Part shown: positions 1 through 44,288 of the stretch, one piece after another
How positions within the stretch are numbered: the first letter of the stretch is position 1
Layout: each line of letters begins with the position of its first letter
From: Bacilli bacterium
GTDB taxonomy: Bacteria; Bacillota_I; Bacilli_A; RF39; UBA660
Reading direction: 5' to 3'
Assembly: GCA_038321575.1 (NCBI GenBank)
Contig: JBBQFD010000003.1
Span: 1-44,288 of the forward strand
Length of the DNA: 44,288 nucleotides
The notes under the pieces: generated by a model
What the model saw: the letters and a program-made list of their open reading frames with translations, nothing else
Databases searched by the model: none
What the model was told of the DNA's origin: nothing
Position numbers and translations under genes: made by a program

Positions 1-50
1 TAACATAGAATATAGATAGCTTATATGTTATACTATTACTAGGTGATAAT

Positions 51-1715
51 ATGTTAAAAATAGTTAGTAATCTTAACAAAAAAACTATAATTATTATGCT
101 CATAATAGTTGGCTTATTAATTATTTTAGATATCATTTTAATGATGAATTTAAATATAACTCACTATGAAAGCATGTATGTTTCAAGTAATGCAAGCCAA
201 ACAAAATTATATAACAAAGATGATGTAGCTGTAACAAATATTAATCGTGGTACTAAAGTGCAAGCTAATAATCTAATTAACAGTAAATATTATGCTATTA
301 AATATAATAATAAGACTTATTTTATTAATAAAAATAATTTAGTTAATAATATTAAAAAAATTGTTTTAGAAAAAACTATGTATGTTAGAACACCAGTTAC
401 GATAACACTGCCAACTGGTTTATCTTTAATTAAAAAGGGTGAAGCCGTTATAATTATATCTCATAACTATGTTGATAAAGATGGTGTGGTTAATCGTTAT
501 TTAGTTAGATATAATAATCTTGAAGGCTATGTTTGGGGTAAGTATTTAGTTACCACTAAAGAAGTATCTTTATTAAATTATGATCAAGAAGGTAATTACC
601 AAAAGCATCTTAAAAGAGGTAATACTCTAGGTGCTGGAAGTGCTGCTAACTTAGATTTTTATCCTGTTACTAAAATTGCTTTTGAAAACAATAAAATGCC
701 TAAGCAAGTTCGTAGTTTATATCTAAATGGTGGAGTACTAAATCGTATTGATGATTATATTGCGTTTGCTAAGACCGCTAATATTAATGCTTTTGTGGTT
801 GATATTAAAGATAGTGGATCACCAGCATATAAATCACCAGTAATGGAAAAATATAGTCCCACAAACTTTAAATATGCGATTAATTCATTTATAAAATATC
901 AAAATGCTATTAAAAAGCTTAAGGATAATGGCTTTTATGTTATCGGAAGAATTACTCTTTTTAAAGATTCGTTTTATATTAATGATCATCCCGAAAACGC
1001 GATCTTAGATACAGCTACTAATTCACCATTTAAACATAATGGTTCGTATTGGCCAAGTGCTTTTAAAAGAGATGTATGGCTATTTAATGTTGAACTTGCT
1101 AAAGAAGCAGTTAAAGAGATGGGCTTTAATGAAATTCAATTTGATTATGTGCGTTTCCCTGATCGTACTGGCCAACTCGAAAAAGATGGTAAAATGGATT
1201 TAAGAAATGACTTTAACGAAGAAAAAGCACAAGCAATTCAAGCGTTTGTTATGTATGCTGCAGATGAGTTACACCAAATAAATGCCTATATTTCTATTGA
1301 CGTCTTTGGTGAATCAGCGCATAATTATGTTACAGCTTATGGTCAATACTGGGGAGCAATTTCTAATGTAGTTGATGTTATAAGCCCAATGCCATATCCT
1401 GATCATTTCAGTGCTCACGAATATGGATTTGAAGAAGTAGTTTGGACGGTGCCTTATAAACTTATTAGTTTCTGGGCCACTAACTATGTTAATAAACGCC
1501 AATTAGAAATCCCAACCCCAGCCGTTGTCCGTAGTTGGATTCAAGCGTTTAATACTAATAAAATTCCTAAAGTTGAATATGGAAATCTTAATGTTAGCGA
1601 AGAATTAAAAGCGTTAACTGATGCTGGCTTAACAGGTGGCTTTATGCCATGGAGTGCCAGTTCTAATCTTGATAAATATATCTCGCTTGCAGAAGCATTT
1701 AAAGGAGTGAAGTAA
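51..1715 (+). CDS. Membrane-anchored putative glycoside hydrolase (DUF4015-like) with N-terminal SH3-like repeats
   Basis: N-terminal hydrophobic anchor. Catalytic-domain motifs NAFVVDIKD, GFNEIQFDYVRFPD, ISPMPYPDHF and RSWIQAF match the DUF4015 family as I recall it. SD AGGTGA upstream. Confidence 0.75.
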   Translation: MLKIVSNLNKKTIIIMLIIVGLLIILDIILMMNLNITHYESMYVSSNASQTKLYNKDDVAVTNINRGTKVQANNLINSKYYAIKYNNKTYFINKNNLVNNIKKIVLEKTMYVRTPVTITLPTGLSLIKKGEAVIIISHNYVDKDGVVNRYLVRYNNLEGYVWGKYLVTTKEVSLLNYDQEGNYQKHLKRGNTLGAGSAANLDFYPVTKIAFENNKMPKQVRSLYLNGGVLNRIDDYIAFAKTANINAFVVDIKDSGSPAYKSPVMEKYSPTNFKYAINSFIKYQNAIKKLKDNGFYVIGRITLFKDSFYINDHPENAILDTATNSPFKHNGSYWPSAFKRDVWLFNVELAKEAVKEMGFNEIQFDYVRFPDRTGQLEKDGKMDLRNDFNEEKAQAIQAFVMYAADELHQINAYISIDVFGESAHNYVTAYGQYWGAISNVVDVISPMPYPDHFSAHEYGFEEVVWTVPYKLISFWATNYVNKRQLEIPTPAVVRSWIQAFNTNKIPKVEYGNLNVSEELKALTDAGLTGGFMPWSASSNLDKYISLAEAFKGVK

Positions 1716-1716
1716 T

Positions 1717-1992
1717 ATGAAACACATGATTAATGGTAAAGAATATGAGTTAATTGAAGACTTTCAAAGTGGTTTTGATTTAACGGAAGTTGAGAGCAAA
1801 CTTACTGAGTATTTTGATGCCTATGACTATATCTTAGGTGATTGGTCATATGGTAAATTACGTTTAAAAGGATTTTGTGATAAAAGCAATACAATTCACA
1901 ATAATATTAATGATATTGAAACTAAAGACAAATATCTCTTAGATAATTGTTCATACCAATGCCATTACTTTGTTATTAAAAAAAGTGTATAG
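1717..1992 (+). CDS. yutD: YutD / DUF1027 family protein
   Basis: YDYILGDWSYGKLRLKGF and terminal CSYQCHYF motifs. Confidence 0.85.
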   Translation: MKHMINGKEYELIEDFQSGFDLTEVESKLTEYFDAYDYILGDWSYGKLRLKGFCDKSNTIHNNINDIETKDKYLLDNCSYQCHYFVIKKSV

Positions 1993-2002
1993 CACTTTTT
2001 TT
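1981..2002 (+). terminator. Intrinsic terminator overlapping the yutD stop codon
   Basis: AAAAGTG-TATAG-CACTTTT hairpin with a T7 tract. Confidence 0.65.
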
Positions 2003-2067
2003 ATTGGTAAAAACCTAGAAATTATTAATAATCAATGATATAATTGTTATATGATCGGAGGATAACT

Positions 2068-3181
2068 ATGGAGATATATGAAATACAAAATATCTATAAT
2101 GATTATCTAACGAGAATAACTGAATTATGGAGGTCACTTTGAACCAGAAATAAGACAGCAACGTATATCAGAATTAGAGTTACTAATGCAAGAACCTAAT
2201 TTTTGGAATGATCGTAATAAAAGTGAGGCTATTATTGATGAAATGAATAGCTTAAAAACCATTCTTATAGATGTCCAAGGATTAAAAGAAAAGATTGAAA
2301 CCAATTTAGAAATGCTTAGTAGTGTTAAAACTAATTATGATGCTGAATTAAAAGATTTAATTGAAATAGATATTCCTAAATTAGCTAACGAATTAGAAAA
2401 ATTAGAAGTAACTATTTTACTTAATGGTCAATATGACAAAAATAATGCTATTTTAGAAATTCATGCTGGAGCTGGCGGTACTGAAGCTTGTGATTGGGCA
2501 GCAATGCTTTATCGCATGTATAGTCGCTACTGTGAGGCTCATAATTATAAAGTTGAAGTAATTGATGAACAAGCCGGTGATGAAGCCGGGGTGAAGAGTT
2601 TAGTTATGATTATTAGGGGTACTAATGTCTACGGATATTTAAAGAATGAAAAAGGTGTTCATCGTTTAGTACGTATCTCACCATTTGATTCTAACTCTAG
2701 AAGACATACTTCATTTGCATCAGTTGATGTTAATCCTTTATTCGATAATAAAGAAATTAATATTGAAATAAAAGATAGTGATCTTAAAATAGATGTCTAT
2801 CGTAGTGGTGGTGCTGGTGGTCAAAGTGTTAATACCACTGATAGTGCCGTTCGTATCACCCATTTACCAACTAAGATTGTGGTAACATGTCAAAACGAAC
2901 GTAGTCAAATACAAAATAAAGATAAAGCTTTAGAAATATTAAAGAATAAATTATATCAATTAGAAATTGAAAAAAGAGATGCTGATATAAAAAGTTTTAA
3001 AGGTGATTTATCATCGATAAACTTTGGATCACAAATCAGAAGTTATGTAATGCATCCTTATTCACTAGTAAAAGACCATCGTACTAATACTGAAGTTACT
3101 AATGTTCAAAAGGTATTAGATGGTGATATTGATATATTTATTAATGCTAACTTAAAAGGAGGACCACATGAATTTATTTAA
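2068..3181 (+). CDS. prfB: Peptide chain release factor 2, translated through a programmed +1 frameshift at 2137-2142
   Basis: ATG 2068 (SD GGAGG) opens 24 codons ending CTT TGA. The +1 frame from 2141 (GAA CCA GAA...) is open and joins the 2186 ORF, which carries the SPF and GGQ motifs. Confidence 0.97.
2129..2143 (+). promoter_or_regulatory. prfB +1 frameshift cassette GGAGG-TCA-CTT-TGA-A
   Basis: Internal SD 3 nt upstream of the slippery CTT codon and an in-frame TGA, the canonical RF2 autoregulation layout. Confidence 0.95.
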
Positions 3182-4049
3182 AAAAAGAATTAACGAAGAG
3201 GGTATTTTAAGAGCCATTTATAAGAAAAATCGTTTATCAAGATATCCCCAATTTCTCTTTGGTGTCTTGTTAGTAGCTCTGGCTTTTAATATTTTCACTT
3301 TACCATTAAAAATTACTTATGGTGTAAGTGGTATTTCCGTTATTTTATTTAATCTGTTTCATATTGATCCATCAATCGTTATTCTGATTGGATCTGGATT
3401 ATTACTAATCGCGAGTTACTTCTTTTTAGGTAAAGAAAAAACTCGTAATACCATGATTGGATCAATATTATTCCCGATTTTTGTTAAATTAACAGTTGGG
3501 GTTCCAGCCATGTTAGCTATCAATATGAATGATACCTTATTAATGACAATATATGGTGCCGTTATAACTGGATTTGGTGCTGGCTTAATCTTTAAAGCTG
3601 GTTTTACAACCGGTGGTACTGACATCTTAAATCAAATTGTTGCAAAATACTTTAAGATGTCGATGGGTAGCGCAATGATCTTTACCGATGGCTTCATTGT
3701 GTTAGCTGGTGCGTTTATATTTGGCCCAACGGCAGCGATGTACTCACTCATTTCATTATATATAATTGGTGTTATGACGGATAAAGTTATCTTAGGTATA
3801 TCGCAATCAAAAGTATTTTATATTATTACTGACCATGAAACTGATGTTAAACGTTTTATTTTAGATTATTTAAGTCATGGTGTTACTATTTTAGAAGGTA
3901 GTGGTGGATTCACAGGTAATCGTCAAAAAGTTATTATGTGTATTATTCCAACAAAAGAATATTTTATTGCTAAAGAAGGAATCGAAAGTATCGATCCTGA
4001 TGCTTTCTTCGTTGTTGCAGATGCTTATGAAGTATCTGGCGGCGCATAA
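3168..4049 (+). CDS. YitT family membrane protein (DUF2179 C-terminal domain)
   Basis: Multiple TM segments; motifs TTGGTDI, HGVTILEGSGGFTG and IDPDAF. Confidence 0.9.
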   Translation: MNLFKKRINEEGILRAIYKKNRLSRYPQFLFGVLLVALAFNIFTLPLKITYGVSGISVILFNLFHIDPSIVILIGSGLLLIASYFFLGKEKTRNTMIGSILFPIFVKLTVGVPAMLAINMNDTLLMTIYGAVITGFGAGLIFKAGFTTGGTDILNQIVAKYFKMSMGSAMIFTDGFIVLAGAFIFGPTAAMYSLISLYIIGVMTDKVILGISQSKVFYIITDHETDVKRFILDYLSHGVTILEGSGGFTGNRQKVIMCIIPTKEYFIAKEGIESIDPDAFFVVADAYEVSGGA

Positions 4050-4075
4050 GAAGTACATTATAAAGGGGTGAGATT

Positions 4076-4771
4076 ATGGATTTAATTGTAATGAAAGATG
4101 TTCAAAAATTATATAAAAATGGTGTAACAGCTTTATATGATATTGATTTAACCATTGAAAAAGGTGAATTTGTTTTCATTATTGGATCAACTGGTTGTGG
4201 TAAATCAACACTTATTAAGATGCTATATCGTGAAGAAAAACCAACCAAGGGTGAGATTATTGTTGGTGGTATAAATGTCGCTAAATTAAGGAACAGCAAA
4301 GTTTATAAACTAAGAAGAAAAATAGGTGTTGTTTTTCAAGATTTTAAACTCTTGAATCACGCCACTGTTTATGAAAATGTTGCTTTTGCCCTTGATGTTT
4401 TAGGATTACCAAAAGATGAGATTCATGATAAAGTTATTAAAGTATTAAATCTTGTTGGTCTTAAAAATAAAGTAAAAAATTATCCTAATCAATTATCGGG
4501 TGGTGAACAACAAAGAGTTGCCATTGCTCGTGCGATTGTTAATGGACCTAAGTTATTGATTTGTGATGAACCAACTGGTAATTTAGATGAATCAACTAGT
4601 ATGGAAATTATGAATGTTTTAACAGAAGTCAATAAGTTAGGGACAACTATTATTATGGTTACTCATAATAATGATATTGTAAAAAGAATGAAAAAACGTG
4701 TTCTTTTAATGGATGCTGGTAGGATGTTACAAGACTTTAAGGAAGGAACGTATAAACATGAAAGCATATAG
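4076..4771 (+). CDS. ftsE: Cell division ATP-binding protein FtsE
   Basis: Walker [42 protein letters not shown]; followed by ftsX. Confidence 0.95.
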
Positions 4772-5657
4772 AATATTTTCTCGTAGCATTAGAGATGCTT
4801 TCGTTAGTGTTATTCGTAATCTATCCTTATCATTAGCATCCATATCATCAATCACTATTACATTAATTGTTGTTGCGATTTCAATAATTTTAACTTATAA
4901 TGTCGACAATTTTGCCAACTTAGTTGAAAAAGATGTTACCATTGTCACATTCTTAAAGGTTGATGTTTCCCAAGAACAAATTAAAGTTCTTGAAAAAGAA
5001 ATAAATGATCTTAATTATGTTGATAATTATATTTTTCAATCTAAGCAAGAAATAACCGAAGAAATGATGAAATCATCAGAAACATTTAAAAACATTATGC
5101 AAAGTTGGAAAGATGGCGAAAATCCATTACAAGATACATATTTAGTAAAAGTTACTAAATTAGATAAAATAGCTGAAGTTGCTGCCCGCCTTAAAAAGCT
5201 TGACGGTGTAGCTTTAGTTAAATATGGTGAAGGGATGATTGAACAATTAATCATTGTCTTTGATGTTGTTCGTCAAATATCAATTGGCATTGTTATTGCC
5301 TTAGTTATTGTTACTGCTTTTTTAATCTCGAATACTATTAAGATTGCGATCTTCTCCCGTAAAAAAGAAATCGAAATTATGCGTTTAGTTGGTGCATCCA
5401 ATATGAATATTCGTATTCCATTTATTATTGAAGGATTATTTTTAGGTATCCTTGGATCGATTATACCTATTGTAATTGCTACTTATGGCTATATAGCATT
5501 ATATGAAAATTTCAATGGTCAAATGTTCTCGCCATTCATGAAACTGGTTCAACCACAACCATTTATATATGTTGTCTCAGGTATATTAATGAGTATTGGT
5601 ATTCTAGTAGGTATGTTTGGTAGTTGGCGCGCTGTTCGTAAACACTTAAAAATATAG
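4758..5657 (+). CDS. ftsX: Cell division permease FtsX
   Basis: ISNTIKIAIFSRKKEIEIMRLVGA and PFIIEG motifs. Start moved to ATG 4758 (SD GGAAGGA). Confidence 0.95.
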   Translation: MKAYRIFSRSIRDAFVSVIRNLSLSLASISSITITLIVVAISIILTYNVDNFANLVEKDVTIVTFLKVDVSQEQIKVLEKEINDLNYVDNYIFQSKQEITEEMMKSSETFKNIMQSWKDGENPLQDTYLVKVTKLDKIAEVAARLKKLDGVALVKYGEGMIEQLIIVFDVVRQISIGIVIALVIVTAFLISNTIKIAIFSRKKEIEIMRLVGASNMNIRIPFIIEGLFLGILGSIIPIVIATYGYIALYENFNGQMFSPFMKLVQPQPFIYVVSGILMSIGILVGMFGSWRAVRKHLKI

Positions 5658-5679
5658 TAAGCTTCTGCTTACTTTTTTT
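5656..5679 (+). terminator. Intrinsic terminator after ftsX
   Basis: AGTAAGC-TTCT-GCTTACT plus T tract. Confidence 0.8.
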
Positions 5680-5759
5680 GTGAAATAAGGATATTGCATT
5701 TATTTTGATTCTATAATATAATATACTTGAGAAGTAGTATAGTGAAGGGAGAGATTTTC

Positions 5760-6017
5760 TTGGAAATCACATCTGTAAATGTTAGAAAAATCGAAAAAGA
5801 AGACTCAAGAATGAAAGGCATTGTATCAATTATTCTTGACGATTGTTTTGTTATTCGAGATATTAGAATTATTGACGGGAAAGATGGATTATTTGTCGCC
5901 ATGCCAAGCCGCAAAAAAGAGGATGGCACATATCGTGATATCGCGCATCCAATTAATAAAGAGGCACGCGAAATATTTGAAAAGACAATCCTCGAAGCTT
6001 ATAGTAAAGAAGAATAA
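5760..6017 (+). CDS. spoVG: SpoVG family RNA/DNA-binding protein
   Basis: GLFVAMPSRK and YRDIAHPIN motifs. Likely TTG start at 5760 after GAAGGGAG. Promoter TTGCAT(5694)-17-TATAAT(5717). Confidence 0.93.
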   Translation: MEITSVNVRKIEKEDSRMKGIVSIILDDCFVIRDIRIIDGKDGLFVAMPSRKKEDGTYRDIAHPINKEAREIFEKTILEAYSKEE

Positions 6018-6040
6018 AAAAACTCTTAGGAGTTTTTTTT
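6016..6040 (+). terminator. Intrinsic terminator after spoVG
   Basis: AAAAAACTC-TTAG-GAGTTTTTT. Confidence 0.75.
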
Positions 6041-6105
6041 GTACTCTTATTTCATTGCTTAGGAGCTAAAAAAATGATATACTTTTTATATTAGAGGGTG
6101 ATAAA

Positions 6106-6528
6106 ATGGAAAATAAAAAAATGACTAAAGCAGCCAAACGAAGACTTTTTTTACTTGGTATACCAGCCACCTTGTTTATTATCTATTTTATCTATACCGC
6201 CATTACATTAACTTATGATATTTTAGTGCTTCAACATCAAGAACATGAGCTAAAAGAGCAATTAGATCTTTTAAAAGCAAACGAAGAAGATTTGAAGATC
6301 GAATTAGTCAAGTTAAACAATCCTGAATATATAGCTCGTTATGCCAGAGAAAATTACTTATACTCTAAAGATGGCGAATATATTATTAAGATTGAAAAAA
6401 ATAAAATAATACCTAAGACTACATCAAGTATTGAAGATACAGAATATCAATATCTATTTATTGGAGCAAGCATTATCATCATAGTATTTATCGCTTACAA
6501 AATTAAAACAAAAAAAAAGACTAAATAG
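6106..6528 (+). CDS. divIC: Septum formation initiator DivIC/FtsB family
   Basis: TM helix, coiled coil, and LNNPEYIARYARENYLYSKDGE motif. Confidence 0.85.
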   Translation: MENKKMTKAAKRRLFLLGIPATLFIIYFIYTAITLTYDILVLQHQEHELKEQLDLLKANEEDLKIELVKLNNPEYIARYARENYLYSKDGEYIIKIEKNKIIPKTTSSIEDTEYQYLFIGASIIIIVFIAYKIKTKKKTK

Positions 6529-6537
6529 TCTTTTTTT
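6512..6537. terminator. Bidirectional terminator between convergent divIC and ponA
   Basis: A-tract-GACT-AAAT-AGTC-T-tract. Confidence 0.7.
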
Positions 6538-9409
6538 AATTATTAACAATAATCGTTCGGTCGATAGTTCCAACATAACTACCACGAGTTACCGTGTAAG
6601 TTTCCGTATAGGTACCAGGATTAGCAGTATTAATGGTATCAGTTGTTGGAGCAGCACCTTTTTTAAATGATCGAGTAATTACTACTGATGATGAATCGGT
6701 TATATCAACAGTATTTTCCATAACGGTTATATTTTGTTCTTCATAGGCAGCATTTTTATTTAAGATAATAGGTGCAACACCACCATTTAACGTAAGGGTT
6801 ATATTATTAACGACCAAACTAACACTAGCAGTTACTTCAGTACCAGAACTTTCACTAGCGGTAAAGACATTAAATGTTGATTTTACTACGTAAGTAACAC
6901 TACTTGAATCAGTTACAATATTATCATAACTAGTTGTTTTAGTAAAACCAAGAAGGGTTAATGAATTATCGTTATTTTTAATATATATATTATACCCTAG
7001 ATCACCAATATTATTACTATTATAAGCTATTCTAGCGTTATAAGCATTAGTACGATAACCTTCGTTTGTATATAAAGAATTAAAATAAGTATTTAAACTA
7101 GTTGGATCATACGCTTTTGGTAGTGCAATAGCATTCCAAGTAAGTTTAACATTATTACCAGTTACACTACTAGCTAAACCAGTAACGCTACTTAAGTTAT
7201 TAAAGCGATCAGAAACTTCTGTTGGTTCAGTTCCTTTTTTGAATAATTCAGTTATTAATAAATCACTTGGTGTGTTAGCACTTGGTAACATTGCGGGGTA
7301 AGTTTCTTTTTCAATTTGAACACTTACTACACCGGCTGGTTTAACAAATGCTGAGCCACTTTTAAATACTCCTTGGGCAATTTTTTTGAATAATTTAACG
7401 TGAGCTCCTGAGGTGGTAAGTGTTACATATTCAGAACTTATTTTTTCATACCCATACCAAAGTGATATTGAATAATCAGTTGAAGACCCATCAACCCATA
7501 GATCATTAATAGCACTTGCCGGCATTTTATAGGCTTTCATAATTTCATTTGAAAAGTTAGTTGTCCCTGTTTTAATACCAAATTTTCCACCATTCATGGT
7601 TGATGAACCCATTACATATTCAGCTGTTGTTTGTGATATATCATTAATCATATAAGCTGTTTCAGGGCTCATTACTGATGTTTTTTTAGTTTTATTATCG
7701 AAAACATCACCAGTTTCACGATAAACAATTTTTGTGAAACTATATGGTTTAACATAATATCCACCATTAGCAAACGCTGCATAAGCAGCAGACATAGTTA
7801 ATGGTGATTCACCATTATATCCACCAATGGCATGAGCTTCATGAATAACCCCGCCACTAATTTCAGGACTTAAACCTAAACTAGTTACAAAAGTTTTAAT
7901 TTGATTATTATTATTAGCTTTAAAAGCTTTTAAAGCGGGTATATTACGTGATCTAGATAATGCAAAGCGTAATGTTAAGAAACCCATAAACCTATCATCC
8001 CAGTTCTTAATATTGCCCCCACCGGTATAACCATAAGGTTCATCAATAAATGGTTCATAAGTAGATGCATTTTTAAATTCAATTAAAGGGCCGTAATCAT
8101 AAATTGGTTTAGCAGTTGAACCGATTTGTCGTTTTATCATCGTTGCCGTATTAAATCCTCTTTGAACACGATTACGACCAGCACCGATTGCTATGATAGC
8201 TCCAGTTTTAACATCAAGGATGGAAACACCAGCTGTAATTAATGGGTTTTCCCATTTATATGTTTTTCCTGTCATAATGTCATTAACATATTCTTGTTTA
8301 GCGCGATCCATTGTCGTATAAATTTGCATTGATACTAAATAAGGATCTTTTCCAGTTGTTTCAATTACATCTTCAATTACAGTATCAATGAAATCTTGAT
8401 AACTATTATTTGCAACGCTAGCTTTAGCTAATAAATCAGCAATTGCAATTGCATTAGCGGCTTTTCTTTCTGCTGTTGTTATATAGCCATGTAATTCCAT
8501 TAAGTATAAAACTTGACTACGTCGTTTAGTGGTTTCTTCTGGATATTTATATGGATCATAAGCGTTAGGCGCTTGGAATAAACCAGCAATCATAGCTGCT
8601 TCAGATAGATTAATATCTTTAGCACTCTTACCGAAATAAGTTTGACATGCTTGTTCAACCCCATATGCACCACTACCTAAATATGGTTGGTTAACATAGA
8701 ATTCAAGAATTTCTTTTTTCGTATATTTTCTTTCAATTTGGAACACTGATATATAAATATCAGTAAACTTACGTTTTATTCCTTCAAACCCACTAGCAAC
8801 AGATGAAGTATAACTGTTTTTTGATACTTGCATCGTTATAGTTGAAGCACCACCAGCATCTTTACCCAATAATTGTCCGAAGGTTGCTTTCACAAAACGA
8901 GGTAAATCAAACCCATTATGTTGAAAGAAACGTGAATCTTCAGTTGCTATAATTGAGTTAATTAATACTTCAGGCATTTGATCATAAGTTATTTTCTCTC
9001 TTTTTTCTAAACCTAATTTAGCATAGATATTGCCATCTTTATCATATAAGATTGATGACTCATTACGATTTAAATTAGCAGGATCGAATTTAGGAGATGT
9101 TCCCACTATATAAGCAATAAAAGCTCCAATTGCAATCAAGCCCATAATAATTAACATAAAAATAGCGGTTACAACTCTTTTTATAATTCTTTTTCTGCGG
9201 CTCTTAGTCATCTTATGCGTCATAAAATAATTAACCACTAAAGCAAGTACATCTAAAATACCTGTAAATAAGATTGCTCTTACAATTCCCACTTGAAAAT
9301 ATAAGATAACAAAAACTAATAAACTACCTAAAATAAGACCAGTTTTAAACTTATCTTTTAATACTATCTTTTTTATTTGTTTAATATAATGATTAATTTT
9401 TTTCTTCAT
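6536..9409 (-). CDS. ponA: Class A penicillin-binding protein (PBP1A) with C-terminal beta-rich (FN3/Ig-like) domains
   Basis: Transglycosylase motifs EDSRFFQHNG and GASTITMQ; transpeptidase motifs STAK, SRN and KTGT; lies downstream of recU. Confidence 0.93.
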   Translation of the reverse strand: MKKKINHYIKQIKKIVLKDKFKTGLILGSLLVFVILYFQVGIVRAILFTGILDVLALVVNYFMTHKMTKSRRKRIIKRVVTAIFMLIIMGLIAIGAFIAYIVGTSPKFDPANLNRNESSILYDKDGNIYAKLGLEKREKITYDQMPEVLINSIIATEDSRFFQHNGFDLPRFVKATFGQLLGKDAGGASTITMQVSKNSYTSSVASGFEGIKRKFTDIYISVFQIERKYTKKEILEFYVNQPYLGSGAYGVEQACQTYFGKSAKDINLSEAAMIAGLFQAPNAYDPYKYPEETTKRRSQVLYLMELHGYITTAERKAANAIAIADLLAKASVANNSYQDFIDTVIEDVIETTGKDPYLVSMQIYTTMDRAKQEYVNDIMTGKTYKWENPLITAGVSILDVKTGAIIAIGAGRNRVQRGFNTATMIKRQIGSTAKPIYDYGPLIEFKNASTYEPFIDEPYGYTGGGNIKNWDDRFMGFLTLRFALSRSRNIPALKAFKANNNNQIKTFVTSLGLSPEISGGVIHEAHAIGGYNGESPLTMSAAYAAFANGGYYVKPYSFTKIVYRETGDVFDNKTKKTSVMSPETAYMINDISQTTAEYVMGSSTMNGGKFGIKTGTTNFSNEIMKAYKMPASAINDLWVDGSSTDYSISLWYGYEKISSEYVTLTTSGAHVKLFKKIAQGVFKSGSAFVKPAGVVSVQIEKETYPAMLPSANTPSDLLITELFKKGTEPTEVSDRFNNLSSVTGLASSVTGNNVKLTWNAIALPKAYDPTSLNTYFNSLYTNEGYRTNAYNARIAYNSNNIGDLGYNIYIKNNDNSLTLLGFTKTTSYDNIVTDSSSVTYVVKSTFNVFTASESSGTEVTASVSLVVNNITLTLNGGVAPIILNKNAAYEEQNITVMENTVDITDSSSVVITRSFKKGAAPTTDTINTANPGTYTETYTVTRGSYVGTIDRTIIVNN

Positions 9410-9977
9410 AATTTTCTCCTTTTATATAATGCTTATCGATTATTTTAAGATAATCTAAGCGAGGATTTAAACCATCCTTGATTAAATGGCCATAATCTTT
9501 AAAGTATTCTAATAAAATTGATTTACTATCGCTTTTAACTAGTTCCATTAACTTACTACCATCTAGATAATATGTCAAATTAAGGGTTGTAAAACGAACG
9601 ATAATAAAACTAATCCCCCCATGCATAATAATATTTTCAATATGTTTTAATTGATGAGCATGAATATTTGATAGTGGAAAACAAGTTTTATTTTTTGTTT
9701 CTTTAGCTTCAAAATCAATATAATAACCTTTATATATTCCATTATAATCAGTTGTTGAAGGGGTTTTAAAATAAGCTTCTTTTATACAAGCATCTTTATT
9801 ATTATCATATGTAACCTTAACAATAGTAATTGGTGTTGGCTTTTTATGGATGATGGCAAGATTATTAAACAAATAATATTCATTGCTAACATTGATGTCA
9901 TTTTCTAAAGTCATACCACGTTTACCATAACTTAAGGTTGGCTTAAATTCTTTTTTTATACCGGTTGGATATTTCAT
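9393..9977 (-). CDS. recU: Holliday junction resolvase RecU
   Basis: GKRGMTLE, HKKPTP and STTDYNGIYKGYYIDFEAKET motifs. Confidence 0.97.
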   Translation of the reverse strand: MKYPTGIKKEFKPTLSYGKRGMTLENDINVSNEYYLFNNLAIIHKKPTPITIVKVTYDNNKDACIKEAYFKTPSTTDYNGIYKGYYIDFEAKETKNKTCFPLSNIHAHQLKHIENIIMHGGISFIIVRFTTLNLTYYLDGSKLMELVKSDSKSILLEYFKDYGHLIKDGLNPRLDYLKIIDKHYIKGENYEEKN

Positions 9978-10043
9978 ACTATCACCTATATTATTATACT
10001 ATAAAAAAGGATCTTTTTCTATAAAAAAGGTATAATAACTTTT

Positions 10044-10072
10044 TTGACAATTTTTCAATAAAATGCTATAAT
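10044..10072 (+). promoter_or_regulatory. Sigma-A promoter of ysxC
   Basis: TTGACA(10044-49)-17 nt-TATAAT(10067-72) with TG extension. Confidence 0.8.
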
Positions 10073-10118
10073 AAGTTCGCTTTTGAAAAATTCTAAAAGC
10101 GTAGTAAGGTGATTTAAA

Positions 10119-10700
10119 TTGAAAATTAATACTGTTGAAATAACAATGAGTGCCGTTAGGCGTAGTCAATACCCAACGGATAACAAACCAGAATTCTTGC
10201 TTGTTGGCCGCTCAAATGTTGGGAAAAGTAGTTTTATAAATACGATTATTAATCGTAAAAATTATGCTCGAACATCATCTAATCCAGGCAAAACACAAAC
10301 AATTAACTTCTACCTAGTTAATAACAATTTTTACTTAGTAGATGCACCTGGATATGGTTTTGCGAATGTCAGTAAAAGTATGCAAAAGAAATTTGGTTTA
10401 ATGATGGAAGATTATTTAACTAATCGTCCCAATTTAAAACAAGTATTTATGCTAATTGATTTCAGACATAAACCAAGCACCGATGATATAATGATGTATG
10501 AATTTTTAAAACACTATAATATCCCAGTAACAATTGTTGCTACTAAATCAGATAAAGTACCAGAAACTCAAGCTCAAAAGCAACGTACGATGATCTTAGA
10601 GGATATGGAATTAGTAATGGGAAATGACTTTATTGTCTTCTCAAATGTTACTAAACTTGGTCGTGAAGAAATTCAACAAAAAATTGAAAGAATAATTTAG
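10119..10700 (+). CDS. ysxC: Ribosome biogenesis GTPase YsxC/EngB
   Basis: GRSNVGKSS, PGKTQ, DAPGYGFA and TKSDK motifs; TTG start. Confidence 0.96.
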   Translation: MKINTVEITMSAVRRSQYPTDNKPEFLLVGRSNVGKSSFINTIINRKNYARTSSNPGKTQTINFYLVNNNFYLVDAPGYGFANVSKSMQKKFGLMMEDYLTNRPNLKQVFMLIDFRHKPSTDDIMMYEFLKHYNIPVTIVATKSDKVPETQAQKQRTMILEDMELVMGNDFIVFSNVTKLGREEIQQKIERII

Positions 10701-10720
10701 ATGCTTAGGCATCTTTTTTT
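10699..10720 (+). terminator. Intrinsic terminator after ysxC
   Basis: AGATGC-TTAG-GCATCT plus T tract. Confidence 0.8.
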
Positions 10721-10768
10721 GTTGAAAATAAACAAAGATATGCTATAATACAAAAACAGGTGATTCAT

Positions 10769-11686
10769 ATGAAAGAACAACTAAGTATTTCAGATAAACA
10801 AAAATTTGGAACTGAGATTGAATATGTCGATGTATATAAGTATGTTGTTGACAAAGAAATATCAAGACAAATTGCAACTAACAATCTATCAGTTAGAATT
10901 ATTAAAGGGTCAGATAGTTATAAGGAGTGGTCTAGAACACCAGACCCTTCCGTTATTAGTTTTAAAGGCGATCATTATAGTGGTGAGGTTGTATCCCCAA
11001 TTCTTCAAAATAAAGTTCAAGACTTAAAAGAATTAAAAACCATCTGCCATGTTTTGAAAAGACTTGGTGCTAATGTTAATGGTACCTGTGGTGCCCATAT
11101 TCATTTTGATGCCGCGTTTTTAGAAGATAACACTATTTATATTCAAAATCTTATCTTATTATATATGTGTTATGAAGATATCTTATATCGTTTTGCAGCT
11201 GGTGAACAATTAACTATGCGTCCAGGATTTCATAAGTATGCAGCTACTTTAAATAGTAGTATTGATTTGAAGACTTTAGAACGATATCTTTATGAAGAAC
11301 AACCATTTGATGAATTCTGTGATAACTTCATTAAAAATCGTCCCCTAAAATGTGATGGTCTATGTGACGGCTTATATTTAAGACGCCTTGATCACTCATT
11401 AGGTAATAACATTAACACTATTGAATTTAGAATTCCTAACGGGACATTAAATTATGATGTCTGGTTTAATAATATTAATACTTTCGGGTTAATGATGGAA
11501 TTTGCTAAAAAAATGGGTTTTGGACACCGTGATGATTTATATTGCAAAATCGTTAAACAAAAGAACGAACCATTTAATTATGAAAAAGAAGATTTAATCC
11601 GTGCTAAAGAATTTATTCAACTAATTTCTAAAAATAAGAGTGATGAAACACGCTTTATTAAACAATACCAAAAAGTAATAGAATAG
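10769..11686 (+). CDS. Putative amidoligase (Amidoligase_2 / COOH-NH2 ligase family)
   Basis: FGTEIE, DPSV, EVVSPIL, CGAHIH and TIEFRIPNGT motifs. Start placed at ATG 10769 after AGGTGA. Confidence 0.85.
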   Translation: MKEQLSISDKQKFGTEIEYVDVYKYVVDKEISRQIATNNLSVRIIKGSDSYKEWSRTPDPSVISFKGDHYSGEVVSPILQNKVQDLKELKTICHVLKRLGANVNGTCGAHIHFDAAFLEDNTIYIQNLILLYMCYEDILYRFAAGEQLTMRPGFHKYAATLNSSIDLKTLERYLYEEQPFDEFCDNFIKNRPLKCDGLCDGLYLRRLDHSLGNNINTIEFRIPNGTLNYDVWFNNINTFGLMMEFAKKMGFGHRDDLYCKIVKQKNEPFNYEKEDLIRAKEFIQLISKNKSDETRFIKQYQKVIE

Positions 11687-11731
11687 TTAGTATAAATATG
11701 CTATAATAAATAAGAATTAAGGGGTGAAAAC

Positions 11732-13060
11732 ATGAAAAAACCAGTAGTAGCACTAGTCGGCCGTCCTAATGTTGGTAAATCAACTATATTTAATAAATTA
11801 GTTGGTAAATCAATTTCCATAATTGAAGATACTCCAGGCGTTACTAGAGATCGTATTTATGGTACGGCTAAGTTTGAAGATTATTGTTTTCACTTAATCG
11901 ATACTGGCGGAATTGACGTTGGTAAAGAACTATTTGCAAATGAAATTAAAATTCAAGCCGAAATCGCAATCGATGAAGCTGATCTTGTTTTATTTGTTGT
12001 TGATGGTAAAGAAGGTATTACTTTAAATGATAAAGTAGTTCGTGATATGCTACAAAAAGCTAATAAAAAAGTAATTGTTGTTATAAACAAAGTTGATAGT
12101 AAAGAATCTCGTGATCATCTATATGACTTCTATGAACTTGGTTTTGATGATTATGTTAATGTCTCTGGTGAACAAAATATTGGGATTCAAGAATTGTTCG
12201 AGTTAATCACTAAAGACTTTGATCAAATGCCTGATTTAGAAGAATATGATGAATCAATGATTAAATTCTCAGTTATTGGTCGCCCTAATGTTGGAAAGAG
12301 TAGCTTAGTAAACGCGATTGTTAATGAAGAACGTGTTATTGTAAGCGATGTTCCAGGAACAACTCGCGATGCGATTGATACAGTATTTACCTATAATAAA
12401 GAAGAATATGTTGTAATTGATACAGCCGGTATTCGTAAAAAAGGTAAGATCTATGAAAAAATCGAAAAATATAGTTTAATTAGAGCCTTGCGTGCCATTG
12501 ATCGTAGTGATGTATGTTTAATTGTTTTAAATGCCGAAGAAGGCATTATCGAAAATGATAAACATATTGCTGGCTATGCAATTGAAGCAGGTAAAGCAGT
12601 AATTATTGTAGTAAACAAATGGGATGTTATTGAAGACAAAGATGAAGAAATGAAAAAGTTCACTAAAGAAATTCGTAATCATTTCCAATTTATGCCTTAT
12701 GCTCAAATTGTTTATCTATCAGCTCTTACCAAAAAACGTATCCATACCTTAATGCCAGAAATCTTAAAAGCTAATAATAACGCTAAAAAAGAGATTAAAA
12801 CTAGCTTATTAAATGATGTGGTTATGGATGCTTATTCATTAAACTTACCACCGACTTTTAAAGGTAGACGTTTAAAAATCTACTTTACTAGTCAAGCATC
12901 AGTTGGACCACCAACTTTCAATATTCAAGTTAATAATAAGATATTGGTTCATTTCTCATATCATCGTTATTTAGAAAATAAGATTCGTGAATCCTTTGAT
13001 TTCGAGGGAACACCGATTGTCTTACAATTTAAAAATAAAGGTGAAGACACCAAAATCTAA
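11732..13060 (+). CDS. der: Ribosome biogenesis GTPase Der/EngA
   Basis: Two GRPNVGKS G-domains, DTGG/DTAG motifs, C-terminal KH-like domain. Confidence 0.98.
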   Translation: MKKPVVALVGRPNVGKSTIFNKLVGKSISIIEDTPGVTRDRIYGTAKFEDYCFHLIDTGGIDVGKELFANEIKIQAEIAIDEADLVLFVVDGKEGITLNDKVVRDMLQKANKKVIVVINKVDSKESRDHLYDFYELGFDDYVNVSGEQNIGIQELFELITKDFDQMPDLEEYDESMIKFSVIGRPNVGKSSLVNAIVNEERVIVSDVPGTTRDAIDTVFTYNKEEYVVIDTAGIRKKGKIYEKIEKYSLIRALRAIDRSDVCLIVLNAEEGIIENDKHIAGYAIEAGKAVIIVVNKWDVIEDKDEEMKKFTKEIRNHFQFMPYAQIVYLSALTKKRIHTLMPEILKANNNAKKEIKTSLLNDVVMDAYSLNLPPTFKGRRLKIYFTSQASVGPPTFNIQVNNKILVHFSYHRYLENKIRESFDFEGTPIVLQFKNKGEDTKI

Positions 13061-13072
13061 CAAATATATGCT

Positions 13073-13100
13073 AAAAACTACCATTTTCGGTAGTTTTTTT
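13073..13100 (+). terminator. Intrinsic terminator after der
   Basis: AAAAACTACC-ATTTTC-GGTAGTTTTT. Confidence 0.8.
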
Positions 13101-13192
13101 GACAAAAACAGAAAAAAATGTTGATTTTCTAATAAAAAGGTGTTATCCTTTACTTGTAAGCATATATGCTTATAATATAGGAGGTAAGAGAT

Positions 13193-13465
13193 ATGTCAAA
13201 GACAGATTTAGTATCATTCATAGCAGAACAAACTGGCTTAACTAAAGCCGACTCAGCACGTGCATTGGAAGCAATGATCGGCGGAGTAGTAAAAGGACTA
13301 AAAAAAGAAAGTAAAGTAACATTAACAGGTTTTGCTACTTTCACAGCTAAGAAAAAAGCTGCGAAAGTTGGACGTAATCCAAGAACTGGAGCAAAAGTTC
13401 AAATCCCTGCTAGAGTTGCTATTTCAATCAAAGCTGGATCTAAATTAAAAGAAGCTTTAAACTAA
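13193..13465 (+). CDS. hup: DNA-binding protein HU
   Basis: VTLTGFATF and GRNPRTG motifs; 90 aa. Confidence 0.96.
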   Translation: MSKTDLVSFIAEQTGLTKADSARALEAMIGGVVKGLKKESKVTLTGFATFTAKKKAAKVGRNPRTGAKVQIPARVAISIKAGSKLKEALN

Positions 13466-13485
13466 AAGGCGTATGCCTTTTTTTT
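13464..13485 (+). terminator. Intrinsic terminator after hup
   Basis: AAAAGGC-GTAT-GCCTTTT plus T tract. Confidence 0.8.
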
Positions 13486-13529
13486 ATGCTCAAATGATGT
13501 TATAATTAATAATGGGATTAGGTGATTAT

Positions 13530-14627
13530 ATGCTAGAGCGTGCTCTTGAATTACTTAAATTGATTGAAGATAAAGGTTATAAAGCTTATATTGTTGGGGG
13601 TTATCCCAGAGATATCTATCTTGATCGTAAGAGTTTAGATATTGATATTTGTACTAATGCTACCCCTAAGGATTTAGGAATCATTTTTAAAGATAGTAAA
13701 ATGTCAAATGTTAGATATGGTTCAGTAAGTATCTTTTATCATAAAATACGTTTTGAGATAACTACTTTTCGTAGGGAAATCAAATATGAGAATCATCGTC
13801 AACCCGTTAAAATAAGATATATTGATAACCTGATTGATGATTTAAAACGCCGAGATTTCACAATTAATACGCTTTGTATTGATAGTGAAGGTAAAGTTTT
13901 AGATTTATTAAACGCTAAAGCTGATTTGGATAAACACCTTATTAAAATAGTAGGTAAACCTAAAAAGAAACTTAAAGAAGATGCCCTACGTATCTTAAGA
14001 GCTGTTCGTTTTGCAACCACTCTTAATTTTGAACTTGATTCAGATTTAAAAAAATATATCAAAAAATATAGTTATTTAGTAAAAGGTTTATCATACTTTC
14101 GTAAGAAAGAAGAACTCAATAAGATCTTCACTAGTCCTAATATAAAATATGGTATTAGCTTATTAACTGAATTAGGGCTTCTAGGGCCTTTAGAAATAAC
14201 TAAGTTGAATAATATCATCATTACTGACTCAATCATTGGTCTATGGGCTCAATTAGATAGTAATAACTACTTATTTACTGCTCATGAAGAAAATATGATT
14301 CATCATATTGAAGAATTACTTCAAAAGGATATTTTAGATCCTAATAACTTATATAAATATGACTTATATGAAAGTGAATTAGCTGGTGCTATCAAAGGTA
14401 TTGAGCATAAAATTATAGCTGAGGCATATAATGAATTATATATTCATAGTAAAAAAGAGATTGCGATTACTGCCAATGAAATTATAAAGTTATTAAACCA
14501 ACCGGCTGGATCATATTTAAAAGATATCTTTAATGATTTAGAGTATGCTTTAGTGAATAAAGTTATTAAAAATGATGACAAGGATATTAAAGAATATATT
14601 AATCAGAAATATAAGACTACTAAATAG
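13530..14627 (+). CDS. cca: CCA tRNA nucleotidyltransferase
   Basis: VGGYPRD, DIDI, EITTFR, DLKRRDFTIN and EDALRILRAVRF motifs. Start at ATG 13530 after AGGTGA. Confidence 0.92.
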   Translation: MLERALELLKLIEDKGYKAYIVGGYPRDIYLDRKSLDIDICTNATPKDLGIIFKDSKMSNVRYGSVSIFYHKIRFEITTFRREIKYENHRQPVKIRYIDNLIDDLKRRDFTINTLCIDSEGKVLDLLNAKADLDKHLIKIVGKPKKKLKEDALRILRAVRFATTLNFELDSDLKKYIKKYSYLVKGLSYFRKKEELNKIFTSPNIKYGISLLTELGLLGPLEITKLNNIIITDSIIGLWAQLDSNNYLFTAHEENMIHHIEELLQKDILDPNNLYKYDLYESELAGAIKGIEHKIIAEAYNELYIHSKKEIAITANEIIKLLNQPAGSYLKDIFNDLEYALVNKVIKNDDKDIKEYINQKYKTTK

Positions 14628-14683
14628 TCTTTTTCTATACAAAAATTTTTATTTAAGGTATAATAAAACCAGGAAGTGATATT

Positions 14684-15331
14684 ATGGTTGATAAAGTAAT
14701 AAAACTATTAAAAGATAACGCGGTTATGATCCCACGCCATTTAATAATGAATTATCGTAACCTTAAAATAACTGATTTAGAATTAGTAATTTTAATCTAT
14801 CTTATTAATGATGATAACAAAGGTTATAATCCTAAAAAAATAAGTATGGACCTTAATATTGATTTAAATGATGTTTTAGAAAGTATTAATAGCTTAACTA
14901 GTAAAGACATTTTAACTTTAGAAGTTCGTAAAGTAGGAACCATTCGTGAAGAGTTCTTATCATTAGATAACCTATATAATAAATTAGCGTTTATCATTGT
15001 TAATGATCAACCTAATAATGATTTAACCAAGAGTAATTTATTTGATGTTTTTGAAAAAGAATTTGGTCGTACCTTATCACCCATTGAATATGAATTAATC
15101 AATGGCTGGCAAGATGGTAAATTTAGTGAAGAACTAATTGGTTTAGCACTAAAAGAAGCGGTCTTTAACGGGGTCTTTAATCTTCGTTATATCGATAAGA
15201 TTCTTTATGAATGGGAGAAAAAAGGCATTAAAAATAAAGATGACCTTGAAAAAGAACGTACTAATTTCAAGAATAAGAAAATAGATAAAAAAGAACTATT
15301 TGATTATGATTGGTTAAATGAAAAAGAATAA
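14684..15331 (+). CDS. dnaD: Primosomal protein DnaD
   Basis: N-terminal winged helix; FEKEFGRTLSPIEYE, ALKEAV and YIDKILYEW motifs. Confidence 0.93.
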   Translation: MVDKVIKLLKDNAVMIPRHLIMNYRNLKITDLELVILIYLINDDNKGYNPKKISMDLNIDLNDVLESINSLTSKDILTLEVRKVGTIREEFLSLDNLYNKLAFIIVNDQPNNDLTKSNLFDVFEKEFGRTLSPIEYELINGWQDGKFSEELIGLALKEAVFNGVFNLRYIDKILYEWEKKGIKNKDDLEKERTNFKNKKIDKKELFDYDWLNEKE

Positions 15332-15333
15332 AG

Positions 15334-15361
15334 AAAAAAACTGTTTATAACAGTTTTTTTT
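15334..15361. terminator. Bidirectional terminator between dnaD and lemA
   Basis: AAAAAAACTGTT-TAT-AACAGTTTTTTT. Confidence 0.8.
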
Positions 15362-15905
15362 ATAGTTTAAAATCATTTTCTAATTCATCAGTCATATCTT
15401 TACCATCAAAATAAGTCTTTTGTTTATACTTACATGCTAGAGCAACCATATTAGATGGGAATATTCGAACATGACGATTATAATCAGTTATAACATCATT
15501 ATAATACTTTCTTAAAGCATATATTTCTGATTCTGATTCATTTAAACAAACACATATTTTATTAAAACCTTCAACTTGGCATAAAGCAGGACAAGTATCT
15601 TTATATTTATTAAATTCATTAATCGCATCGTAAAGTGATCTATCTAATTCAAAATTTGTTAACTTACGAGAACGTAATTTAATAATTATTTCTAATACTT
15701 CACCATCAACATCAGCATTACCATTAATTATTCCAATTGATCTATTTAATAAATCAAATCTTTTTCTGAGTGTGGAGTCAATATTAGCTTCCGCTTCGTT
15801 AACACGGATAATATAACTTTGAAACCTATTATATATTGAAATATAAGCAATAAGTAAAATACATACGATTACAACCATAAATAGCGAGTACATTATAATG
15901 TCCAT
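15360..15905 (-). CDS. LemA family protein
   Basis: N-terminal TM helix; ANIDSTLRKRFDL and RKYYNDVITDYN...FPSNMVA motifs. Start at ATG 15905 after AGGTGA. Confidence 0.88.
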   Translation of the reverse strand: MDIIMYSLFMVVIVCILLIAYISIYNRFQSYIIRVNEAEANIDSTLRKRFDLLNRSIGIINGNADVDGEVLEIIIKLRSRKLTNFELDRSLYDAINEFNKYKDTCPALCQVEGFNKICVCLNESESEIYALRKYYNDVITDYNRHVRIFPSNMVALACKYKQKTYFDGKDMTDELENDFKL

Positions 15906-16011
15906 TTTATCACCTGTAAACATTATAACAAAAACAAACCATATTATCAATTATATTGAAGATAATATTTATAAAAAAAATATATTATGTTATAATAAGT
16001 TAGGTGATAAA

Positions 16012-16593
16012 ATGGATTTAAAAATTGGAGTCTCAAACCGCCATGTACATTTAAAACAAGAAGACTTAAATGTCTTATTTGGTAATAACTTTACATTGGA
16101 ATTTGATCGTGATTTATCGCAAGCAGATGAGTTTGCTAGTAAGCAATTTCTTACTATTAAGACTCTTAAAGACGAAATCAAAAACGTTCGTGTTTTAGGT
16201 CCTATTCGTGATTATACCCAAATCGAAGTATCTAAAACTGATGCTTATAAACTTGGTATTAATCCACCAATTCGTAATTCAGAAGATCTAGTTGGTAGTT
16301 GTCCTATTACCTTGATTGGACCAGCCGGAACTCTTGAACTTAATGAAGGTTGTATTATTGCTACTCGTCATATTCATTTAAATCAAAGTGAAGCTGATGC
16401 TTTAGGACTTGCTAATATGGAAACTATTTCAGTTAGAGTTAATGGTATCAAAGGTGGTATTTTAGATAATGTTTATTTAAAAATAGATGAACACTATACT
16501 TTAGAGATGCATCTTGATACTGATGATGCTAATGCCCATCTTGTTAATAATGGGGATTTAGGGCTTATAATTAAAGACGAAAACAAGTTATAA
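16012..16593 (+). CDS. pduL: Phosphate propanoyltransferase PduL family (phosphotransacylase)
   Basis: GVSNRHVHL, VRVLGPIR, ATRHIH and MHLDTDDANA motifs. Start at ATG 16012 after AGGTGA. Confidence 0.92.
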   Translation: MDLKIGVSNRHVHLKQEDLNVLFGNNFTLEFDRDLSQADEFASKQFLTIKTLKDEIKNVRVLGPIRDYTQIEVSKTDAYKLGINPPIRNSEDLVGSCPITLIGPAGTLELNEGCIIATRHIHLNQSEADALGLANMETISVRVNGIKGGILDNVYLKIDEHYTLEMHLDTDDANAHLVNNGDLGLIIKDENKL

Positions 16594-16716
16594 TTTTTAT
16601 ACTTGTTTTTTTATTTTTATGATATAATGTATAAATAATAAATATTTAAATAGATAGATGCTTTTTTACCTAACTTATGTTATAATTGCTTTTGGTAAAA
16701 AAGAAAGAGGGTTTTT

Positions 16717-17100
16717 ATGCAAAAAATAAATATAAAAACATCCTTGATTGAACCCAACATAAAAGATGCCCAACTAGATCTTGAAACTAAAGGTACAATC
16801 AATGAAAATTGTATTATATATAAAGATATTGATGTTAAAGTAACGGTTAAATGCCAACCCAATCTTTTGACTTTAATTCGTGAAAATGATACTTATAAAC
16901 TTATTATGTTGTTTGAACCCAATAAAAATAGTGATGGTATATATACATTAAAAGGTGAACATGCAACCTTATCAATTAGAATTAAGACAACTAATCTTAT
17001 TATAGATGATCATAAAATTGAAGTTGATTATCAAATTAAACATGATAATAAAAGTATTAATTATTTTAAATATATTTTAGAATATGAGGCGATTGAATGA
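16717..17100 (+). CDS. DUF1934 (YwiB-like) beta-barrel protein
   Basis: Size, beta-rich pattern and ATGA coupling to argS, a position typical of this family in Bacilli. Confidence 0.65.
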   Translation: MQKINIKTSLIEPNIKDAQLDLETKGTINENCIIYKDIDVKVTVKCQPNLLTLIRENDTYKLIMLFEPNKNSDGIYTLKGEHATLSIRIKTTNLIIDDHKIEVDYQIKHDNKSINYFKYILEYEAIE

Positions 17101-18707
17101 AAGATAAATTAAAAGCATTATTAAATGAATCATTAATTAAAAATAATATGGTTAAAGCTATTGATGATATCATTATTGAAACACCGAAAGACAATACTTT
17201 TGGTGATTACGCAACTAATATTGCGATGCAAATTGCGAAAGATAGCAAATCAAATCCTCGTGATATTGCTAATTTAATTATATCTAATATAAATGACCCC
17301 GTAATCATTAAAATCGAAATTGCGGGTCCGGGTTTCATTAATTTTTATGTCAAAAAAGATTATTTATTAGATAATATTAATACGGTTATTAAAGAAGATA
17401 TTAATTATGGTAAATCAGCTATTGGAAAAGGTATTAAAGTAAATGTTGAATATGTTAGTGCTAATCCAACAGGGACTTTGCATTTAGGGCATGCTCGTGG
17501 TGCTAGTTATGGTGATAATTTAACAAGATTGTTAAGTTACAGTGGCTATGATGTTACCCGTGAATTTTATATCAACGATGCCGGCAACCAAATTAATAAT
17601 TTAACCAAATCTATAGAAGGTCGTTACCGTGGTTTATGTGGATTAGAAGAAAATATGCCCCAAGAAGGTTATCATGGTAAAGAAATTATTACGATTGCAG
17701 AATCATTATATAAAGAATATGGTAAGGACTTAACTGATGAAGAAGTATTTAGAACTAGTGGTCTAAATTATTTATTAGATCAAATCAAATTAGATTTAAA
17801 AAATTTCCGTGTGGAATTTGACTTATGGTCAAGTGAACAATCATTATATGATAATGGATCAGTTGATAAGATGTTAGCTTTACTTAAAAATAATGCTTAT
17901 ACTTACGAACAAGATGGTGCCTTATGGCTTCAAACAACTGTTTATGGTGATGAAAAAGACCGTGTTTTAGTAAAAAGTGATGGTACTAATACTTATTTAG
18001 TTCCAGATATTGCTTATCATTTGGAAAAATATGGTCGTGGCTATGATATGTTAATTGATATCTTTGGTGCTGATCATCATGGTTATGTACCTCGTTTGAA
18101 AGCCGGTATTAAAATTGCTGGTCAAGATCCAGATAAATTAAATGTTGAAATATTACAAATGGTGCGTTTGGTTCGTAATGGTGAAGAAGTTAAAATGAGC
18201 AAACGAACTGGTAATGCGGTTACTATCAATGAACTAGTCGAAGATGTTGGAATTGATGCTACTAGATATTTCTTCGCAATGCGTTCATTAGATACCCAAA
18301 TGGATTTTGATTTAGATTTAGCGACTAAAAAAACTAATGATAATCCTGTTTATTATGTTCAATATGCTTATGCGCGTATTTGTACTATAATCAGTGATTA
18401 TTTAAAAGAAGTTAAAGTGCTTGATTCATATACAACTATTGACTCTGAATATGCTTATAATTTACTTTCTAAAGTATATGAATTTAAGGATGTTGTTGAG
18501 CAAAGTGCTTTAAAAAAAGCACCTCATATTATAACTAATTATGTTTATGATTTAGCTGGTCTATTTCATACATACTATGCTCATGAGAAGATTTTAACTG
18601 ATAACGAGACATCAACTATGGAACGCATTAATTTAATTAAGGCGGTCGCTATTACAATAAAGAATGCTTTAAACCTTATTGGTGTTGAAGCTATCGAAAA
18701 GATGTAG
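17097..18707 (+). CDS. argS: Arginine--tRNA ligase
   Basis: EYVSANPTGTLHLGH, GADHHGY, KMSKRTG and YYVQYAYAR motifs. Confidence 0.98.
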   Translation: MKDKLKALLNESLIKNNMVKAIDDIIIETPKDNTFGDYATNIAMQIAKDSKSNPRDIANLIISNINDPVIIKIEIAGPGFINFYVKKDYLLDNINTVIKEDINYGKSAIGKGIKVNVEYVSANPTGTLHLGHARGASYGDNLTRLLSYSGYDVTREFYINDAGNQINNLTKSIEGRYRGLCGLEENMPQEGYHGKEIITIAESLYKEYGKDLTDEEVFRTSGLNYLLDQIKLDLKNFRVEFDLWSSEQSLYDNGSVDKMLALLKNNAYTYEQDGALWLQTTVYGDEKDRVLVKSDGTNTYLVPDIAYHLEKYGRGYDMLIDIFGADHHGYVPRLKAGIKIAGQDPDKLNVEILQMVRLVRNGEEVKMSKRTGNAVTINELVEDVGIDATRYFFAMRSLDTQMDFDLDLATKKTNDNPVYYVQYAYARICTIISDYLKEVKVLDSYTTIDSEYAYNLLSKVYEFKDVVEQSALKKAPHIITNYVYDLAGLFHTYYAHEKILTDNETSTMERINLIKAVAITIKNALNLIGVEAIEKM

Positions 18708-18716
18708 GAGGTATTT

Positions 18717-19148
18717 ATGAAATTAAAGAATATAACCCCAGAAGAAATCGAATTATTATCATATACAGATATTACGTATATGATTTTGAAAGAAGCCAAG
18801 AAGCCACTTAATACACCAACGATATTTCACCAAATATGTGATTTACTTGGTTATAGTGAAACTGATTATGTTAATAAAATAGGTGATTACTATACCTCAC
18901 TGACTATTGATAAACGTTTTGTGCTTCTTGAAAAAGCTGAGTGGGATTTACGTGATCATCACTCCGTTAAATTAATTATTGATGACGATGAAGAAGATAC
19001 AACTGATGAAGAAGAAGTTGATGAAGTAGTTGAGGCTCCTCACGCGGAAGTCGACGTTATTGATCATTTATTAGAACCGGAAGATTTAGATGATGTTGAT
19101 GATGATATTGAGGATTTAACAATTGTCTCAGAAGAAGAAATCGAATAG
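18717..19148 (+). CDS. rpoE: RNA polymerase delta subunit
   Basis: YTSLTIDKRF..L....WDLR N-terminal domain plus acidic tail. Confidence 0.92.
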   Translation: MKLKNITPEEIELLSYTDITYMILKEAKKPLNTPTIFHQICDLLGYSETDYVNKIGDYYTSLTIDKRFVLLEKAEWDLRDHHSVKLIIDDDEEDTTDEEEVDEVVEAPHAEVDVIDHLLEPEDLDDVDDDIEDLTIVSEEEIE

Positions 19149-19167
19149 TACACTAAGTGTACTTTTT
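19147..19167 (+). terminator. Intrinsic terminator after rpoE
   Basis: AGTACAC-TAA-GTGTACT plus T tract. Confidence 0.8.
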
Positions 19168-19223
19168 GTTTGCTTATTAACTATATATATAGTATAATTT
19201 TACTAGTTTGAAGGGATGATAAT

Positions 19224-20279
19224 ATGTTAGAAAGATTAACTGCTATTGAGATTAGATACAATGAATTAAATGAATTATTAATGCTACCTGAAAACATCAA
19301 TAATCATCGTTTTAGTATGGTATTAAGTAAAGAACAAGCCTTACTTCGTGATGCTTATGAAATATATCAAGAATATAAGAAAGTAATTAATGCTATCCAT
19401 GATACTGAAGAAATGATTAAAGACCCTGAAATGGGTGAAATAGCTCGTGAAGAATTAGTTATTTTAAATAATGCTAAATTAAAATTAGATGCTGATATAG
19501 AACTCATTTTATTACCTAAAGACCCTAATGATGGTAAGAATGTAATTGTTGAAATCCGTGGGGCTGCTGGTGGGGATGAAGCTAATATCTTTGCTGGTGA
19601 TTTATATCGTATGTATACTAGATATTCTGAAAAAGAAGGTTGGGATATTGAACCAATTTATGAAGAACCATGCGCAACTGGTGGTTATTCACAAATTGAA
19701 TTTATGATTAAAGGCGATAATGTTTATTCTAAATTAAAATATGAAAGTGGTGCTCATCGTGTTCAAAGAGTACCCGAAACTGAAAGTTTAGGAAGAACTC
19801 ATACTTCAACTTCAACTGTTCTGGTTATGCCTGAGGCTGATGAAGTTGATGTTGAGATTAAAGATATTGATATTAAAACTGATGTATATCGTAGTAGTGG
19901 TGCCGGTGGGCAAAGTGTTAATACTACCGATAGTGCAGTGCGTGTTACCCATATTCCAACAGGGGTTGCGGTTGCATGTCAAACCGAACGTAGTCAAATT
20001 AAAAATAAAGAACGTGCCATGACTTTACTTCGCTCACGTGTCTATGAAGAAATCCTTCGTAAACATGATGAAGAAGTAGGAGCAGTAAGAAAAGATAAAA
20101 TTGGTACAGGTGATCGTTCTGAGAAAATTAGAACCTATAACTATCCTCAAAATAGAGTAACAGATCATCGTATTGGTTTTACTACTAAACAACTTGATCG
20201 AGTTATGGATGGGGCTTTGGATGAAATTATTCAAGCATTAATTACAGAAGATCAAGCTCGTAAGTTAAAAGGTGAATAA
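19224..20279 (+). CDS. prfA: Peptide chain release factor 1
   Basis: HRVQRVPET (PxT), GAGGQ and RTYNYPQNRVTDHR motifs. Promoter TTGCTT(19170)-17-TATAAT(19193). Confidence 0.98.
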   Translation: MLERLTAIEIRYNELNELLMLPENINNHRFSMVLSKEQALLRDAYEIYQEYKKVINAIHDTEEMIKDPEMGEIAREELVILNNAKLKLDADIELILLPKDPNDGKNVIVEIRGAAGGDEANIFAGDLYRMYTRYSEKEGWDIEPIYEEPCATGGYSQIEFMIKGDNVYSKLKYESGAHRVQRVPETESLGRTHTSTSTVLVMPEADEVDVEIKDIDIKTDVYRSSGAGGQSVNTTDSAVRVTHIPTGVAVACQTERSQIKNKERAMTLLRSRVYEEILRKHDEEVGAVRKDKIGTGDRSEKIRTYNYPQNRVTDHRIGFTTKQLDRVMDGALDEIIQALITEDQARKLKGE

Positions 20280-20995
20280 TGAATGATATTGATTATTTAA
20301 AAAAATATTTAGACCCAAGTCTTTTAGAAGATGGTCTGAAAAGATTAGAACAAGGTGAACCAGTACAATATATTATTGGTAATGTTAACTTTTATGGTTA
20401 TACCATTAAAGTTAATAAAAATGTTTTAATTCCCAGATTTGAAACTGAACTTTTAGTATCAAAAACCATTAATTATATTGATAAATATTTAAATCAAAAT
20501 ATTAATATTCTTGATTTAGGTACGGGTAGTGGTTGTATAGCTATTACTTTAAAAAAGGCTTTACCTAATAGTAATGTTACTGCCATTGATATCTTTAATG
20601 AGGTATTAGTGGTCGCTAAAGAAAATGCTATTTTAAATAATACTGATATTACTTTTTATCAAAGTGATATGCTAACTTCCGTTACTGGTAAATATGATGT
20701 TATTATTAGTAATCCACCTTATATAGCGCTTGATGGTGAGATAATGGATATCGTTAAGAATAATGAACCTAAAGAAGCTCTATATGCCCTTAATAATGGT
20801 TTAAAGCACTATGAAGATATATTAATGAATGCCAATAAATATCTTAATGATAAGTTTATCATAGCTTTTGAAATTGGTGATAAACAAGGACTCGATGTTT
20901 ATAATATCGCATTAAAATATTTCAATAAAGCTATGATAACTATTGAAAAAGATCTTTTAGATAAAGATCGTTATATATTCATTATAAAAAAATAA
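20279..20995 (+). CDS. prmC: Release factor glutamine methyltransferase (short N-terminus)
   Basis: EPVQYIIG, VLIPRFETE, DLGTGSGCI and SNPPY motifs; coupled to prfA. Confidence 0.95.
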   Translation: MNDIDYLKKYLDPSLLEDGLKRLEQGEPVQYIIGNVNFYGYTIKVNKNVLIPRFETELLVSKTINYIDKYLNQNINILDLGTGSGCIAITLKKALPNSNVTAIDIFNEVLVVAKENAILNNTDITFYQSDMLTSVTGKYDVIISNPPYIALDGEIMDIVKNNEPKEALYALNNGLKHYEDILMNANKYLNDKFIIAFEIGDKQGLDVYNIALKYFNKAMITIEKDLLDKDRYIFIIKK

Positions 20996-21016
20996 GAATA
21001 GTTAAACTATTCTTTT
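20994..21016 (+). terminator. Intrinsic terminator after prmC
   Basis: AAGAATAGT-TAA-ACTATTCTT plus T. Confidence 0.7.
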
Positions 21017-21076
21017 CATTTGTATTTAAAACTTATATTTGTTATAATTAAATTAATAATAGGGAGGCTCGTCATT

Positions 21077-23932
21077 ATGAATAAAAAAGGATTTACTTTA
21101 ATTGAGGTTTTAGCAATAATTGTTGTTTTATCAGTTATTGCTATTATAACTGTACCAACAATTATTGGTGCTATTGCTAAAGCTAATGAATCATCAGCTA
21201 TAGATAGTTCTTATGGATACATAAGAGCATTACAAAATAAATTAAATACTAATTTACTATCTTTGCAACCAGAATTAGCACCAGGTGAATATACAATTAA
21301 TGATTTTGATTTAACAGTTAAAGGAACTATTCCATCAGCTGGTAATGTTACCATAAATAATAACGGAAGTATTATTACTGCCGATTTATGTGTTAGTGAT
21401 CGCTTAATAAATTACGCTAATGGTGTATCGGTTCTTAACCATACAGGTACTTGTGCTGATATTGCAGCACCAAAAGTGTTAACTGCAGATATTTGTTTTG
21501 ATTTTGAAGAATCAACGGGTACTATTATTGATTATTACCAATCATCAGATTATCCATCTGATCCCCAATATGCAACATGTGGAACCGATGTTGTTATCCC
21601 TTCACAAATTAATAATATTGATGTATTAATTATTGGCGATTATGCATTTGAACGTTATGAAATGCCTAGCGGACAATTAACATCACTCACTTTACCAAAT
21701 ACTTTAGTTAGTATTGGTGAAGGAGCTTTTGATTCAAATATTATAACATCATTAATTATTCCAAATAGTGTTACTTATATTGGAACTTATGCTTTTTATG
21801 AAAATCAAATAAATAATTTAGTCTTGGGTAACGGTTTAATAACTATTGATGAAGAAGCTTTTTACGATAATCAATTATCAAGTTTATTTATTCCAAATAG
21901 TGTTACCACTATTCAATACAGTGCATTTGAAAATAATTTAATAACTCAAGGGGCTCTAGAAGTTGATAATTGCAGTAGTGGAATAACCATAAAATCATCA
22001 GCTTTTGATAATAATGGTGTTTCTCAAAACGAAAAAATTACCCCGATATATTTAAATTACTGTTTTATTACACAACCGGTTGGCTGTTATGATTTTAATT
22101 CAGCAACAGGAACTATTGAAGAGTATTATCGTGCAGTTGATTATCCAGGTTATCAACCGTTCGCTTCATGCGGAAAAGATGTTGTAATACCTACGACTTT
22201 AAATAGTGTAGCAGTAGTAAATATTGGGTCTAAAGCTTTTGCAACGACCGAAGAAGGCGATGGCGATACCGTTAAAGATCCAGCTGGTAAATTAACATCA
22301 GTAGTTATTCCAAGCAGTGTTATAAATATCAGCTATGGTGCATTTAGAAATAATTTATTAACAACGGTTGTAATACCTAATTCGGTAACAACCATGGGTA
22401 ATGAAGCTTTTAAAGATAATTCCATAACTAATTTAACTTTAAGCCAAAGCTTAACTCTTATTGATAATCGTGCATTTGATAATAACAAAATTGCAACGGT
22501 TGTAATACCTAATTCGGTAACAACCATTGCTTATGCTGCATTTCAAGATAATGCCATAACTAGTTTAACTTTAAACCAAGGTCTAATTACTATTGAGGGT
22601 AGTGCTTTTACTAATAATAACATTGTATCATTAGTAATTCCTAATTCAGTAAAAACTATTGATTATCAAGCATTTTTTGATAATAACATTAGTAATTTAA
22701 CAATTGGTAGTGGAGTTAATTCACTTTCAGTTGCAGCTTTTAATAGAAACTCATTGCCAAATAACCAAGCTTTTATATATGCAAGAAATGGTGATGGCAC
22801 AGTAGATACAACATCATTGGTAAGCTATGGTGGCGCTCAAAAAAGTAATGTAACAATACCAAGTAATGTAATTACAATTGAGGGTAATTCGTTTAGATCC
22901 TGCTTATTAACCTCTGTTGTAATACCAAGTAATGTTGAATTAATTGATACTGCTGCATTCGATGATAATTTAATTACCACTTTAACTTTAAATCAAGGGT
23001 TAAAAACCATAGCGAGTACTGCATTTCTTAACAATCGAATAGCAACTCTCGTAATTCCAAATAGCGTAACTTTTATTGGTGATGAAGCATTTAAGAATAA
23101 TTTAATTGTTAATTTAAATTTAGGCCAAGGCTTAACAAACATATCAAATTATGCATTTTATAATAATCAAATAGCAACTCTCGTAATTCCAAATAGTGTA
23201 ATAACTATTGGCTATGGTGCATTCAATACCAATAACATTAGTAATTTAACAATTGGTAGCGGTGTCACAAGCATTGTTGGTAGCGCATTTAACAATAACT
23301 TGTTACCAAATAACCAAGCTTTCATATATGGAAGAAATAGTAATGGCACGGTAAATACGGCATTATTGGTAAGCTATGGTGGAGCTCAAAAAAGTAATGT
23401 TGTGATTCCAAGTAGTGTAACCACTATTGGCATGGTTGCGTTTTCTTATAGTCAATTAATTAGTGTAACAATACCAAGTAGTGTTATTAATATTAGTGGA
23501 AATGCATTTAATGATAATCAACTTACAAGCATTACCATACCAAGTAGTGTAACCACTATTGGTGACTTTGCATTTTATAATAACCAATTAACAAGTCTTA
23601 CAATGTCAAGCGGTTTATTATCAATTGGTGCTAATTCGTTTAACTATAATCAATTAACTAATTTAGTAATTCCAAATAGTGTAACTACTGTTAATGTAAA
23701 TGCATTCGCTAATAATCAATTATCTAGTGTAACATTCCCAGTTAGTACCACTAATATTGGTAATTATGCCTTAGATATGAATCAATTAACATCCATTGTA
23801 ATGGGTAAGACCGGAACAACTATCGGATCATATTTACTTGCTTATGGAAATAATATTTTTAAAACATCATATCAAGCCGGTGGAGCTGGAACTTACATTG
23901 GTACACAAAACGGTACTTGGACAAAACAATAA
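21077..23932 (+). CDS. Type IV prepilin-like protein with extensive BspA/LRR_5 leucine-rich repeats (surface adhesin)
   Basis: Class III signal peptide MNKKG|FTLIEVLAIIVVL with E5. Many 22-aa repeats of the form LTSxxIPNSVTTIGxxAFxxN. SD GGGAGG; promoter TTGTAT(21020)-17-TATAAT(21043). Confidence 0.9.
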   Translation: MNKKGFTLIEVLAIIVVLSVIAIITVPTIIGAIAKANESSAIDSSYGYIRALQNKLNTNLLSLQPELAPGEYTINDFDLTVKGTIPSAGNVTINNNGSIITADLCVSDRLINYANGVSVLNHTGTCADIAAPKVLTADICFDFEESTGTIIDYYQSSDYPSDPQYATCGTDVVIPSQINNIDVLIIGDYAFERYEMPSGQLTSLTLPNTLVSIGEGAFDSNIITSLIIPNSVTYIGTYAFYENQINNLVLGNGLITIDEEAFYDNQLSSLFIPNSVTTIQYSAFENNLITQGALEVDNCSSGITIKSSAFDNNGVSQNEKITPIYLNYCFITQPVGCYDFNSATGTIEEYYRAVDYPGYQPFASCGKDVVIPTTLNSVAVVNIGSKAFATTEEGDGDTVKDPAGKLTSVVIPSSVINISYGAFRNNLLTTVVIPNSVTTMGNEAFKDNSITNLTLSQSLTLIDNRAFDNNKIATVVIPNSVTTIAYAAFQDNAITSLTLNQGLITIEGSAFTNNNIVSLVIPNSVKTIDYQAFFDNNISNLTIGSGVNSLSVAAFNRNSLPNNQAFIYARNGDGTVDTTSLVSYGGAQKSNVTIPSNVITIEGNSFRSCLLTSVVIPSNVELIDTAAFDDNLITTLTLNQGLKTIASTAFLNNRIATLVIPNSVTFIGDEAFKNNLIVNLNLGQGLTNISNYAFYNNQIATLVIPNSVITIGYGAFNTNNISNLTIGSGVTSIVGSAFNNNLLPNNQAFIYGRNSNGTVNTALLVSYGGAQKSNVVIPSSVTTIGMVAFSYSQLISVTIPSSVINISGNAFNDNQLTSITIPSSVTTIGDFAFYNNQLTSLTMSSGLLSIGANSFNYNQLTNLVIPNSVTTVNVNAFANNQLSSVTFPVSTTNIGNYALDMNQLTSIVMGKTGTTIGSYLLAYGNNIFKTSYQAGGAGTYIGTQNGTWTKQ
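22362..22527 (+). repeat. 34-nt perfect direct repeat within the LRR region (22362-22395 = 22494-22527)
   Basis: CAACGGTTGTAATACCTAATTCGGTAACAACCAT occurs twice, offset 132 nt (two LRR units). Confidence 0.9.
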
Positions 23933-23934
23933 TT

Positions 23935-23959
23935 AAAGAGTTAATATTTAACTCTTTTT
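23935..23959 (+). terminator. Intrinsic terminator after the pilin-LRR gene
   Basis: AAAGAGTTAA-TAT-TTAACTCTTT plus T. Confidence 0.8.
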
Positions 23960-24005
23960 CTTTTATCTTAACCTAATCTTTGATACAATAGATTTAGGTG
24001 ATAAT

Positions 24006-27000
24006 ATGAATGATAAACTTAAGATTTTATTAGAACAAATCAAATTAGATAATGAATATTATTCATATTTTTCAAGTGCCAATCTTGATAAGATTGTGGG
24101 TAATAAAAATAAGGATACTTATAACTTCTTTATTACAATTGATCAAGTATTACCAGTCCATGTCTATCAAGAATTCATTAAAGCATTACAATTAGGTTTT
24201 CCTAATTTCAGTGTTAAAGTTAATTTCAGCATTATCAATCTCAACGATGAATATATTGCTGATTACTACAATTATCTAATTGATGAGTATTTAAAAGATA
24301 ATTCCCTATTACTTGTCTTTAAAGATTGCCCTATAACTTATATTGATAATGTCTTATCAATTGAACTTGGTAATAAAGCGGAAGTTATGAAATTAGAGAC
24401 CCTTAAAGATAAACTAATTAAGAATTTTAAAGCCTTTGGTTATGATAATCTTCGTATCGCATCAACTGTTAATGCTTCAAAAAGTATTAATATTAAAGAA
24501 GAGATTAGTAATGAACTTAAAATTGCTCATGATAATACTAAAAAAAGAGTCTCATCTAAGATTATTATGGGTGAAGATATTAAAAGTAAAGTAACTAGTA
24601 TTAGTAATATTATAAGTGAAGAAAATAATGTTACGATTGAAGCTACCGTTTTTGGTTTAGATTTTTTTGAATCAAGTCGTAGTAATTTTAAGATTATCAC
24701 TTTAAAAGTAACAGATACGACTGATAGTATGTATTGTAAGATCTTTATTAAAGATAATGATGATTTTGAGAAGTATAAGAAGATCTTTAAGGTTGGTGAT
24801 TGGTATAAAATTCGTGGTTATACTAAAAACGATGTTTATGCTAAAGAATTAGTCTTAAATGTTCGTGATATCAACGAGGTTAAAAAAGACACTCTTATTG
24901 TTAAAGATGAAGCCTTAGTTAAAAGAGTTGAGCTTCATGCTCATACTTTTATGAGTCAAATGGACGGTTTAATTGAACCTAAAGCTTTAGTTGAAAAAGC
25001 GATCTCTTGGGGACATCGTGCTATTGCGGTAACTGACCACAGTAGCGTACAAGCTTTCCCCGATATATATCACGCCATCTGTGATGTTAATAAGGGCTTA
25101 AAAGAGGGGGAAATACCATTTAAAGCCCTATATGGAGCTGAGTTAACCATGATTGATGATGCGGTTGATATTGTTATAAGACCAAACAGTACGATTCTAT
25201 TAGATAATACTTATGTTGTCTTTGACTTTGAGACCACTGGTTTTAATGCTGGTGGTGGAGATCAAATAATTGAAGTAGGGGCAGTCTTATTACATAATGG
25301 TGAGATTATTGATCGTTTTAGTGAACTCATTGATCCCAAAAGACCACTACCAGCTAAGATTATTGAAGTAACAAGTATTACTGATGAGATGTTAGTTGGT
25401 AAAGATAGTGAAGAAGAAGTAATAAAAAGATTTATTGCTTGGTTTAAAGATTATCCCATGGTCGCTCATAATGCTAAGTTTGATATGTCATTTTTAGAGA
25501 TGGCTTATAAGAAATATAACTTAGGAACCATTAAAAATACTATCTTAGATACTTTAGAACTATCTAGAACCTTAGATACTAGTTATAATCGCCATAACTT
25601 ATCAGCTTTAGTAAAACGTTATGAGATCCCTTTTGATGAAGAATCTCATCATCGTGCTGATTATGATGCTGAAGCGACTGCTTTAATTTTTCACAAAATG
25701 ATGAAAAAACTAAGTGATCGTAATATCGAAAAAATAAGTGACTTAGATAAACTAGTTGCGAAAGATGAAATATTCAAATTTGGTAAACCATATCATATTC
25801 AATTAATCGCTAAAAATAAAGTTGGTTTAAAGAATTTATTTAAAATCATTTCTTTAGCGAATACAAAATATTTATTTAAAACCCCACGTATCCCTAGAAG
25901 TGAAATAACTGCCCTTCGTGATGGTATTTTAATTGGTAGTGGATGTTATGAAAGCGAAGTTTTCAGTCAAGCTCGCGCCAAGAGTGATGAAGAGTTAATT
26001 AATGTTATAAATTTCTATGATTATGTCGAAATTCAACCTCTAGATTGTTATAATCATCTCCTACAAATGGATGACTTTGCTAATAAAGCAGAGTTAATTG
26101 AGCATGTAAACAAAATTGTTAGGGTCACCGATTTAGCAGGTAAAATAATGGTTGCTACCGGTGATGTACACCATTTGACAAAAGAGGATAAGGTCTATCG
26201 TCAAATCATTGTCAATCAAAAAGTACCTGGTGGTGGGCGCCACCCATTAGCAAGAACTAATATTACCGAAATTCCTAGTAATCATCTTCGTACAACTGAT
26301 GAAATGCTATCTGATTTTAGTTTTTTAGACAAAAAAACAGCTACTAAAATTGTAATAACTAACCCAAATCTAATTGTTGATATGATCGATGTTATTGAGA
26401 TTATTATTGAAACCGGAGGTATTCCTTTTTCACCTAAAATTGATAACTCTGTCGAAATTGTTAAACAATTAGTATATGATAAAGCGCATGAACTTTATGG
26501 TGATGAATTACCTAAGATAATTGATGATCGAATTGAAAAAGAATTATCGGGAATTATTAAAGGCGGATTTGATGTTATTTATCTAATTGCTCAAAAATTA
26601 GTAAAGAAATCTAACGATGATGGTTACTTAGTAGGTAGTCGTGGTTCAGTTGGATCTTCCTTTGTTGCTACTTTAATGGGGATAACGGAAGTTAATCCAC
26701 TAGCACCTCATTACCGTTGTCCTAGTTGTAAATATAGTACGTTTGAAGTTAATGGGTCACCACTTACTGATAGCTATTATAGTGGTTTTGATTTACCTGA
26801 CCGCAATTGTCCAAAGTGTGAAACACTTCTTTTAAAAGATGGCCAAGATATTCCTTTTGCAACTTTCTTAGGCTTTGATGCTGATAAAGTACCAGATATT
26901 GATTTAAATTTCTCCGGTGATTATCAAGCTAAAGCCCATGATTATACTAAAGAATTATTTGGTGAAGATAATGTTTATCGTGCGGGTACCATCGGTACTG

Positions 27001-28334
27001 TTGCTGATAAAACGGCTTTTGGATTTGTTCGTGGTTTTGCTGAGGAAAAAGGTATAACGATGCGAACTGCAGAAATCGAACGCTTAGCAGTCGGTTGTAC
27101 CGGTGTTAAAAGAACAACCGGTCAACATCCAGGAGGCATCGTTGTTATCCCTAGTTATATGGATGTCTTTGATTTTACTCCTTATCAATATCCAGCTGAT
27201 GATCCAACATCATTATGGAAAACTACTCATTTTGATTATCATGCGATTGATCAAGATGTTTTAAAACTTGATATCTTAGGACATGATGATCCAACTATCT
27301 TAAGGATGTTACAAGATCTAACCAAAGTTGATATTTTAAGTATTCCTTTAGATGACCCTAAAGTAATTAGTATATTTAGAAGCCCTGATGCTTTAGGTAT
27401 TACTGAAGAAGACATTAACTGCCAAACAGGAACTTTAGGAATCCCCGAATTCGGGACTAAACTTACTATAAATATGTTACTTGATACCCAACCTGAAACA
27501 TTCGCGGAACTTACTAAGTTATCAGGATTATCTCATGGGACTGATGTTTGGACTGGTAATGCCCAAGAATTAATTAAGAATAATGTCTGTGACTTTAAAG
27601 AGGTTATTGGTTGTCGTGATGATATCATGATTTATCTAATGTATAATGGTATGAAACCAAAAGATGCCTTTAAAATAATGGAATTTGTTCGTAAAGGTAA
27701 ACCAAGTAGGGAAACTGATAAATGGGCAGAGATGGCTGAACAAATGCGTCAAGCAGGCATTGTTGAATGGTATATTGATTCTTGTTATAAGATTAAATAT
27801 ATGTTTCCTAAGGCTCATGCTGCTGCCTATGTTATGAGTGCTTGTCGTATCGCTTGGTTTAAAGTTTATTATCCAATTTATTATTATGCTGCTTATTTCT
27901 CAATTCGTTCTAATGACTTTGATCTTGATGTCATGGTTAAAGGAACCAATGCTATTAAAACTAAGATTGCGGAGATTATTAATAAAGGAAAAGATGCTTC
28001 CAATAAAGAAGCAGGAATCTTAGATACCCTTCAAATAGCTTTAGAAGCTAGTGTTAGAGGTTTTAAATTTGCAAATGTTAATCTTCTTTTAAGTGATGCT
28101 TCACACTTTATTGTAAGTGATGATAAAACAACCTTAATTCCACCATTTAGAGCCCTTGAGGGTCTTGGTGGAACCGTTGCTAATAAGATTATTGATGAAC
28201 GCAATAAAGGTGAATTCTTAAGCATTGAAGACTTCCAAAAACGTGGTAAAGTATCATCTACTTTAATTGAAAAAATGCGTTTTATGGGTGTTTTAAAAGA
28301 CCTAGATGAATCCAGTCAATTAAGTTTATTTTAG
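24006..28334 (+). CDS. polC: DNA polymerase III PolC-type alpha subunit
   Basis: PHP motif ELHAHTFMSQMDG, embedded exonuclease VFDFETTG, GSRGSVGSS and KVPDIDLNFSG. Confidence 0.98.
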   Translation: MNDKLKILLEQIKLDNEYYSYFSSANLDKIVGNKNKDTYNFFITIDQVLPVHVYQEFIKALQLGFPNFSVKVNFSIINLNDEYIADYYNYLIDEYLKDNSLLLVFKDCPITYIDNVLSIELGNKAEVMKLETLKDKLIKNFKAFGYDNLRIASTVNASKSINIKEEISNELKIAHDNTKKRVSSKIIMGEDIKSKVTSISNIISEENNVTIEATVFGLDFFESSRSNFKIITLKVTDTTDSMYCKIFIKDNDDFEKYKKIFKVGDWYKIRGYTKNDVYAKELVLNVRDINEVKKDTLIVKDEALVKRVELHAHTFMSQMDGLIEPKALVEKAISWGHRAIAVTDHSSVQAFPDIYHAICDVNKGLKEGEIPFKALYGAELTMIDDAVDIVIRPNSTILLDNTYVVFDFETTGFNAGGGDQIIEVGAVLLHNGEIIDRFSELIDPKRPLPAKIIEVTSITDEMLVGKDSEEEVIKRFIAWFKDYPMVAHNAKFDMSFLEMAYKKYNLGTIKNTILDTLELSRTLDTSYNRHNLSALVKRYEIPFDEESHHRADYDAEATALIFHKMMKKLSDRNIEKISDLDKLVAKDEIFKFGKPYHIQLIAKNKVGLKNLFKIISLANTKYLFKTPRIPRSEITALRDGILIGSGCYESEVFSQARAKSDEELINVINFYDYVEIQPLDCYNHLLQMDDFANKAELIEHVNKIVRVTDLAGKIMVATGDVHHLTKEDKVYRQIIVNQKVPGGGRHPLARTNITEIPSNHLRTTDEMLSDFSFLDKKTATKIVITNPNLIVDMIDVIEIIIETGGIPFSPKIDNSVEIVKQLVYDKAHELYGDELPKIIDDRIEKELSGIIKGGFDVIYLIAQKLVKKSNDDGYLVGSRGSVGSSFVATLMGITEVNPLAPHYRCPSCKYSTFEVNGSPLTDSYYSGFDLPDRNCPKCETLLLKDGQDIPFATFLGFDADKVPDIDLNFSGDYQAKAHDYTKELFGEDNVYRAGTIGTVADKTAFGFVRGFAEEKGITMRTAEIERLAVGCTGVKRTTGQHPGGIVVIPSYMDVFDFTPYQYPADDPTSLWKTTHFDYHAIDQDVLKLDILGHDDPTILRMLQDLTKVDILSIPLDDPKVISIFRSPDALGITEEDINCQTGTLGIPEFGTKLTINMLLDTQPETFAELTKLSGLSHGTDVWTGNAQELIKNNVCDFKEVIGCRDDIMIYLMYNGMKPKDAFKIMEFVRKGKPSRETDKWAEMAEQMRQAGIVEWYIDSCYKIKYMFPKAHAAAYVMSACRIAWFKVYYPIYYYAAYFSIRSNDFDLDVMVKGTNAIKTKIAEIINKGKDASNKEAGILDTLQIALEASVRGFKFANVNLLLSDASHFIVSDDKTTLIPPFRALEGLGGTVANKIIDERNKGEFLSIEDFQKRGKVSSTLIEKMRFMGVLKDLDESSQLSLF

Positions 28335-28356
28335 ATAAGAGCAATCTTATCTTTTT
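28333..28356 (+). terminator. Intrinsic terminator after polC
   Basis: AGATAAGA-GCAA-TCTTATCT plus T tract. Confidence 0.8.
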
Positions 28357-28362
28357 CTTTAT

Positions 28363-28390
28363 TTGACAAACATTCATATTAGTATATAAT
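28363..28390 (+). promoter_or_regulatory. Sigma-A-like promoter with 16-bp spacer
   Basis: TTGACA(28363-68)-16 nt-TATAAT(28385-90). Confidence 0.75.
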
Positions 28391-28420
28391 ATAAACATCT
28401 TATTAAAAAGGGGAACAATT

Positions 28421-28960
28421 ATGGGATATGAATTAATAAATGAAGGCCGCAAATTTTATAAAATATCATCAGCATATATTGCTCGTTTCTTATCTGAAAA
28501 AACTTATCGTTTTGAAGAAAGATTTTTATATAGCAAAAGACGTAATAGTGCCTTACGTAAAAGTGATGATTTCAAGCTTTATTATGGGTTACCAGAATAT
28601 ATGCTTTTTGAAGAAGTAAATGGTGAATTAGTTGAATTCTTAACTAAGAATCCTATTTTACCAGAATCACAAAGAAATGAATGTGAAGGACTATATTATA
28701 TTGAACAACTAGATCATAGAGCTCATAAAACCTTACCAATTGTTATACCTCTTTATACAAATGAAGAAGTTAATAGTTGTTATGCTGGTTTTAATGATGA
28801 TGAATTGATGGAAATATCTAAATTATATGATGATTTTCACAATAAAAGTAAAGATGCTAAAACGCGTTATTTAGGTATTCAATCAGGTAAAATTAAAAGA
28901 ATTACTTTTAAAAATCCTTATTTCTCATCAACTAAAAGAAACGCTACCAGATTCAAATAA
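28421..28960 (+). CDS. Hypothetical protein (ORFan), monocistronic
   Basis: 179-aa ORF with SD AAGGGG, its own promoter and terminator; no recognised motif. Confidence 0.8.
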   Translation: MGYELINEGRKFYKISSAYIARFLSEKTYRFEERFLYSKRRNSALRKSDDFKLYYGLPEYMLFEEVNGELVEFLTKNPILPESQRNECEGLYYIEQLDHRAHKTLPIVIPLYTNEEVNSCYAGFNDDELMEISKLYDDFHNKSKDAKTRYLGIQSGKIKRITFKNPYFSSTKRNATRFK

Positions 28961-28974
28961 TGAATCTGGTTTTT
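28946..28974 (+). terminator. Intrinsic terminator straddling the 28960 stop
   Basis: ACCAGATTCA-AATAA-TGAATCTGGT plus T tract. Confidence 0.8.
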
Positions 28975-29028
28975 CTTTGGCATAAAATTCATATAGATGA
29001 TATAATTATATTGGAATGGATGGTTTTT

Positions 29029-29385
29029 ATGACTAAAAAAACAAGCCTTATGATTTTAGGAATAATCGCTTTATTATTAATCGTCTTAACCTTCAGTTAT
29101 CAACCCAAAGATTTATTCTATGGTTTAAAACCAAAAGTGACTTTTGGTGAATATAAAATATATGATATTGTTGAACAACGTAATTTAGCTTGTGCTGAAA
29201 TGATTGAGATTCTTGATAGTGATGAGATATATGAATACTATTTTAACTGTCTAAGAAGTGATCAAATCTATTTTGTCAGTGAAACAGAAATTATAAAAGT
29301 TAAAACCTTCTATAAAGCGGGGCTTATAACTAAAGAACAATTATATGAATTAAAGATTATTGATAGAATGTTAAAAGTAAATTAG
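29029..29385 (+). CDS. Small membrane-anchored/secreted hypothetical protein with a Cys pair
   Basis: MTKK followed by a hydrophobic helix; ACAEMIE...YYFNC. Start placed after TGATATAAT (28998). Confidence 0.7.
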   Translation: MTKKTSLMILGIIALLLIVLTFSYQPKDLFYGLKPKVTFGEYKIYDIVEQRNLACAEMIEILDSDEIYEYYFNCLRSDQIYFVSETEIIKVKTFYKAGLITKEQLYELKIIDRMLKVN

Positions 29386-29402
29386 ATTGAAAGAGTGATG
29401 TT

Positions 29403-31991
29403 ATGAATAAAATAATATTAGTAGATGGTAATAATTTATTATTTAGAAGTTATTATGCTACTGCTTATAATGGCAATTTCATGAAAAATAGTAAAGATTT
29501 TCCAACTAATGCTTTATTTGGTTTTACGAACATGATGAATAAGATTATTGCTGAAGAAAAACCCCAATATATATTGGTGGCTTTTGATAAAGGCAAAACC
29601 TTTCGTCATGATAAATATGAAACTTATAAAGCAGGTCGTATTGAAACACCCAATGAATTAAAACAACAATTTCCCATTGCTAAAGAGATGTTAACGGCCA
29701 TGGGTATTAAATACTATGAAATAAATAATTATGAAGCTGATGATATCATTGGTACTTTTGCTAAGTTTTGTGATCTTGATCCTAATTTTATTGCAACAAT
29801 TGTTAGTAGTGACAAGGATTTATTACAATTAATTTCTAATGATGTTGATATTAAATTATTAAAACAAAAAGATTATATTCGTTATGATAAGAAATCTTTT
29901 ATTGAAGAATATAAATTTGATCCCATTAAAATAGTTGATTTAAAAGCCCTCCAAGGTGACCCCTCAGATAATATTCCGGGAGTTAAAGGAATAGGGGAAA
30001 AGACTGCTTTAAAACTCATTCAAGACTATCAAACTTTAGATAATGTTTATGCTAATCTTGATCATATTGGTGGCAAATTAAAAGATAAACTAATTGCTGA
30101 TCATGATAATGCTTATTTAAGTTATGAACTAGCTACGATTGAAAAATCAGTGCCAGTTGAAATTAACCTTGATGATATTATTTATCATGGCATTAATCAA
30201 GATAAATTAAATACTATTTATGAGGATTTAGAGTTTTATTCACTCTTAAAGAAAATAAATAAACCAGCCGAAACCAAAAAAATTGATATTAAAATTATTA
30301 AAGATCTAGGTGAAATACATATTACTGAAGATTGTGCGGTATATCTAGAAATTCTTGGGACTAATTATCATACTTCTAAAGTCTTAGGTATGGGTGTTTA
30401 TAATAAAGATTATAGTTATTATATACCCATAGATGTTCTGTTAAAGAAACCTGATTTCTTAATTAAAAACATAAAATATACTTATGATTTAAAGAAGTTA
30501 TATGTTGCTTTAAAGTGGTTACAAATTCCGGTTACAAATATTACTTTTGATACCATGATAGCAGCTTATTTACTTGATTATAATGTTAAAGATGATATAG
30601 CATATTTAGCTAATGGTTTTGGTAGTGATATTCCTTTTTATGAAAATATCTATGGTAAAAATAATAAGTTTTTAGAACCTGATATCAATATTATTGCTGA
30701 ACAAGCCATCTTGAAAGCTAAGTTTATTTATGATTCTTATACCGATTTAAAAGCTAAACTTATTAAAGAAGACTTATATAACTTGTTTTATGATATTGAA
30801 CTCCCTACAGCCTTAGTTTTAGGGGATATGGAGTATGCTGGCATATATGTTAATAAACAAGAATTAACTGATATGGGTCAAGAAATAAATATTAAAATTG
30901 AATTTGTTAGTAAAGATATCTATAATTATGCTGGAGCGGAATTTAATATCGCCTCACCTAAACAATTAGGTGAAGTCTTATTTGATAAGTTAAATTTACC
31001 TCATTCTAAAAAAGGAACAACTGGTTATTCAACAGCAATAGATGTTTTAAATCGTTTAAATGGTAAACACCCCATTATTGAACATATTATTGAGTATCGT
31101 ATGCTCATGAAACTACGTACTACTTATATTGATGGTTTAATTAATATGGTTATGGATGATGGTAAGATCCATACGATTTATAATCAAACCTTAACGAGAA
31201 CCGGAAGATTATCATCAATCGAACCAAATCTTCAAAATATTCCTATAAGATCTGAATATGGACGACTTATTCGCAAGGCTTTTGTCCCTAGTGAAAATTG
31301 TCTTTTATTAAGTGGCGATTACTCGCAAATTGAATTACGCATTTTAGCCCACATGGCGAATGTTAAATCATTAATCGAAGCTTTTAAAGCGGGTATGGAT
31401 ATTCACACTAAAACCGCTATGGATATTTTCCATGTTGCAGAAGGTGAAGTTACTAAAAAGATGCGTCGTATCTCTAAAGCTGTTAACTTTGGTATTATCT
31501 ATGGTATTAGTAGTTTCGGATTATCCGAAAACTTAGATATCAGTATGAGTGATGCTAAAACATTTATTGAGACTTATCTACACACATATCCTGGTATTAA
31601 AGAATATATGGATGCCTGTATTAAACAAGCTTATGTTGATGGTTATGTTAAAACCTTGCTTAATCGCAAACGTAATTTACCAGAACTTAAAAATACTAAC
31701 TATATGATTCGTCAACAAGGTGAGCGTATGGCCCTTAATACACCTATTCAAGGAACAAGCGCTGATATCATCAAAAAAGCCATGGTGGCCATCCATAAGG
31801 CTTTTAAAGACAATAAATTACAAAGCCAAATGATTTTACAAGTTCACGATGAACTAGTATTTGATTGTTTAGAAAGTGAGAAAGATATCGTTATTAATAT
31901 TGTTACTGACATAATGGAACATAACTTTGAATTAAAAGTACCATTAAAAGTCGATATTGAATATGGAAATAACTGGTATCAAGCAAAATAA
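29403..31991 (+). CDS. polA: DNA polymerase I
   Basis: 5'-3' exonuclease motifs LVDGNNL, EADD and GDPSDNIPGV; polymerase motifs DYSQIELR, KAVNFGIIYG and QVHDEL. Confidence 0.98.
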   Translation: MNKIILVDGNNLLFRSYYATAYNGNFMKNSKDFPTNALFGFTNMMNKIIAEEKPQYILVAFDKGKTFRHDKYETYKAGRIETPNELKQQFPIAKEMLTAMGIKYYEINNYEADDIIGTFAKFCDLDPNFIATIVSSDKDLLQLISNDVDIKLLKQKDYIRYDKKSFIEEYKFDPIKIVDLKALQGDPSDNIPGVKGIGEKTALKLIQDYQTLDNVYANLDHIGGKLKDKLIADHDNAYLSYELATIEKSVPVEINLDDIIYHGINQDKLNTIYEDLEFYSLLKKINKPAETKKIDIKIIKDLGEIHITEDCAVYLEILGTNYHTSKVLGMGVYNKDYSYYIPIDVLLKKPDFLIKNIKYTYDLKKLYVALKWLQIPVTNITFDTMIAAYLLDYNVKDDIAYLANGFGSDIPFYENIYGKNNKFLEPDINIIAEQAILKAKFIYDSYTDLKAKLIKEDLYNLFYDIELPTALVLGDMEYAGIYVNKQELTDMGQEINIKIEFVSKDIYNYAGAEFNIASPKQLGEVLFDKLNLPHSKKGTTGYSTAIDVLNRLNGKHPIIEHIIEYRMLMKLRTTYIDGLINMVMDDGKIHTIYNQTLTRTGRLSSIEPNLQNIPIRSEYGRLIRKAFVPSENCLLLSGDYSQIELRILAHMANVKSLIEAFKAGMDIHTKTAMDIFHVAEGEVTKKMRRISKAVNFGIIYGISSFGLSENLDISMSDAKTFIETYLHTYPGIKEYMDACIKQAYVDGYVKTLLNRKRNLPELKNTNYMIRQQGERMALNTPIQGTSADIIKKAMVAIHKAFKDNKLQSQMILQVHDELVFDCLESEKDIVINIVTDIMEHNFELKVPLKVDIEYGNNWYQAK

Positions 31992-31992
31992 A

Positions 31993-32196
31993 ATGCAAAA
32001 AAATAGTTTAAAATTAACATTACTTAAAAGAAAAAAATATATCATAAACCAAGTTAAAGCTAATCTTAATTTAACTGATGAAGAAGCTATTGGAAGTGAT
32101 TTTAAAGCTATTGGCCAAGATATCGAAAACGCTATGGCAGCTTTTCGAAAAGATATGCCAAAAATTTTAATAAAAAAAGACACAAGTAACCGCTAA
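31993..32196 (+). CDS. Small hypothetical protein
   Basis: 67-aa ORF starting 1 nt after the polA stop and filling the gap to the next promoter. Confidence 0.5.
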   Translation: MQKNSLKLTLLKRKKYIINQVKANLNLTDEEAIGSDFKAIGQDIENAMAAFRKDMPKILIKKDTSNR

Positions 32197-32230
32197 ATAT
32201 GTTATATTAATAATAATGAGGAGTGATATA

Positions 32231-32521
32231 TTGACGGAGCTATCAATATTAAAAAATCACCATCGTGAGTTATCTCATATTATGGAAGGTTATTTAAATA
32301 ATAATGAACAAGTTAAAGAAGCAATAAAGATTTATCAAGAATGTCGTATTGCGACTGATAATAGTGTTAGATGTAAATTAATTCAATTAGCAGAGTCTTA
32401 TATTGGAAAAGATCCCGAAGCTCGTCAAGCTTTAAAATGCTATAATCATATTATCTTTCTTGAAGAGAGAATTATGAGTCTACAAACTATAGAAAGTGAA
32501 GAATTAGTATGCACAAAGTAA
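32231..32521 (+). CDS. Hypothetical helical protein, overlapping the CDF gene start
   Basis: TGTTATATT extended -10 at 32200, SD GAGGAG, in-frame TTG at 32231. Confidence 0.65.
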   Translation: MTELSILKNHHRELSHIMEGYLNNNEQVKEAIKIYQECRIATDNSVRCKLIQLAESYIGKDPEARQALKCYNHIIFLEERIMSLQTIESEELVCTK

Positions 32522-33360
32522 CCAGAGTTATGGTCATAGTTTTACTTACTAATATGATTTTATCAATAATGCAAGTTATTGTTGGATTAATTGGTAGATC
32601 AAGTGCGGTTATTGCGGATGGGGTTCATACCTTAAGTGATATGACCACTGATGTTGTAGCTATTTTTGGTATAAGATTTTCTAATAAACGTGCTAATAAA
32701 GCCCACCCTTATGGATATGGGCAAGTTGAATATATAACTAGTATCTTTATTGGGGTCGTAGTTGTTATTGTTGGTTTATTCTTAATCAATAGTACCATGA
32801 ATAACGCCACCATGGTTCCTAGTATTTATGTTGTTATAGTAACCATCATTACGATTATTACTAAATATATATTATCTAATTATGTATTAGTTAAAGGTTA
32901 TCGTTGGGATAACTCAATCTTAATTGCTAGTGGTCGTGAAAGTCATGCTGATGTTATTAGTTCAATCTTTGTTCTAACATCATCATTACTAGCACAATTA
33001 ACCCGCTATAGTAATATGTTTATTTATTCTGATCGTGTTGCTGCTATTTTAGTAAGTATTTTCATTATTAGAGTTGGTTTTAAAATTGTTAGTGAAAACA
33101 TCAGTGTTATTATTGGTGAACAAGAAACGAATCAAGGTTTTCTTGATGAAGTTAAAGAAATAATCTTAAAAGAAAATAAAATTGAACATATCGATAATAT
33201 TGTTGCTTTAAAGTTTGGACCATACTACAAATTAAATTTAGAAGTCAAAATGGATGGTCATCTTACTTTAAAGGATGTTAATAAAGTTATGCTTAGAATT
33301 AAAAAACAATTAAAAAAAGATAAGAAAATAAGATATATAACGATTCAGGTTAATAATTAA
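32509..33360 (+). CDS. Cation diffusion facilitator (FieF-like) transporter, copy 1
   Basis: SSAVIADGVHTLSD and HPYGYGQVEY motifs, multiple TM helices and a C-terminal dimerisation domain. Confidence 0.92.
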   Translation: MHKVTRVMVIVLLTNMILSIMQVIVGLIGRSSAVIADGVHTLSDMTTDVVAIFGIRFSNKRANKAHPYGYGQVEYITSIFIGVVVVIVGLFLINSTMNNATMVPSIYVVIVTIITIITKYILSNYVLVKGYRWDNSILIASGRESHADVISSIFVLTSSLLAQLTRYSNMFIYSDRVAAILVSIFIIRVGFKIVSENISVIIGEQETNQGFLDEVKEIILKENKIEHIDNIVALKFGPYYKLNLEVKMDGHLTLKDVNKVMLRIKKQLKKDKKIRYITIQVNN

Positions 33361-33369
33361 AGGAGTCAT

Positions 33370-34230
33370 ATGAATAAAGTTACAAAAGTTATGTCAGTTA
33401 GTTTTGTGTCTAATGTATCGCTATCCCTTTTAAAAGTCATTATTGGAACTATTGGTCACTCAACAGCGATTGTCGCTGATGGTGCCCATTCTTTTAGTGA
33501 TCTTTTAACCGACCTAGTAGCAATTATTGGTAATAAAATGTCTTTAAAGCCAGCTGATAAGGAACACCCTTATGGCCATGGTCAATTAGAATATCTAACC
33601 TCACTAGCAATTGGAACAGCTGTCCTTTTTATTGCTTTCACTATTATTACAAGTGCTGTTTTTAAAACATCAGTTATTCCTAGTTCATTTGTTATGTGGG
33701 TAAGTTTATTTACCATTATTACTAAATACATCCTTGCTAAATATATTTCTATTCGAGGTATTGAATATAACAATGCCATTTTAAAGGCTAGTGGTCGTGA
33801 AAGCATGGGCGATGTTATTAGTTCAATCTTCGTCCTTATATCAGCCGTTATGATGCAATTAACCCATTATGTTAGTTGGTTTATCTATGCTGATGCGATT
33901 ACTACTATTATTGTTGGTCTATTTATCTTTAGAATTGGTTTCTTAATCATAAAAGATAATATTAGTACCATTATTGAAGAACGAGAATTAGATCCTATCC
34001 TTAATCAACAAGTTACTAATATTATCTTAAATAATTCTAATGTTAAAAAGATTGATAGTTTAATCATAATTAAATCAGGTCCATACTACAAACTAATGAT
34101 TGAATTACAAATGAGTGGTAATGGTACTTTAAATCATATTCATAAGAATATTGATTTAATTGAAAAAAATCTAAAAAAAGCTAATCGTAAATACAAATAT
34201 ATAATGATTCACGTTAGTCCAGCAGAATAG
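33370..34230 (+). CDS. Cation diffusion facilitator (FieF-like) transporter, copy 2
   Basis: STAIVADGAHSFSD, HPYGHGQLEY and IMIHVSP motifs. Confidence 0.93.
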   Translation: MNKVTKVMSVSFVSNVSLSLLKVIIGTIGHSTAIVADGAHSFSDLLTDLVAIIGNKMSLKPADKEHPYGHGQLEYLTSLAIGTAVLFIAFTIITSAVFKTSVIPSSFVMWVSLFTIITKYILAKYISIRGIEYNNAILKASGRESMGDVISSIFVLISAVMMQLTHYVSWFIYADAITTIIVGLFIFRIGFLIIKDNISTIIEERELDPILNQQVTNIILNNSNVKKIDSLIIIKSGPYYKLMIELQMSGNGTLNHIHKNIDLIEKNLKKANRKYKYIMIHVSPAE

Positions 34231-34289
34231 AGGAGGCCATTAAAAAGGCCGCACGTTTAATTGTAGCTTTAATAGTAAGTGATCCCATT

Positions 34290-34487
34290 ATGAGCACCAT
34301 TTGTGATGCTAAACTTAATAGGGTCTGCCCTCGTAACTTTGATAATTATGCTCTCCCTGATCGTAATTTTAATCGTGCTACCAGGAAAGACTTATTACCA
34401 TATCTAATAAAACAATCTACTTACTATAAAGAACAAATGGGGACTATTTATAAACCAGGTCTCATGAAAACTTTAAAACATAAATAA
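34290..34487 (+). CDS. Small hypothetical protein or 5'-truncated remnant
   Basis: 65-aa ORF whose frame is open back to 34218; stop lies directly before the next promoter. Confidence 0.45.
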   Translation: MSTICDAKLNRVCPRNFDNYALPDRNFNRATRKDLLPYLIKQSTYYKEQMGTIYKPGLMKTLKHK

Positions 34488-34489
34488 AA

Positions 34490-34517
34490 TTGACTTATCT
34501 ACTTTTTTAGATATAAT
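34490..34517 (+). promoter_or_regulatory. Sigma-A-like promoter with 16-bp spacer
   Basis: TTGACT(34490-95)-16 nt-TATAAT(34512-17). Confidence 0.75.
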
Positions 34518-34535
34518 ATTGGTGAAAGAGGATTT

Positions 34536-35150
34536 ATGAAAAAAAGTAAATATATTGTTAAAACAACCAAGCACAAACTATTATCTAATATATCACTTCA
34601 AGAAATATATGATGAAAATCATCTTTTAGTTATTCCTGAAGAAGATATAGAAATAGATGATGTTATCGAGCCCATTGTAGTTTCAATTTCTGCATTAGTG
34701 GTATCTGATTTAGTCCCAAATACCCCAATTGTAGTAATAAACGAGTTAGATTATTATGGTTTAAGTGGTAACAAAATGAATAATATTGACGAGGTAGATA
34801 CTTTTATGACAGCTACTCATAATACCAAACCAACACCAAAGAGCCCATCAATTAAGACTACAATATTATATTCAAAAGAGTATGATAAGCACCTAAGAGT
34901 TACTTTTATCGTTAATGCTGATAAATCAATTGACTACTTATCAGTTAGTGAAATCAATAACCCTGTAATTGCCGATTTACCATTAAATGGAGTTAGTAGT
35001 AAAGAACCATTACAATCTTTATTTGAAAAACTATTTAAAAACCAAAAAACTCCGGCTGAACTTAATGTTGATCACAATCGTGAAGCAGCAGCGGAAGCTG
35101 GTAAAGATTATGAACCATATAATGGTCACTCTAAAATATTAAAAAGATAA
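34536..35150 (+). CDS. Hypothetical protein (ORFan)
   Basis: 204 aa, SD GAGGA, own promoter. Confidence 0.8.
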   Translation: MKKSKYIVKTTKHKLLSNISLQEIYDENHLLVIPEEDIEIDDVIEPIVVSISALVVSDLVPNTPIVVINELDYYGLSGNKMNNIDEVDTFMTATHNTKPTPKSPSIKTTILYSKEYDKHLRVTFIVNADKSIDYLSVSEINNPVIADLPLNGVSSKEPLQSLFEKLFKNQKTPAELNVDHNREAAAEAGKDYEPYNGHSKILKR

Positions 35151-35154
35151 TAGC

Positions 35155-35198
35155 TAAAGACATTAGTGTTGACTAATGTCTTTATTAGTATATAATAT
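35155..35198 (+). repeat. Palindromic terminator/promoter cassette, copy 1
   Basis: TAAAGACATTAGT-GTTG-ACTAATGTCTTTA 13-bp inverted repeat containing TTGACT, followed by TATAAT; 30 nt identical to copy 2. Confidence 0.9.
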
Positions 35199-35215
35199 TT
35201 AAAAAAGAGGTTTTT

Positions 35216-35767
35216 ATGGAACAAGATTATAATGCTAAATTAAATTATTATATTAATAATAATCTTCGTAAAACGAAATTACTAGTTTATTTAAAAGAGT
35301 TAGCGCAAACTAACCCCAAGAATATTCTTTTAATTAATAGTTTTATTACTTTAATTGAAAAACGTAATGCTGATTTTTTAAAAATCAGCAATCAAGAGAA
35401 ACAAAAGATTTTAAGAGAATTAAATACTCATCATTTTGGTGATAACAACATTGTTAAACGTAGCGAAGTTTTAGTAACTAAAACTCCGGTTAGTCGAATA
35501 ACCTCAACCTTAACTTATCACGATAATGATGCGGGCACTATTTTAGATTTATCTTTTAGTGAATTTACTACACCAATTCAAATTAAGGTTAATAAGTCAC
35601 AAATTAATAAAAGAAAATTAACGCTTGATGAAGTCTACCAAAAGATTAAAAGCACTCCTAATTGGAAACAACTATTAGATGATATTTTTTATTCATCAAT
35701 TAATAGTGATCAATCAGATTATAATGCTGATGATATTAGGGAATCAGTCAAATCTTTTCAAAAATAA
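35216..35767 (+). CDS. Hypothetical protein (ORFan) flanked by direct repeats
   Basis: 183 aa, SD GAGGT. Confidence 0.8.
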   Translation: MEQDYNAKLNYYINNNLRKTKLLVYLKELAQTNPKNILLINSFITLIEKRNADFLKISNQEKQKILRELNTHHFGDNNIVKRSEVLVTKTPVSRITSTLTYHDNDAGTILDLSFSEFTTPIQIKVNKSQINKRKLTLDEVYQKIKSTPNWKQLLDDIFYSSINSDQSDYNADDIRESVKSFQK

Positions 35768-35772
35768 TATAT

Positions 35773-35816
35773 AAGACATTAGTTTATTGACTAATGTCTT
35801 TATTAGTATATAATAT
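35773..35816 (+). repeat. Palindromic terminator/promoter cassette, copy 2
   Basis: AAGACATTAGT-TTATTG-ACTAATGTCTT; 35787-35816 is identical to 35169-35198. Confidence 0.9.
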
Positions 35817-35835
35817 ATTATCAAGGAGTTGACTT

Positions 35836-36663
35836 ATGACGATAGATTTAATTACTAAAGTTGTTAAGAAACTTGATCCCCAAGGCGAACTTAATAAGTT
35901 CTTACAATCCCTATCTAAAAATGCTTTAATGGAAACCAGAGCATCTATAATTGAACATAGTATGGAAGTAAAACATTTTATCTGTGTTATGAATTATATT
36001 GGTAATACTAATCATATTATTGAATATAGTGGATTTTTAAGTGAACTTAAAAGTTCGATTACAACATCTGAATATAAACAAATGATTCAAAGTCAAAGAA
36101 AACAAGTTCTATCCATTCTCATTAAAACCGACTCGTATTTATCAATGTTATTTAATGAAGAAGTAATTGAATACTTACAACTATCTACTGCTATTTTATG
36201 TAATCTCCGCAATTCATCAATTTTAACTAATGAAGAAAGAATTGAAAAGCTTGATTTAGAAAATATCTTTTTACTTTTAAGTCGAGAAATCTGTCCTCAT
36301 CCTTTATGGATTAATTTAAATAATCCTAATGCTGCTTATGACTTCCCTGATCAAACTTGTAAATGTGCGCTATGTGGTGATGCTATAGTATCCTCTGATA
36401 TAGCTGATTTTAATTATGGGTCTCATATTGATAAAAGTGGTCGTCAAAGAGTCTATGGTGGGCCGATAATTGGTATTCCTGAGGATCTTGTTATTGCTTA
36501 TAAACGTGCTGAGGAAGAAAGAATTATTCCAATAGAATTTAATAAATTAATTCTTAAGAATAAAGATATTCCACTACATATCTTAGCTGAACAATTTATT
36601 CAAGGAAAAGAATCATTAAACTGTTCAAATGATAAACAAAAGTCTAATCGTATTAATAAGTAA
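35836..36663 (+). CDS. Hypothetical protein with a C-x-H...C-x2-C-G putative zinc finger
   Basis: ICPH-x21-CALCG; SD AAGGAG. Confidence 0.8.
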   Translation: MTIDLITKVVKKLDPQGELNKFLQSLSKNALMETRASIIEHSMEVKHFICVMNYIGNTNHIIEYSGFLSELKSSITTSEYKQMIQSQRKQVLSILIKTDSYLSMLFNEEVIEYLQLSTAILCNLRNSSILTNEERIEKLDLENIFLLLSREICPHPLWINLNNPNAAYDFPDQTCKCALCGDAIVSSDIADFNYGSHIDKSGRQRVYGGPIIGIPEDLVIAYKRAEEERIIPIEFNKLILKNKDIPLHILAEQFIQGKESLNCSNDKQKSNRINK

Positions 36664-36673
36664 GGAGAATATT

Positions 36674-37330
36674 ATGGAAGATAAAACATTATATAAAGCA
36701 ACTTGTGAACAAGAAATAACTAAGTTAAAAAAACAAATCGAAACATGCAAAAAGAATATTGATTATGATAAACATCCTTTTAATCATCCCTTAACCCAAA
36801 GATTACTTGTTCTTAAAACCGAATTAAGTAGCATGTTTATCATTAGACAAAGTTACTGTGATCATGGTTTGTTATTAACTAATGATCAAGATAAAGATTG
36901 TTTTTATCAATGCATTGAATGTGGTAAGATAATTACCGAAAAAGAAACTAATACTGAAGTTATTGATATTAAAGAATTAAAGATAAATTCATCTATTAAT
37001 ATCGCTCCGGTAATCCTTTATCTCCATGAACAATACCTAAAGACCTATAATACTAATCAAGGTTTTAAAGAATATATTATTAATAACTTTAAAAACAGGG
37101 CTATTAAAAAGATGTCTGATGACACTAAAAGATATATTGATGATATTGTTGATATCTTAATTAGTTATAATGAACCTGCTGTTGAATTAGAGAAATATTT
37201 ATTTAATAAAGAAACAATTGCTTTAGGTCTCAATAAAAACATGACTTTTGATGTTGATTCTTTTCGTGATCTTATCTATCAACAACTAGATGAATATCAT
37301 CAAGAAAAGGATATAAAACATGGAAAATAA
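36674..37330 (+). CDS. Hypothetical protein with a C-x-H...C-x2-C-G putative zinc finger
   Basis: YCDH-x15-CIECG; start at ATG 36674 after AAGGAG. Confidence 0.8.
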   Translation: MEDKTLYKATCEQEITKLKKQIETCKKNIDYDKHPFNHPLTQRLLVLKTELSSMFIIRQSYCDHGLLLTNDQDKDCFYQCIECGKIITEKETNTEVIDIKELKINSSINIAPVILYLHEQYLKTYNTNQGFKEYIINNFKNRAIKKMSDDTKRYIDDIVDILISYNEPAVELEKYLFNKETIALGLNKNMTFDVDSFRDLIYQQLDEYHQEKDIKHGK

Positions 37331-38039
37331 AGATACTTTAGATTTAAAAATAAAAGAATTAAAAGATAAACTTATTTTATCAGAAGAACGTGCTAATAAA
37401 CATGGTAAAAATCTTAGAAGTTTTCATGTTAAAGCACTTGTTTATCAACTTAATGAATTAAGTCAACTTCAAATGGCAAGACAAGCAATATGTAAGCATA
37501 ATATGATTTTAAATAATAATCTAGATTTTCCTTTCCAACACCACTGTTTAGAATGTGGTTTTACCATTTATCCTATCACTAATGCTATTCATCAATCAGA
37601 TCTTGCACTAGGAATGGAAGTTATTTTGATGAGTGATTTAATTAAGATTAATCCTGATAAATTAGTGACGATTATTACTAATGCTTATCAATCTTTTAAT
37701 GGTACTAAAAAAGAGTTTAAAGACTTTGTTTTAAATACTTATAAAAATGAAGAAGTAATAGCACCATCAGTTGATGTTATGAATATTGTTTATAATTATA
37801 TTAAGGTCTTAAGTAGATTCTCTAATCCTACTTATGAATTAAATGATTTTTTAAAAGGTAAAAAAACTATTACTTTAAGAAAACATCCAGAATTAATCAT
37901 TAGTTCTGATATTTTAAAAAAACTCATTCATCAACATATGCCTGAGGTATATGTTGATGCCCAAACTAAAGATGAGATTGATAATGAACCAAGAAGATAT
38001 CTGAAAGTTAAGGTTTTAACTAATGATAAAAACCGTTGA
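37320..38039 (+). CDS. Hypothetical protein with a C-x-H...C-x2-C-G putative zinc finger; paralog of the preceding gene
   Basis: ICKH-x15-CLECG; colinear similarity to 36674-37330. Confidence 0.8.
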   Translation: MENKDTLDLKIKELKDKLILSEERANKHGKNLRSFHVKALVYQLNELSQLQMARQAICKHNMILNNNLDFPFQHHCLECGFTIYPITNAIHQSDLALGMEVILMSDLIKINPDKLVTIITNAYQSFNGTKKEFKDFVLNTYKNEEVIAPSVDVMNIVYNYIKVLSRFSNPTYELNDFLKGKKTITLRKHPELIISSDILKKLIHQHMPEVYVDAQTKDEIDNEPRRYLKVKVLTNDKNR

Positions 38040-38139
38040 GTATTTAAAATTAGAAAAATCAAGATATATATTTATTAAGCACCAAAAAACTAGTTGGAAG
38101 AAACTAATTAAGATTTATGAACAAAATCTTGATAAATAA
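38023..38139 (+). CDS. Possible 38-aa basic small protein
   Basis: MIKTVEYLKLEKSRYIFIKHQKTSWKKLIKIYEQNLDK; AAGGT upstream; overlaps the previous stop. Confidence 0.3.
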   Translation: MIKTVEYLKLEKSRYIFIKHQKTSWKKLIKIYEQNLDK

Positions 38140-38157
38140 TTATTTATCAAGTATAAT
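38129..38157 (+). promoter_or_regulatory. serS leader promoter overlapped by a perfect 24-bp palindrome
   Basis: TTGATA-17-TATAAT; palindrome CTTGATAAATAATTATTTATCAAG at 38128-38151. Confidence 0.75.
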
Positions 38158-38169
38158 ATAATATATAAT

Positions 38170-38360
38170 AAAAATGTAGATGGAAAATAGTAATAAGTTT
38201 AATTATTTATAGAAAGTTAGTGGTTAATGGAAACTAATAATAATAACTTATGAATCTAATCCAGAATGAAGTGGGAACACCTCCGGTAATGCCGTTATGC
38301 TAATTAAGACTATTTAGGATGGTACCGCAGGAATGCTCCTATATTGATAGTCTTTTTTTT
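38170..38360 (+). ncRNA. T-box leader (Ser) upstream of serS
   Basis: Stem I arms TGGA...ATAAGTT / AACTTAT...TCCA; AGTA/GAA specifier loop with TCT (Ser) at 38255-57; AG-box AGAAAG; CCGTTA at 38292; antiterminator AGGA-TGGTACC-GCA(GGAA)TGC-TCCT. Confidence 0.9.
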
Positions 38361-38379
38361 ATTAAAAGGAGAGAATAAT

Positions 38380-39666
38380 ATGATAGATATTAATTTAGTA
38401 AGAGATAATCCCGAACTAGTAAGGAATAATATTAAAAAGAAATTTCAAGATCATAAATTACCCCTTATTGATGAGGTTTTAGCCTTAGATTTAAAGAATA
38501 GAGATTTAAAACTTAAAGGGGATAATTTAAGAGCTTTAAAAAACACTAAATCAGCCCAAATAGGGCTTCTTATGCGTGAGGGTAAACAAGTAGAAGCAGA
38601 TAGTATCAAAGAGGCTGTAAATGGCTATAATAATGAATTATTAGCAGTTGAAAAAGAAGAAGAAGAACTACAACTACAAATAAAAAAAATAATGATGAGT
38701 ATTCCTAATATCATAGCTGACTCTGTACCACTTGGTAAAAGTGATTTAGATAATGTTGAAGTAGCAGTCTATGGTGATAAGACTAAATATGATTATGAAG
38801 TCCCATATCACTTAGATATCTTAGAAAAATTAAATGGTATCGACTTAGATAGTGCAAGACGAGTATCGGGTAATGGGTTTTATTACTTAATGGGTGATAT
38901 TGCGAGACTTCATTCAGCTGTATTAACCTACGCTAGAGACTTTATGATTGACAAAGGATTTACATACGTTATACCACCATTCATGATTAGGGGGGACGTA
39001 GTAACTGGGGTTATGAGCTTTGAAGAAATGGATAATATGATGTATAAGATTGAAGGGGAAGACCTTTATTTAATTGGTACTTCTGAACATTCTATGATTG
39101 GTAAATTTAAAGACCAAATCTTAGATCAATCAGAACTTCCTTATACCATGACATCATACTCACCATGCTTCCGTAAAGAAAAAGGAGCTCATGGAATTGA
39201 AGAACGTGGTATCTACCGCATTCATCAATTTGAAAAACAAGAAATGATTGTTGTTTGTGATCCCAAAGACTCCGAAGCTTGGTTTGAAAAAATGTATAAT
39301 TACACCATTGAGTTATTTAGATCAATGGACGTTCCAGTAAGAGCCTTAGAGTGTTGCTCTGGCGATCTAGCTGATTTAAAATATAAATCAATTGATGTTG
39401 AAGCATGGAGTCCAAGACAACAAAAATACTTTGAAGTAGGTTCTTGCTCCAACTTAACTGATGCTCAAGCTAGAAGACTAGGTATTAGAGTAAAAAGTGG
39501 TAATGATAAATACTTCGCCCACACTCTAAACAATACCGTTGTCGCACCACCTAGAATGCTTATAGCCATCTTAGAGAATCATCTAAACCAAGATGGCTCT
39601 ATTAACATCCCCAAGATCTTACAACCATATATGGGTAATAAGACTAAGATAGATATAAAGAAATAG
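38380..39666 (+). CDS. serS: Serine--tRNA ligase
   Basis: N-terminal coiled coil; LIGTSEH, CFRKEKG..G..R.HQFEK, EVGSCSN and HTLNNT motifs. Start at ATG 38380 after AGGAG. Confidence 0.98.
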   Translation: MIDINLVRDNPELVRNNIKKKFQDHKLPLIDEVLALDLKNRDLKLKGDNLRALKNTKSAQIGLLMREGKQVEADSIKEAVNGYNNELLAVEKEEEELQLQIKKIMMSIPNIIADSVPLGKSDLDNVEVAVYGDKTKYDYEVPYHLDILEKLNGIDLDSARRVSGNGFYYLMGDIARLHSAVLTYARDFMIDKGFTYVIPPFMIRGDVVTGVMSFEEMDNMMYKIEGEDLYLIGTSEHSMIGKFKDQILDQSELPYTMTSYSPCFRKEKGAHGIEERGIYRIHQFEKQEMIVVCDPKDSEAWFEKMYNYTIELFRSMDVPVRALECCSGDLADLKYKSIDVEAWSPRQQKYFEVGSCSNLTDAQARRLGIRVKSGNDKYFAHTLNNTVVAPPRMLIAILENHLNQDGSINIPKILQPYMGNKTKIDIKK

Positions 39667-39741
39667 TAGGGATACTGTCTCTTTTTTTGTTTAAGTTATT
39701 TTAATTTGTAAACAATTAATTTATGATAGGAGTGTTTTATA

Positions 39742-40239
39742 TTGAAACAAAAGTATAGGTTGGCCTTTATTTTTATTGTTATTTCATTTACTTTATTTAC
39801 CAATAATGTAAATGCACAAAGGGGATGTTGTTCGTGGCATGGCGGAGTAGCGGGCTGTTCAAGTAACGGACGACAAATTTGTAATGATGGTACCTTGAGT
39901 CCAAGTTGTATATGTACCCCAATAAATTCATATATTTATGGTTGCACTAGTTCAAGCGCTATAAATTATAATTCAAAAGCCAACAAGGATAACGGAACTT
40001 GCAGATATTATATTTACGGTTGTACTGATAAAAACGCTACGAATTATAATTCAAATGCTAATACTAATGATGATTCCTGTAAATATTTAAACAACGAAGT
40101 TGTAAATTCTGGAAATGATGATGCAATAGACAACGAACCTTCTAATAATGCAGTTTGGATAGAATTAGCATTATTTGTAGGATTTATAATTAGCACCAAA
40201 TACATGTTTAAAAATACCAGAGGAGAGAAAAAGCCCTAA
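39742..40239 (+). CDS. Cys-rich surface protein (signal peptide, GCCSWHGGV domain, two GCT..A.NY...AN..D..C repeats, C-terminal TM)
   Basis: Motifs read directly from the translation; TTG start after AGGAG. Confidence 0.75.
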   Translation: MKQKYRLAFIFIVISFTLFTNNVNAQRGCCSWHGGVAGCSSNGRQICNDGTLSPSCICTPINSYIYGCTSSSAINYNSKANKDNGTCRYYIYGCTDKNATNYNSNANTNDDSCKYLNNEVVNSGNDDAIDNEPSNNAVWIELALFVGFIISTKYMFKNTRGEKKP

Positions 40240-40408
40240 AATTAACAATGTATTTTTCGCGTGGTAAAGAGAAATAATAGTAAGGCTATCATCCGAAGAT
40301 AACGCATTGCTGTAAATATTTTGTTTGATTTTTCAATTGATATGATAATCTTTATATTTATTTTACAAATTCAAAAGAAGTAATGTTATAATATTTTTAG
40401 GTGATAAA

Positions 40409-40729
40409 ATGGAAAAAGCAAAAAGGGAAATTATAAAATTTGCTAAAGATAGGGATTGGGATCAATTCCATACTCCAGAAAACCTAGCAAAATCGATTTC
40501 AATTGAGGCAGGAGAACTTTTAGAATGCTTTCAATGGAATAGTAAATTTGATAAAGAAGAAGTTGCCGATGAGCTTGCTGATGTAGTCAATTATTGTATT
40601 TTGCTTGGTAATAAGCTAAATATTGATTTAGAAGAAATTGTGTTATCTAAAATTAAGAAAAATGAGTTAAAATATCCTATTGATAAATCAAAAGGTAAGA
40701 GTAATAAATATGACAAGTTAGGAGATTAA
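40409..40729 (+). CDS. MazG-like nucleotide pyrophosphohydrolase
   Basis: FAKDRDWDQFHTPENLAKSISIEAGELLECFQW, ELADV and KYP motifs. Confidence 0.93.
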   Translation: MEKAKREIIKFAKDRDWDQFHTPENLAKSISIEAGELLECFQWNSKFDKEEVADELADVVNYCILLGNKLNIDLEEIVLSKIKKNELKYPIDKSKGKSNKYDKLGD

Positions 40730-40730
40730 C

Positions 40731-42605
40731 ATGTTAGTATATGAAGGTATTAAAAGTAGTTTTTTATCTGATGTAATTGAAGATACAATTGTCGAAAGAA
40801 TCCTTGAAAAGTATGTTCCGATTTTTGGCAATAGTAACATATCACAAACAAGAGCATTTAAGAATTCTATGGAATATATGTATAAAGTACTTTCTGACGA
40901 TGAAATACCTGATAATTCTGGGATCGCAATCGAATTCAATATACCATCTACTTCAAAAAGAGTAGATTTTATTGTGTCTGGATTTGATCAATCTAAAAAT
41001 AGCTCAGTAATTATTATTGAATTGAAGCAATGGGACGAATGTTCTAAAGTAGATGGTAAGGACGGACTTGTTAAAACATATGTGGGTGGTAATTTCAGGG
41101 AAGTAACACATCCATCTTATCAAGCATGGTCATATGCAAGTCTAATTCAAGATTTTAATCAATCAGTACAAGAAGAAAGTATAGGATTATATCCATGTGC
41201 GTATCTTCATAACTATAAAATAACTGAAAATGATCCAATAATTGATAATATTTATCAAGAATATATAGAAGCCGCTCCTGTATTTGGTATGGGTGATGTT
41301 TTAAAACTAAGAGAATTTATTAAAAAATACGTTAAGTACGGTGATAATAAAGAACTTTTATACAAAATTGAAAATGGTAAGATTAGACCATCAAAAAGAT
41401 TACAAGATGCCTTATCGAGTATGTTAAAAGGGAATCAAGAATTTTTGATGATTGATGAACAGAAAGTTATATATGAAACCGCTATTGAATTATCATTGAA
41501 ATCATACGAAGATAACAAAAAAAGAGTATTGGTTATTAATGGCGGACCAGGGACTGGCAAGTCAGTATTGGCTATTAACTTATTAGTATATTTAACAAAT
41601 AAAAATATGGTAGTCAATTATGTTACTAAAAATGCTGCGCCGAGAAATGTTTTTTACGATAAATTAAAAGGAAATTTTAGTGCTAGTTATATTAAAAATT
41701 TATTTAAAGGGTCAGGAGTTTACACAGATGCAAAAACAAACACTTTTGATACTTTAGTGGTTGATGAAGCACATCGTTTAAATGCTAAATCTGGTATGTT
41801 TAAAAATCTAGGCGAAAACCAAGTCAAAGAAATAATAAATGCTGCCAAATGTTCAATATTCTTTTTAGATGAAAATCAAAAGGTGACCATGTCTGATATT
41901 GGTAGCGCAGATGTTATTAAAGCATATGCAAAACAAGCGAATGCTGAATTACACTTTGTTGAACTTGAATCACAATTTAGATGTAACGGATCAGATGGTT
42001 ATTTATCATGGTTAGACAATATACTAGAAATAAAAGAAACGGCCAATTATACTTTTGATTTTGATTACGATTTTAAAACCGTTGATTCTCCAGAAAAATT
42101 AAAAAATATGATTTTTGAAAAAAATAAAATTAATAATAAATCTAGATTAGTGGCTGGATATTGTTGGAATTGGATATCTGCGGGCAAAAATAACTCTGAA
42201 ATTCACGATATTGTTATACCTGAATACTCTTTTGAAATGAGTTGGAATTTAGGTAATAGTAGCACATGGGCTATTGATGAAAACTCGGTAAATGAAGTTG
42301 GATGTATCCATACTTGTCAAGGATTAGAATTTGATTATGTCGGAGTAATTATAGGTGAAGACATTAGATATGAGAATGGTCATATAATTACTGATTTTAC
42401 AAAGAGAGCAAAAACAGATAAATCTTTGTTTGGAATAGTTGCAAAATCTAGACAAAACAAAAATGAAGCTGATAAGCAGGCCGATCAAATAATAAAGAAC
42501 ACATACAGAACTTTAATGACTAGAGGAATGAAGGGGTGTTATATATATTGTGTTGATAAGAAGTTACAGGAATATTTTATTAGATCGTTGATAAAACAAA
42601 AATAA
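40731..42605 (+). CDS. DUF2075 (Schlafen group 3-like) helicase with N-terminal PD-(D/E)xK-type nuclease
   Basis: EF..P....RVD...IIELKQW nuclease pattern; Walker A GGPGTGKS; VVDEAH; HTCQGLEFDYVGV; YRTLMTRG. Confidence 0.9.
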   Translation: MLVYEGIKSSFLSDVIEDTIVERILEKYVPIFGNSNISQTRAFKNSMEYMYKVLSDDEIPDNSGIAIEFNIPSTSKRVDFIVSGFDQSKNSSVIIIELKQWDECSKVDGKDGLVKTYVGGNFREVTHPSYQAWSYASLIQDFNQSVQEESIGLYPCAYLHNYKITENDPIIDNIYQEYIEAAPVFGMGDVLKLREFIKKYVKYGDNKELLYKIENGKIRPSKRLQDALSSMLKGNQEFLMIDEQKVIYETAIELSLKSYEDNKKRVLVINGGPGTGKSVLAINLLVYLTNKNMVVNYVTKNAAPRNVFYDKLKGNFSASYIKNLFKGSGVYTDAKTNTFDTLVVDEAHRLNAKSGMFKNLGENQVKEIINAAKCSIFFLDENQKVTMSDIGSADVIKAYAKQANAELHFVELESQFRCNGSDGYLSWLDNILEIKETANYTFDFDYDFKTVDSPEKLKNMIFEKNKINNKSRLVAGYCWNWISAGKNNSEIHDIVIPEYSFEMSWNLGNSSTWAIDENSVNEVGCIHTCQGLEFDYVGVIIGEDIRYENGHIITDFTKRAKTDKSLFGIVAKSRQNKNEADKQADQIIKNTYRTLMTRGMKGCYIYCVDKKLQEYFIRSLIKQK

Positions 42606-42715
42606 AATCTATAAATTACAAAATAATATGAGTAATTATGTTAATTATTATTGCAATATCAATTGAAATTAATAATAAAATTTTTACAAATTAAAATATT
42701 TAAGGAGGTAAAGTT

Positions 42716-43036
42716 ATGGCTAGATATAGAAGATATTATAGAAAAGATCTTTCCGGTTTAATATTGTTGGTACTTATAGGGTTAATGTCGTGGTTTGCTA
42801 GTACTTTTAATCAACATCCTGTGCTAACAACAATTGTAATTGTTTCTATAGTTTCAATAACAGGGTATATAATTTATTTTTTCAAAAAAAAGAAAACTAT
42901 TAAAAACGAATTTAACAAAGGTAATGTTGGTATTTGCCCATTATGTGGTAGTCAATTAGTAGCAAAACAAGGTAAATATGGCCCATTTATTGGTTGCTCT
43001 AATTTCCCACAATGTCGATATATTCAAAATAAGTAA
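42716..43036 (+). CDS. Two-TM protein with a C-terminal topoisomerase-type C4 zinc finger
   Basis: [29 protein letters not shown]. Confidence 0.85.
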
Positions 43037-43049
43037 TAAAAGCAGTATT

Positions 43050-43078
43050 AAAAGATAGTTTAAAATCTATCTTTTTTT
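43050..43078 (+). terminator. Intrinsic terminator
   Basis: AAAAGATAG-loop-CTATCTTTT plus T tract. Confidence 0.75.
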
Positions 43079-43119
43079 CTTATTGTGATGGTATAATATT
43101 AATAGAATAAGAGGTTTTT

Positions 43120-44288
43120 ATGAGCGTAAACAATCGTAATGAATTAATTATTATAAAGGATGAAGATAAAACAAATGATGTTAGTTCAATTGTTTTTACC
43201 AGCGCCCAAAAGTATAGAGTAGTTTTCAACGGATCTGATCGTGCTTTTTTTTATGCTAAGAACAGTATAAAATTATTTAATAACCCAATATGCTTATCTT
43301 CAAGTGATGTGATTATAAAATATATTGATAAAGAGATTGATAACATTGATTCTATTTTAATTTTTAACAATCAATATGTAAAAATTATTTTTGTAAATAA
43401 TCTTAGTAGTTTATATTTGAAAAGAGATCTTATTATTGAAAAAAATTCATCTAAAGAAGAAAGTATTAACTGTTTTCAATACTTAAAACAATTAGCTAAA
43501 GTCGTTAGTATGGTAACTGATGATGGCAAAGTATTATTAAGTGATCAATATGAGAGAATGTCGGAGATTAACCATAAAAGTATTTTAGCAAAATACATTA
43601 CTCGTGAACGAATTAAAAAAAATAAGCTTTCTAATAATCTTATATATCCATTTGGATATAATTTAAGTCAAGGCGAAGCGGTAGAGAATGCTTTTAGTAA
43701 TGATGTTAGCATTATTGAAGGACCACCGGGAACCGGGAAAACTCAAACTATCTTAAATATTATTGCTAATGCGGTTATGCAAAACAAAACAGTAGCTGTT
43801 GTGTCTAATAATAATTCAGCAACAGCTAATGTAATTGAAAAACTAGAAAAAAGCTCTTTAGACTTTTTTGCTGCTTTTTTAGGTAGTAGAGATAACAAAG
43901 AAAAATTTATTGAACTACAGGATGAAGAATATCCTGATTTTAGTAATTGGCAAATGAATAGAGATCAGATGAATAAACTATCTGATTATTTGACTGAACA
44001 AAAAGAAGCAATTGCAAAGATGAATATAATAAGAAATAATGAAGCTAAAGCTATTCAAGAATTAAGTGATATTGAAAATGAAAATCATCATTATCATATA
44101 TACTTTAATGATCGCTCTAATAATATATTAGATATAAAAGCATTTGGTAATTTTAATGCTTCCAAAATAGAAGCATTCATTATAAAAATAGAAGAAATTC
44201 AAAGTAATAAAAAAAATATATCAATAATTGATAAAATTAAATTTTTATTTATCTACGGAATATATAATTTTAAATTATATAATAATCC
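43120..44288 (+). CDS. Superfamily 1 (Upf1/DNA2-like, AAA_11) helicase, truncated by the window edge and absent from the ORF track
   Basis: ATG 43120 after GAGGT. The frame reads PFGYNLSQGEAVENAF...IIEGPPGTGKTQTILNIIAN...VVSNNNSA, with Walker A at 43720-43743. Confidence 0.88.
   Translation, partial: MSVNNRNELIIIKDEDKTNDVSSIVFTSAQKYRVVFNGSDRAFFYAKNSIKLFNNPICLSSSDVIIKYIDKEIDNIDSILIFNNQYVKIIFVNNLSSLYLKRDLIIEKNSSKEESINCFQYLKQLAKVVSMVTDDGKVLLSDQYERMSEINHKSILAKYITRERIKKNKLSNNLIYPFGYNLSQGEAVENAFSNDVSIIEGPPGTGKTQTILNIIANAVMQNKTVAVVSNNNSATANVIEKLEKSSLDFFAAFLGSRDNKEKFIELQDEEYPDFSNWQMNRDQMNKLSDYLTEQKEAIAKMNIIRNNEAKAIQELSDIENENHHYHIYFNDRSNNILDIKAFGNFNASKIEAFIIKIEEIQSNKKNISIIDKIKFLFIYGIYNFKLYNN

Follow-up and report, generated by a model that had tools for sequence, protein, structure and literature searches.

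The 3.9-kb gene array described here lies in a Bacilli MAG (designated G000) with a reduced genome of about 0.7 Mb (697,708 bases), in a window of 44,288 nt. Five open reading frames, g1 to g5, follow one another on the + strand and together span 34536-38039, between a tandem pair of cation-diffusion-facilitator (CDF) genes and serS (Table 1). The original prediction had placed five consecutive ORFans here; the number and position of the ORFs were confirmed, and orphan status held, in the searches run, for g1 and g2 and was lost for g3 to g5. The 10-nt gap between g3 and g4 contains an AAGGAG-like site, and the start of g5 overlaps the stop of g4 by 11 nt. Array DNA was present in just one run, which is probably the source sample.

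Table 1. Features of the array and its flanks, with positions counted from the first base of the window
Feature	Position	Strand	Remarks
Tandem CDF pair	32509-33360, 33370-34230	+	Pfam Cation_efflux, E 4e-34 and 5e-37; ZT_dimer
P1, TTGACT-16-TATAAT	34490-34517	+	g1 start codon 18 nt further on
g1	34536-35150	+	204 aa
Hairpin T1	35155-35184	+	13-bp stem, 4-nt loop, followed by TTAGTATA; 3' arm overlaps the P2 -35 box
P2, TTGACT-16-TATAAT	35169-35196	+	28 nt identical to P3
g2	35216-35767	+	183 aa
Hairpin T2	35773-35800	+	12-bp stem, arms the same as in T1
P3, TTGACT-16-TATAAT	35787-35814	+	putative promoter of the g3-g4-g5 unit
g3	35836-36663	+	275 aa
g4	36674-37330	+	218 aa; 233 aa if the alternative ATG at 36629 is used
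g5	37320-38039	+	239 aa
serS promoter, TTGATA-17-TATAAT	38129	+	motif scan
T-box leader of serS	38168-38343	+	RF00230, 73.3 bits against a gathering score of 93; E 3.8e-15
serS	38380-39666	+	Pfam

The division into three transcription units, g1, g2 and g3-g4-g5, is plausible from the promoter sites, the short g3/g4 gap and the g4/g5 overlap, and exact TTGACT-16-TATAAT sites, as had been claimed, precede all three. Each of P1 to P3 agrees with the consensus at 11 of 12 positions, with start codons 18-21 nt further on, and with -35 and -10 hexamers, a spacing within 16-18 nt and a gene downstream they read as putative sigma-70/sigma-A promoters. The exact site occurs just 7 times in the whole genome, where it is also found upstream of a tRNA gene (C14:9039), a WG-repeat protein, an RsgI-like protein and one further unannotated gene; the perfect-consensus class in the wider sense has 27 sites genome-wide, upstream of assorted other genes. 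Because the same site precedes a tRNA and unrelated genes, TTGACT-16-TATAAT is, judged from sequence, the ordinary sigma-A consensus, and the claim of a special promoter class did not survive the genome-wide scan. Each of the three units would start from a sigma-A promoter that is close to perfect and leaves a very short leader, and transcription of the array would probably be high and constitutive.

Two of the units share a duplicated palindromic cassette, as had been claimed. Its copies lie at 35155-35196 and 35773-35814 and are identical over the 28 nt from -35 to -10; the genome has these 2 copies, and none turned up in 300 related genomes at up to 3 mismatches. The hairpins are stable when folded as RNA (T1, dG -15.7 kcal/mol, z -4.76; T2, dG -15.6 kcal/mol, z -4.90), and 0 of 200 shuffles were as stable in either case. 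In the DNA the arms are 4 nt apart in T1 and 6 nt apart in T2, the T2 fold pairing one extra base to give a 4-nt loop, and such a difference in spacing is better tolerated by an RNA hairpin than by a dimeric operator. The tail on the 3' side is UUAGUAUA if the full stem is counted and UUUAUUAG if a 10-bp stem is taken. A consensus terminator scan listed T1 and T2 on the - strand only, the + strand hairpins being unlisted because only a weak T-run follows the full stem. We read T1 and T2 as terminator-like hairpins whose 3' arm bears the next -35 box. The same strong hairpin would then close both g1 and g2, and the terminator-promoter module would have been copied once inside the array.

The product of g1 is acidic (pI 5.4) and has a weak, non-significant local likeness to trigger factor, and that of g2 is basic (pI 9.2). 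Signal peptides are not visible in the N-termini of g1 to g5, as predicted; the predicted absence of TM helices needs a reservation for g1, in which residues 43-61 form a borderline hydrophobic stretch (Kyte-Doolittle 19-residue mean 1.87) that includes E, D and P. No significant Pfam, PHROG, PADLOC or NCBIfam family was found for any of the five genes, and 200-300 genomes from the same bacterial family gave no convincing match to g1, g2 or g3. By the searches run, g1 and g2 remain apparent orphans. This lack of any homolog found could mean that some of the ORFs, g1 and g2 above all, are decaying or chance reading frames without function, but we consider that extremely unlikely. Among 651 crude genome ORFs, the frame-discrimination and codon percentiles of g1 (56 and 40) and g2 (29 and 80) fall within the bulk, open frames of 183-204 codons would be unlikely to arise by chance at 29% GC, and both genes appear to have a consensus promoter in front, a ribosome-binding site of AGAGG type and a terminator-like hairpin behind. 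For g1 to g5 together, the codon log-likelihood percentiles of 26-88 and frame-discrimination percentiles of 19-77 in the same set bear out the impression of a host-like codon style.

The motif C-x-H...C-x-x-C-G is present in g3 (CPHPLW...CKCALCG), g4 (CDH...CIECG) and g5 (CKH...CLECG), the three genes said to share it, and a regular-expression search over genome ORFs of at least 60 aa gave only 4 matches, namely these three and one on contig C14. The C, H, C and C are invariant in a 23-sequence alignment that includes g3, g4 and g5, and hhalign also puts the motifs in register. With 25% identity (blastp E 3e-17; Smith-Waterman z 20.9), g4 and g5 form a tandem pair of paralogs, which, with the doubled regulatory cassette, agrees with the proposed diversification by duplication. 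Residues ~141-246 of g3 match a coiled-coil/CHCC zinc-ribbon family, with a longer helical region on the N-terminal side. In hhalign, g3 matches A2, the family of a protein from the relative G061, over 90 columns (E 2.1e-5, prob 77%), and a leave-one-out HMM, built from 9 family members with g3 excluded, placed g3 at the top of 1609 genome ORFs (E 5.8e-6); g4 (E 7.8) and g5 were not recovered by this HMM. The family link of g4 and g5 consists of one pairwise match, that of g4 to a 121-aa family member of G307 (phmmer E 9.5e-7 against 956 ORFs; blastp 29% over 103 aa, E 3e-8), and one 30-column profile match, that of the g4+g5 profile to A8 (hhalign E 2.1e-5, prob 77%). A8 in turn matches the 44-sequence A5 branch (prob 96.7%, E 3.7e-10), and the g4+g5 profile against A5 was not significant (E 0.014). 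The tie of g5 to the family runs only through its paralogy with g4 and the joint profile. Searched against 5.8 billion proteins, g5 had no match but itself, and against 1.84 billion representatives the g4+g5 profile found g4, g5 and one repetitive 1043-aa match (E 6.7e-6); together with the unmatched g1 to g3, these results uphold the lineage-specific character of the array. By the hhalign, leave-one-out HMM, phmmer and blastp links, g3, g4 and g5 appear to be highly diverged members of a zinc-ribbon family that has no Pfam entry, not true orphans, and they probably bind zinc.

The A5 branch comprises 380 proteins at E<=1e-3, with no Pfam domain or name among 120 listed, and 75 family loci were found in GTDB genomes, for the most part MAGs with the title 'uncultured Bacilli/Tenericutes'. 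A profile census of 300 related genomes gave a match in 47 (37 with one, 10 with two), in a form from which diverged copies elsewhere may escape; the four of G000 are there by construction, because its own four sequences are part of the census profile. The AF2 model of an A5 representative (pLDDT 90.2, pTM 0.77) has helices at residues 3-25 and 28-61, strands at 65-74 and 79-86, and then further helices, and a g5 model of unusable confidence (pLDDT 48.7) has helices at 4-27 and 35-55 and strands at 65-67 and 70-75, in the same order of elements. As a homodimer, the A5 representative scored 0.62 against 0.00 for the best of 3 controls; the runs agree in 100% of contacts, the partner chain has a pLDDT of 81 or more, and residues 3-57 form the interface. 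Of 30 solved same-chain pairs, 20 came up to the score mark, as did 1 of 23 single chains; these counts hold only roughly because the alignment was self-made. The confident fold and dimer models are those of the relative's protein, not of g3 to g5. In the family architecture an N-terminal helical hairpin comes first, a CHCC zinc ribbon with two knuckles (C-x-H and C-x-x-C-G) follows, and the C-terminal part is again helical. The hairpin of the well-sampled A5 relative is predicted to form a homodimeric four-helix bundle, and by analogy g3 to g5 may dimerise as well. The confident fold had no neighbour among solved or viral structures. These are small, fast-evolving cytoplasmic proteins, patchy in the bacterial family and often in adjacent pairs, as in G175, G197, G149, G076 and G241.

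The neighbourhood of the array differs among relatives. In 4 of the 13 relative loci fetched, serS has polA at most 10 kb upstream. G001 has polA-CDF-serS with the insert absent, G044 has polA immediately before serS, G053 carries four unrelated genes as an insert, and in G061 polA-CDF is followed by a 133-aa CEHPxW...CLICG protein, which is a family member, a 156-aa gene and serS. Since relatives keep polA-(CDF)-serS with different or no inserts, the array apparently occupies a variable spot of an otherwise conserved neighbourhood. The G061 member begins 36 nt past the CDF stop codon, and Cation_efflux genes precede a family member in both G000 and G061, the G000 pair also carrying ZT_dimer ('zinc transporter dimerisation'), so that the ribbon genes might be thought to buffer, sense or deliver zinc beside a zinc-type CDF exporter. 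We regard such a role as very unlikely, as family members elsewhere adjoin NUDIX genes, a class I W/Y aminoacyl-tRNA synthetase, rpsB/RNase J, dnaE or ftsH, one CHCC site per ~200 aa looks like a structural site and not a buffer, and the kinship of G000 and G061 makes the CDF adjacency probably a single historical event. The family relatives of g3 to g5 each stand alone beside these varied housekeeping genes, without partner genes, and the five genes have no conserved co-occurrence, which speaks against the undescribed system that had been proposed.

Phage early regions and morons typically have strong promoters and small orphan genes, and the array could have come with a mobile element or prophage that entered between the CDF genes and serS, as its cargo or as what is left of it. 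Its orphan content, consensus promoters and terminator per gene, the empty place in G001 and G044, and the GC content of g2, g4 and g5 (25%, contig 29%) would suit such an origin, but we find it quite unlikely given the host-like codon use, the lack of notable flanking direct repeats and the lack of tblastn matches to g3 and g5 in 50,697 phage records. No integrase, mobility or phage family was found in g1 to g5 or the flanks examined, so that the claimed absence of an adjacent integrase or phage gene stands for the part of the window at about 29-43 kb. Moreover, since G061 has a family member at this very site, an old resident gene is a better fit than a recent insertion. A part for the zinc-ribbon family, and perhaps g1 and g2, in defence against phages, in counter-defence or in some other arms race would explain the rapid divergence, patchy distribution, tandem duplication and variable-spot placement. 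The census, the adjacent pairs, the extreme divergence of g4 and g5 and the variable locus all fit it, as do a MazG-like gene and an SLFN-g3/DUF2075 helicase pair (Pfam) 2.4 kb downstream. We nevertheless hold this part to be fairly unlikely: PADLOC-DB 2.0 gave 0 families at E<=0.1 for g1 to g5, in a library from 2023 that leaves newer defence systems outside its coverage; PHROG gave none below E 0.005 (best E 0.0054 for a 35-residue stretch of g2, the others E>=0.045); the phage records were without match to g3 and g5; a BFVD structure search with the family model had no match (best E 0.14); and members are single among housekeeping genes, with partner genes absent.

Lys/Arg-rich tails, which had been claimed for most of the genes, are present in all five: K or R is the final residue of every one of the proteins, and the last 10 residues contain 3-4 K/R each, where the genome mean is 2.0. 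Their enrichment is mild (resampled sum test, p=0.029), and 32% of genome ORFs have at least 3 K/R in the last 10 residues, K or R is the final residue of 37% of genome proteins, and serS itself has 4 K/R among its last 10. The tails and the promoter class had been taken to mark co-regulated effectors, possibly exported or injected by a host- or cell-associated bacterium. Besides the tails, basic C-terminal ends in family members of other genomes, relatives that are mostly gut MAGs as titled, and the T2SSE and AAA_10/TraG-like ATPases on contig C6 could be cited for this, but it seems to us highly improbable. The suggested check for T4SS, T7SS or pilus ATPases turned up these two, with nothing that links them to the array, and a multi-domain FtsK/EssC-type ATPase was not seen. 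The promoter is a general consensus shared with a tRNA and unrelated genes, and the zinc ribbon and predicted helical-bundle dimer resemble intracellular modules. With no signal, secretion-system linkage or effector homology found, the exported-effector claim was not sustained.

We therefore favour, with modest confidence, a lineage-specific array in which g3 to g5 represent a multiplied, diverged zinc-ribbon family with an adaptor or regulator function. Our best guess is that g3 to g5 act as dimeric zinc-ribbon adaptors or regulators on nucleic acid or protein, inside the cell and not exported. The family would have multiplied in G000, with g4 and g5 arising through tandem duplication, g3 standing at the same position as the family member of G061 and a fourth copy residing on contig C14; g1 and g2 would be orphan genes. 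A more specific reading, which we hold to be doubtful, is that the family is undescribed, fast-diversifying, dimeric and apparently confined to RF39-like Bacilli with reduced genomes, that it acts in a DksA/Gre-like manner, and that it was amplified beside newly born g1 and g2; its target may be the transcription/translation machinery or invading nucleic acid. If this is true, it is in the smallest genome sampled that the family has been amplified to an array, driven from consensus promoters and accompanied by g1 and g2 as new genes.

DksA/TraR zinc-finger regulators (PF01258) and Gre factors, which we take to combine a two-helix coiled-coil hairpin with a zinc module, resemble the A5 family, and the A5 consensus hairpin tip is acidic (L-x-E-x-E) as a further likeness. 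In contrast, the g4 and g5 hairpin tips are not acidic, the family hairpin is a predicted dimer interface, and the C4 pattern of DksA/TraR (C-x2-C...C-x2-C) differs from the CHCC pattern of g3 to g5, in which CxxCG is the second knuckle. No Pfam match to PF01258 was found in g3 to g5 at E<=1, DksA or Gre structures were absent among the Foldseek/VIA rows shown for the family model, and DksA/TraR membership was rejected on the Pfam result and the C-x-H...C-x-x-C ligand pattern. The small Firmicutes family Cys_rich_KTR (PF14205) also has a short two-knuckle zinc ribbon. Residues 67-106 of the C14 copy (P0009) match it weakly (E 0.0035, 17.6 bits; cut-off 25.5) and g3 to g5 are unmatched, so membership was rejected here too; with 54 positions the PF14205 model covers the ribbon alone, neither the helical hairpin nor the helical tail. 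The A5/A8 family (~200 aa, from gut and environmental reduced Bacilli MAGs) shares with g3 to g5 the apparent order of parts, which runs from helical hairpin through C-x-H strand and C-x-x-C-G knuckle to helical tail, the invariant C, H, C and C, the basic C-termini and the tendency to adjacent pairs, and has significant similarity to g3 and g4. It differs in that g3 has an N-terminal region ~140 aa longer, g4 and g5 have a longer, unrelated C-terminal half and 20-29% identity to any member, and G000 has three copies in a row and a fourth elsewhere, while other sampled genomes have one or two matches. In Mollicutes-like reduced genomes, multigene families peculiar to a lineage and variable 'islets' are found between core genes. 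No repeat-mediated phase-variation signals were seen in the array, and it encodes cytoplasmic zinc-ribbon proteins, not the surface lipoproteins or adhesins of such islets, but it shares with them the fast-evolving or orphan paralogs, the tandem duplication and the insertion between conserved housekeeping genes of a very small genome.

The codon usage of g1-g5, the five consecutive genes between a tandem pair of cation-diffusion-facilitator (CDF) genes and the seryl-tRNA synthetase gene serS, was native (codon percentiles 26-88) and their frame discrimination was normal (19-77), both judged against 651 crude ORFs, so we take them as real genes, in agreement with the host-like codon style of the original prediction. 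Searches of g1-g5 against Pfam, PHROGs, PADLOC and NCBIfam gave no meaningful match. The genes had been described as orphans without transmembrane helices. The absence of helices stands for g2-g5, which have no hydrophobic stretch, but g1 has one borderline stretch (Kyte-Doolittle 1.87). Orphan status likewise stands for g1 and g2, for which no relatives were found, but not for g3-g5, which were placed in an unnamed family of coiled-coil/CHCC zinc-ribbon proteins, g5 by way of g4. Within the array, g4 and g5 form a tandem pair of paralogs (25% identity, E 3e-17, Smith-Waterman z 20.9), and no similarity was found among the other pairs of the array. A direct search of g5 against 5.8 billion proteins returned only itself, and a g4+g5 profile search returned g4, g5 and one repetitive 1043-aa protein only. 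In the ESM Atlas, g1 had no usable match and the best score of g5 was 0.81, under the lead level; the g5 structure modelled from an alignment of two sequences (pLDDT 48.7) was unusable for fold search.

Coordinates of the array, its flanks and related features (window positions unless a contig or locus is named)
Feature	Position	Strand	Remarks
CDF genes	32509-34230		two in tandem
Spacer after CDF genes	34231-34489		259 nt
65-aa ORF	34290-34487		within this spacer; no family match, no Rfam match
Promoter P1	34490		before g1
g1	34536-35150	+	
Promoter P2	35169		before g2
g2	35216-35767	+	
Promoter P3	35787		before g3
g3	35836-36663	+	
g4	36674-37330	+	
g5	37320-38039	+	
Spacer, g5 to serS promoter	38040-38128		fold z +0.31; without convincing terminator
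serS	38380-39666		
165-aa ORF	39742-40239		after serS
MazG-like gene, then SLFN-g3/DUF2075-type helicase gene	40409-42605		E 4e-20 and E 4e-104; overlap ~1 base
P0009, fourth family copy	C14:9189-9758 (L052 3687-4259)	-	CNH...CPKCG, basic tail
Exact promoter site	C14:9039		before tRNA gene
857-aa repeat ORF	L052 5353-7926 (C14)	-	near-identical ~95-aa internal repeats (TFTDPG...YYSPTGADGTWVGALGNEVRTN...)
P-loop ATPases	C6:14694-16481 and end of C6		595-aa AAA_10/TraG; 571-aa (3'-open) HerA/DUF87
Two family members in genome G175	L085 (G175:C1) 1342-2466		tail to tail, stop codons ~25 nt apart; beside class I W/Y aminoacyl-tRNA synthetase gene

Entry to the family was gained through synteny. 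In G061, a genome of the same taxonomic family, polA and CDF are followed by a gene whose 133-aa product carries CEHPSW...CLICG, then by an opposite-strand 156-aa gene and serS. The 133-aa protein had two relatives in a large protein set, and their profile matched residues 150-246 of g3 (hhalign E 2.1e-5, prob 77%). Profile search of 300 same-family genomes gave further members of 120-210 aa, all with a coiled coil in the N-terminal region and the motif C-x-H-P-x-W...C-x-C-L-x-C-G. A fourth copy, the 190-aa P0009 on contig C14, came from a separate motif scan of the present genome, G000, and its weak relatives opened up a branch comprising at least 380 unnamed, Pfam-less proteins of ~200 aa. 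Between the two family branches, homology extends over helix 2 and the zinc ribbon (hhalign prob 96.7%, E 3.7e-10). When g3 was left out of the HMM, the search still ranked it first among 1609 genome ORFs (E 5.8e-6) but recovered neither g4 (E 7.8) nor g5. The g4 protein matched a member from the related genome G307 (phmmer E 9.5e-7; blastp E 3e-8, 29% over 103 aa), and the g4+g5 profile matched the family with E 2.1e-5 over 30 columns; its match to the larger branch (E 0.014) was not significant. These sequence comparisons give reasonable support to g3 and g4 as family members, and g5 would belong through g4. Three former orphans thereby join an unnamed protein family several hundred strong. 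P0009 itself is flanked on one side by a tRNA gene with an exact TTGACT-16-TATAAT promoter, and on the other by a 128-aa gene and then a 180-aa gene, which we take to encode signal peptidase I; its own promoter is TTTACT-17-TATAAT.

The AlphaFold2 model of a typical member, built from the 44-sequence alignment of one branch (A5; model m26e85eced467), had a pLDDT of 90.2 and a pTM of 0.77. It consists of a helical hairpin (3-25, 28-61), a beta-hairpin with C-x-H and C-x-x-C (65-74, 79-86) and further helices. Residues C62, H64, C86 and C89 are invariant in A5, a pattern that would fit one structural zinc site. Whole-model fold searches of the PDB and BFVD found no resembling solved or viral structure, and sequence searches with A5 and with the other branch, A8, against solved structures reached a best E of 0.048. 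The homodimer model of the A5 representative scored 0.62 against 0.00 for the best of three controls; solved one-chain pairs reached the mark for this score in 20 of 30 cases, and single chains in 1 of 23. The homodimer runs agreed in 100% of contacts, the partner pLDDT was at least 81, and the interface lay wholly in the helical hairpin, residues 3-57. The modelling thus supports dimerisation of the relative's protein, not of g3-g5. With a confident model and a predicted dimer, the family is a concrete target for experiments that measure its zinc content, its oligomeric state and its partners, and the at least 380 unnamed ~200-aa proteins from gut Bacilli MAGs may be worth describing as a family in their own right.

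A census with a 23-sequence profile (E<=1e-3) matched 47 of the 300 family genomes, 37 with one member and 10 with two, several of them adjacent, and G000 has four, a comparison biased in favour of G000 because the profile includes its copies. There is little room for spare genes in genomes of ~0.7-1 Mb, so a strongly promoted family of four copies likely matters to the cell. In other genomes the members lie beside NUDIX, class I W/Y aminoacyl-tRNA synthetase, rpsB/RNase J, dnaE and ftsH genes. These varied housekeeping neighbours include no conserved partner gene, which argues against the undescribed system first proposed. The comparison with related genomes that had been suggested showed that the polA-serS interval is variable: it has no insert in G001 and G044, four unrelated genes in G053, a family member and one gene in G061, and the five-gene array in G000. 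Aminoacyl-tRNA synthetase genes adjoin family members at several loci (serS in G000 and G061, the class I W/Y gene in G175), which may be coincidence. On balance, we lean slightly towards reading g3-g5 and their relatives as dimeric zinc-ribbon proteins that act inside the cell as adaptors or regulators and diversify in place. A role in conflict is the chief rival. Searches of the array genes gave no phage, plasmid-type or defence signal.

In g1, g2 and g3, the start codon follows the sequence TTGACT-16-TATAAT at a distance of 18-21 nt. The exact form occurs at 7 sites genome-wide and TTGACN-16..18-TATAAT at 27 sites. It is striking that three of the seven exact sites fall within 1.3 kb, but two of these three are one duplication: P2 and P3 share all 28 nt of the stretch between the start of the -35 box and the end of the -10 box. 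Outside the array, exact sites precede a tRNA gene, a WG-repeat protein gene (Pfam E 1e-40), an RsgI-like protein gene (E 3.9e-25) and an unannotated 216-aa gene, and the 27-site set has assorted other genes downstream. The promoter is therefore the general sigma-A consensus and not, as had been supposed, a class reserved for orphans. The duplicated palindromic cassette, on the other hand, was confirmed, with 2 copies in G000 and none in the 300 related genomes (<=3 mismatches). One inverted repeat, AGACATTAGT / ACTAATGTCT, precedes both P2 and P3. The two RNA hairpins have stems of 13 and 12 bp, folding energies of -15.7 and -15.6 kcal/mol and z of -4.8 and -4.9; none of 200 shuffles matched the stability of either. 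The 3' arm of the hairpin overlaps the -35 hexamer of the next promoter. The spacing of the arms is 4 nt at one copy against 6 nt at the second, a difference that should be tolerable for an RNA hairpin and less so for a dimeric DNA-binding protein, so an operator was judged less likely. We infer that the cassette joins a terminator, serving the gene before it, to the promoter of the gene after it; termination is here a deduction, since the U-run is weak and neither hairpin was called in the consensus scan for plus-strand terminators. All array genes appear to be under consensus promoters, with the putative terminator-promoter module duplicated once.

The idea of exported effectors had been drawn in part from the Lys/Arg-rich tails. 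The tails are indeed basic, with 3-4 K/R in the last ten residues of g1-g5 against a genome mean of 2.0 (resampling p 0.029), but nothing marks them as an export signal. K/R-final proteins make up 37% of the genome, serS itself has 4 K/R in the last ten, and family members of other genomes are basic-ended too, so the tail is perhaps a family trait. The secretion ATPases that were to be sought do exist, a T2SSE ATPase and an AAA_10/TraG P-loop ATPase on contig C6, and the genome also has one ordinary FtsK; all lie away from the locus, and no EssC-type protein was detected. The AAA_10/TraG and HerA/DUF87 ATPases of C6 may be conjugation, T4SS-like or defence components, and the 857-aa repeat ORF of C14 is probably a surface repeat protein.

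As for the two remaining orphans, g1 and g2 resembled each other, or the 156-aa neighbour in G061, no more than shuffles did. Recurrent weak matches linked g1 to the trigger factor (Tig) of relatives (blastp 39% over 49 aa). Of five relatives tested, whose SerS proteins are the most similar, four have a tig gene. None was detected in G000 (95% complete), where Trigger_N (PF05697) had no match; tblastn of a relative's Tig against G000 gave its best E, 0.056, at window 34887-35033, inside g1. The Tig profile match of g1 (hhalign prob 7.9%, E 0.0043) was not significant, and g1 was not assigned to trigger factor.

The window spans contig C3 in full. The G000 assembly has 697,708 bases in 41 contigs (95.5% complete, 0.06% contamination) with GC ~29% in most contigs, and genomes of its taxonomic family are mostly 0.8-1.5 Mb. 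The genomes with a related protein, presumably of order RF39, are titled 'uncultured Bacilli bacterium', 'uncultured Tenericutes', 'Clostridium sp. CAG:451', 'Candidatus Onthousia' and 'Candidatus Scybalousia'; none of the papers listed by a literature search on this group mentions 'zinc ribbon'. The locus DNA occurred in one sequencing run only, labelled sediment metagenome (share 0.94) and probably the source, with two near-empty runs from the same sample, and no RNA run with the locus was among the runs listed. The array is flanked upstream by the tandem Cation_efflux/ZT_dimer genes and downstream by a T-box leader and serS. No tRNA was found in the window, and among Rfam families the intergenic stretches matched the T-box alone (73.3 bits, E 3.8e-15, under the gathering score). 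The g3-g5 transcript may run on into the serS leader. The 65-aa ORF before g1 was considered as a decayed g3-like copy and rejected, its best tblastn match of 18.1 bits being at the 95th percentile of 200 shuffles. Beyond serS, the 165-aa ORF has a signal-peptide-like N-terminus, many Cys, repeated 'YGCT..NA.NYNS.AN' units, codon scores that are atypical (1st percentile) and, over its N-terminus, a weak match to phrog_6000 (E 1.5e-6). The MazG-like and helicase gene pair may be defence-related.

If the function proves ordinary, for example that of a structural adaptor, a modest annotation gain would still result. The array also illustrates cleanly, in nature, how a putative terminator-promoter module is copied together with new genes where the interval between core genes varies. 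The array itself is real and tidy but makes up no recognisable system: it is a local expansion of an unnamed zinc-ribbon family accompanied by two orphan genes.

Follow-up and report, generated by a model that had tools for sequence, protein, structure and literature searches.

A duplicated hairpin–promoter unit flanking a single orphan gene in a lineage-specific island of a small low-G+C bacterium

Two non-coding units of 42-44 nt, which differ from each other only in the loop of a hairpin, bracket exactly one orphan gene in the window, that is, in the whole 44,288-nt stretch of chromosome analyzed here. It is reasonably probable that these units are duplicated promoter-coupled intrinsic terminators, one copied from the other, which insulate and drive the orphan genes around them. 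The design is mostly ordinary: it is common in this genome and known from the literature, and what is unusual is only its exact duplication around a single orphan gene.

The core of each unit is the 30-mer TTGACTAATGTCTTTATTAGTATATAATAT, which is present in exact form on the plus strand at 35169-35198 (copy 1) and 35787-35816 (copy 2), with a period of 618 bp. In copy 1, the repeat comprises a -35 element, TTGACT, at 35169-35174, a 16-nt spacer, a -10 element, TATAAT, at 35191-35196, and two further nucleotides; the corresponding elements of copy 2 lie at 35787-35792 and 35809-35814. Nothing else in the window matches it when up to three mismatches are allowed, and two matches were not obtained in any of 100 dinucleotide-preserving shuffles. 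Ahead of each 30-nt copy lies the arm AAGACATTAGT, the reverse complement of ACTAATGTCTT within the repeat. The resulting palindrome, AAGACATTAGT-N-ACTAATGTCTT, spans 35157-35182 with the loop GTTG and 35773-35800 with the loop TTATTG, and this pattern was matched in none of the 100 shuffles. The identical stretch begins a few bases past the upstream stop codon and ends 2 nt past the -10 element, about 5 nt short of the expected transcription start. Between the copies there is one open reading frame on the plus strand, 35216-35767, encoding the 183-residue protein g183 behind a ribosome-binding site, AAGAGG, at 35205-35210. The first-pass annotation had described the 30-nt identity, the single enclosed gene with its 618-bp period, and a difference confined to the loop; all of these hold, with stem and promoter intact in both copies. 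The observation is therefore confirmed as real and far above chance.

The first-pass annotation had also suggested a search for the unit beyond the window. Over the whole assembly (698 kb in 41 contigs, 29% G+C, 95% complete), the unit occurs twice, and the 30-mer is among the very few non-coding repeats of at least 20 nt in the genome. The 28-nt promoter was not found, at up to three mismatches, in 400 other genomes of the family, and a DNA search of 40 relatives with 34230-38340 as the query returned only the T-box leader of serS and short AT-rich matches. No Rfam family covering the unit was found. A pattern scan of genome contigs recovered 10 loci with the same arms, all of them terminator-like hairpins in unrelated organisms; the same scan of viral contigs gave one unrelated hairpin, and no 21-mer match was obtained there. 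A 2377-nt contig from a public sequencing run is colinear with 34690-37066, which indicates that the arrangement is present in a second assembly too, probably of the same sample. The locus is present in a single public run (X1), a sediment metagenome that is probably the source sample, and in no RNA run. Among the assembled contigs of X1, from which rare variants drop out, no junction indicating a 618-bp deletion or circle was listed. Another contig shows a loose end at 35750; judged by depth, this is probably a short AT-rich match, comparable to a 22-nt match at 37337.

Regarding the hairpins, the putative intrinsic terminator of the upstream gene g204 occupies 35155-35184 on the plus strand and has a perfect 13-bp stem. 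The putative terminator of g183 occupies 35773-35800 on the same strand, with a perfect stem of 11 bp (12 when a G-U pair is included). Hairpins of 11-13 bp had been proposed ahead of each copy, with the -35 element lying in the loop and the 3' arm, and both proposals agree with the sequence, the first three bases of the element (TTG) falling in the loop and the last three (ACT) in the 3' arm. The calculated RNA folding energies are -15.7 kcal/mol for the first hairpin and -13.9 kcal/mol for the second (z about -5 in both cases). In a survey of the 164 hairpins of the genome with a perfect stem of at least 10 bp and a loop of up to 8 nt, they have energies of -14.9 and -13.4 kcal/mol, which places them at ranks 6 and 14. 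Both begin 4-6 nt past the TAA stop codons of g204 and g183. An interruption breaks their T-tract (TTTATTAG), which has 5 T in 8 positions; at least six T are found in 125 of the 164 genomic hairpins. A simple terminator scan lists the unit hairpins on the minus strand only. Taken with the interrupted U-tract, this suggests that termination may be partial. In the promoter scan, TTGACT-16-TATAAT matches 11 of 12 consensus positions at both sites. The TATAAT elements start 6 and 8 nt beyond the stems, and a ribosome-binding site and an ATG follow 9-22 nt downstream of the repeat ends.

The same design is readily apparent elsewhere in the genome. Most of the 164 hairpins consist of an A-run, stem, loop, stem and T-run, and 88 of them start between -12 and +40 nt from the stop codon of an open reading frame of at least 100 residues, compared with 231 of 5000 random windows. 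As a class, these hairpins are consequently terminators. An exact TATAAT lies 0-30 nt past the hairpin, on either strand, in 53 of 164 cases versus 503 of 5000 random positions, and it is typically followed by a ribosome-binding site and a start codon. The placement of the next gene's -10 element right behind the previous terminator is thus the normal intergenic layout in this organism. Furthermore, TTGACN-16..18-TATAAT occurs at 27 sites genome-wide against about 4.8 expected, which indicates that such sites are real promoters in this genome; three promoter sites of the TTGACN type follow one another within the island (34490, 35169 and 35787). Compared with a typical member of the class, the two unit hairpins stand apart by their interrupted T-tract and by a full consensus -35 element inside the hairpin. 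Together, the anatomy and this genome-wide comparison support, at the level of prediction, the proposal that the units act as terminator-promoter cassettes.

The surrounding window is ordinary chromosome of a small low-G+C bacterium, carrying polC, polA, recU, dnaD, PBP1, RF1, RF2, argS and serS. Upstream of the units lie two tandem cation-efflux genes (32509-34230), and downstream lies serS, preceded by a T-box leader at 38168-38343 that scores 73 bits, the Rfam cut-off being 93. In the relative G001, polA is followed in order by a single cation-efflux gene, the T-box leader and serS, and the gap from the efflux gene to serS measures about 280 nt. Here, five orphan genes fill that gap, so that 34231-38128 (about 3.9 kb) constitutes a lineage-specific island. 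All five are encoded on the plus strand. The first, g204 (34536-35150, 204 residues), ends just ahead of hairpin 1, and the second is g183. Past copy 2, three tightly packed orphans extend over 35836-38039: g275 (35836-36663), g233 (36629 or 36674 to 37330) and g239 (37320-38039). For g233, the database form has 218 residues, which implies the later start. The proteins g233 and g239 are paralogs (E 3e-16; Smith-Waterman z 23.9), and g275, g233 and g239 each contain a Cys/His motif in which C-x-H is followed some 20 residues on by C-x2-C.

No family was found for any of the five island proteins in Pfam, PHROG or PADLOC. When g183 and g239 were used as queries against 150 genomes of the family, nothing significant was obtained, with E values of at least 3e-4 and partial alignments. 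Among 5.8 billion proteins, g183 and a g233/g239 profile matched only themselves; the g183 cluster has one member, and g204, g275 and g239 are likewise singleton clusters. An exhaustive phmmer search with g183 gave one weak relative, P0002 (E 7.6e-5, 28-29% identity). It is encoded on an unrelated metagenome contig of 24% GC with many tandem repeats of 35-36 nt, and nothing like the unit was seen on that contig. The ESM Atlas gave no usable match. Single-sequence AlphaFold2 models reached mean pLDDT values of only 37.8 for g204 and 41.8 for g183, too poor for a fold search. Searches by tblastn returned no match in phages (g183, g239, g275 and g204) or in plasmids (g183, g275 and g204).

The proteins on either side of the units had been said to share no obvious identity, and this is the case. 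The best BLASTP value among them is E 1.4, and Smith-Waterman z values range from -1.6 to +1.2 for all pairs except g233/g239, with z -0.6 for g204 against g183. The idea that g204 and g183 are diverged tandem duplicates, with the units as relics of that event, was therefore rejected at the level of detectable similarity. The identity of the units ends near the -10 element, and the leaders, ribosome-binding sites and genes beyond it are unrelated. This indicates that a discrete regulatory module was copied, and that the units are not the relic of a gene duplication. A 65-residue open reading frame at 34290-34487 was also considered as a decayed paralog of g275, and the similarity was not significant (z 1.4).

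From these features, we infer termination, promoter activity and a route of copying as follows. The hairpin right behind the stop codon of the upstream gene would end or attenuate its transcript. The same DNA would supply the -35 element through its loop and 3' arm, with the -10 element 6-8 nt past the stem, and this near-consensus sigma-70-type promoter would start transcription anew for the gene that follows. In this way, every orphan gene or operon of the island would be transcribed as an insulated unit from a strong promoter of its own. The identity of the two units would be explained by the copying of one from the other inside the island, be it by local recombination, by gene conversion or by the insertion of g183 together with one unit. 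If so, a very small AT-rich genome fits the end of one transcript and the beginning of the following one within about 45 nt, and newly arisen or newly acquired orphan genes may come with self-contained stop and start signals.

Modules of this type have been described by Fletcher, Forrest, Cooper, Adams, Kapanidis and Grainger as promoter-coupled terminators (bioRxiv 10.64898/2026.08.19.745784). According to that preprint, they are widespread; the stem-loop lies right before the -10 element, which sits directly behind the T-tract, and the stem-loop DNA serves as the -35 element. The modules lie between tandem genes, as here, and the palindrome may double as a transcription-factor site. Measured against the modules as presented there, the present, predicted units differ in their interrupted T-tract, in the full consensus -35 element in the loop and 3' arm, and in being exact copies of each other.

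The confinement of the difference to the loop fits a constraint on the folded hairpin and the promoter, and it could also simply reflect a recent copy. The loop change amounts to one mutational event in two copies of one genome, and with such a sample selection is inseparable from recency. Were the copying old, promoter function alone would not explain the perfect identity of the 16-nt spacer, in which case an operator or continuing gene conversion might contribute.

A shared operator is the alternative that survives best. A transcription factor might bind the long palindrome, or the spacer repeat ACTAAT-N6-ATTAGT, and thereby co-regulate g183 and the g275-g233-g239 operon. This reading is compatible with the terminator-promoter reading rather than exclusive of it. 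A palindrome over the -35 element and the spacer occupies the classical position of a repressor site, and all 16 spacer positions are the same in both copies, although unit identity may simply be recent. However, the long palindrome has 4 nt between its arms in copy 1 but 6 nt in copy 2, which alters the helical phase for a dimer; a folded hairpin consequently fits better than a rigid dimeric DNA-binding protein. The first-pass annotation had singled out a second inverted repeat in the spacer, ACTAAT-GTCTTT-ATTAGT. It does exist, but its predicted fold, at -5.7 kcal/mol (z -1.9), is a weak one that shuffled sequences equalled in 13 of 200 cases, and its frequency is unremarkable: 6-bp inverted repeats are present in 10 of 61 promoter-like sites of the genome against 11.7% of spacer shuffles, so that a spacer repeat of this kind with fixed spacing is at chance level.

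The genome contains no third such site; the evidence consists of the two units and one half-site context at 28378, within a promoter that shares ATTAGTATATAATAT exactly with the unit. Family searches with the five island proteins gave no DNA-binding family. A known system of identical inverted repeats at two operons of one genome is CIRCE/HrcA, where the repeat precedes the dnaK and groE operons and overlaps or adjoins their promoters. The CIRCE element, however, keeps a fixed 9-nt spacing and is found in many genera, whereas the palindrome of the unit varies its spacing and is known from one genome only. A terminator palindrome that doubles as a LexA site has been reported (bioRxiv 10.64898/2026.08.19.745784). 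Overall, a shared operator appears unlikely, and it gains no support from the present analysis.

A second alternative is that the identical units act as short homologies through which general recombination loops out, or once inserted, g183 together with one unit (618 bp). The closest analogue, by comparison of anatomy, is the promoter-early stem-loop (PeSL) cassette, which flanks ORFans in the T4-type phages RB49 and phi1 (Arbiol et al. 2010, PMC2839356). In that article, PeSL cassettes are described as composites of a strong sigma-70-like promoter and a terminator stem-loop. They reach from the stop codon of the gene upstream to the ribosome-binding site of the gene downstream and are located right before ORFans of a variable (hyperplastic) region, where two cassettes may enclose a single ORFan. 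Insertion, deletion and mini-circles mediated by the cassettes, with recombination and mini-circles shown experimentally, are reported there as well (PMC2839356). The present units share this anatomy, with a predicted strong sigma-70-like promoter and a stem-loop right before orphan genes of a variable region, and as direct repeats they bracket exactly one orphan gene.

The differences from the phage cassettes are nevertheless substantial. There are two copies here, with 41 identical nucleotides (an 11-nt arm and the 30-nt repeat, the differing loop lying between) in units of 41-44 nt with an AT-rich stem, compared with about 50 cassettes per phage genome that are conserved over about 100 bp and often have stems with G/C runs (PMC2839356). 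A many-copy family within a T4-type phage genome is thus not what is seen: the copies number two, no phage matches were obtained, and the replicon is a bacterial chromosome with polC, polA, serS and other housekeeping genes as neighbours. Furthermore, the locus was found in no relative or second strain. Recombination through the units consequently appears doubtful, more so than a shared operator. Slightly more doubtful again is the specific proposal, drawn by analogy, that the units are a cellular counterpart of PeSL, i.e., linkers that would insulate and drive orphan genes and be moved as small circles by host homologous recombination.

The PeSL authors state that there was no evidence yet of such cassettes in cellular organisms and raise the question (PMC2839356). 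If the units were indeed recombination handles, a gene-shuffling mechanism known only from T4-type phages would be extended to a bacterial chromosome, and a route for the gain and loss of orphan genes would be provided. A looser resemblance is to the morons of phages and prophages, reportedly described by Hendrix et al. in 2000, in which a gene with its own promoter and terminator is inserted between others. The likeness lies in a single gene of unknown function that carries its own signals between other genes; the flanking signals of morons, however, are said neither to be identical repeats nor to confer mobility.

An origin of the unit as a short palindrome of MITE or REP type, imported or mobile, or as a terminator hairpin taken from a rolling-circle plasmid, is very improbable. 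The hairpin of copy 1 with its loop, 27 nt in all, recurs unchanged at the 3' end of rep (Pfam Rep_1) in pUSA01-type plasmids of Staphylococcus aureus; matches were found in 679 plasmid records, 639 of them from Staphylococcus, the best with 84.6% identity over 52 nt (E 6e-6). The identity is nevertheless limited to the hairpin, beyond which the plasmid has a simple run of T and lacks a -10 element, and a palindrome offers only some 15 independent positions, for which a chance match in hundreds of gigabases is conceivable. In addition, no island protein matches a plasmid, and a mobile repeat family would be expected to number more than two copies. The same 27-nt hairpin was also seen in L032 and L035, two short contigs of unrelated assemblies.

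Least credible of all is an integron attC-like or similar site defining mobile single-gene cassettes. Integron attC sites are imperfect palindromes with extrahelical bases, which an adjacent IntI integrase recombines in folded single-stranded form; their cassettes usually lack promoters. The resemblance is confined to a single gene set apart by direct repeats that contain a palindrome; here, the 11-13 bp stems contain neither mismatch nor bulge, a promoter with 11 of 12 consensus positions precedes each of the downstream genes, and the copies number two. The 44-kb window contains no recombinase, and hence no adjacent IntI, and no tRNA gene. Within the assembly (95% complete), matches to tyrosine recombinases (Phage_integrase) fall on contigs C19 and C18/C8 only, and serine recombinases or resolvases and Y1 transposases give no match. 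The first-pass suggestion of a recombination site, understood as a dedicated site-specific system, is accordingly not supported.

The units were also compared with other promoters of the genome. The promoter-like sequence upstream of g204 (P0, 34490-34517, plus strand) has the form TTGACT-16-TATAAT with 11 of 12 consensus positions and is without a long palindrome. Its agreement with the unit extends to 22 of 30 positions, and to 11 of 19 when only the non-fixed ones are counted; the background among promoters of this genome with a 16-nt spacer is 8.1 ± 3.0 of 19, and P0 was accordingly rejected as a third, diverged copy. A more similar promoter lies at 28363-28392 (plus strand), ahead of an orphan gene at 28421-28960 whose paralogs are found in this genome only. 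It contains the exact 15-mer ATTAGTATATAATAT and a 16-nt spacer, and it agrees with the unit at 24 of 30 positions, including 13 of the 19 non-fixed ones, the highest value after the identical pair. Promoters of this kind are generally much alike (8.1 ± 3.0 versus 13 here), so that this similarity, a lead for the operator reading, is suggestive only. Finally, at the right edge of the island, a perfect 24-nt palindrome (38128-38151, plus strand) covers the -35 element and the spacer in the promoter of serS; arms of 11 bp inside the promoter, as seen there, arise in fewer than 0.1% of spacer shuffles.

The promoter of serS contains a perfect 24-nt palindrome (38128-38151; halves CTTGATAAATAA and TTATTTATCAAG), which spans the -35 element and the entire spacer, with TATAAT coming immediately after. 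Its position is the exact right boundary of the orphan island, the lineage-specific gap of about 3.9 kb that extends from the efflux gene to serS. At the syntenic site compared in the relative's genome G001, the serS promoter is without such a palindrome. The palindrome is followed by a T-box leader 5' of serS (38168-38343; 73.3 bits, E 4e-15), which was missed by the default Rfam scan because its score falls under the gathering score of 93 for this family. This stretch is kept in relatives, and look-alikes of it are present at other places in the source genome. Elsewhere in the same assembly, contig C12 carries four perfect palindromes in tandem (14791-14976), each of 20-34 nt with the core TGTTTCACGTGAAACA and spaced by about 45-60 nt; judged from its sequence, this series looks like an array of operator sites.

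A promoter resembling the unit, the duplicated hairpin and promoter module, is found at 28363-28392; it matches the unit at 24 of 30 positions and has one 15-mer exactly in common with it. It stands 5' of two further orphan genes, of 179 and 141 aa (28421-29385), which lie in the space separating polC from polA. Two paralogs of the 179-aa protein are encoded at the end of contig C2 of the source assembly, and no match to it was found in the 150 family genomes searched.

Within the orphan island, the proteins g275, g233 and g239 (35836-38039) have a Cys/His pattern in common, in which C-x2-C comes about 20 residues after C-x-H, and this arrangement looks like a zinc ribbon after a helical N-terminus. 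Two of the three, g233 and g239, are clear paralogs; no member of the family was found outside the source genome in any collection searched.

The hairpin of the first copy of the unit, loop included, also occurs at the 3' end of rep (Rep_1) in pUSA01-type Staphylococcus aureus plasmids. Identical hairpins are located in two sequence records (L042:987-1036; L043:987-1036 and 1148-1198) and in a short contig of an unrelated assembly (L032:2001-2026); where one record holds the hairpin twice, it lies inside a longer inverted repeat. Short contigs with the same plasmid-like sequence occur in assemblies labelled Paracoccus and Brevundimonas, and these look like contamination of those assemblies.

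The cation-efflux gene is present as a tandem duplicate at 32509-34230 (283 and 286 aa), and G001 has a single such gene at the corresponding position. The genes 3' of serS (40409-44286) encode a MazG-like protein, a Schlafen-group-3-like helicase with AbiO/Nhi-like PADLOC matches, a small protein with a zinc ribbon of topoisomerase type, and another helicase, possibly constituting a defence-type neighbourhood. The sole weak relative of g183, the 183-aa orphan protein encoded between the two units, comes from a metagenome contig of 24% G+C (L037), whose intergenic regions contain long arrays of 35-36-nt tandem repeats at 3330-3550, 8745-9195 and 10825-11430.
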